Source of the DNA: a virus
Strand: one strand, 5' to 3'
Length of the DNA stretch: 16,103 nucleotides
UHGV virus genome: UHGV-0276752
Shown: positions 1 to 16,103 of the stretch, in pieces
Layout of the letters: each line of letters opens with the position of its first letter
Position numbering within the stretch: position 1 is the stretch's first letter
Notes under the pieces: generated by a model
Databases searched by the model: none
The model's input: the letters and a program-made list of their open reading frames with translations, nothing else
Told to the model about the DNA's origin: nothing
Made by a program: the position numbers and the translations under genes

Positions 1-168
1 ATTGACCACTTCGGAACCCAGCGTGCTGTTGCTAAAGCACTAGGCATTAGCGATGCGGCAGTCTCTCAGTGGAAAGAAGTTATCCCAGAGAAAGACGCCT
101 ATCGATTGGAAATCGTTACAGCTGGCGCCCTGAAGTATCAAGAAAGTGCTTACCGCCAAGCGGCATAA
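1..168 (+). CDS. cro: Cro-type HTH repressor, 5'-truncated (only the C-terminal 55 codons are in the window)
   Basis: Frame 1 reads IDHFGTQRAVAKALGISDAAVSQWKEVIPEKDAYRLEIVTAGALKYQESAYRQAA then TAA at 166-168. The GISxxAVSQW helix-turn-helix matches P22-type Cro as I recall it. Position directly upstream of a cII homologue fits. Confidence 0.8.
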   Translation: MDHFGTQRAVAKALGISDAAVSQWKEVIPEKDAYRLEIVTAGALKYQESAYRQAA

Positions 169-174
169 GCAAAT

Positions 175-186
175 TGCTCTTTAACA
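175..186 (+). promoter_or_regulatory. boxA-like antitermination element (nutR candidate) in the cro-cII intergenic region
   Basis: TGCTCTTTAACA matches the boxA consensus (TGCTCTTTAACAA, from memory). Two hairpins follow (TCACC-N8-GGTGA at 198-215; GCGGCA-N13-TGCCGC at 226-250) that could be boxB and/or tR1. Location equals lambda nutR. Confidence 0.5.
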
Positions 187-283
187 GTTCTGGCCTTTCA
201 CCTCTAACCGGGTGAGCAAACATCAGCGGCAAATCCATTGGGTGTGCCGCTATAACTCAATATCAATATAGGAAAATTAACAA

Positions 284-580
284 ATGGCACAAGCAAGCTA
301 CAGCAAGCCAACACAGCGAGAAATTGATCGCGCTGAAACTGATTTACTCATCAACCTGTCAACGCTTACCCATCGCGGTCTGGCAAAGATGATTGGCTGT
401 CATGAATCGAAGATAAGCAGAACGGACTGGAGATTTATTGCTTCGGTCTTGTGTGCTTTCGGAATGGCATCAGACATCAGTCCGATTAGCAGGGCTTTTA
501 AGTATGCGCTTGATGAAATCACAAAGAAAAAATCCCCGGCCGCCACCGAGGATTTTAAGCAAATTGATATGCAATTCTGA
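284..580 (+). CDS. cII: CII-family transcriptional activator (P22 c1 equivalent)
   Basis: 98 aa ORF. C-terminus KKKSPAATEDFKQIDMQF closely parallels the lambda CII C-terminus (NKKRPAATERSEQIQMEF, from memory). Central HTH (LAKMIGCHESKISR). Gene order cro-cII. Confidence 0.8.
   Translation: MAQASYSKPTQREIDRAETDLLINLSTLTHRGLAKMIGCHESKISRTDWRFIASVLCAFGMASDISPISRAFKYALDEITKKKSPAATEDFKQIDMQF
293..306 (-). promoter_or_regulatory. CII-binding motif TTGC-N6-TTGC (PRE-like -35 region) on the minus strand, overlapping the 5' end of cII
   Basis: Plus strand GCAAGCTACAGCAA is TTGCTGTAGCTTGC on the minus strand. In lambda the CII-activated PRE has the same motif at the same position, firing leftward. 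Confidence 0.45.
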
Positions 581-612
581 GGGAATTACTGGATCAATCC
601 ACAGGAGTAATT

Positions 613-774
613 ATGACAAAACGTCGTAAGAAATACCAGGAAAAAGAAGAGATTCGACACCCTGATTCACCTGAGGGATTAGTGGTAGCCGCAGCAAATA
701 ACAGGGCGTTCGCAGAGCGCCTTGTTGGTGTTTACAGACTAGCCAAAGCAGGAGTGAAACATGGGCGTCGTTAA
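613..774 (+). CDS. Small basic hypothetical protein (53 aa), below the 60 aa cutoff of the ORF track; possibly the orf48-type gene found between c1 and gene 18 in P22-like phages
   Basis: ATG at 613 preceded by AGGAG at 603-607. Translation MTKRRKKYQEKEEIRHPDSPEGLVVAAANNRAFAERLVGVYRLAKAGVKHGRR, stop TAA 772-774. Fills the cII-to-replication gap. Confidence 0.45.
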   Translation: MTKRRKKYQEKEEIRHPDSPEGLVVAAANNRAFAERLVGVYRLAKAGVKHGRR

Positions 775-1651
775 GTTAGCTGATTACAGGCATAACCCTG
801 TACAACATCAGGAGGCATCCAGTATGGGGTATGTCTCTATACACCGCCAGTTTATGGACAGCAGGCTCTATAAGGACTCTCAGGCAGTACATCTTTGGCT
901 TCACTTAATCCTCAAGGCTAATCACGAATCTACTGTCGTCAATACGGATATCGGTCCGATAACTGTTGATCGCGGTCAGATGATAACTGGACGCCCGTCG
1001 CTGATCAGAGAAACATTCATCCCAGACAACAAAGTTCGGAGCTTATTACGGACTTTTGAGTCGAAAGGGATGCTTAATATTTGCGCGATGGGGAAGAAAT
1101 TTAGCCTGTTTACAATCGTTAAATATGACGATTTTCAGTCAAAAAATTGTCCAACGGTTGTCCAACGGTTGTCCAACGCAAACACCAGTAATGGCGCGGC
1201 TCTCAGCGGAGATTGTCCAACGGTTGTCCAACGGTTGTCCATAAACAATAATATAAATAATATCTCTAATACTGACGTATTAGAGAGTGCCACAGCAGAC
1301 AAAAAGTCTGACAAGAAAAAACCTTCCGTCAGCTGTCAGGATGTTGTCGATGCTTACCACGAAATCCTTCCTGAAGCTCCAAGAATCCGCGCACTGAATG
1401 ACAAGCGTAAAAACCAGATCCGAACGTTCTGGCGCAAAGCCGGAGTGATAACCCGCCAGCTTGACGGGCATGGGTTCACGATGCAGGACTGGAGAAATTA
1501 TTTGAGCTACGTAGGCGAAAATTGCCGATGGATGTTCGAAGAGCGTCCAAACCATCAACGCGGAACCGTCTGGCACAAAAAGGGATTTGATTTCCTGCTT
1601 AACGATAATACCTACCTGAAAGTTCGTGAGGGTGAACACGATGACCGATAA
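761..1651 (+). CDS. Replication initiator protein (lambda O / P22 gene 18 analogue) containing the origin iterons
   Basis: Long ORF immediately upstream of and overlapping the helicase gene; internal iterons and AT-rich tract as in lambda O. Two candidate starts, each with an SD: ATG 761 (AGGAG at 750-754) and ATG 824 (GGAGG at 811-815). The 761 start would overlap the small ORF by 14 nt. Confidence 0.75.
   Translation: MGVVKLADYRHNPVQHQEASSMGYVSIHRQFMDSRLYKDSQAVHLWLHLILKANHESTVVNTDIGPITVDRGQMITGRPSLIRETFIPDNKVRSLLRTFESKGMLNICAMGKKFSLFTIVKYDDFQSKNCPTVVQRLSNANTSNGAALSGDCPTVVQRLSINNNINNISNTDVLESATADKKSDKKKPSVSCQDVVDAYHEILPEAPRIRALNDKRKNQIRTFWRKAGVITRQLDGHGFTMQDWRNYLSYVGENCRWMFEERPNHQRGTVWHKKGFDFLLNDNTYLKVREGEHDDR
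1147..1242 (+). repeat. Origin-of-replication iterons: 11-bp unit TTGTCCAACGG in two clusters (3 copies at 1147-1179, 2.5 copies at 1213-1242), followed by an AT-rich tract (1241-1275)
   Basis: Direct tandem repeats read from the sequence; encoded peptide repeat CPTVVQRLSN appears twice. Architecture mirrors ori-lambda inside O. Confidence 0.8.
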
Positions 1652-3077
1652 TTTTTATGCGCCGCCCCATAGCATCGAGGCAGAGCAGGCGGTGATTGGT
1701 GGATTGCTTCTGGATGATGACAGCAGTGAGCGCGTCCAGAAAGTCCTGGCGATGCTGAAGCCTGATTCATTTTACAGCCGACCACACAAAATCATTTTCG
1801 AAGAAATAACCAGAATGCACCGTGAGCAAAAGCCAGTAGATGGCCTGACGCTTTTCGATGAACTGGAGCGTAAATCGTTAACGGTGTCTGTTGGCGGTTT
1901 TGCTTATATCGCTGAGATCGCAAAGAACACGCCAAGCGCAGCAAACATCGTTGCCTATGCAATGCAGGTTCGTGAAACCGCAATGGAGCGCTACGCCATC
2001 AACCGCATGACTGAAGCGACGGAATTGCTCTATTCCCGCAACGGAATGACTGCAACGCAGAAGTACGAAGCTATTCAGTCGATTTTCACGCAACTGACAG
2101 ACCATGCAAAAACCGGATCGCGTCGCGGCCTTCGTTCATTTGGTGAGGTCATGGAAGACTGGGTTAGCGACCTTGAGAAGCGATTTGACCCGTCAGGCGA
2201 ACAACGAGGAATGAGCACAGGGATCCCATCGCTGGACAGGATGCTGTCACCGAAAGGTCTGGTGAAAGGCTCTCTGTTTGTCATTGGCTCTCGCCCTAAG
2301 ATGGGGAAAACGACGCTATACAGCCAGATGGCAATCAATTGCGCAGTGCATGAGAAAAAGCCCGCTCTGATGTTCAGCCTTGAAATGCCAGGTGACCAGA
2401 TACTGGAAAAACTGGTGGGACAGAAGTCAGGTGTTAACCCGAATATTTTTTACCTTCCGGCGACAAATGACGCTGATGACGGCTATCAGGGTGATTACGA
2501 TGGTGACTTCAACAGGGCGATCGAAACAGCCAATCGCTTGAGTGAAATCGACCTGCTTTACATCGACGACACGCCGGGATTATCTCTGGCTCAAATAGTC
2601 AGCGAAAGCCGTCGAATCAAGCGAGAAAAAGGATGTGTTGGCATGATTCTGGTCGATTACCTGACACTAATGACCGCTGAAAAGGCCGATCGCAACGACC
2701 TTGCTTACGGCATGATCACCAAAGGACTGAAGAACCTTGCCAAAGAGCTTGATTGCGTTGTTGTGCTTCTGACACAGCTTAACCGCGCACTGGAAAGCCG
2801 AACCAATAAACGCCCATTACCAAGTGACTCGCGCGATACAGGGCAGATTGAACAGGATTGCGATTATTGGGTGGGGAGCCATCGTGAAGGTGCTTTTGAT
2901 GACAGTGTTCCGCCTGGTGAAACCGAACTAATCCTTCGTCTCAATCGTCATGGCAATACCGGCACGGTGTATTGCATTCAGGCAAATGGCGCTATTTATG
3001 ACACAGACCAACAGTCTGCTGAAATGCGCCGCCGTGAACGCGAGGAACCGCAGTCCAAGAAGAAAGGAGGATTCTGA
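1641..3077 (+). CDS. DnaB-family replicative DNA helicase (P22 gene 12 analogue)
   Basis: ATG 1641 (MTDNFYAPPHSIEAEQAVIGGLL, typical DnaB N-terminus). Walker A SRPKMGKT, Walker B-like ILVDYL, and the RecA-like C-terminal region. The GTG at 1626 in the track is a less likely start. Confidence 0.9.
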   Translation: MTDNFYAPPHSIEAEQAVIGGLLLDDDSSERVQKVLAMLKPDSFYSRPHKIIFEEITRMHREQKPVDGLTLFDELERKSLTVSVGGFAYIAEIAKNTPSAANIVAYAMQVRETAMERYAINRMTEATELLYSRNGMTATQKYEAIQSIFTQLTDHAKTGSRRGLRSFGEVMEDWVSDLEKRFDPSGEQRGMSTGIPSLDRMLSPKGLVKGSLFVIGSRPKMGKTTLYSQMAINCAVHEKKPALMFSLEMPGDQILEKLVGQKSGVNPNIFYLPATNDADDGYQGDYDGDFNRAIETANRLSEIDLLYIDDTPGLSLAQIVSESRRIKREKGCVGMILVDYLTLMTAEKADRNDLAYGMITKGLKNLAKELDCVVVLLTQLNRALESRTNKRPLPSDSRDTGQIEQDCDYWVGSHREGAFDDSVPPGETELILRLNRHGNTGTVYCIQANGAIYDTDQQSAEMRRREREEPQSKKKGGF

Positions 3078-3105
3078 TGACCATCTACATCACTGAGCTA
3101 ATAAC

Positions 3106-3136
3106 AGGCCTGCTGGTAATCGCAGGCCTTTTTATT
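3106..3136 (+). terminator. Rho-independent terminator (tR2-like) between the helicase gene and ninB
   Basis: AGGCCTGC (3106-3113), 8-nt loop, GCAGGCCT (3122-3129), then TTTTTATTT. Confidence 0.7.
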
Positions 3137-3153
3137 TGGGGGAGAGGGAAGTC

Positions 3154-3594
3154 ATGAAAAAACTAACCTTTGAAATTCGATCTCCAGCACATCAGCAAAA
3201 CGCTATTCACGCAGTACAGCAAATCCTTCCAGACCCAACCAAACCAATCGTAGTAACCATTCAGGAACGCAACCGCAGCTTAGACCAAAATCGGAAGCTT
3301 TGGGCTTGCCTTGGTGACGTTTCGCGTCAGGTTGAATGGCATGGTCGCTGGCTGGATGCAGAAAGCTGGAAGTGTGTGTTTACCGCAGCATTAAAGCAGC
3401 AGGACGTTGTTCCTAACCTTGCCGGGAATGGCTTTGTGGTAATAGGCCAGTCAACCAGCAGGATGCGTGTAAGCGAATTTGCGGAGCTATTAGAGCTTAT
3501 ACAGGCATTCGGTACAGAACGTGGCGTTAAGTGGTCAGACGAAGCGCAACTGGCTCTCGAATGGAAAGCGCGATGGGGAGACCGGGCAGCATGA
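3154..3594 (+). CDS. ninB: NinB (Orf-family recombination mediator)
   Basis: ATG 3154 with GGGAGAGGGAAG SD. Protein [28 protein letters not shown]... is essentially identical to lambda NinB as I recall it. The TTG at 3136 in the track is unlikely to be the start. Confidence 0.9.
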
Positions 3595-3764
3595 TGCGAT
3601 GTTATCGGTGCGGTGAATGCAAAGAAGATAACCGCTTCCGACCAAATCAACCTTACTGGAATCGATGGTGTCTCCGGTGTGAAAGAACACCAACAGGGGT
3701 GTTACCACTACCGCAGGAAAAGGAGGACGTGTGGCGAGACAGCGACGAAGTATCACCGACATAA
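3591..3764 (+). CDS. ninD: NinD, small Cys-rich zinc-ribbon-like protein
   Basis: ATGATG at 3591 overlaps the ninB stop (ATGA). [19 protein letters not shown]...CLRCERT carries two CxxC pairs. Position after ninB as in P22. Confidence 0.7.
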
Positions 3765-3913
3765 TCTGTGAAAACTGCAAATACCTTCCAACGAAACGCT
3801 CCAGAAACAAACGCAAGCCAATCCCAAAAGAATCTGACGTAAAAACCTTCAACTACACGGCTCGCCTGTGGGATATCCGGTGGCTAAGAGAACGTGCGAG
3901 GAAAACAAGGTGA
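3731..3913 (+). CDS. ninE: NinE
   Basis: GTG start 3731 preceded by AAGGAGGA (3718-3725). Product [60 protein letters not shown] matches lambda/P22 NinE from memory. Confidence 0.75.
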
Positions 3914-4080
3914 TTGACCCAAATCGAAGTTACGAACAAGGAAGTGTCGAGCGAGCTTTAACGTGCGCTAACTGCGGTCAGAAGCTGCATGTGCTGGAAG
4001 TTCACGTGTGCTCCGATTGCTGCGCAGAACTGATGAGCGATCCGAATAGCTCAATGTACGAGGAAGAAGACGATGAGTGA
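3910..4080 (+). CDS. ninF: NinF, small Cys-rich protein
   Basis: GTG 3910 overlaps the ninE stop (GTGA). Product [56 protein letters not shown] resembles lambda NinF from memory. Alternative upstream ATG at 3868. Confidence 0.7.
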
Positions 4081-4798
4081 GTTAATAAATGGCAACGCCA
4101 TCAAAATGACAAGCATTGAAATCGCTGAGTTGGTAGAAAGCCGCCATAGCAATGTAAAAGTATCCATAGATAGATTGGTGAAGCGTGGCGTTATCAAGCC
4201 TCCTGCATTGCAGCACACTAACATAATCAATGATTTAGGTGTTATTACCGGGAAGCGTGATTTCTACGTCTTCGAAGGCGAAAAAGGTAAGCGCGATAGC
4301 ATTATTGTCGTTGCCCAGTTGTCGCCGGAATTCACCGCTCGTCTTGTTGACCGCTGGCGAGAGCTTGAAGAAGCTGCGGTTAATATCCCCAAAACGCTAC
4401 CGGAAGCGTTGCGCCTTGCTGCTGATCTTGCTGAGCAGAAAATGCAACTGGAAAACCAGCTCGCAATTGCCGCACCTAAAGTTGAGTTTGCCGATCGAGT
4501 TGGCGAGGCCAGTGGAATTTTGATTGGAAACTTTGCAAAGGTTGTTGGTATTGGTCCAAACAAACTGTTTGCGTGGATGCGCTATCACAAAATCCTTATT
4601 GCTTCAGGTGCCCGGCGCAATGTGCCAATGCAGGAATATATGGAGCGCGGCTATTTCACAGTGAAAGAAACAGCGGTCAACACAAATCACGGAATACAGA
4701 TATCGTTCACTACAAAAATCACCGGACGTGGCCAACAGTGGCTGACCAGAAAGCTGCTCGATAACGGAATGCTGAAAGTAACCGGGGAGGCTGCTTAA
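4073..4798 (+). CDS. Antirepressor-like protein: Rha-like N-terminal domain plus KilA-C/ANT C-terminal domain
   Basis: 241 aa. N-terminal region with TSIEIAELVESRHSNV and DSIIVVAQLSPEFTARLVDRWRELE (Rha/Bro-N-like). C-terminal LPEALRLAADLAEQKMQLENQLAIAAPKVEFADRV is typical of the KilA-C/ANT antirepressor domain. Start overlaps the ninF stop; stop overlaps the next start (TAATG). Confidence 0.7.
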   Translation: MSELINGNAIKMTSIEIAELVESRHSNVKVSIDRLVKRGVIKPPALQHTNIINDLGVITGKRDFYVFEGEKGKRDSIIVVAQLSPEFTARLVDRWRELEEAAVNIPKTLPEALRLAADLAEQKMQLENQLAIAAPKVEFADRVGEASGILIGNFAKVVGIGPNKLFAWMRYHKILIASGARRNVPMQEYMERGYFTVKETAVNTNHGIQISFTTKITGRGQQWLTRKLLDNGMLKVTGEAA

Positions 4799-5088
4799 TG
4801 GCTAACCTACGCAAAGAAGCACGCGGCAGAGAATGCCAGGTACGTATTTACGGCGTATGCAATGGTAATCCTGAAACTACAGTTCTGGCACATTACCGGA
4901 TGGCTGGAATTTGCGGAACGGGGATGAAGCCTGAAGACCTGATCGGCGCATGGGCTTGTAGCGCGTGTCACGATGAAATCGACCGACGCACCCATAACCT
5001 CGACAACAAAGACGCCAGACTTTACCACCTCGAAGGCGTGATCAGGACGCAGGCGATACTGCTGAAGGAGGGGAAGATTAAGTCATGA
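4798..5088 (+). CDS. ybcO: YbcO-like protein (DUF1364), predicted Zn-binding nuclease of lambdoid nin regions
   Basis: MANLRKEARGRECQVRIYGVCNGNPETTVLAHYR...ACSACHDEIDRR closely resembles E. coli DLP12 YbcO as I recall it. Conserved Cys/His pattern. Confidence 0.75.
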   Translation: MANLRKEARGRECQVRIYGVCNGNPETTVLAHYRMAGICGTGMKPEDLIGAWACSACHDEIDRRTHNLDNKDARLYHLEGVIRTQAILLKEGKIKS

Positions 5089-5609
5089 ACGGTAAAAGAT
5101 ATCCAACACAAAAAGAAATCAATGAATTGTATGAATATAATAGCGAAACAGGTTTGTTTATATACAAGAGAAGAGAAAGTGTAAGAGAGTGCTGGAATTC
5201 AACATATGCCGGTAAGATTGCTGGTTCTATAGATGAAAAAGGATACGTTCGTATATCTGTAAATAAAAAAGTTTGTCGAGCTCATAGAATCGCATGGATA
5301 TCCTTTTATGGAAGTGAACCTGATGGGGAAATTGACCACATAAATGGAGTTAAAAGCGATAACAGAATATGCAATTTGCGCGTTGTAGATGATAAACAGA
5401 ACTCAAGGAACAGAAAAAAGCCTATTAATAATCGCTCTGGAGTAATGGGGGTTGCCTACTATAAGAAGAATAAAAAGTGGGGCGCATATATAAACAGTGA
5501 TAATAAAAAGATATTTCTTGGATTATACGATGACATATCTCTAGCCGTTAATGCCAGAAAATTGGCGGAATCACGATTGGGGTATCACCATAATCATGGG
5601 AGAGGATAA
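5085..5609 (+). CDS. HNH homing-type endonuclease with an AP2-like DNA-binding domain
   Basis: 174 aa. HNH core EIDHINGVKSDNRICNLRVV...QNSRNR. C-terminal GVMGVAYYKKNKKWGAYIN...GLYDDISLAVNARKLAESRLGY resembles the AP2/IENR-type domain of phage homing endonucleases. Markedly AT-rich (about 35% GC by eye, versus about 50% in flanks). Confidence 0.8.
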   Translation: MNGKRYPTQKEINELYEYNSETGLFIYKRRESVRECWNSTYAGKIAGSIDEKGYVRISVNKKVCRAHRIAWISFYGSEPDGEIDHINGVKSDNRICNLRVVDDKQNSRNRKKPINNRSGVMGVAYYKKNKKWGAYINSDNKKIFLGLYDDISLAVNARKLAESRLGYHHNHGRG

Positions 5610-5971
5610 ATGGCAGAATACAGATTCACACTTCCGTACCCACCGTCGCTGAACACCTACTGGCGAAGACGGGGAAGCCAATACTACATCAGCGATAAAG
5701 GCCAGAAATACCGAAAAGACGTCCAGCAAATCATCCGCCAACTTAAGTTAGACATTTTCACCAAATCACGACTCCGCATCAAAGTCATCGCAGACGTTCC
5801 AGACTCCCGCCGCCGCGACCTCGACAACATCCTGAAAGGTTTACTCGACTCCCTTATCCACGCCGGATTTGCGGAAGACGACGAGCAATTCGATGACATT
5901 CGCGTAATTCGTGGTGGAAAGTACCAGGCGGAAGGCTTGGAATAAAAATCACCGAACTGGAGAACGCATGA
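5610..5971 (+). pseudogene. rusA: RusA Holliday-junction resolvase with an apparent 1-nt deletion frameshift near 5911-5920
   Basis: Frame 0 (5610-5945) gives a RusA-like N-terminus (TLPYPPSLNTYW, PDSRRRDLDN) but ends ...IRVIRGGKYQAEGLE. A second frame (5912-5971) encodes WWKVPGGRLGIKITELENA, matching the canonical RusA C-terminus (KGGRLELTITEMGNE, from memory). Its stop at 5969-5971 overlaps the ninH ATG (ATGA). Repaired length would be 120 aa, equal to RusA. Confidence 0.6.
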
Positions 5972-6156
5972 ACGCCACAATTCAAACGATACCAGAGCTT
6001 CTTATCCAGACACGAGGCAATCAGACCGAAGTGGCGAGGATGCTTTCCTGCGCAAGAGGAACAGTGCTCAAGTACAACCGAGACAGCAAAGGTGAGCGTC
6101 ACGTAATAGTTAACGGCGTCCTGATGGTCAAACAGGGCAAGAGGGGAAGACGATGA
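5968..6156 (+). CDS. ninH: NinH
   Basis: ATG 5968. MNATIQTIPELLIQTRGNQTEVARMLSCARGTVLKYNRDSKGERHVIVNGVLMV resembles lambda NinH (..KTIPDMLVEAYGNQTEVARRL.CSRGTV.KY.., from memory). HTH-like. Confidence 0.75.
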   Translation: MNATIQTIPELLIQTRGNQTEVARMLSCARGTVLKYNRDSKGERHVIVNGVLMVKQGKRGRR

Positions 6157-6641
6157 GCATAAGAGAACTAAACCTCACCAAAGAACAGCAGGAGTGGCTG
6201 AATGGCTGGCTTGAACTGTGGGGCGCATGGGTTTATTCAGGTCGTCTTGAAAAGCGCATGAGCAGCGTAATAGCGAAGTTCATGGAGAGCGTAGAGCCGG
6301 GAAGAGTTATGACAAGGCCAATGTGCAATGATGATGATGGAATGTTGATTTCTCAGGTCGTCGATTCCGTCATGTACATTGACAAGAAAGCCTTTGGCAT
6401 CCTCCTCAGCTACTACGCCCATGGATCTTCCAAGCACGCCATTGCATCTTACTATCATCGTGTCGCAAGACCTCGCAAGATGTTATGCCGGGGCGGCGGG
6501 CGTATTCAAAAACCATCGCTCGCAACCTGTCGCCGGGAAGTTGACGAAATCCTCAATGCTTCGTTGTTTATGATTTACCCGGTTCTGGATAGTGCGTTTA
6601 AAAACCGGAAACGTGTAGAGAAAATTAAACATGTAGCATAG
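6153..6641 (+). CDS. Q: Late-gene antiterminator Q (P22 gene 23 / phage 82-933W Q type)
   Basis: 162 aa. ELWGAWVYSG motif and overall pattern resemble Q proteins of 82/933W/P22 type. Located between ninH and the late promoter/lysis genes. ATGA overlap with ninH. Confidence 0.8.
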   Translation: MSIRELNLTKEQQEWLNGWLELWGAWVYSGRLEKRMSSVIAKFMESVEPGRVMTRPMCNDDDGMLISQVVDSVMYIDKKAFGILLSYYAHGSSKHAIASYYHRVARPRKMLCRGGGRIQKPSLATCRREVDEILNASLFMIYPVLDSAFKNRKRVEKIKHVA

Positions 6642-6647
6642 AACGTG

Positions 6648-6682
6648 TTGACATCATTGAGCAAATGAGCAACACTATTCGC
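6648..6682 (+). promoter_or_regulatory. Candidate late promoter PR' (with expected qut region) just downstream of Q
   Basis: Perfect -35 hexamer TTGACA at 6648-6653, 7 nt after the Q stop. The -10 is not clear-cut (candidates ACACTA/CACTAT about 17-20 nt downstream). Position is as in lambda. Confidence 0.35.
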
Positions 6683-7012
6683 ATAAGCTGCCGTTAGTGA
6701 CTCTTAAGTTGCAACGGTGGCTTTTTTTGTTTGCACAACAGGTAAGAGCATTGAACCCGCAGACCTCGCGGAATTGGTGAAAGGTGCCGCGCAGTGCTCT
6801 TATCGTTGTGGTGAATGCACAGGCTGATGTGTAAGGGCAAGAATCTTTCGCTGGATTCGGTGTGGCCACGTAGCCCGCTGTAGGCAGTTGCAGCAAACCG
6901 GAGATCAGCACCGGTCGCCACAATCCAAACTGAGCCGTAGCCACTGGCTATCCTGAATTCATCAGTGATAGTTATGCTGCGGCCTTCTACACATGATCTT
7001 CGTGAAAGCGGG

Positions 7013-7050
7013 TGGCATGAGGTTGAGCTAACAACCTCCTGCCGTTTTGC
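7013..7050 (+). terminator. Rho-independent terminator candidate (tR'-like) ending the short late-leader transcript
   Basis: GGCATGAGGTTG (7013-7024), loop AGCTAA, CAACCTCCTGCC (7031-7042): a 12-bp stem with one mismatch, followed by GTTTTG. A weaker hairpin plus T7 run lies at about 6690-6730. Confidence 0.5.
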
Positions 7051-7148
7051 CCGTGCATATCGGTCACGAACAAATCTGATTACTAAACACAGTAGCCTGG
7101 ATTTGTTCTATCAGTAACCGACCATATTCCTAATTAAATAGAGCAAAT

Positions 7149-7162
7149 CCCCTTATTGGGGG
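7149..7162 (+). promoter_or_regulatory. sdi-type stem-loop (CCCC-TTATT-GGGGG) upstream of the S dual start
   Basis: Hairpin 7-20 nt upstream of ATG-AAG-ATG. In lambda this structure sets the S107/S105 initiation ratio. Confidence 0.6.
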
Positions 7163-7168
7163 TAAGAC

Positions 7169-7492
7169 ATGAAGATGCCAGAAAAAAATGACCTGTTAGC
7201 CGCCATTCTCGCGGCAAAGGAACAAGGCATCGGGGCAATCCTTGCGTTTGCAATGGCGTACCTTCGCGGCAGATATAATGGCGGTGCGTTTACAAAAACA
7301 GTAATCGACGCAACGATGTGCGCCATTATCGCCTGGTTCATTCGTGACCTTCTCGACTTCGCCGGACTAAGTAGCAATCTCGCTTATATAACGAGCGTGT
7401 TTATCGGCTACATCGGTACTGACTCGATTGGTTCGCTTATCAAACGCTTCGCTGCTAAAAAAGCCGGAGTAGAAGATGGTGGAAATCAATAA
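7169..7492 (+). CDS. S: Class I holin S (S107 antiholin from ATG 7169; S105 holin from ATG 7175)
   Basis: [39 protein letters not shown]... is near-identical to lambda S as I recall it (one or two substitutions). Three predicted transmembrane segments; Met-Lys-Met dual start. Confidence 0.95.
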
Positions 7493-7952
7493 TCAACGTA
7501 AGGCGTTCCTCGATATGCTGGCGTGGTCAGAGGGAACAGATAACGGACGTCAGAAAACCAGAAATCATGGTTATGACGTCATTGTAGGCGGAGAGCTATT
7601 CACTGATTACTCCGATCACCCTCGCAAACTTGTCACGCTAAACCCAAAACTCAAATCAACAGCCGCCGGACGTTACCAGCTTCTTTCCCGTTGGTGGGAT
7701 GCCTACCGCAAGCAGCTTGGCCTGAAAGACTTCTCTCCGAAAAGCCAGGACGCTGTGGCACTGCAACAGATTAAAGAGCGTGGCGCTTTACCGATGATTG
7801 ACCGCGGTGATATTCGTCAGGCAATCGACCGTTGCAGTAATATCTGGGCTTCACTTCCGGGGGCTGGTTATGGTCAGTTCGAGCATAAGGCTGACAGCCT
7901 GATTGCAAAATTCAAAGAAGCAGGCGGAACGGTCAGAGAGATTGAGGTATGA
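7476..7952 (+). CDS. R: Endolysin R (lambda-type lytic transglycosylase)
   Basis: [42 protein letters not shown]... is near-identical to lambda R from memory. Overlaps the S 3' end as in lambda. Confidence 0.95.
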
Positions 7953-8386
7953 GCAGAGTAACCGCGATTATCTCCGCTCTGGTTATCTGCATCATCGTCT
8001 GCCTGTCATGGGCTGTTAATCATTACCGTGATAACGCAATCGCCTACAAAGAGCAGCGCGATAAAGCCACGTACATCATCGCTGACATGCAGAAGCGTCA
8101 ACGTGATGTAGCAGAACTCGACGCCAGATACACAAAGGAGCTTGCTGATGCTAACGCGACTATCGAAAGTCTCCGTGCTGATGTTTCTGCTGGTCGTAAG
8201 CGCCTGCAAGTCGCCGCCACCTGTGCAAAGTCAACGACCGGAGCCAGCAGCATGGGCGATGGAGAAAGCCCAAGACTTACAGCAGATGCTGAACTCAATT
8301 ATTACCGTCTCCGAAGTGGAATCGACAGGATAACCGCGCAGGTTAACTACCTGCAGGAATACATCAGGACGCAATGCCTTCGATGA
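7949..8386 (+). CDS. Rz: Rz (i-spanin, inner-membrane component)
   Basis: N-terminus [31 protein letters not shown] matches lambda Rz. N-terminal transmembrane segment plus coiled-coil periplasmic domain. ATGA overlap with R. Confidence 0.9.
8142..8333 (+). CDS. Rz1: Rz1 (o-spanin lipoprotein), embedded in an alternative frame of Rz
   Basis: ORF lies wholly inside Rz in a different frame. Signal peptide plus lipobox (LLVVSAC), then a Pro-rich mature region ([16 protein letters not shown]). Start may be 8142, 8148 or 8181. Confidence 0.8.
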
Positions 8387-8559
8387 TAGCGATAATTTTA
8401 CTCATCATCCTTCACATCTGGCTCTGTAGACAGGGTGGTGATCACTTCTGGAGTGAATCCAGATTAAACATCTCATTGCTGATGCTTGATATTGAGCATC
8501 TGGCGCGCGGTAAGGGGCTGCGTTGAGATAAGAGCCAGTCATTACAAATACCAGGATTT

Positions 8560-8585
8560 AGCCTCGCATTCGCGGGGCTTTTTTA
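8560..8585 (+). terminator. Rho-independent terminator downstream of the lysis cassette
   Basis: AGCCTCGC (8560-8567), loop ATTC, GCGGGGCT (8572-8579): 8-bp stem including one G-U pair, followed by a 6-T run. Confidence 0.65.
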
Positions 8586-8730
8586 CATCTGCAGTAAACC
8601 GCGCATCGCAGCGCGTAACAATCCCGAGTCTTTCAGAAAGCTGAGCCTGAGAACTGCCGTATATGGTGGCGACCATCTCGGGGCGGCTTTTCTGTGCGAA
8701 CAGGCTCACTTTCTAAAAGGTAAAGACGCT

Positions 8731-9249
8731 ATGAATCATCAATTGGCTAATCTCGATTTTCGGGACATGGTGGTTGTTTCTGGTGATCGCGTGATCACAA
8801 CCTCCCGCAAGGTAGCAGCTTACTTCGACAAGCAGCATCACCACATCATTCAGAAAATCGAAAAGCTAGACTGTTCGGATGAATTTCTAACCAGCAACTT
8901 TTCGCGGGTTACCTATGAACACAAGGGTAATCAGTATGTTGAATATGAAATTTCCAAAGACGGTGCGATGTACATCATCATGTCGTTTACCGGCAAAAAA
9001 GCTGCCGCCATCAAAGAGGCGTTTATCAAAGCATTTAATTGGATGCGTGACAGGCTGATGGAGATGGCTCACTCATACCAAAGAGAGCACAACGAGTTAA
9101 TGCTGGAGTTCATGAAGGAAAAGGATGTTGCCAGTATGTCAGGACGCTTGCTGAACCGCTGGGGCAGGATCAAAAAACCGCAACTCATAGCAAGAATCGA
9201 AAGGCTTGAGCAGCAGGCGCAAATATCGATCCCCGGACTGCCAAAGTGA
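8731..9249 (+). CDS. rha: Phage regulatory protein Rha (P22 orf201 equivalent)
   Basis: 172 aa with the Rha-family signature (VITTSRKVAAYFDKQHHHIIQKIEKL ... MYIIMSFTGKKAAAIKEAFIKAFNWM). Sits between the lysis genes and terminase as in P22. Confidence 0.85.
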   Translation: MNHQLANLDFRDMVVVSGDRVITTSRKVAAYFDKQHHHIIQKIEKLDCSDEFLTSNFSRVTYEHKGNQYVEYEISKDGAMYIIMSFTGKKAAAIKEAFIKAFNWMRDRLMEMAHSYQREHNELMLEFMKEKDVASMSGRLLNRWGRIKKPQLIARIERLEQQAQISIPGLPK

Positions 9250-9601
9250 CCATTCCAAAGCCCATCTACTGGTGGGCTTGATAATGAAACCGTGATTTAC
9301 ATCCCCACAATCCGGGTATGTAAAAGATAGTTCAGGCGAGAACAGATTTAACTAAATCTGTGCACCGCCAGTTACAGCAGTACAGCGAAACAACCCAAGC
9401 CAGTAAGTGGGGAAATAACACTGGCAGCCACTGAAAGATGAACCTCCAGCCTTATGGCAAAAAAGATTCTTTGTGGTGGCGGACTGATGGAAAGACATCG
9501 GTTATTGCAGAGATCATTCAATGAGTGGTCTCGACAATGGCTTATACCCTACACGGGATAACTTAACTGATATCCCTTTTAACGGATAAACGGAGCCAAC
9601 A

Positions 9602-9844
9602 ATGGCAGAGATTATTCCCATGACTGAAGAACAGAAATTCCAGTTAGAGATTTACAAGCTGGTCATGAACCAGAACGCAGCTGCAGAGGAAGCATTTCAG
9701 TTCATTGGCACTGACGAACTGAAGCTTGAGCTATTCAAAATTCACTTCCAGTCAGGCGGCGCTAATTCAGATATCACGATCCGCACATTCGAAGCGGTGC
9801 GTAAATCGAAGGAAGCGTTAGACCTGTTCACCACCGGAGCATAA
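9602..9844 (+). CDS. Conserved small acidic protein (orf80 equivalent of P22-like phages), function unknown
   Basis: 80 aa ORF directly upstream of small terminase, with SD GGAG at 9592-9595. The position and the size match orf80 of P22. Confidence 0.6.
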   Translation: MAEIIPMTEEQKFQLEIYKLVMNQNAAAEEAFQFIGTDELKLELFKIHFQSGGANSDITIRTFEAVRKSKEALDLFTTGA

Positions 9845-9846
9845 AC

Positions 9847-10287
9847 ATGGCGCGCCCAACAAAGTATCAAGAGGCGTATGCCGAACAGGCACGCAAACTG
9901 TGCTTGCTGGGCTACACCGATGCAGAACTTGCTGATTTCTTTGAAGTCAGTGAGTCAACTATTAACAAGTGGAAGCTTGATTATCCTAAGTTTTCGGAGT
10001 CCATAAAAAAGGGTAAGGCCGTCGCTGATGCAGAAGTTAGTGACCGTCTTTATCAACGCGCTATGGGCTTCGTGGCTCCAGACATCGATATTCGTGTTAT
10101 TGAAAACAGAATTGTCGAAACTCCGCTTGAGAAGTATTACCCGCCTGATACAACCGCTGCCATCTTCTGGCTTAAGAATCGACAGAAGGATAAATGGCGC
10201 GACAAGGTTGATCATGAGCTAACAGGCAAAGACGGCGGCGCAATCCAGATTGAAACATCACCGATGAGCACTCTATTCGGAAAATGA
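9847..10287 (+). CDS. Terminase small subunit (Sf6 gp1-like)
   Basis: 146 aa. N-terminal HTH (YTDAELADFFEVSESTINKWK) and C-terminal ...ELTGKDGGAIQIETSPMSTLFGK, which I recall from Sf6-type TerS. Immediately upstream of and overlapping the large terminase (ATGA). Confidence 0.8.
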   Translation: MARPTKYQEAYAEQARKLCLLGYTDAELADFFEVSESTINKWKLDYPKFSESIKKGKAVADAEVSDRLYQRAMGFVAPDIDIRVIENRIVETPLEKYYPPDTTAAIFWLKNRQKDKWRDKVDHELTGKDGGAIQIETSPMSTLFGK

Positions 10288-11699
10288 CCTCGATTAATCC
10301 TATCTTTGAACCGTTCATTGAGGCGCATCGCTACAAAGTCGCCAAAGGCGGTCGAGGTAGCGGTAAGTCATGGGCAATTGCGAGACTGCTTGTTGAAGCG
10401 GCGCGTCGGCAGCCAGTGCGTATTCTCTGCGCTCGTGAACTGCAAAACAGTATCAGCGATTCGGTAATCCGGTTGCTTGAAGATACCATCGAGCGTGAAG
10501 GATATTCGGCTGAGTTTGAAATTCAGCGTTCAATGATTCGTCATCTCGGAACGAATGCTGAGTTCATGTTCTACGGCATCAAAAACAACCCGACGAAGAT
10601 TAAATCGCTAGAAGGCATTGATATCTGCTGGGTGGAAGAAGCGGAAGCGGTAACGAAGGAATCATGGGATATCCTGATACCAACCATCCGTAAGCCGTTC
10701 TCTGAAATATGGGTGAGCTTTAACCCGAAGAACATACTCGACGATACCTATCAGCGGTTCGTCGTAAATCCTCCTGATGATATTTGTCTGCTGACGGTGA
10801 ACTACACCGACAATCCGCACTTTCCTGAAGTTCTCCGTCTGGAGATGGAAGAGTGTAAGCGCAGAAACCCGACACTGTATCGTCACATCTGGCTTGGTGA
10901 GCCAGTAAGCGCAAGTGATATGGCAATCATCAAACGTGAATGGCTTGAAGCCGCAACCGATGCGCACAAGAAACTCGGATGGAAAGCGAAAGGCGCTGTT
11001 GTCTCTGCGCATGACCCGTCAGATACAGGACCAGATGCTAAAGGTTATGCATCGCGTCACGGTTCGGTAGTTAAGCGCATTGCCGAAGGTCTGCTGATGG
11101 ACATCAACGAGGGTGCTGACTGGGCTACTTCGCTGGCGATTGAAGACGGTGCTGACCATTACCTGTGGGATGGTGATGGTGTTGGTGCCGGGCTACGCAG
11201 ACAGACAACGGAAGCGTTCTCCGGCAAGAAAATCACCGCCACGATGTTCAAGGGCAGCGAATCGCCATTCGATGAAGATGCACCGTATCAGGCCGGAGCA
11301 TGGGCCGATGAAGTCGTACAGGGCGACAACGTTCGCACTATTGGCGATGTGTTCCGTAATAAGCGAGCGCAATTCTATTACGCGCTGGCTGACAGGCTGT
11401 ATCTGACATATCGGGCGGTTGTTCACGGTGAGTATGCAGACCCCGACGACATGCTGAGTTTCGACAAAGAAGCGATAGGCGAGAAGATGCTGGAGAAGCT
11501 GTTTGCAGAACTGACGCAGATTCAGCGCAAATTCAATAACAACGGGAAGCTGGAGCTAATGACTAAGGTCGAAATGAAGCAGAAGCTCGGTATTCCATCT
11601 CCTAACCTGGCTGATGCGCTGATGATGTGTATGCATTGCCCGGAGTCGGCTGCGCAACCCGACTATTCCAGTTACTCAATTCCTTGTGGTGTAGGTTGA
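10284..11699 (+). CDS. Terminase large subunit (Sf6 gp2-like, ATPase plus nuclease)
   Basis: 471 aa. Walker A GGRGSGKS, Walker B-like DICWVEE, C-terminal RNase H-like nuclease region. N-terminal sequence matches Sf6 gp2 as I recall it. Confidence 0.9.
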   Translation: MTSINPIFEPFIEAHRYKVAKGGRGSGKSWAIARLLVEAARRQPVRILCARELQNSISDSVIRLLEDTIEREGYSAEFEIQRSMIRHLGTNAEFMFYGIKNNPTKIKSLEGIDICWVEEAEAVTKESWDILIPTIRKPFSEIWVSFNPKNILDDTYQRFVVNPPDDICLLTVNYTDNPHFPEVLRLEMEECKRRNPTLYRHIWLGEPVSASDMAIIKREWLEAATDAHKKLGWKAKGAVVSAHDPSDTGPDAKGYASRHGSVVKRIAEGLLMDINEGADWATSLAIEDGADHYLWDGDGVGAGLRRQTTEAFSGKKITATMFKGSESPFDEDAPYQAGAWADEVVQGDNVRTIGDVFRNKRAQFYYALADRLYLTYRAVVHGEYADPDDMLSFDKEAIGEKMLEKLFAELTQIQRKFNNNGKLELMTKVEMKQKLGIPSPNLADALMMCMHCPESAAQPDYSSYSIPCGVG

Positions 11700-11700
11700 T

Positions 11701-13899
11701 ATGGCAGAAAAAAAGATGACTGACTGGCATCGCAAGGTGCTGTGCAACTTTGATAATGCCTGGTCAGCAACGCAGGATATGCGTGAGCAGATTATTGAGG
11801 CTCAACGTTTCGTCCGGGTGTCCGGCGCACAGTGGGAAGGCAGCACAAACGCTGGTTACTCATTTGATGAAGGAAGGTTTGAGCATTACCCGCGCTTTGA
11901 ACTGAATAAGATTGCCCGTGAATGTGATCGCATCATTGGCGAGTATCGACAGAATCGCATCAGCGTTAAATTCAGGCCGAAGGACGATAAGGCATCGGAA
12001 GCGTTAGCCGAAAAGATGAACGGCAAATTCCGCGCTGACTATCAGGAAACATCCGGTGGCGAAGCGTGTGATAACGCATTTGATGATGCTGTAACGGGCG
12101 GATTCGGTTGTTTCCGCATGTGTGCCGATTACGAAGATGAAATGGACCCAAGTAACGAGCAGCGACGCATCAGCCTTCTTCCTGTTTACGACCCGGCCAC
12201 ATGCGTCTTCTTCGATCAGGACAGCAAGCAATATGACCGCTCTGATGCTATGTGGGCTATGGAAATGTTCTCCATGACGCCTAAAGCGTTCGAGGCTGAA
12301 TACCCTGATTCCATCGCGGCAAGCCTTTCTCGTGATGACACTGGCACTCAATATGACTGGTCAACCCCTGATGCTATCTATGTTGGTCGCTACTACGAAG
12401 TTCGCATAGAGAAGGTGAAGCTCACGGCATGGCGCAACCCTGTTAGCGGAGAAACGGCAATCTATGATGAAGAGCAAATCAAAGATATTGTCGACGAGCT
12501 GACCGATGGCGCATTCGAACTGATTGGTGAGCGGACAGTGAAGAAACGCAGAGTTTATTGCGGTCTTCTGTCTGGCGCTGAATGGCTGGAAGAACCGAAG
12601 CGTATTCCGGGCGAACATATTCCTCTCATCCCGGTATATGGGCGTCGATCATTTGTTGATAATCAGGAGCGAATCGAAGGCCACGCAGCAAAAGCGATGG
12701 ATGCACAGCGTCTTGAGAACCTGATGGTTTCCATGATTGCAGATAACGCCACTCAGGCTGGCGGCGATGGCATTCCTGTAGTTGATGTTGACATGATTCC
12801 TGGTCCTCTTGCCACTCATTGGGCGGAGCGCAACAAAAAGCGCCCGGCGTTCCTGCCGATGGTCAGTCTGAAAAACAAAAACGGAGATATTACTGCGCAG
12901 GCTCAGGTCAGCAGTTATACACCTCCGACACAAATGCCTCCTGCTCTTGCCGGGCTATTGCAGTACACCGGAACGGCTATTCAGCAAATTACAGGTGCGT
13001 CGCAGCTTGAGAATATGCCGAGCAACGTCGCTACCGATACCGTTGATAGCATCTTTAACCGGATGGATACGCAGTCCTATATCTACATGGACAACATGGC
13101 TAAATCCATGCGTCGCGCTGGCGTTGTGTGGCTTTCTATGGCGCGTGAAGTCTATGGCAGCGATACGCCGATGCGTATCGTTAATGAGGACGGCAGCGAT
13201 GACGTGGCGCTGATGACTGGTGAAGTGGTTGACCGTCAGACAGGGCAGGTTATCGCGCTTAACGACCTTTCGCAGGGTAACTACGAAGTGACTGTCGATG
13301 TCGGTCAGTCGTTCGCTACTCGCCGTGATGCAACGGTTAAGTCGTTACTTTCCATGCTGGCACTTATCCCGCCAGGGACGCCGAAGCACGACCTTGTATC
13401 GTCGATGATTCTCGACAATATGGACGGCGAAGGGATGGACGACCTTAAAGAATACAACCGCAATCAGTTGCTTCTGTCTGGCGTTATCAAGCCGAGAACG
13501 CCTGAAGAACAGCAAATGGTTGAGCAGGCGAAACAACAACAGGCCAGTCAGCCAGATCCGGCTATGGTTGCAGCGCAAGGTCAGCTTCTTGCTGGTCAGG
13601 CTGAATTGCAGAAAGCGCAGAACGAACAGGCAGCCATTCAGGTTAAAGCATTCCAGGCACAGACTGATGCTCAGGTTGCAGCGGCAAATGTTGTGAAAAT
13701 ACTCGCATCTGCCGATAGTCAGCAGAAATCTGATATCCGCGAGGCTCTGAAACTGCTCGGACAGTTCCAGCAACAGCAAGGAGACAATGCCCGTGCTGAT
13801 GCAGAGCTTGTCCTGAAAAGTCAGGCACAGGGCCATGCGCAGCGCATGGACATCAGCAGCATCCTGCAAAAATCAACTCAGCAACAACCACAGCAGTAA
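11701..13899 (+). CDS. Portal protein (P22 gp1 / Sf6 gp3 family)
   Basis: 732 aa. Conserved blocks shared with P22 portal (GEHIPLIPVYG, PETPEEQQ..EQAKQ, QGQLLAGQAELQKAQN, DNARADAELVLKSQ..HAQRMDI) and the long Q/A-rich C-terminal helix. Confidence 0.9.
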   Translation: MAEKKMTDWHRKVLCNFDNAWSATQDMREQIIEAQRFVRVSGAQWEGSTNAGYSFDEGRFEHYPRFELNKIARECDRIIGEYRQNRISVKFRPKDDKASEALAEKMNGKFRADYQETSGGEACDNAFDDAVTGGFGCFRMCADYEDEMDPSNEQRRISLLPVYDPATCVFFDQDSKQYDRSDAMWAMEMFSMTPKAFEAEYPDSIAASLSRDDTGTQYDWSTPDAIYVGRYYEVRIEKVKLTAWRNPVSGETAIYDEEQIKDIVDELTDGAFELIGERTVKKRRVYCGLLSGAEWLEEPKRIPGEHIPLIPVYGRRSFVDNQERIEGHAAKAMDAQRLENLMVSMIADNATQAGGDGIPVVDVDMIPGPLATHWAERNKKRPAFLPMVSLKNKNGDITAQAQVSSYTPPTQMPPALAGLLQYTGTAIQQITGASQLENMPSNVATDTVDSIFNRMDTQSYIYMDNMAKSMRRAGVVWLSMAREVYGSDTPMRIVNEDGSDDVALMTGEVVDRQTGQVIALNDLSQGNYEVTVDVGQSFATRRDATVKSLLSMLALIPPGTPKHDLVSSMILDNMDGEGMDDLKEYNRNQLLLSGVIKPRTPEEQQMVEQAKQQQASQPDPAMVAAQGQLLAGQAELQKAQNEQAAIQVKAFQAQTDAQVAAANVVKILASADSQQKSDIREALKLLGQFQQQQGDNARADAELVLKSQAQGHAQRMDISSILQKSTQQQPQQ

Positions 13900-13989
13900 T
13901 TAACCCATAACGTGCAATGGCTGTCTTTATGAGGCCTGGCACCCTATTGCCTTCCGATGGGCTGAACATCGAGTAAACAGGGGTAACAA

Positions 13990-14883
13990 ATGGACCAGAT
14001 GGCAGAAAACACACCAGAAGTTGAAATCGAAACCGACGCGTCAGAGCAGATTCCTGATGATGTCGAACTGGCTGAAGAAGTCGAAACAGAAGATGGCAGT
14101 GAGTCCTCCGGCAATGATGCAAAGGAAGCTACTGAAAATGATGACGACGAATCAGAACAGGAATTCTACTTTGGTGACGAAAAGCTGGATTCGCCAACCA
14201 GCGAAGATGGCGCAGAGCATGGACTGGTAAAACACCTGCGCAAGACGATTAAAGAGAAAGACCGCGAACTGAAAGAGCTGATGCGTCAGTCTCAGAAACC
14301 CGTCGAGCAGCAGCCGGTAATCACTCAACCACCGCGAATGCCAAAACTGGATGATGAGGACATCGGTTTCGATGAAGAAATCTATCAGCAACGCATGGCT
14401 AAGTGGGCAGAGGATAACGGCAAATACCAGGAGCAAGTACGAGAGCGGAAACGAGAGGAAGAGGCGCGTACCGCAACGCTTCAGCAGAAAGCAGCCAATT
14501 ACATGCAGAGAGTAAAAGCACTGAAAGTGGCTGGCTACCAGGATGCAGAGCAGGCTGTACGCGAAGATGTTCCTGTTCATATTCAGGACATGATCCTTCT
14601 TGAGTCAGAGAAGCCGGAAATCGTTGTTCTGGCACTCGGTCGCAACGCTGAACTGCGCAAGCAACTGGCAGAAGCTACCAACCCCGTAGCAATTGGTCGT
14701 CTGCTGGAACATATCGAATCGAAGGCCAGAATCATGCCAAAAGCAAAAACCACGGCAGCCACAACCCCGACAGTTAAGGGGAGCAACGGCGCAGTAATCA
14801 ATAACCTCGACAAACTGAAAGCCAAGGCGCTGGAAACTGGTGACTGGACGCCGTATTTCGCCGCTAAAAAGGCAAAAAAATAA
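13990..14883 (+). CDS. Scaffolding protein (P22 gp8 family)
   Basis: 297 aa. Very acidic N-terminal third, central coiled-coil region, basic C-terminal helix-turn-helix tail (KLKAKALETGDWTPYFAAKKAKK). Located between portal and coat. Confidence 0.8.
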   Translation: MDQMAENTPEVEIETDASEQIPDDVELAEEVETEDGSESSGNDAKEATENDDDESEQEFYFGDEKLDSPTSEDGAEHGLVKHLRKTIKEKDRELKELMRQSQKPVEQQPVITQPPRMPKLDDEDIGFDEEIYQQRMAKWAEDNGKYQEQVRERKREEEARTATLQQKAANYMQRVKALKVAGYQDAEQAVREDVPVHIQDMILLESEKPEIVVLALGRNAELRKQLAEATNPVAIGRLLEHIESKARIMPKAKTTAATTPTVKGSNGAVINNLDKLKAKALETGDWTPYFAAKKAKK

Positions 14884-14901
14884 CCTATCGGAGCATTAAG
14901 C

Positions 14902-16103
14902 ATGGCTAACCAATTAGCAAAAGACCTTGAAATCATGTTCGAAAACTACGTTGAAGGCTTTGAGGCCGCCTGCGTAGTTTCCCGTAACGCTAAAAAATTC
15001 CGTCCCGGTGATACAGCAATGCAGCGAGCAGGTGATGTTCTGTATCGTCCGCAGCATTACCACATGAACATTGAAGAAGGCCTCGATCTCAGCAGCAAAA
15101 CGCCAACAGCACTGGTTCAGCGCCTTGTTCCTTCTGTGTTCAAGGAGCCGAAAAACATTCTGTACACTCTGGATGCGCGTGAAATGCGTGACCCGGAACA
15201 TAAAACTGAAGCTGGTCGCGCCGCAGGTATGCGCCTTGCTGCACAGATTGACTCTGACCTGATTTCCATGGTTACGCAGCGTGCTACTAACGTGATCACG
15301 ATGGCTGACTCAACCACAGGTTCACAGGGCCGTGATTTGTGGAACTGTGCGGCAGGTATTGATGCCACCATGACGGCGATTGGTGTACCTCAGGGTATCA
15401 ACCGTCGCTCTTTCTGGAACCCCTTCAACTACAAAGACCTTGCTGGCGAGCTTGGTCACCGTGCCTACGCTCAGGGCGCAACCCTGACAGCATACGAAAA
15501 AGCGCAGATCCCTCCGGTTGCTTCCTTTGATAGCTACAAGACCGATATTTCTGGTCGATTACCGAAAGGAAGCGCTGAATCCTTGACAGTATCAGGCCAA
15601 CCTGAACACAAGGTTGAAGCGAAAGATTCAAATGGTATGCCAGTTGATAACCGACAGGGGACTATTACGGTATCTGCATCTGGCTTGCAGGTTGGTGATG
15701 CGTTCACCATTGCCGGTGTGAATTCCGTACACCAGATCACAAAAGATACCACCGGGCAACCGCAGGTATTCCGTGTTCTGGATGTTAGCGGAACTACCGT
15801 AACAATCTCTCCAAAGATTCTCCCTGTTGAAAATACCGATGTTGCGAGTCGTCCATATGCAAACGTCGATGCCAAACCGGCAGAATCAGCAGCAATCACC
15901 ATTCTCAACAAGAACGCAGCACCTGCTAACCTGTTCTGGGCTGATGGTTCTGTTGAGCTGATGTACGGCAAACTGGCGTTCCCGACTGGTCAGGGTCCAC
16001 AGGTAATGACGGCAACCACCGAGCAGGGCGCTACGCTGATCATGTCTTACGCCTTCGACCACATCAAAGGCGTAACCACTGCGCGTTTCACCACTCTGTA
16101 CGG
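14902..16103 (+). CDS. Major capsid (coat) protein, P22 gp5 / Sf6 gp5 family, 3'-truncated by the window edge
   Basis: ATG 14902 with GGAG SD at 14890-14893. Open frame to the window end (400 codons). Position after scaffold; HK97-fold coat of P22-like phages. Confidence 0.85.
   Translation, partial: MANQLAKDLEIMFENYVEGFEAACVVSRNAKKFRPGDTAMQRAGDVLYRPQHYHMNIEEGLDLSSKTPTALVQRLVPSVFKEPKNILYTLDAREMRDPEHKTEAGRAAGMRLAAQIDSDLISMVTQRATNVITMADSTTGSQGRDLWNCAAGIDATMTAIGVPQGINRRSFWNPFNYKDLAGELGHRAYAQGATLTAYEKAQIPPVASFDSYKTDISGRLPKGSAESLTVSGQPEHKVEAKDSNGMPVDNRQGTITVSASGLQVGDAFTIAGVNSVHQITKDTTGQPQVFRVLDVSGTTVTISPKILPVENTDVASRPYANVDAKPAESAAITILNKNAAPANLFWADGSVELMYGKLAFPTGQGPQVMTATTEQGATLIMSYAFDHIKGVTTARFTTLY

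Follow-up and report, generated by a model that had tools for sequence, protein, structure and literature searches.

Positions 4073-5609 of the virus genome UHGV-0276752 are best read as a normal nin module that carries one selfish gene, a free-standing putative homing endonuclease gene (HEG) of 525 bp, whose target would be the start of rusA in HEG-less phages. We assign a probability of about 0.7 to this reading. The HNH gene, wedged between ybcO and rusA, is the sole true insertion among the three genes flagged in this block. The whole stretch of DNA analysed, 16,103 nucleotides long and hereafter called the window, belongs to a mosaic P22-like E. coli prophage with an HK97/HK022-type nin module, ninF-roi-ybcO-rusA-ninH-Q. 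The value of the result is mostly corrective: the locus is not an island of defence or anti-defence genes, and the supposed "antirepressor" is Roi, a known protein.

Gene order and resident genes of the nin region

The block comprises three ORFs, all on the + strand, with exactly the limits given in the initial annotation: 4073-4798 (241 aa), 4798-5088 (96 aa), and 5085-5609 (174 aa). All three starts overlap the preceding stop, as had been noted, by 8, 1, and 4 nt, respectively. Sequence reading places the roi ATG at 4073 inside the end of ninF (stop at 4080), while the ybcO ATG at 4798 shares one nucleotide with the roi TAA, and the HNH ATG at 5085 overlaps the ybcO TGA in the motif ATGA. 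The HNH stop at 5609 directly abuts the rusA ATG at 5610, without overlap.

Upstream neighbours were identified by Pfam and PHROG profiles as ninB, ninD, ninE, and ninF, and downstream neighbours as rusA, ninH, and Q, all features described here being on the + strand. The likely true start of ninF (3910-4080; Pfam NinF, 9.9e-14; PHROG 672) is the GTG at 3910, which overlaps the ninE stop and gives 171 nt, the length of HK97 gp64; the mechanical ORF begins at 3868. The Holliday-junction resolvase gene rusA extends over 5610-5945 (Pfam RusA, 9.5e-16; 96% to HK97 gp67 over 104 aa). Alignment with HK97 and two HEG-carrying prophages reveals a 1-nt deletion near 5917, which reduces the product in the window to 111 aa. 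For ninH (5968-6156; Pfam Phage_NinH, 4.2e-24 over residues 20-79 of a longer ORF), the ATG at 5968 is the likely true start, yielding 62 aa and matching the annotation of HK97 gp68. The nin region ends with a Q-type late antiterminator gene at 6153-6641 (Phage_antitermQ, 8e-25; PHROG 943, 7.1e-90). No tRNA genes were found in the window.

Comparison of nin regions showed that the order roi-ybcO(gp66/hkbD)-rusA is common to HK97, HK022, HK620, CUS-3, mEpX1/2, HK75, and others, with 88-98% DNA identity, and represents the normal HK97/HK022/HK620 arrangement. The variable gene is the HNH gene. P22 has ninF-ninG-ninY-ninH-ninZ-23 at the equivalent position, so that the initial annotation was right in placing ninG/ninY there, as it was in regarding the nin region as mosaic. 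It had also proposed that the three genes form an accessory insertion. This holds for the HNH gene, a rare insertion, while roi and ybcO are standard genes of HK97/HK022-type phages; the three-gene block is not universal, and a three-gene cargo cassette was rejected because roi, ybcO, and rusA make up the standard module in the DNA comparison.

The first gene (roi, 4073-4798) is identified by its sequence as Roi, a standard nin-region gene of HK97/HK022-type phages. Its product shares 236 of 241 residues (98%) with HK022 Roi and is 99% identical to HK97 Roi. All three have the same length and the same place between ninF and gp66/ybcO, and there is essentially no difference between them beyond 2-5 substitutions. 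Architecture of the protein combines a weak Rha-like N-terminal half, in which Phage_pRha scores 25.1 bits and stays under the 29.9-bit cut-off, with a C-terminal ANT/KilAC domain (PF03374, 9.6e-32; PHROG 63, 1.8e-91), the domain expected of P22 Ant-type antirepressors. Homologues of roi are present in 985 of 5,426 complete E. coli genomes. Roi of HK022 reportedly binds a site within its own gene, with modulation by IHF. It is a studied DNA-binding protein (Clerget & Boccard 1996, cited in PMC3430580), and is described there only as implicated in lytic growth. The previous emphasis on this gene, regarded as a generically annotated antirepressor, as the most interesting part of the locus was misplaced; the real insertion is the HNH gene.

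The second gene (ybcO, also HK97 gp66 or hkbD; 4798-5088) encodes, as judged from its sequence, a DUF1364 zinc-binding His-Me-finger putative nuclease (PF07102, 2.3e-44). It gives a full-length match to DLP12 YbcO (PDB 3G27, 2.1e-40), which is placed together with HK97 gp66 and HK620 HkbD in His-Me finger group 7 (DUF1364/DUF968). Residues C13, C21, H32, C54, C57, and H58, which account for a Cys4 zinc site and the catalytic histidines and are invariant in the family according to comparison with 61 diverse homologues, are all present, and rusA adjoins the gene as in these relatives. The ybcO-rusA pair occurs in about 1,091 E. coli genomes; rusA follows ybcO directly in 79/79 HEG-less loci and is the next gene across the HNH insert in 22/22 HEG-carrying loci. 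The one departure is that the usual translational coupling of ybcO to rusA through ATGA is broken here by the HEG. YbcO is the His-Me-finger partner of RusA and, like Roi, a bystander to the insertion. Inactivation of YbcO in HEG-carrying loci was ruled out, as the variable His66 is a non-conserved position in the family.

The HNH gene, its insertion site and its product

Comparison with HK97 and 73 further loci in which the site is empty shows that the net gain brought by the HNH gene (5085-5609) is exactly 525 bp, and boundaries of the insertion are identical across 22 filled and 73 empty sites. The GC content of the gene is 35.6%, compared with 51-53% in neighbouring genes and about 50% for the flanks as a whole. 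It was found in 33 of 5,426 E. coli genomes, the flanking genes in about 1,091. No DNA match was obtained among 50,697 phage records in GenBank, and nothing close was detected outside E. coli-type prophages, a scan of GTDB species representatives giving one distant (41%) relative.

The start of the inserted ORF reuses the original rusA start context, ATGAACG, including the ATGA overlap on ybcO. In HEG-less phages, the ribosome-binding site of rusA sits in the 3' end of ybcO. In the window, a Shine-Dalgarno-like GGGAGAGG at 5596-5603, inside the 3' end of the HEG, may serve rusA. The insertion is a "polite" one: it seizes the rusA start codon and the coupling to ybcO, and it would give rusA a new ribosome-binding site. 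Neither a promoter nor a terminator was found on the + strand inside the insert.

The encoded protein is predicted, with the help of a structural model, to join an HNH nuclease of I-HmuI type to a DNA-binding domain of AP2 type. The HNH_3 profile (PF13392) matches it with E = 1.1e-16 and 60.6 bits (cut-off 24.8), and together with the ANT/KilAC and YbcO/DUF1364 hits described above this bears out the domains expected in the initial annotation. Its HNH (beta-beta-alpha-metal) catalytic core comprises residues 65-109 (5277-5411), as delimited by alignment to PDB 1U3E, that is I-HmuI of Bacillus phage SPO1 (His-Me finger group 2, HNH_3) and the only PDB sequence match. Residues D84, H85, N97, and N106 align with I-HmuI D74, H75, N87, and N96. 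Among 70 homologues, there is no variation at H67, D84, H85, D92, N93, N97, or N109, and conservation of N106 is 90% or higher. The AF2 model (pLDDT 94.4) has 1U3E as its best Foldseek match in PDB (E = 3.2e-4, probability 1.00), with a global TM-score of just 0.42 because domain arrangements of the two proteins differ.

The C-terminal domain (approximately residues 118-165; 5436-5579) is predicted to be of AP2 type. In the model it consists of a three-stranded sheet and a helix (E123-126, E131-138, E141-148, H151-165), and Foldseek matches it to AP2 domains of TEM1, ERF1, and WRI1 with rmsd of 1.2-2.7 Å. The precomputed record of many homologues includes PF00847 (AP2), while Pfam AP2 was not significant on the sequence of the protein itself. 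As to other domains suggested previously, AP2 is seen in homologues and in the predicted structure, and Rha stays below the profile cut-off.

Nearest relatives of the HNH protein are no more than 51-56% identical to it. Homologues at 35-51% identity, which carry the annotation of homing endonucleases, come mainly from virulent phages, where a genome often has several of them. PADLOC matched the protein to nothing but a generic "HEase homing endonuclease" profile (1.2e-5), and NCBIfam added nothing. A defence system was rejected on this basis; the initial annotation had regarded none as demonstrated.

The recoded start of rusA and the population pattern

The insertion is accompanied by a recoded stretch at the beginning of rusA (5610-5649), which encodes MAEYRFTLPYP, compared with MNEYQFVLPYP in the HEG-less form. 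It holds 13 fixed substitutions at 5613-5642, all within 33 nt of rusA, and one more at 5649. Three codons are changed at all three positions, and the next 90+ nt are near-identical. The patch is invariant in 21/21 HEG-carrying loci and has a frequency of 0-7% in 74 HEG-less loci. Fixed differences associated with the HEG occur at 5613-5649 only; no such difference lies to the left, and linkage is gone by 5654. The recoded start was found only with the HEG, in 33/33 E. coli genomes and 19/19 IMG/VR contigs. Searches for a donor of the patch, in IMG/VR with a 24-mer matched exactly and with a codon pattern allowing full degeneracy, and in E. coli genomes with a 60-mer, revealed no recoded start lacking the HEG. 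We infer that the patch marks the homing target and acts as an immunity patch. The carrier allele differs next to the insertion site by the 13 linked substitutions, as expected for self-immunity, and these may confer resistance. Since the patch is too divergent for internal recombination, its perfect linkage to the HEG is expected both under homing and under passive inheritance of the gene.

We have also addressed diversity of the HEG with regard to its flanks. In the same 21 loci, the HEG is 99.3% identical, compared with 96.0% for ybcO and 96.9% for rusA, and has about one-fifth of the diversity of these immediate flanks. It resides in at least 19 distinct prophage or module backgrounds, its flanks are polyphyletic, and about half of the HEG-carrying loci have a HEG-less locus as their nearest relative by flanks. 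None of the 21 ORFs is disrupted, and pN/pS is about 0.2. The gene displays sporadic presence and absence at one precise site between conserved genes, a feature of homing genes, together with horizontal spread independent of its flanks, for which ordinary recombination is also a possible vehicle.

Lambdoid nin regions recombine freely, and one ancient insertion followed by exchange of flanks could mimic much of the pattern ascribed to homing. In addition, the HEG fills only about 3% of available sites, an observation that speaks against efficient drive.

Proposed homing, alternative explanations and known relatives

According to the homing scenario, the HEG would be read on the early-right (nin) transcript in lytic growth or induction. 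Its product would then recognise and nick or cut the ybcO/rusA junction of co-replicating HEG-less lambdoid genomes, most probably within the first ~11 codons of rusA. Given that I-HmuI is a nickase, the HEG product need not make a double-strand break. As the population pattern suggests, recombinational repair from a HEG-carrying genome would copy the HEG and, next to it, ~35-40 nt of recoded rusA, and the 13 substitutions of the patch would shield the carrier from self-cleavage.

An alternative explanation is that a single illegitimate recombination event brought in the HNH gene, which is inactive by now or no longer homes, and which has been shuffled as passive cargo by ordinary homologous recombination. 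Flanking module types are proportionally as frequent as around empty sites, as free recombination predicts, the gene is infrequent (33 of ~1,091 sites), and one HEG copy has already been destroyed by IS1. A simple insertion, however, leaves the substitutions in the adjacent part of rusA unexplained, and the low diversity relative to the flanks, the intact ORFs with conserved catalytic residues, and the low pN/pS also argue against it, making this explanation unlikely. Even less probable is that the block, and the Roi-like "antirepressor" in particular, is superinfection, anti-repressor, or anti-defence cargo. Roi has its ANT/KilAC domain in common with antirepressor families of the P1 Ant1/KilA and P22 types, the nin region is well known as a hotspot of mosaicism, and a nuclease cutting HEG-less rusA would incidentally harm competing lambdoid phages. 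Roi is nevertheless a conserved core nin gene of HK97/HK022-type phages, nearly identical to a DNA-binding protein implicated in lytic growth, and no PADLOC model matches Roi, YbcO, or RusA. Moreover, expression in a lysogen is not expected, as the locus has no promoter of its own.

Domestication was considered as well, with the HNH protein serving together with YbcO and RusA in recombination or junction processing, or in some other role beneficial to the phage. The position of the gene between two nucleic-acid-processing genes and its translational coupling would suit such a role, for which the terminase-associated HNH of HK97 is a precedent (PMC10448857). Yet about 97% of ybcO-rusA pairs do without the HNH gene, it is absent from all sequenced reference phages with the module, its GC content and nearest relatives indicate a foreign, virulent-phage origin, and a sequence-specific DNA-binding domain of AP2 type is typical of homing enzymes. 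We regard domestication as the least probable of the explanations considered.

For a putative homing endonuclease, the gene is of an ordinary kind and conceptually not new. I-HmuI, its best structural match, has the same D-H...N...N catalytic core, the same size of 174 aa, and the same modular design of nuclease and DNA-binding parts. Differences are that the two share only about 23% identity and that I-HmuI is intron-encoded with a C-terminal helix-turn-helix, whereas the protein described here is free-standing with AP2. The order of an N-terminal HNH and a C-terminal AP2 is found in phage, cyanobacterial, and protist homing endonucleases, including the "IPA-HNH" genes of ICP1. The HNH_3+AP2 architecture defines a recognised homing endonuclease family (PMC5714182, group 2; PMC10448857), for which both articles cite Magnani et al. 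2004. Members of this family are likewise free-standing genes between conserved phage genes and are multi-copy in virulent phages, in contrast to the gene studied here, which resides in temperate lambdoid/P22-like E. coli prophages at a single conserved site, the ybcO/rusA junction.

The behaviour proposed for the HNH-AP2 gene would, by analogy, resemble that of the T4 Seg and Mob enzymes. In their "intronless homing", the gene is flanked by conserved genes, the insertion point adjoins the target of the HEG-less allele, co-conversion of flanks is short, and the carrier allele is protected by sequence polymorphism. The Seg family is of GIY-YIG type, and Mob proteins, though HNH enzymes, have DNA-binding domains of the zinc-finger kind and not of the AP2 kind. 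Homing of Seg and Mob has been demonstrated experimentally, while for the HNH-AP2 gene it is deduced from sequences. If the deduction is correct, temperate coliphages provide in the HNH gene a neat natural case of a free-standing homing endonuclease, and one that would lend weight to the idea that nuclease genes lie at boundaries of genetic exchange between phages. Its predicted target is sharply delimited (~30 bp at the rusA start), so that both cleavage and homing are open to direct tests with HK97 or HK022 recipients.

A more speculative extension, which we hold only tentatively, is that the HNH-AP2 gene homes actively and has specialised on temperate lambdoid phages, cutting the rusA start of rival prophages when these are co-induced or meet in superinfection. 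In that case it would be a gene drive and at the same time a weapon in competition between prophages. Homing would also help to create the sharp mosaic boundary observed exactly at the ybcO/rusA junction.

Gene content between ninF and rusA

The window comes from a mosaic P22-like prophage of E. coli, with genes in the order cII, replication protein, DnaB-type helicase, nin region, Q, holin/endolysin/Rz, Rha-family gene, terminase and P22-type portal. Within the nin region, a block of three ORFs is preceded by ninB, ninD, ninE and ninF and followed by rusA, ninH and Q. The ORFs (4073-4798, 4798-5088 and 5085-5609) lie exactly where the initial annotation had placed them, and each begins before the preceding gene ends, with overlaps of 8, 1 and 4 nt in turn. 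The equivalent place in P22 is occupied, as proposed, by ninF-ninG-ninY-ninH-ninZ-23. Profile searches recovered the predicted domains, ANT/KilAC (9.6e-32), YbcO/DUF1364 (2.3e-44) and HNH_3 (1.1e-16). The 241-aa product of the first ORF had been called Rha-like with a KilA-C domain; the C-terminal part of this call holds, while the Rha-like N-terminus stays below threshold. A better candidate for Rha is the 172-aa protein encoded at 8731-9249, with a strong Phage_pRha match (1e-23) and an ORF11CD3 domain, whose gene follows the lysis cassette at the place of P22 rha.

The three genes had been described as a single accessory insertion. In a Megablast of the window against 50,697 phage records, 4073-5091, comprising roi and ybcO, is collinear at 88-98% identity with many phages (HK97, HK022, mEpX1/2, HK542, HK75, HK140, HK620, HK633, CUS-3 and others). 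All of them have gp66/hkbD (ybcO) next after roi, with rusA directly behind it, so roi and ybcO are not inserted. The 241-aa protein shares 99% identity with Roi of HK97 and 98% with that of HK022; among 5,426 complete E. coli genomes, 985 have roi homologues. HK022 Roi is reportedly the subject of a study by Clerget & Boccard (1996). PMC3430580 cites this study for an involvement of Roi in the lytic growth of the phage. The 96-aa protein matches DLP12 YbcO (PDB 3G27; E 2e-40) and keeps all family-invariant residues (C13, C21, C54, C57, H32 and H58). The YbcO family is classed among His-Me-finger nucleases, with RusA, Q and antirepressor as usual neighbours (PMC5714182). In 101 collected loci with this ybcO, rusA always comes next, immediately in the 79 that lack the HNH gene (empty) and across the HNH insert in the 22 that carry it (filled). 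Roi and YbcO are already known, and the gene singled out initially is an ordinary one.

Some details of the surrounding genes were also observed. A strong intrinsic-terminator-like hairpin (3106-3129; 8 pairs, 6 of them GC, then a T-run) sits just 5' of ninB and corresponds in position to tR2 of lambda, at the head of the nin region. Judging by HK97 gp64 and gp68, the mechanical ORFs of ninF (3868-4080) and ninH (5911-6156) probably start too early; GTG 3910, giving a GTGA overlap with ninE, and ATG 5968 are the most likely starts. In ybcO, multi-nucleotide variants at codons 66-67 (4993-4998 and equivalents in loci L005-L022) change Thr-His-Asn to T-R-I, T-M-I or T-Y-N in 7/21 filled vs 1/74 empty loci (Fisher p = 7e-5). 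The window carries the wild-type codons. Since the DUF1364 family does not conserve this position, the change is probably not inactivating.

The HNH insertion and the recoded rusA start

Of the three, the HNH gene (5085-5609, plus strand, 174 aa) is the real insertion: an HNH-AP2 gene of foreign origin with precise boundaries, rare and recently spread. Aligned with the empty site in HK97, the window shows a clean break after ATGAACG (5085-5091), and homology resumes in rusA. Fixed anchors are 39 nt apart in 73 empty loci but 564 nt apart in 22 filled ones, which makes the net gain exactly 525 bp. GC content is 35.6% in the insert, 52.6% in ybcO and 50.6% in rusA, and the insert DNA has no match in any of the 50,697 phage records. 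Among the 5,426 complete E. coli genomes, the flanking genes are present in about 1,091 and the HNH gene in 33, in every case as a single chromosomal copy; 19 IMG/VR contigs also carry it.

Immediately 3' of the HNH gene, a recoded patch of ~35 nt always accompanies it. All filled loci share the rusA start ATG GCA GAA TAC AGA TTC ACA CTT CCG TAC CCA (MAEYRFTLPYP), whereas empty loci have ATG AAC GAA TAT CAG TTT GTG CTT CCA TAC CCG (MNEYQFVLPYP). The two differ by 13 changes in 33 nt, with three codons different at all three positions. In a per-site comparison, fixed alleles associated with the HNH gene were found only at 5613-5642 and 5649. In ybcO there are none at all: population frequency is reached as early as position 5083, two bases 5' of the HNH start. 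In rusA, linkage is gone by 5654. The recoded start accompanies the HNH gene in 33/33 E. coli genomes and, in searches with an exact 24-mer and a fully degenerate codon pattern, in 19/19 IMG/VR contigs; in neither collection does it occur alone.

As judged from the sequence, the insertion appears to preserve expression of the neighbours. The HNH gene takes over the former start codon of rusA and its ATGA coupling to ybcO, and its 3' end supplies GGGAGAGG, six bases 5' of the new rusA ATG. Since no plus-strand promoter or terminator was found within the three-gene block, the HNH gene would be expected on the early-right transcript in lytic growth, when targets would be available.

At its 3' end (5910-5972), the window's rusA has a 1-nt deletion at ~5917 (T absent in GGTG[T]GAAAG) relative to HK97 and two other HNH-carrying prophages. 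This deletion, specific to the window, frameshifts the last 16 codons, so that the product has 111 aa instead of 120, and a 22-nt gap separates rusA from ninH, where the two normally overlap by ATGA. Either a genuine inactivating mutation or an error in sequencing could account for the missing base.

The HNH protein and its relatives

In the PDB the HNH protein has a single relative by sequence, I-HmuI, an HNH homing endonuclease from phage SPO1. Residues D84/H85/N97/N106 align with D74/H75/N87/N96 of I-HmuI and show little or no variation among 70 homologues. The AlphaFold model derived from this alignment (pLDDT 94.4) has I-HmuI as its best PDB match (E 3e-4), followed by the AP2 DNA-binding domains of TEM1, ERF1 and WRI1, which cover the C-terminal three-strand-plus-helix module. 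Homing endonucleases that combine HNH_3 with AP2 are a recognised type (PMC5714182, group 2; PMC10448857), and the product is a new member of the HNH-AP2/I-HmuI-type family.

Intermediates are absent: identity to the next relatives reaches at most 51% over most of their length in IMG/VR and 56% in the protein database, where 72% of the query is covered. Most homologues in isolated phages (≤48% identity) belong to virulent ones. Several copies often share a genome, and a common annotation for them is homing endonuclease. A second HNH gene of the same family (44% identity, 183 aa) lies between the lysis and terminase genes at 3720-4271 of L025, a viral contig with the insertion (L184 is the same contig).

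Spread among lambdoid backgrounds

We examined 21 non-redundant filled loci alongside 74 empty ones. In the filled loci, mean pairwise identity is 99.3% for the HNH gene (15 segregating sites in 518 nt), 96.0% for ybcO and 96.9% for the rest of rusA. Four module types occur just upstream of ybcO (roi in 13 loci) and five Q-region types, making at least 19 combined backgrounds in proportions like those of empty loci; for about half of the filled loci the nearest ybcO+rusA relative is an empty locus. All 21 HNH ORFs are intact (pN/pS ~0.2). By these measures, the element is younger than the haplotypes around it and has moved among them. One of the 33 genomic copies (L003:3248-4438, E. coli 1008S19) is truncated by IS1A, with the 3' 279 nt remaining under the annotation 'HNH endonuclease' and the upstream nin genes deleted; it is an example of decay of the gene.

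We suggest that the enzyme recognises the ybcO/rusA junction lacking the gene, most likely at rusA codons 2-11, and would nick or cut it in co-replicating lambdoid genomes. Repair off the carrier genome would then bring in the HNH gene with the recoded patch, which in turn may protect the carrier from its own enzyme. In this the gene seems to behave as do the free-standing Seg and Mob genes of T4, whose behaviour is known. Passive spread, with an inactive gene carried around by ordinary lambdoid recombination, could also occur, but it leaves unexplained both the recoded patch and the reduced HNH diversity with intact ORFs. A domesticated role beside YbcO and RusA is unlikely, because the gene is missing from 97% of ybcO-rusA pairs and from all reference phages with the module. 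The proposal of a defence or anti-defence locus finds no support: PADLOC models match nothing but a generic homing-endonuclease profile, and roi, suggested as a superinfection or anti-defence factor, is a common core nin gene.

A literature search found no paper describing this element. The element yields a clear target prediction that can be tested, but adds nothing new in concept. Its position at the ybcO/rusA junction is in keeping with an observation reported in PMC10448857, namely that nuclease genes lie at the borders of genetic exchange among phages. In six empty loci (L094, L096, L097, L102, L103 and L114, at ~3283 in each), the same ybcO runs into a rusA of a divergent class (MKTYRIKLPWPPS...), and the switch falls precisely on the ATGA stop/start overlap where the HNH gene inserts; a mosaic recombination boundary thus coincides with the insertion site.

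Follow-up and report, generated by a model that had tools for sequence, protein, structure and literature searches.

Positions 5092-5649 of the window, by which we mean the whole 16,103-nt stretch of viral DNA analysed here, are probably a free-standing homing-endonuclease cassette lodged in the overlap of ybcO and rusA in a P22-like lambdoid prophage, as suggested by the make-up of the inserted gene, by its junctions and by comparison with prophages that lack it. The features concerned are as follows, with the source of each assignment in brackets.

4798-5088, + strand: ybcO (DUF1364, a His-Me-finger putative nuclease), upstream flank (Pfam YbcO, 2.3e-44)
5085-5609, + strand: predicted HNH-AP2 endonuclease gene (ORF of 174 aa, GC 0.354)
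5085-5091, + strand: left junction, ATGAACG, the same 7 nt as the rusA start in empty alleles (junction alignments)
5277-5408, + strand: HNH_3 (ββα-Me) catalytic core, residues 65-108 (Pfam PF13392, 1.1e-16)
5436-5579, + strand: AP2-type DNA-binding domain, residues ~118-165 (fold and homologues)
5598-5612, + strand: new rusA translation signals, comprising GGGAGAGG (5598-5605), TAA (5607-5609) and ATG (5610-5612) (read from the sequence)
5610-5945, + strand: rusA, Holliday-junction resolvase (Pfam RusA, 9.5e-16)
5613-5649, + strand: recoded 5' end of rusA, in linkage with the cassette (alignment)
5968-6156, + strand: ninH, downstream context outside the cassette (Pfam Phage_NinH, 4.2e-24)

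Composition and surroundings of the HNH gene

The HNH ORF differed sharply in base composition from its surroundings, with a GC content of 0.354 compared to 0.490 in the 1 kb on its left, 0.500 in the 1 kb on its right and 0.490 over the whole window, and no other 525-nt stretch within the 16.1 kb of the window had so low a GC content (z = -6.2 against all windows clear of the gene). A parallel shift was observed in GC3, which was 0.30 in the HNH gene versus 0.48-0.60 in the adjacent genes, and in residue content, with 10.3% Lys and 9.8% Asn in the HNH protein relative to 6-7% and 2-5% in its neighbours. The original prediction had described the gene as visibly poorer in GC than its neighbours and rich in Lys and Asn, and both points agreed with these values; windowed GC set the gene (35.4%) clearly apart from its flanks (about 49%). 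The protein matched the HNH endonuclease family phrog_99 (5.4e-63). The ybcO TGA is overlapped by the HNH ATG (5085-5087) as ATGA, and the rusA ATG at 5610 follows the HNH TAA (5607-5609) directly with no gap, both contacts being legible in the sequence as had been described. A promoter and terminator scan of positions 4000-7200 returned nothing exceeding chance, the RNA fold at the HNH/rusA junction gave z = -0.11, and there were no tRNA genes in the window.

The gene had also been placed directly 5' of a frameshifted rusA, which was borne out, the apparent frameshift being a 1-nt deletion. The reading frame loses one T between 5916 and 5917 (CGTGGTG^GAAAG, where relatives read CGTGGTGTGAAAG), and the truncated product has 111 aa, compared to 120 aa in relatives, in which the TGA overlaps the ninH ATG. 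Not one of the 829 E. coli genomes compared has the deletion (the closest match, at 98.6%, differs by the gap itself), and neither does any of the loci examined, 56 of which have the intact motif. Being private to the window sequence, the deletion is unrelated to the cassette, and a link between frameshift and cassette was rejected.

Presence and absence of the gene at a single site

Among the 5426 complete E. coli genomes, 33 carry the HNH gene, each time directly 5' of rusA. For the gene pair, a joined ybcO+rusA query was covered to 80% or more in 921 E. coli genomes, which served as the denominator; in about 890 of them ybcO and rusA overlap directly and the HNH gene is absent, and the empty alleles among the matches listed each appeared as one contiguous match to the joined query. 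Up to five places per E. coli genome matched the region, and many genomes had several. In IMG/VR, 78 of 80 loci were empty, and 19 contigs were occupied, compared to 569 or more stretches that code for relatives of YbcO. Occupancy of the ybcO-rusA site was thus about 3-4%. The cultured relatives CUS-3 and HK629 display the empty junction in their gene tables, the left junction was identical in 20 of 20 occupied alleles, and in 6 of 80 loci the gene after ybcO was a DLP12-type rusA, unrelated to the usual one. Symbiopectobacterium, too, has this site occupied; in it ybcO and the ATGA overlap are followed by a pseudogenised HNH orthologue (74% identical) with a GC content of 0.40, compared to 0.57 in its ybcO.

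E. coli lambdoid prophages are polymorphic for the HNH gene, which is either present or absent at one precise site. Comparison with phages and prophages without the insert, the cultured phages CUS-3 and HK629 among them, defined this exact site, 33 of the roughly 921 E. coli genomes being occupied there, and homologous prophages neither all carried the gene nor gave it a host-like composition.

Extent of the inserted unit

In the junction alignments, the window and locus L001 (occupied) were compared with loci L002, L003 and L005 (empty). Since positions 5085-5091 equal the rusA start of the empty alleles, the HNH ORF appears to use the resident rusA start codon and its coupling to ybcO; since ybcO and rusA overlap by ATGA in the empty alleles, the inserted unit also replaces the first codons of rusA. 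The proposed insertion between ybcO and rusA therefore held as to the exact single site, but not as an insertion of the ORF alone. The empty junction carries ...AAGYC ATGAACGAATATCAGTTTGTGCTTCC... (in CUS-3 or HK629, ...GAAGATTAAGCCATGAACGAATATCAGTTTGTGCTTCCATACCCGCCGTCGGTGAA...), and this empty-junction sequence was absent from the window even with three mismatches allowed. Within the last HNH codons sits GGGAGAGG, a putative ribosome-binding site for rusA, which is absent from the empty alleles, where rusA starts at the ybcO ATGA overlap.

Beyond the new ATG, rusA nt 4-21 (5613-5630) differed from every empty allele at 11 of 18 positions, turning MNEYQFV into MAEYRFT, and at rusA nt 27, 33 and 40 all occupied alleles had variants that few empty alleles shared. 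The fixed sites numbered 14, all within rusA nt 4-40, with a frequency of 1.0 in the 24 occupied alleles and of 0-0.16 in the 75 empty alleles; beyond rusA nt 40 or in ybcO, no site showed an occupied/empty frequency difference of at least 0.5 (24 versus 75 alleles). The recoded tract always came with the HNH gene (33/33 E. coli genomes, 19/19 IMG/VR contigs and 5/5 metagenome contigs). Carriers lacking the HNH gene were sought with an exact 21-mer in IMG/VR, a degenerate protein-level pattern in JGI metagenomes and a 56-nt query in E. coli genomes, and in these three collections the HNH gene precedes every match to the recoded rusA start, so that neither a donor nor a carrier without the HNH gene was found. 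Judged from these alignments, the mobile unit exceeds the ORF, apparently taking rusA's original start and bringing a recoded rusA 5' end that reaches to nt 40.

As a separate observation, most empty alleles contain CCGCCG, a GCC-box-like motif, which reads CCACCG in occupied alleles; any meaning given to this change is speculation.

Domain structure and homologues of the HNH protein

The HNH_3 family (PF13392) matched the protein with 60.6 bits (cut-off 24.8), and all 75 aligned homologues matched it too. Residues D84/H85, N97 and N106 aligned with D74/H75, N87 and N96 of I-HmuI (phmmer, 1u3e), which reportedly serve there as the catalytic His and the metal-binding Asp and Asn residues. Across the 75 homologues, H67, D84, H85, D92, N97 and N109 were invariant and N106 nearly so. 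The AlphaFold model of the protein (pLDDT 95.2) had I-HmuI as its best PDB match in Foldseek (1u3e; E = 3.6e-4, probability 1.00), with a global TM-score of only 0.42 because the C-terminal domains differ. The protein is a predicted I-HmuI-like HNH_3 nuclease with its catalytic motif intact.

In the C-terminal region, the model displayed β-strands at residues 123-126, 131-138 and 141-148, followed by a helix at 151-165. Foldseek matched this domain to the AP2 domains of TEM1 (7et5, 7et4), ERF1 and WRI1, and the ERF1 AP2 domain (1gcc) superposed at an rmsd of 1.2 Å over 50 columns. Although Pfam AP2 was sub-threshold on the window's own protein (15.8 bits versus a cut-off of 33.3, E = 0.018), PF00847 was matched by 35 of the 75 full-length-aligned homologues (best 1.5e-11). 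The predicted AP2 fold is assigned from the homologues and the pLDDT-95 model, which resembles plant AP2 domains, and not from the protein's own Pfam score; both parts of the HNH-AP2 assignment first made by eye from the sequence were thereby recovered, with I-HmuI as the closest solved structure of the nuclease.

PADLOC gave a single match, to its generic 'homing endonuclease' model, and no defence-system match besides; NCBIfam contained no family for the protein. The HNH gene had no DNA match among 50,697 phage records, and no phage homologue above 60% identity was found at the protein level, while a scan of genome contigs gave one match only (41% identical, in a Kiritimatiellae MAG). The HNH-AP2 family as such occurred at 5673 places across 3557 phage records, often in several copies, and none of the distant members was seen beside rusA or ybcO. 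One candidate for a distant member next to rusA, locus L028, was rejected, being an occupied E. coli-type contig that is cut at its start.

Diversity and spread of the cassette

Among 20 occupied alleles, π was 0.0071 in the HNH gene, 0.042 in ybcO and 0.026 in rusA, the immediate flanks being 4-6 times as diverse as the cassette. The ybcO of HNH-positive phages was as diverse as that of empty phages, a comparison in which the empty alleles had been picked for having a YbcO like that of the window and so show reduced ybcO diversity. Some occupied ybcO haplotypes were the same as empty ones, while as many as 23 nt separated them from the remaining occupied haplotypes. The occupied backbones comprised five different genes' worth of context just upstream and two Q types, and about 3 kb out on either side there were 13/18 and 9/15 distinct clusters among occupied phages; sequence past ybcO and ninH was unalignable among them. 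All 24 copies examined had kept the HNH reading frame intact; of their variable codons, 11 were synonymous only and 6 changed the amino acid. Collectively, the cassette is nearly invariant on diverse ybcO/rusA alleles and many mosaic phage backbones.

These data also bear on the view that the gene was acquired horizontally in recent time. The AT-richness behind that view was confirmed, but low GC alone is no proof of recency, because the 74%-identical Symbiopectobacterium orthologue at the same site is also AT-rich; the low diversity of the cassette is the stronger argument for a recent arrival in E. coli phages.

Comparison with known systems

The best solved relative of the protein is I-HmuI of Bacillus phage SPO1 (PDB 1u3e; HNH_3, His-Me finger group 2), with a sequence E-value of 0.0097 and a fold E-value of 3.6e-4. 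Both proteins have an N-terminal β region followed by the ββα-Me core, and the catalytic D-H...N...N is aligned between them. At about 22% identity, they differ in that I-HmuI is intron-encoded in a DNA polymerase gene, whereas the window gene is free-standing and carries AP2; the C-terminal DNA-binding modules of I-HmuI are said to be helical/HTH.

HNH_3 or I-HmuI-like nucleases are group 2 His-Me fingers (PMC5714182), and HNH-AP2 genes form an established class among homing endonuclease genes (PMC10448857, PMC5714182), occurring in phages, cyanobacteria and protists (Magnani et al. 2004, as cited in these two papers). HNH-AP2 homing genes, including 'IPA-HNH' of ICP1, have the same N-terminal HNH and C-terminal AP2 and stand free in phage genomes. 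The nearest relatives of the window protein in this class outside E. coli prophages are at most 51% identical over the full length, and most described members are found in virulent phages, whereas the window lineage occupies the nin region of temperate lambdoid prophages. Two paralogues in lambdoid phages, 44% identical to the window protein and of the same architecture, lie at other intergenic sites: gp62 of HK629 between pR' and the holin gene, and a second HNH on IMG/VR contig 3300045988_022724 (L028) about 3.2 kb 3' of rusA.

The features of free-standing homing endonucleases and of intronless homing are described in PMC2988022. Like SegF, SegG and MobE of T4 (PMC2988022, PMC2790892), the cassette lies between conserved genes with upstream host-gene expression signals, is present or absent among related phages, and adjoins a conserved gene that differs between occupied and empty genomes. 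Unlike them, it has no intergenic space, takes the neighbour's start and brings a replacement start with recoded codons; moreover, experiments have demonstrated cleavage, co-conversion and marker exclusion for the T4 enzymes, whereas the cassette here is a candidate described from its sequence.

Probable homing and its alternatives

The HNH gene is a separate ORF between ybcO and rusA and lies within neither an intron nor an intein. As a homing endonuclease gene, it would be transcribed within the delayed-early nin transcript and translated through the start codon and ybcO-coupled initiation that rusA uses in empty phages, while its 3' end would provide a new Shine-Dalgarno and ATG with which rusA would still be made. 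When occupied and empty lambdoid genomes co-replicate in one cell, after co-infection or induction of a polylysogen, the enzyme would nick or cut the conserved empty junction (...AAGYC ATGAACGAATATCAGTTTGTGCTTCC...), and repair with the occupied genome as template would install the cassette. The occupied allele would remain uncut because the insert splits the site and rusA nt 4-40 is recoded.

We more tentatively propose that the cassette may be an actively homing element directed at the conserved ybcO/rusA overlap and carrying its own immunity, in which a replacement start and the recoded first 7-13 rusA codons would make the allele uncuttable with RusA functional, and which would spread mainly via prophage-prophage or prophage-superinfecting-phage encounters. 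The recoded tract is too diverged for crossovers (11/18 differences) and so would stay linked to any insert, which means that perfect linkage needs no selection for immunity. I-HmuI-type enzymes reportedly nick one strand, and a nick is a weaker trigger of gene conversion than a double-strand break. Free-standing endonucleases often cut away from their insertion site, so the target need not be the junction (PMC2988022).

Counted against homing are the occupancy of about 3-4%, which is below what a highly efficient drive would give, and the lack of a hitch-hiking gradient past 40 nt; mosaic recombination of lambdoid phages likewise tends to break at gene boundaries. That low occupancy and the missing gradient past rusA nt 40 would equally suit a passive mosaic module, in which the HNH gene is an accessory gene moved solely by homologous recombination in the conserved flanks, and in which the nuclease, if active, acts on another substrate without spreading itself. 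Lambdoid nin regions are highly mosaic, the 6 of 80 loci with a DLP12-type rusA after ybcO mark the junction as a general exchange boundary, and the flanks past ybcO and ninH are unalignable among occupied phages, all of which speak for passive movement. We nevertheless consider it rather unlikely, given that the known members of the protein's family are homing endonucleases (PMC5714182), that the cassette is 4-6 times less diverse than its immediate flanks, that it brings replacement expression signals and a recoded rusA start, as expected of an element shaped by invading this site, and that a distant genus (Symbiopectobacterium) is occupied at the same place.

An intact, constrained ORF and an empty-site sequence conserved in competitors would also be expected if the nuclease were a weapon of inter-phage competition or exclusion, kept for the benefit of the phage, which cuts cassette-less lambdoid genomes and spreads its gene as a side effect. 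Prophage encounters are plausible, given several matching places per E. coli genome (up to five), and free-standing endonucleases of T-even phages are documented to cause marker exclusion (PMC2988022). The sequence data fit this reading and homing alike, and both may hold at once; with any benefit hypothetical and the cassette rare, it seems improbable as the main account. It would be very surprising if the protein were a functional partner of YbcO, RusA or NinB-Orf, or a terminase-associated packaging HNH. The gene does sit within the nin recombination cluster, and its translation is coupled to that of ybcO and rusA, but it is missing from about 96% of the phages that have this ybcO-rusA pair, viable cultured phages included, and its distant homologues are not adjacent to rusA or ybcO. 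HNH proteins assist terminases in HK97-like phages, where the helper is said to have an HNH architecture unlike the HNH_3 + AP2 found here. The window gene is 4.2 kb from terS and terL, in a genome with a P22-like head module and a P22 portal. A terminase-associated HNH of the HK97 gp74 type, which would be encoded beside the terminase genes of a cos-type phage, was rejected on position, the HNH gene lying 4.2 kb 5' of the small terminase gene, and on head type, the head module having a P22-like portal and a Terminase_3 large subunit.

Implications

As a homing-endonuclease cassette, the insert in ybcO-rusA would represent expected rather than surprising biology, a clean but ordinary selfish nuclease gene. 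Free-standing homing endonucleases have so far been worked out mostly in virulent T-even phages, and the cassette is a well-delimited temperate candidate, with an insertion site known to the nucleotide and hundreds of natural empty alleles, including those of CUS-3 and HK629. If active homing with built-in immunity is true, the locus would offer a tractable lambda-like homing system with natural sensitive, resistant and possibly intermediate alleles (the L005 type, 27G/33A/40C). The locus further shows how two overlapping genes may be entered harmlessly, the downstream start being taken and a replacement start supplied.

The HNH gene and its surroundings

The sequence represents a portion of a P22-like lambdoid prophage, in which cII, replication genes with a DnaB-type helicase, ninB, a KilAC antirepressor gene and ybcO are followed by the HNH ORF, rusA, ninH, Q, lysis genes, Rha, terminase and a P22-type portal gene. 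The features at the site are:

4798-5088, ybcO (YbcO/DUF1364)
5085-5609, + strand, HNH ORF (174 aa)
from 5610, rusA
5092-5649, the cassette, i.e. the HNH gene with the recoded first ~40 nt of rusA

The original prediction of an AT-rich, free-standing HNH-AP2 endonuclease gene described this ORF correctly throughout: its ATG shares ATGA with the ybcO TGA, its TAA is directly followed by the rusA ATG, its GC content is 0.354 compared to 0.49-0.50 in the 1-kb flanks, and Lys and Asn each make up ~10% of its residues. It is the 525-nt stretch of minimum GC in the 16.1-kb window (z = -6.2), with a GC3 of 0.30 versus 0.48-0.60 for neighbouring genes. A scan of 4000-7200 for promoters and terminators revealed no signal standing out, from which we infer that the gene would be expressed from the nin transcript via translational coupling. 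YbcO is itself labelled 'HNH endonuclease' in PHROGs (phrog_131) and has been classed as a His-Me finger (PMC5714182); granted that class, the site has two adjacent but unrelated His-Me-finger genes, ybcO and then the HNH gene.

The gene does lie directly upstream of a frameshifted rusA: a one-base deletion (T) between 5916 and 5917 cuts RusA to 111 aa, while relatives read CGTGGTGTGAAAG and encode 120 aa. This deletion was found in none of the 829 E. coli genomes matching the segment and in none of the loci compared for it (in 56 of them the motif is intact), which leaves a private mutation or a sequencing error as its source; it has no connection with the cassette.

The encoded protein is a predicted HNH-AP2 endonuclease

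Pfam HNH_3 was matched at residues 65-108 (60.6 bits, cut-off 24.8), and the full-length protein corresponds to phrog_99 'HNH endonuclease' (PHROGs). The sole significant solved relative by sequence was the homing endonuclease I-HmuI (1u3e, E 0.0097), whose D74/H75, N87 and N96 align with D84/H85, N97 and N106; H67, D84, H85, D92, N97 and N109 are invariant across 75 homologues, and N106 is nearly so. The AP2 assignment comes from homologues and predicted fold: the protein's own AP2 score is below the Pfam threshold (15.8 bits vs 33.3), PF00847 was matched by 35 of 75 homologues aligning over the whole length, and an AlphaFold model built from the homologue alignment (pLDDT 95.2) ends in three strands and a helix. 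Foldseek with this model placed I-HmuI on top (E 3.6e-4), followed by the plant AP2 domains TEM1, WRI1 and ERF1, the last (1gcc) with an rmsd of 1.2 A over 50 columns. Homing endonucleases that join HNH_3 to AP2 are an established type (PMC5714182, PMC10448857).

Occupied and empty alleles define the insertion

Comparison with insert-free relatives bore out presence or absence at a single site. The gene occurs in 33 of 5426 complete E. coli genomes, directly upstream of rusA in all 33 (one copy being truncated by IS1), while a joined ybcO+rusA query matched 921 E. coli genomes with at least 80% coverage and, for insert-free alleles among the matches listed, aligned as one contiguous piece. By their gene tables CUS-3 and HK629 have the empty arrangement, and this nin backbone is also common to other cultured lambdoid phages; HNH DNA searched against phage records gave no match. 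In the truncated copy (L004, E. coli 1008S19, NZ_CP147050.1, 3248-4438), IS1A abuts the shortened 5' end, and neither ybcO nor the nin genes before it are present, leaving cII, IS1, partial HNH and rusA.

Empty alleles have ybcO overlapping rusA (...AAGCC ATGA ACGAATATCAGTTTGTG...), and the occupied allele reads ...AAGTC ATGAACG GTAAAAG...(HNH)...GGGAGAGGATAA ATGGCAGAATACAGATTCACA CTTCC.... The HNH ORF thus opens with ATGAACG, the first seven bases of rusA in empty phages, and rusA restarts after a new GGGAGAGG and ATG from the cassette. Separately, 6 of 80 IMG/VR loci (among L088-L167) carry a near-identical ybcO followed by an unrelated DLP12-type rusA (MKTYRIKLPWPPS...), which marks the ybcO/rusA overlap as a general mosaic exchange point of lambdoid phages.

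Within rusA, 14 positions among the first 40 nt distinguish occupied from typical empty alleles; the other 320 nt, like ninH, are essentially the same in both. A rare type of empty allele (L005, E. coli 980-2, 1480-1520; likewise H145, a match in strain B25FEP) matches occupied alleles at rusA nt 27, 33 and 40 and in having T at -2, yet lacks the recoding of nt 4-21. The HNH-only changes are thus those at nt 4-21, where 11 of 18 bases are altered (MNEYQFV to MAEYRFT). Such alleles may represent the ancestral recipient type or a product of cassette loss. Among E. coli genomes, the 33 with the HNH gene, and no others, hold the recoded tract; it also occurs in 19/19 IMG/VR contigs and, by a protein-level degenerate pattern, in 5/5 metagenome contigs, and it always follows the HNH 3' end. 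Between 24 occupied and 75 empty alleles, all 14 sites of large frequency difference fall in rusA nt 4-40 (1.0 vs 0-0.16); the mean over other ybcO/rusA sites is mostly 0.01-0.04. Polymorphisms common to empty alleles are carried by occupied ones as near as position -2 and rusA nt 45.

Spread and origin of the cassette

Among 20 occupied alleles, the HNH gene had a nucleotide diversity (pi) of 0.0071, compared with 0.042 for ybcO and 0.026 for rusA, with no alignable sequence beyond ybcO and ninH. Some ybcO haplotypes are identical between occupied and empty loci (L013 = L111, L023 = L108), and occupied haplotypes matching empty ones lie up to 23 nt from other occupied ones. Five different contexts were found upstream and two Q types downstream; at ~3 kb on either side, 18 and 15 loci fell into 13 and 9 clusters. 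The reading frame is intact in 24/24 copies, and 11 of 17 variable codons are synonymous only. Such uniformity and selective maintenance of the cassette across many diverged backgrounds fit a recent spread by recombination, with the limit that the empty alleles were chosen by YbcO similarity to the window, which biases their ybcO diversity low.

A collection of 5.8 billion proteins contained one 98%-identity cluster (E. coli, 145 members), with the next relatives at most ~50% identical over full length; the same gap appeared in IMG/VR and phage genomes. A Symbiopectobacterium contig (L187, JBPETA010000371.1, 143-1055) carries ybcO (81% aa identity) with the same ATGA overlap into an HNH orthologue beginning MNGK (~74% aa identity), indicating that the same site is occupied in another genus. 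This orthologue is split and truncated, with two copies of GGCTTTGTTGAATAAAT at the break, which we take to resemble IS903-type ends. Its GC is 0.40 versus 0.57 for its ybcO, so the gene is AT-rich in that genus too; low GC is a trait of the HNH family and alone is no sign of recency. The donor was likely a diverged lambdoid phage with ybcO-HNH-rusA, which would account for the foreign rusA start; a search of IMG/VR, JGI metagenomes and E. coli genomes for such a phage found none.

Family members 44% identical lie at other sites of lambdoid phages: HK629 gp62 (L193, 3983-4495), between pR' and the holin gene, and a second HNH-AP2 copy (3744-4247) ~3.2 kb downstream of rusA in L028, an IMG/VR contig that also bears the rusA-linked cassette. 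None of the distant homologues checked adjoined rusA. The occupied prophage in E. coli KCJ3K291 (L001) has two further annotated HNH endonuclease genes:

529-1329, between cII and replication genes
10884-11381, immediately upstream of the small terminase gene

The latter had no tblastn match in the window (E <= 0.01). The window has no ORF of at least 90 aa at 9250-9846 (~600 nt, Rha-family gene to putative small terminase gene), and the matching L001 interval contains an HNH gene.

Homing and its alternatives

Reading the gene as a homing-type insertion is sound, and a free-standing homing endonuclease cassette, with putative homing at this locus, is our best reading and a reasonably probable one; we are much more confident of the family assignment and of the cassette as a discrete mobile module. 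The empty junction is absent from the window with up to three mismatches allowed, consistent with an occupied genome lacking the putative target. For the linkage at rusA nt 4-40, a plain absence of homology would be an equally good explanation. No conversion gradient was observed and occupancy is just ~3-4%, so an accessory nuclease exchanged passively as a mosaic module is a real, if rather unlikely, alternative to homing. A role as an exclusion weapon would overlap with homing. The protein is unlikely to act alongside YbcO and RusA or to serve the terminase, given viable relatives without the gene and a P22-like head module.

Collectively, the observation holds, and the element represents a new lineage within a well-known class; its value lies in an exactly defined site, exactly defined cassette boundaries and natural substrates for a cleavage test.

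Follow-up and report, generated by a model that had tools for sequence, protein, structure and literature searches.

Lambdoid RusA Holliday-junction resolvases, which include E. coli DLP12 RusA (1Q8R/2H8C/2H8E) and the proteins of phage 82, HK97 (gp67) and HK620 (rus), are encoded in the nin region, where their genes precede ninH and Q and show an ATGA stop/start overlap. Host resolvases can replace the phage resolvase. The RusA fold consists of a four-stranded mixed sheet with two flanking helices, and the dimer interface is formed sheet-to-sheet (PMC1636454). Phages lacking the nin region still form plaques, while Q is essential and polarity-sensitive (PMC10695390; PMC8022706). A frameshifted family member is already on record in MS14385, an E. 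coli blood isolate from Australia, where RefSeq/PGAP labels the gene (EW040_RS09500; NZ_LR130555.1 1972833-1973194, L138) 'RusA family crossover junction endodeoxyribonuclease, frameshifted'. This rusA is the sole pseudogene among about 60 genes of a complete P22-like prophage of about 38 kb, which adjoins sbcB and extends from integrase to tailspike.

The rusA locus described here lies in the window, i.e. the whole 16,103-nucleotide stretch of virus genome UHGV-0276752 that was analysed. The window covers the cII-O-P-nin-Q-lysis-terminase-portal-scaffold-coat stretch of a P22-like (HK620/CUS-3-type) temperate E. coli phage, and matches many E. coli prophages at 96-98% identity in mosaic patches. 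No identical copy of it was found in phages, E. coli complete genomes, GTDB representatives, IMG/VR or JGI metagenome contigs; the closest records are two ENA metagenome contigs, L136 and L137. The gene occupies the lambdoid nin slot directly upstream of ninH and Q, and its product is colinear with the lambdoid RusA resolvases over residues 1-102. Unlike in these proteins, the frame breaks after Gly102, and residues 103-120, including the fourth β-strand, are not made in frame. The lesion is of an already annotated kind, flagged as 'frameshifted' by RefSeq in a sister phage: the same T is missing in MS14385, and the product is likewise 111 residues long. The MS14385 phage is distinct from that of the window: it has no HNH gene upstream of rusA, its rusA haplotype (15 differences in the first 45 nt and 4-5 later), Q allele and terminase are different, and its Q is followed by tRNA genes. 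The features of the locus are as follows.

4798-5088: YbcO/DUF1364 gene
5085-5609, + strand: HNH_3 endonuclease gene (PF13392, 60.6 bits), marking the haplotype with the window's rusA allele
5610-5945, + strand: truncated rusA frame; residues 1-102 are native RusA and 103-111 (GKYQAEGLE, 9 residues) are out of frame
5915-5921, + strand: U_GGA_AAG made by the deletion, in frame; the only Z_ZZN motif in the 5897-5945 rescue interval
5916-5917, + strand: site of the single-T deletion (alignment column 308); intact alleles read GTG-T-GAAAG
5918-5971, + strand: stranded rusA 3' end in the -1 frame; codons K104-A120 (17) plus TGA, with protein identical to intact alleles
5924-5940, + strand: 6-bp RNA hairpin (CCAGGC/GCUUGG, 5-nt loop) that begins 2 nt past AAG and is shared by intact alleles
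5943-5945, + strand: premature TAA that ends the shifted frame; the ninH ATG follows 22 nt downstream
5959-5962, + strand: GGAG Shine-Dalgarno for ninH, 5 nt before the ATG, as read from the sequence
5968-6156, + strand: ninH, intact, 62 aa (PF06322, 85.7 bits, profile 1-60/60)
6153-6641, + strand: antiterminator Q, intact, 162 aa (PF06530 on the identical L136/L137 gene)

The original prediction, made by reading the window alone, held that the frame from 5610 is RusA to residue ~100 and ends at 5945. This was borne out, as the 111-aa ORF on the + strand (5610-5945, terminal residues ...IRVIRGGKYQAEGLE followed by the stop) is native over residues 1-102 and continues with nine out-of-frame residues. 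The adjacent frame at 5912-5971, which translates as WWKVPGGRLGIKITELENA followed by a stop, had been put forward as the canonical C-terminus. This is correct from K104 onwards (5918-5971) and incorrect for the 'WW' of 'WWKVPGG', since the native RusA C-terminus reads ...RGVKVPGGRLGIKITELENA and contains no such pair. The TGA of the C-terminal frame (5969-5971) does overlap the ninH ATG (5968-5970), as had been proposed.

Alignment with the intact alleles of strain GPEC172, HK620 and mEpX1 shows CGTGGTGTGAAAG in the relatives and CGTGGTGGAAAG in the window, with exactly one base missing. A 461-nt query around rusA correspondingly matches 462 nt in almost every relative. The lesion had been described as a single-base deletion in a GTGGTGG run. 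A single base has indeed been lost; it is a T from GTGTG, and the run is itself a product of the deletion, as the intact context (GTGGTGTG) contains no pre-existing slippery run. Re-insertion of the T restores a 120-aa RusA, as anticipated, that is 100% identical to WP_001549462.1 (P0001), a protein present on 656 contigs, and that is colinear with E. coli RusA 1Q8R over residues 3-119. The Pfam PF05866 and allele comparisons suggested with the prediction show one alignment gap and a RusA match that covers profile positions 1-109/124 in the truncated ORF (59 bits; gathering score 22.8) and 1-123/124 in the repaired protein. The frameshift in rusA is confirmed, far beyond chance. A single indel separates the gene from colinear intact orthologues, downstream coding is kept in another frame, and the lesion is found in independent data, confined to particular lineages (two clonal). 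All remaining genes of the window are clean, abutting ORFs with tight nin-type overlaps, and promoter/terminator, Rfam and tRNA scans of the window or the region returned nothing relevant.

A 31-mer spanning the deletion has no match in GTDB representative genomes or the JGI metagenome collection, and a single match in IMG/VR (L005, 2246-2276). The corresponding intact 32-mer occurs on at least 120 IMG/VR viral contigs, some of them in the same JGI data set. L005, at first expected to be the source of the window, turned out to be a different phage with no HNH gene and 90-97% identity in patches only; it carries the same T deletion. A protein look-up recovered the exact 111-aa window product from two ENA gut-metagenome contigs, L136 and L137. 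Relative to the window, these carry 2-3 SNPs across 9.1 and 3.9 kb respectively. The L005-type 111-aa product, hereafter lineage 2, is present on at least 15 contigs, drawn from an NCBI isolate (GCA_006233075.1), two JGI data sets, ENA metagenomes and five Logan-assembled SRA runs. All lineage-2 copies that were fetched carry the deletion (11/11), and intact alleles assembled normally from the same JGI data set as the lineage-2 deletion. Among E. coli complete genomes, roughly 890-940 have the intact form and one, MS14385, has the deletion. The context of the lost T contains no homopolymer.

The region upstream of rusA also distinguishes the two haplotypes. The HNH_3 gene is inserted exactly between ybcO/DUF1364 and rusA, through an ATGA overlap at 5085-5088 and a TAA that abuts the rusA ATG (5607-5612); in HNH-less relatives, ybcO is joined directly to rusA by ATGA. 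Haplotypes with and without the HNH gene show 15 differences in the first 45 nt of rusA, and the HNH_3 gene has the look of a free-standing homing-endonuclease cassette whose flank was co-converted. Downstream, the Q-to-holin spacer (6642-7168) contains neither a tRNA (ARAGORN) nor an Rfam family. At this position lineage 2 carries tRNA-Asn and tRNA-Thr, and window positions 6734-6924 have no counterpart there. Comparison of the window with the lineage-2 contig L126 revealed further mosaicism (8731-9249 and 9847-11699): the window has a Terminase_3-type large terminase, the 162-aa Q and, following the lysis genes, a Rha-family gene, against a Terminase_6-type terminase and a 172-aa Q in lineage 2.

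To describe the consequence for the protein, the truncated product was compared with known RusA structures and sequences. Alignment to 1Q8R places the catalytic residues D70, D72, K76 and D91 (E. coli numbering) upstream of the frameshift, and all are kept; the full set of invariant functional residues (R68, R69, D70, D72, N73, K76 and D91) likewise precedes the break. The lost segment, ...K..GG...IKITELE, is conserved in E. coli, Cedecea, Atlantibacter, Enterobacter and Salmonella, and natural RusA C-termini across genera all keep ...RG.K..GG...IKITELE. A conserved natural ...GGKYQAEGLE end, which would have argued against a frameshift, was found in none of the homologues examined. Apparent cases of a naturally short C-terminus were discarded, as several homologues with '100% query coverage' proved on inspection to end in the usual ...KITELE or to carry other frameshifts.

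An AlphaFold model of the intact allele (pLDDT 87) contains strands 3-9, 54-62, 94-101 and 109-117 and helices 29-44 and 71-84, and superposes on 1Q8R/2H8E with a TM score of 0.93-0.95 and an rmsd of about 1.1 Å. In the model of the window product, strand 109-117 is absent, residues 3-9 are not assigned as a strand, and the tail has a pLDDT of about 63. The strand pairing is deduced from two DSSP strings, and AlphaFold is no stability predictor. On these models, the zero-frame product would not form the complete four-stranded RusA fold. Loss of the last core strand (109-117), a quarter of the sheet, most likely leads to a misfolded, inactive or non-dimerising product, as judged from the models. 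As D70, D72, K76 and D91 are all retained, it is possible that the 111-aa product has some residual Holliday-junction cleavage activity.

The distribution of the deletion was examined in the 132 rusA copies fetched, 118 of which are 363 nt and 14 are 362 nt long. In 13 of the 14 shorter copies the gap is at column 308. These 132 copies represent 107 distinct sequences, and the column-308 gap occurs in three only (that of the window plus L136, that of L137, and that of lineage 2). The lineage-2 allele differs from the intact allele L124 in nothing but the missing T, and over 5.8 kb L124 is 99.85% identical to the lineage-2 carriers. Adding the T to the window allele yields a common intact protein. 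Between them, the two deleted alleles show 15 differences within the first 45 nt and 4-5 further on; those closest to the deletion on either side are at columns 240 and 325. Hence, either the same T was lost twice, or the deletion may have moved between phages by a conversion tract of less than about 85 nt. No direct repeat, quasi-palindrome or homopolymer that might have caused a hotspot was found at the deletion site, and the only mechanistic idea left for the loss of the T is misalignment across G-T-G. Broken rusA alleles in the databases include frameshifts after about residues 76, 99, 105, 113 and 118, as well as stop-loss extensions. Given many independent decay events in rusA, coincidence at the same site is possible, and the many other broken alleles are consistent with relaxed selection.

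Other disrupted forms of the gene were observed alongside. E. coli NRZ105822 (L002, NZ_OZ501607.1 2057845-2058206) has an unrelated rusA frameshift, a C lost at column 69, on the HNH-containing haplotype, and this gene is also labelled 'frameshifted' by PGAP. Further broken alleles are P0016, P0017, P0019, P0022, P0024 and P0057. The +1 frame over the rusA 3' end (window 5911-6156) is open and continuous with ninH, and RusA-NinH fusions resulting from other frameshifts or deletions at the same spot are represented by P0018 (181 aa, 60 member sequences), P0020 and P0107.

The deletion also creates a sequence, U_GGA_AAG, at which a ribosome might return to the C-terminal frame, the nearest upstream stop in that frame being at 5894. 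A -1 slip of tRNA-Lys from AAG to AAA is predicted to give a 120-aa RusA that differs solely at V103G. The tetramer A_AAG is the most shift-prone and a classic minimal -1 site in E. coli, and CGA_AAG-type sites work without canonical P-site re-pairing (PMC5009743; PMC4066793). Compensation of nearby deletions has precedent (PMC5009743; PMC10861913), and some E. coli reporters show suppression of single-base deletions at about 1-10% (PMC10861913). As in Bacillus cdd, IS1222 (A_AAG / CGA_AAG) and the herpesvirus TK 'savior' indels, a one-base deletion adjoins A_AAG in the window; unlike these compensatory frameshifts, the rusA site has no heptamer, no correctly spaced stimulator and no conservation. 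U_GGA_AAG departs from the slippery heptamer X_XXY_YYZ, conforming in the A-site tetramer A_AAG only. Neither a stimulator 5-9 nt downstream nor an upstream Shine-Dalgarno-like element was found. The sole structure considered as a downstream stimulator, the 6-bp hairpin, was rejected given its 2-nt spacing, and the wider RNA fold is no better than shuffles (z -0.87). The two-frame arrangement is unconserved, as the homologues are single-frame proteins of 117-126 aa. Tetramers without a stimulator reach 0.147% against a background of 0.112%, and A_AA.G reaches 5.6% solely with the IS3 pseudoknot (PMC4066793). With no usable stimulator, any rescue should be near background. Background-level rescue by -1 slippage is plausible, whereas a programmed or selected frameshift mechanism is not supported; the lower rank originally given to programmed slippage was appropriate, its defining features being absent.

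The observations can be read in several ways. Single-base indels are the commonest kind of assembly error, and the lack of an exact copy of the window in the phage, E. coli complete-genome, GTDB-representative and IMG/VR collections might point to a sequencing or assembly indel in a phage whose true rusA is intact, an option listed in the original prediction. Yet two further assemblies of the window's phage and at least 15 contigs of a second phage show the same deletion, its carriers span projects and assemblers and include an isolate genome as well as a finished genome, and all 11 fetched lineage-2 copies are deleted while intact alleles are fine in the same data sets, at a site that is not homopolymeric. 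Since the deletion turns up again in independent assemblies that stem from a variety of projects and assemblers, it appears to be real, and an artefact is very unlikely; that the phage itself has an intact gene is highly improbable. This recurrence favours genuine inactivation among the three options originally listed. A second reading takes the 111-aa product to be functional in its own right, as a resolvase without its last strand or as a DNA-binding or dominant-negative variant. Every invariant catalytic and DNA-binding residue lies upstream of residue 102, the Pfam score is still 59 bits, and the allele persists in at least two circulating phages. The lost strand is nonetheless conserved across genera and is one of four in the dimer-interface sheet, its loss also unpairs strand 1 in the model, and no natural member ends near residues 102-111 other than obvious fragments or frameshifts. 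We consider a functional short product unlikely.

A leaky or 'savior' frameshift, supplying low levels of 120-aa RusA(V103G) and leaving the resolvase attenuated rather than dead, would draw on the shift-prone A_AAG and its CGA_AAG-type precedents (PMC5009743, PMC4066793), on the suppression of about 1-10% in some E. coli reporters (PMC10861913), on U_GGA_AAG holding the sole Z_ZZN motif in 5897-5945, and on a slip product that differs from the intact protein at V103G alone; an identical deletion on two haplotypes would moreover fit selection for the lesion. This is countered by stimulator-less tetramers being barely over background (0.147% versus 0.112%), by a hairpin that at 2 nt lies nearer to the site than a classical stimulator would and that intact alleles have as well, by a first heptamer base that is U and not G, and by both carrier lineages being young and clonal, with no sign of long-term maintenance. 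Such leaky expression is quite improbable. A stronger version, in which the same T was selectively lost independently in two lineages because the lesion is non-polar on Q and -1 slippage to RusA(V103G) attenuates a potent nuclease, is decidedly improbable. That the same T is missing on two haplotypes does count, at first sight, against random neutral decay, under which it is unexpected. Weighing these points, we conclude with good confidence that rusA, a non-essential accessory gene, is here a recent and ordinary frameshift pseudogene, carried by a P22-like phage that is intact in other respects.

Under this pseudogene interpretation, one T was lost from rusA of a P22-like temperate phage, and translation would proceed normally to Gly102, read nine wrong codons and stop at the TAA at 5943-5945. 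The product would keep the catalytic acidic residues and Lys76 and be without strand 109-117, which is predicted to pair with strand 1 in the dimer-interface sheet. The resulting misfolded or inactive RusA would be tolerated because plaque formation does not require the nin-region genes and resolvases of the host can take over. As the new stop is 22 nt before ninH and ninH has its own GGAG, little polarity on ninH and Q is to be expected: the GGAG at 5959-5962 should allow ninH to initiate uncoupled from rusA, and expression of ninH and of the essential Q is expected to be almost unaffected, with negligible polarity.

The gene is properly annotated as a frameshifted rusA pseudogene rather than as a short resolvase of a new kind. 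The absence of the same base from two different phages is a small curiosity and, if this recurrence was selected, it would make a small case study in leaky frameshift alleles. The finding matters little beyond annotation, and offers a clean natural example of how easily a nin-region resolvase is lost. Carrier strains such as MS14385 are ready material for work on the need of a P22-like phage for its own junction resolvase.

Follow-up and report, generated by a model that had tools for sequence, protein, structure and literature searches.

The closest described counterpart of the locus analyzed here is the late switch of phage 21 (Guo, Kainz and Roberts 1991; Shi et al. 2019, PMC6606751; Yin et al. 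2019), in which the subsites of the Q21-binding element are TGAGCA direct repeats with C:G pairs at −21 and −13, and for whose Q21 complex a +3 to +15 bubble and a +14 arrested state have been described (PMC6606751). Phage 21 is also listed among the phages that make short RNAs running from PR' to tR' (PMC7547250), of which StxS and the lambda 6S RNA are examples: in lysogens, a short leader RNA arises from a constitutive PR' with a terminator directly behind it, and in lambda the 6S RNA between PR' and tR' has a length of 194 nt. The title of a further paper (Daniels et al. 1988, as cited in PMC7547250) speaks of RNase III processing sites in the lambda late leader. Downstream of the switch, phage 21/Sf6-type phages carry tRNA-Asn and tRNA-Thr, according to the notes of the Sf6 record, whereas the window, by which we mean the whole 16,103-nucleotide stretch of UHGV virus genome UHGV-0276752, has at the same place a long hairpin and a tRNA-like frame, followed by a lambda-type S/R/Rz lysis cassette. 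The gap between the Q stop codon (TAG, 6639–6641) and the first S start codon comprises 527 bp (6642–7168). It had been described as unusually long, but it is not, because the homologous Q–S gap of lambda is 676 bp. Our overall explanation, which we consider likely, is that the gap serves as late-operon leader in a mosaic of phage 21 and lambda and consists of the phage 21 switch and of a frame that would be excised from the late transcript. The features concerned are collected in Table 1.

Table 1. Features of the Q–S gap and its flanking genes, in window coordinates
Feature	Position	Strand	Basis
Q antiterminator gene, phage 21 type (162-aa product)	6153–6641	+	PDB 6JNX/6P18 match; Pfam PF06530
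PR'21 −35 hexamer TTGACA	6648–6653	+	read directly; aligns with annotated late promoter of Sf6 and HK75
Q21-binding element, two direct TGAGCA repeats (6658–6663 and 6666–6671)	6658–6671	+	match to published oligonucleotide
PR'21 −10 hexamer AACACT, 17-bp spacer (putative)	6671–6676	+	−21/−13 numbering and alignment to Sf6 CATAAT
Predicted transcription start, +1 = A	6683	+	subsite C residues 6662 and 6670 as −21 and −13
Candidate −10-like sigma70 pause element TAAGCT, +2 to +7	6684–6689	+	published bubble position
tR'21 intrinsic terminator, 17-pair hairpin (6685–6723) and U7 (6724–6730)	6685–6730	+	fold; Sf6/HK75 identity
Long interrupted hairpin, 6 + 13 bp stem, variable tip; candidate RNase III/processing site	6734–6810	+	fold
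tRNA-like frame RNA, 123 nt	6805–6927	+	isolated fold; covariation
Frame: P1 stem	6805–6813 paired with 6916–6924	+	fold
Frame: AA linker	6814–6815	+	fold
Frame: hairpin 1, loop GGCUGA (6822–6827)	6816–6833	+	fold
Frame: variable insert, 63 nt	6834–6896	+	fold
Frame: hairpin 2, loop AGAUCAGCA (6902–6910)	6897–6915	+	fold
Frame: CCA	6925–6927	+	sequence after P1
First hairpin of conserved lambda/Sf6-type block	6935–6984	+	whole-leader fold; directly after slot
Hairpin 7014–7043 and GUUUUG, possible secondary terminator	7014–7049	+	fold
GAACAAAUC...GAUUUGUUC hairpin, lambda-type leader	7066–7110	+	fold; identical in lambda
sdi stem-loop CCCCUUAUUGGGGG	7149–7162	+	read from sequence; identical to lambda
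Holin S, 107 aa	7169–7492	+	Pfam PF05106, E 2e-30

The Q product shares 160 of its 162 residues with the Q21 chains of PDB 6JNX/6P18 (E 1e-107) and matches Pfam PF06530; judged by its sequence, it is phage 21 Q itself. The TTGACA noticed directly after the Q stop is indeed there, 6 nt past it, and the published binding oligonucleotide GCAAATGAGCAACA (PMC6606751) matches 6661–6674 exactly, with the two TGAGCA subsites lying 8 bp apart between the −35 and −10 hexamers so that the published spacing is kept. Because the C residues of the subsites at 6662 and 6670 correspond to −21 and −13, transcription is predicted to start at 6683, which falls inside the range of 6655–6690 given earlier. The assigned −10 hexamer agrees with the consensus at three of six positions, including −11A and −7T, and the candidate pause element does so at three of six as well, its position fitting the published bubble. 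Since a simple consensus scan for promoters and terminators called neither PR'21 nor tR'21 nor the hairpin at 7014–7049, these assignments rest on homology and the literature. No difference from the phage 21 cassette was found in 6648–6730, and sequence identity marks this segment as the phage 21 late switch, with PR', two TGAGCA sites for a pair of Q21 protomers, a putative pause element and tR'. The PR'-qut-tR' cassette that had been postulated just after Q is thereby supported through its identity with Q21, with the binding element and with an annotated tR'.

The postulated cassette had been drawn too long. Its tR' was assigned to the hairpin at 7013–7050, and the hairpin and T-run immediately after the promoter were described, correctly as to their presence, but as weak. 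That first hairpin has 17 pairs and a ΔG of −20.2 kcal/mol (z = −5.5 against shuffles of the 48-nt transcript), is at least as good as the hairpin at 7014–7043 (z = −3.4), and has the same sequence as the 21-like terminator that the Sf6 and HK75 annotations place in the late leader. With tR' being the first hairpin and the start lying at 6683, the terminated RNA would measure about 42–48 nt and end in the U7 tract, instead of the 360 nt or so originally proposed; it would hence be shorter, not longer, than lambda 6S RNA. Without Q, polymerase would start at about 6683 and stop in U7, releasing an RNA that is nearly all hairpin, whereas with Q21 loaded it would read through tR'. The remaining approximately 440 nt would then form a read-through leader that contains, in order, the long hairpin, the frame, the lambda-type hairpins and sdi. 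The distance from promoter to terminator, about 45 nt, is in contrast with the 194-nt segment of lambda, which is absent from the window in an alignment with lambda, and the Q protein of lambda belongs to a family unrelated to the one found here. The homology of the leader with that of lambda begins at the terminator T-run and runs onward, and for this region the lambda records J02459 and NC_001416 are devoid of terminator and processing-site features. The likeness to StxS and 6S thus lies in the arrangement, while the 21-type RNA of about 45 nt is almost all terminator hairpin; we know of no trans-acting role for it, and none is suggested by the present data. The switch part of the leader confirms textbook biology only, apart from the corrected size of the leader RNA.

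The part of the leader beyond tR' is more variable among relatives. Among 124 loci with the same downstream anchor, tRNA-Asn and tRNA-Thr occupy the slot in 61, exactly at this position, in agreement with the suggestion that the locus holds tRNAs or other cargo in related phages; 30 of the others are of the lambda type, 18 of the HK75 type, 11 of the type found in the window and 4 of other types. The tRNA cassette of Sf6, BTP1 and P1 likewise sits between tR' and a conserved AACUGAGCCGUAGCC block. The scan with Rfam and a tRNA finder that had been proposed was run with Rfam 15 and ARAGORN. ARAGORN found no tRNA gene in the window, and Rfam gave no match at gathering score in the window or nine related loci and none at E up to 10 within 6600–7200, the families covered including YrlA/Y RNA, tmRNA, C4 antisense RNA, hammerhead, twister, pistol, hatchet and HDV-like RNAs.

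When the leader is folded in full as a single RNA, it proves much more structured than its shuffles (z = −6.1). Folding the 123-nt element in isolation yields P1, hairpin 1 and hairpin 2 as the minimum-energy structure, with a modest z-score of −2.0. The element has the traits of a family: at 6805–6833, the 5' strand of P1 ends with GUG and its 3' strand starts with CAC, followed by AA(U) and the GGCUGA hairpin, columns that are conserved in 134 distinct frames, and at 6897–6924 a 5-bp hairpin with the loop AGAUCAGCR abuts the 3' strand of P1, AGATCAGCA being the commonest loop of hairpin 2 (76 of 166 frames). The check for covariance across relatives suggested in the original prediction was run on the 134 distinct frames, and all three helices covary. 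In total, 95.7% of the cells are paired and 15 of the 24 pairs show double changes, with 186 double-change cells against 36 expected, a result as good as which was obtained in 0 of 500 shuffles; slid-alignment controls were only 26–50% paired. Hairpin 1 is 98.7% paired with double changes in 4 of its 5 pairs, and hairpin 2, whose partners were partly picked by pairing, reaches 98.1%, four of its five pairs covarying. In this alignment (A3), the 3' partners were partly chosen by complementarity, a bias that is corrected only by a criterion-free test on 115 frames, in which P1 is fully paired (7/7) in 89, hairpin 1 (5/5), which was never selected for pairing, is intact in 103, and hairpin 2 is fully paired in 84. 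The fold and the covariation, the latter seen also in the 115 frames taken without selection for pairing, support the idea that the region encodes a structured non-coding RNA.

The architecture of the frame is readily compared with that of tRNA. P1 is continuous with the 5-bp hairpin 2, like the acceptor stem and the T stem, the AA linker and the following hairpin 1 resemble the D arm, and the variable insert by analogy takes the place of the anticodon arm. The two loops contain complementary sequences, GCUGA in hairpin 1 and UCAGC in hairpin 2, which would mimic the tRNA elbow. This complementarity holds in 99.6% of the cells, although the search pattern had prescribed loop 1; single loop-loop mismatches occur in several loci, and in one locus only (L037) are both loops changed jointly, GGUCGA being accompanied by AGAUCGACA with five loop-loop pairs kept.

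The frame is present in at least 199 phage records (Klebsiella, Escherichia, Pseudomonas and P1), and also in Aeromonas and Xanthomonas phages and in the genomes of Massilia and Nitrosospira, these last two being the loci that passed a structural filter in a scan of genome contigs with a 14-base pattern, which otherwise gave mostly chance matches. The roughly 160 distinct, unrelated inserts fall into 115 sequence clusters; their lengths lie between 5 and 161 nt, with about 200 nt reached in some listed instances. They have no excess of complementarity or antisense matches to nearby phage genes or flanking phage DNA, and one insert type only matches a host RNA, copying a 16S rRNA helix of the rrn operon. 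Wherever the context is known, the frame lies on the transcribed strand of an operon leader, as in the lambdoid late operons, the P1 ban operon, where it lies next to tRNA-Asn and tRNA-Thr, and the early operon of one Stx2 phage, where it is found downstream of a CI-like repressor. The two tRNA genes immediately precede the frames in P1 and P1-like contigs. Many copies are followed by a terminator-like hairpin and T-run of their own, and units also occur in tandem and among tRNA genes; an analysis of the nearest ORFs was too noisy in G+C-rich contigs for statistics. A literature search by core sequences and for tRNA-like phage RNAs found no description of the frame, which apparently is a widespread, undescribed tRNA-shaped RNA with a highly variable insert.

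How such an RNA might be used is suggested by its shape, by its place among tRNA genes and by the long hairpin that flanks it, on account of which we propose that host enzymes of RNA processing excise the frame from the late transcript. In this scheme the tRNA-like stem would be a substrate for RNase P and for 3' trimming, and the flanking hairpin one for RNase III. What is released would be a small, stable RNA that presents its insert, and the late mRNA downstream would begin at the protective hairpin 6935–6984. The theme of processing gains support from the alternative fillings of the slot, which are tRNAs, and from one locus (L090) with a type I hammerhead at the tip of the long hairpin, which has a full core and a sub-threshold Rfam score (RF00163, 24.7 bits, E 0.0012). 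The same locus also gives weak tmRNA-like Rfam matches. Beyond excision, one might imagine an "RNA display" chassis, in which the tRNA-shaped module, by way of host tRNA processing, releases and stabilizes a hypervariable insert as a decoy or aptamer against host factors or defense systems, the units being expressed from the leaders of antiterminated operons in lambdoid, P1-like, Klebsiella and Pseudomonas phages. We put this forward tentatively, as a possibility well short of likely.

The long hairpin has a 19-bp stem (ΔG −36 kcal/mol, z = −4.2). Of 139 distinct cases, 46 have an upstream arm that pairs at 17 or more of 20 positions, compared with 3 of 149 shuffles, and the arm sequences are highly diverse; lambda keeps the stem with a different tip. 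The GUUGUG at 6805–6810 can pair either with CACAAC at 6734–6739 upstream or with CACAAU at 6919–6924 downstream, and the formation of the long hairpin and that of the frame are coupled because both compete for it. In the minimum-energy fold of the whole leader, the long hairpin takes GUUGUG and P1 of the frame is absent. This alternative pairing is conserved and covarying, and the units stand at the head of operons that are long and rich in terminators (the late operon, the ban operon of P1 and the early operon after a CI-like repressor), as would be expected if the hairpin and the frame were a cis-acting regulatory RNA, put-like or working as a GUUGUG conformational switch, instead of a released small RNA. 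We regard such a cis-acting role as rather unlikely, since the hypervariable inserts fit a single cis mechanism poorly, the terminators belonging to many individual copies suggest stand-alone genes, the units are arranged in tandem and among tRNA genes, and antitermination in the late operon is already supplied by Q.

Another possibility, quite unlikely in our view, is that the filling of the slot is a functionless decayed tRNA or recombination scar, as the original prediction had also considered, and that its conserved ends are leftovers of a tRNA. The element does coincide exactly in position with tRNA-Thr, the CCA included, it is not called by tRNA tools, and the insert of the window is rare, being found in 36 of 5426 E. 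coli genomes. Decay, however, does not yield compensatory changes in three helices across 134 frames, nor the 28 distinct 5' strands of P1 present among the 115 criterion-free frames, 89 of which are fully matched by their own partner, and it leaves unexplained both the invariant loops and the spread from Klebsiella to Nitrosospira. The locus is no scar; its slot is filled by a conserved, covarying element. A role of the conserved pieces as DNA, either as boundary sequences for mosaic exchange or as recombinase sites whose inverted repeats merely look like helices, agrees with the Casjens-type "boundary sequence" features annotated over the region in CUS-3 and Sf6, with the exchange of slot fillings among phages with different Q types, and with the short direct repeats CACAAC/CACAAT that flank the unit of hairpin and frame. 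Nevertheless, G.U pairs far exceed A.C pairs in all helices (12 versus 1 in hairpin 1), which identifies the plus strand as the RNA strand and argues for pairing at the RNA level; moreover, the flanking repeat covaries with its internal complement, which a plain target duplication would not do, and the element is always co-oriented with its operon where the context is known. We therefore consider a DNA-level role very unlikely.

Downstream of the slot lies the conserved lambda-type block, whose first hairpin (6935–6984) is nearly invariant across 118 loci, and consensus folding of the block detected no covariation because its sequences hardly vary. The window and lambda share the hairpins at 7014–7043 and 7066–7110 and the sdi stem-loop, which is followed by dual S starts (ATG 7169 and ATG 7175) and which in lambda sets the S107/S105 ratio. 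The second hairpin and its GTTTTG, pointed out in the original prediction, are present; the hairpin is real and conserved, and GUUUUG is kept in 79 of 83 variants. If it were tR', the uninduced leader of about 360 nt could itself be a functional non-coding RNA, and polymerase escaping tR'21 could indeed stop at 7014–7049 to give an RNA of about 365 nt. We judge this reading highly improbable, because a complete tR' with 17 pairs and U7, as in Sf6 and HK75, is already present at +3 to +48, 320 nt further upstream, whereas the stem at 7014–7043 (ΔG −17.7 to −21.2) includes a U.C mismatch, is followed by only four U residues, and shows no compensatory changes, with 7018:7039 paired in 30 of 83 variants and C.A mismatches tolerated; the lambda version of the stem is a perfect 10 bp (ΔG −28.2). 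In addition, 17 of 100 sequence variants of the downstream region lack this hairpin altogether, with T6 and another holin gene coming straight after the one at 6935–6984. The hairpin at 7014–7043 is at most a back-up terminator.

That the gap encodes small proteins is hardly credible: the region is ORF-poor, as had been noted, its ORFs of at least 40 aa being two on the minus strand (6675–6944, 89 aa, and 6694–6921, 75 aa) and one on the plus strand (6965–7117, 50 aa, GTG start), and although the last matches phrog_22751 (E 1.5e-28) and the equivalent region of P1 is annotated on the opposite strand as plp and upl (proteins Plp/Upl), the minus-strand ORFs, which match neither Pfam nor PHROG, cross tR', the long hairpin and the frame, whose fillings relatives replace wholesale, and the GTG/ATG starts of the 50-aa ORF are GTA/ACG in lambda, phrog_22751 probably collecting ORFs called on conserved leader DNA.

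The present findings indicate that a compact RNA frame with strong covariation and about 160 unrelated inserts has gone unannotated in some of the most thoroughly studied phages. It is found in relatives of lambda, in the ban operon of P1, and in roughly 200 sequenced Klebsiella, Escherichia and Pseudomonas phages. Were it released as a stable RNA, it would represent a new family of phage small RNAs, give a testable account of the presence of tRNAs in the slot after tR' of some phages and of different RNAs in that of others, and correct the gene annotation of many phage genomes. Should the display of inserts tentatively proposed above prove true, the frame would define a new class among the non-coding RNAs of phages and be no variant of tRNA, tmRNA or Y RNA.

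Among known RNAs, the tRNA-Thr of Sf6-type phages has a T arm, acceptor strand and CCA that align with the 3' end of the frame. The frame, however, is not a tRNA: it differs from tRNA-Asn and tRNA-Thr in being without an anticodon arm, in its second loop of 9 nt versus the 7-nt T-loop, and in escaping ARAGORN and Rfam, and CCA follows P1 in only 39 of the 134 frames. The HK75-type element has the same P1 and position, but carries canonical D-like (AAUGGC) and T-like (UUCGAUU) loops. Lambda has a closing stem of the P1 type, GUUGUGCUG...CAGCACAAC-CCA, homologous to that of the frame, whereas the interior of its closed domain is without the GGCUGA and AGAUCAGCA hairpins. The frame is absent from the late leader of phi80. 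RNase P-processed phage RNAs include P4 CI, P1/P7 C4 and the phi80 RNA named M3. Like the frame, tmRNA, YrlA, P4 CI and P1/P7 C4 join a tRNA-shaped module to a part that is not tRNA, occur in phages, and are processed, or have been proposed to be processed, by tRNA enzymes. The bacterial Y RNA YrlA is tRNA-like, circularly permuted relative to tRNA, and adjoins Ro60 (PMC4201824); identity with it was rejected in view of this permuted topology, the Ro60 linkage and the lack of an Rfam match. tmRNA is set apart by its tag reading frame, and none of the four pairs an invariant frame with hypervariable inserts. The frame, if released, would be a natural counterpart of the engineered "tRNA scaffold" for RNA expression in E. 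coli.

The 527-bp gap between Q and the holin gene S (Q stop TAG, 6639-6641; S start ATG, 7169) holds a tRNA-like RNA element, here called the frame, which in isolation is predicted to fold into a closing stem (the P1 stem, a name unrelated to phage P1) and two hairpins with an insert between them. Folded as one RNA, the whole leader is far more structured than shuffled sequence (z = -6.1), while ARAGORN finds no tRNA gene in the window and Rfam 15 gives no match in the gap region even at E up to 10. Comparative analysis demonstrates, at the level of sequence, the three helices of the frame, a long hairpin preceding it, the exchangeable slot in which it lies and its hypervariable insert. In an alignment of 134 distinct frames, 95.7% of cells pair, compared with 26-50% in a slid-partner control; both partners change at 15 of the 24 pairs, and double changes occupy 186 cells where 36 are expected, values reached by none of 500 shuffles. 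Because the 3' partners in this alignment had been picked partly by complementarity, a recount was made with partners chosen only by loop motif. The P1 stem was then fully paired in 89 of 115 frames, versus 31% with partners swapped between elements, and was built from 28 different strands; for hairpin 1, where pairing had played no part in the selection, the count of fully paired frames was 103 of 115. The loop sequences GCUGA and UCAGC are complementary and may pair, with single mismatches in a few loci; the search pattern allowed no variation in loop 1, and at one locus both loops change together (GGUCGA with AGAUCGACA).

Features of the Q-S gap (window coordinates)
Feature	Position	Detail
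-35 element	6648-6653	TTGACA
Q21-binding repeats	6658-6663 and 6666-6671	TGAGCA
Putative -10 element	6671-6676	AACACT, 17 bp from TTGACA
Putative transcription start	A6683	
Putative -10-like pause element	6684-6689	TAAGCT
Hairpin of tR'	6685-6723	followed by T7
Long hairpin	6734-6810	
Frame	6805-6927	
P1 stem		9 bp, GUUGUGGUG with CGCCACAAU, then AA
Hairpin 1 of frame		after AA; loop GGCUGA
Insert of frame		63 nt, small hairpins
Hairpin 2 of frame		loop AGAUCAGCA; abuts 3' strand of P1 stem directly, then CCA
Hairpin of conserved block	6935-6984	
50-aa GTG ORF, plus strand	6965-7117	
Hairpin of conserved block	7014-7043	followed by GTTTTG
Hairpin of conserved block	7066-7110	
sdi stem-loop	7149-7162	5' of two S start codons

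Among 124 loci that carry the conserved AACTGAGCCGTAGCCACTG block (window 6928), the slot, i.e., the region between the late terminator tR' and that block, is filled by tRNA-Asn plus tRNA-Thr (the Sf6 type) at 61, by the lambda type at 30, by the HK75 type at 18, by the window type at 11 and by others at 4, the fillings being freely combined with Q regions of the 21, Sf6 and lambda types. The HK75-type filling (1322-1454 of the phage HK75 locus, and 17 other loci) is a cloverleaf-like RNA of 133 nt in which a 7-bp acceptor-like stem is combined with a D-like arm (AGCUC AAUGGC GAGCU), two extra hairpins and a canonical T arm (GCCGG UUCGAUU CCGGC); it is neither called by ARAGORN nor annotated in the GenBank record. 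Just 5' of the leader modules, loci L090 (~8018-8200, minus strand) and L015 hold a stretch resembling tmRNA, with a reading frame like that of a tag (ANDDVVLMAA and ANDDLMLMAA, respectively, each ending in a stop) and weak Rfam matches to tmRNA_permuted and beta_tmRNA, in which ARAGORN calls no tmRNA.

Short-pattern scans from either half of the frame gave hundreds of viral contigs among the matches listed, which is a lower bound. Of 50,697 phage records, 199 contain a match to a 30-nt 5' half, with Klebsiella (62), Escherichia (53), Pseudomonas (36), Aeromonas, Cronobacter, Yersinia and Xanthomonas as hosts and phage P1 included, and the frame is also present in two non-enteric bacterial genomes, those of Massilia and Nitrosospira. 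The frame is nearly constant while its inserts are highly variable (161 distinct, of 5 to 161 nt, with lengths up to ~200 nt in listed instances); those 20 nt or longer, 158 in number, form 115 sequence clusters. No excess complementarity of inserts to nearby phage genes was found, and the window's own insert, which has no host match, is rare among E. coli genomes (36 of 5426). One insert type, seen at four loci, copies a 16S rRNA helix (approximately nucleotides 254-282) with 85-93% identity over 29-40 nt and compensatory differences, with matches in as many as seven rrn copies of a single E. coli genome. In the leader of the phage P1 ban operon (AF234172.1 69.5-70.2 kb; 1185-1880 of the gathered locus), three hairpin-plus-frame units follow tRNA-Asn and tRNA-Thr on the plus strand; for this stretch the record has the putative CDSs plp and upl on the opposite (minus) strand, probably a mis-annotation. 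The frame is not restricted to late leaders, since in some Stx2 and other phages, as in the Stx2a phage WGPS2 (2501-2650 of its locus) and at one other locus, it lies in an early operon, 3' of a CI-like repressor gene and 5' of a dNMP phosphatase gene. At four loci, frame units are separated by a conserved spacer motif, CCAGACGATATMTGAGTGNCTTAAAAAACAGATGGGAGCYGGTGGAANCCYGGCA, with a GCYGG...CCYGGC hairpin.

The long hairpin (dG -36, z = -4.2) is a regular upstream companion of the frame: in 46 of 139 distinct cases, versus 3 of 149 shuffles, at least 17 of the 20 nt 5' of the P1 stem find a pairing partner in an upstream arm, with arm sequences that differ widely between loci and a variable tip. 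At L090, which has a lambda-type late leader, the tip (minus strand 7921-7967) is a type I hammerhead whose core is intact (CUGACGA...GAAAC...GUC), with an Rfam RF00163 match of 24.7 bits (E 0.0012) that falls short of the gathering score, 34. The long hairpin and the P1 stem share six bases, GUUGUG (6805-6810), which end the former and begin the latter and can pair with either CACAAC (6734-6739) or CACAAU (6919-6924). Both pairings appear to be under selection because the three-part arrangement recurs at other loci with different sequences; the minimum-energy fold of the whole leader assigns GUUGUG to the long hairpin, and in the isolated element the P1 stem forms.

We propose that the late transcript might be cut at these modules: at the long hairpin by RNase III, and at the frame by RNase P together with 3' trimming. 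Such cutting would release a stable RNA of ~120 nt that presents its insert, and would leave the late mRNA with a start at the 6935-6984 hairpin. Indirect support comes from the alternative fillings, which are themselves processing substrates (tRNAs, hammerhead), from the RNase III sites reportedly found in the lambda late leader by Daniels et al. in 1988 (cited in PMC7547250), and from the P4 CI and P1 C4 RNAs, which are matured by RNase P. A cis-acting regulatory RNA or switch would account for the alternative pairing and for the positions in operon leaders, but it agrees poorly with hypervariable inserts, tandem copies and copies with their own terminators, and we consider it unlikely. That the slot filling is a decayed tRNA or a scar is contradicted by both the covariation and the wide spread of the frame, and seems distinctly improbable. 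A DNA-level boundary or recombination site is very doubtful in view of the great excess of G.U over A.C pairs in the frame helices (12 versus 1 in hairpin 1), an asymmetry indicating that it is the RNA of the transcribed plus strand that pairs.

Upstream of the slot, identity with characterised sequences shows 6648-6730 to be the late switch of phage 21, an already known system. The Q protein of 162 aa is identical at 160 positions to the Q21 chains of PDB 6JNX and 6P18. The Q21-binding element comprises two direct TGAGCA repeats with C:G pairs at -21 and -13 (Shi et al. 2019, PMC6606751), and the published binding oligo GCAAATGAGCAACA (PMC6606751) matches window 6661-6674 exactly. The putative start and -10 element follow from the repeat positions and this numbering, as does the pause element from the published +3 to +15 bubble (PMC6606751). 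The hairpin and U7 (+3 to +48) are base-for-base identical to the annotated 21-like late terminator tR' of Sf6 and HK75, and the product without Q is therefore predicted to be ~42-48 nt. The original prediction had proposed a terminated leader of ~360 nt, which, with a full terminator lying upstream, is scarcely credible as the main product. The TTGACA and both hairpins with their T-rich tails are where it placed them, but the first hairpin, called weak, is the better terminator of the two (17 pairs, dG -20.2 kcal/mol, z = -5.5, seven U, versus a U.C mismatch and four U residues at 7014-7043), and the gap is not unusually long because its homolog in lambda measures 676 bp. Comparison of window 6153-6676 with 668-1200 of the Sf6 locus gives 85% identity between the Sf6-type Q and Q21, with differences clustered in residues 95-150, the DNA-binding helix-turn-helix (e.g., H95R and R127N); the Sf6-type promoter has TTAGCCAT direct repeats in place of TGAGCA, and the terminator is identical, as though the specificity of Q and its binding site had changed together.

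Starting at the terminator T-run, the window shares homology with the lambda sequence 3' of lambda's own tR', and the block 3' of the slot is nearly invariant. In lambda, the stem equivalent to that of 7014-7043 is a perfect 10 bp; across 83 variants, this hairpin tolerates mismatches and shows no compensatory change, and among 100 variants of the region downstream of the anchor, 17 lack it altogether. In those 17 (e.g., the v2 group), T6 and a different holin gene (MKSMDKISTGIAYG...) come immediately after a 6935-6984-type hairpin, which there resembles an intrinsic terminator. The 7014-7043 hairpin is at most a back-up terminator; Luk and Szybalski reportedly described tandem late terminators in lambda. 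The 50-aa ORF matches phrog_22751 (function unknown, E 1.5e-28) and is probably an artefact of gene calling in the conserved leader. That the gap encodes small proteins is extremely improbable, given start codons of this ORF that are not conserved in lambda and minus-strand ORFs without any family match.

No Rfam 15 family matches the frame, and none of the phage or RefSeq records examined annotates it as an RNA. Its core sequences match nothing in the literature searched, and a description outside that literature is possible; the only find of a keyword search, YrlA, is set apart by being permuted and linked to Ro60. The frame is tRNA-like, but it is not a tRNA. It takes the same position as the Sf6-type tRNA-Thr, with whose T arm, acceptor strand and CCA its 3' part aligns; the P1 stem runs directly into a 5-bp hairpin, as an acceptor stem does into the T stem, and two nucleotides separate the P1 stem from hairpin 1, like tRNA positions 8 and 9. 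The HK75-type filling shares the P1 stem and position of the frame and has D-like (AAUGGC) and T-like (UUCGAUU) loops, and in phage P1 and P1-like contigs, frames lie directly 3' of tRNA-Asn and tRNA-Thr. In contrast with tRNA, the frame has no anticodon arm, has a second loop of 9 nt and is missed by tRNA finders; CCA follows the P1 stem in only 39 of 134 frames. As far as the searched literature shows, the frame appears to be an undescribed form among the known tRNA-like non-coding RNAs.
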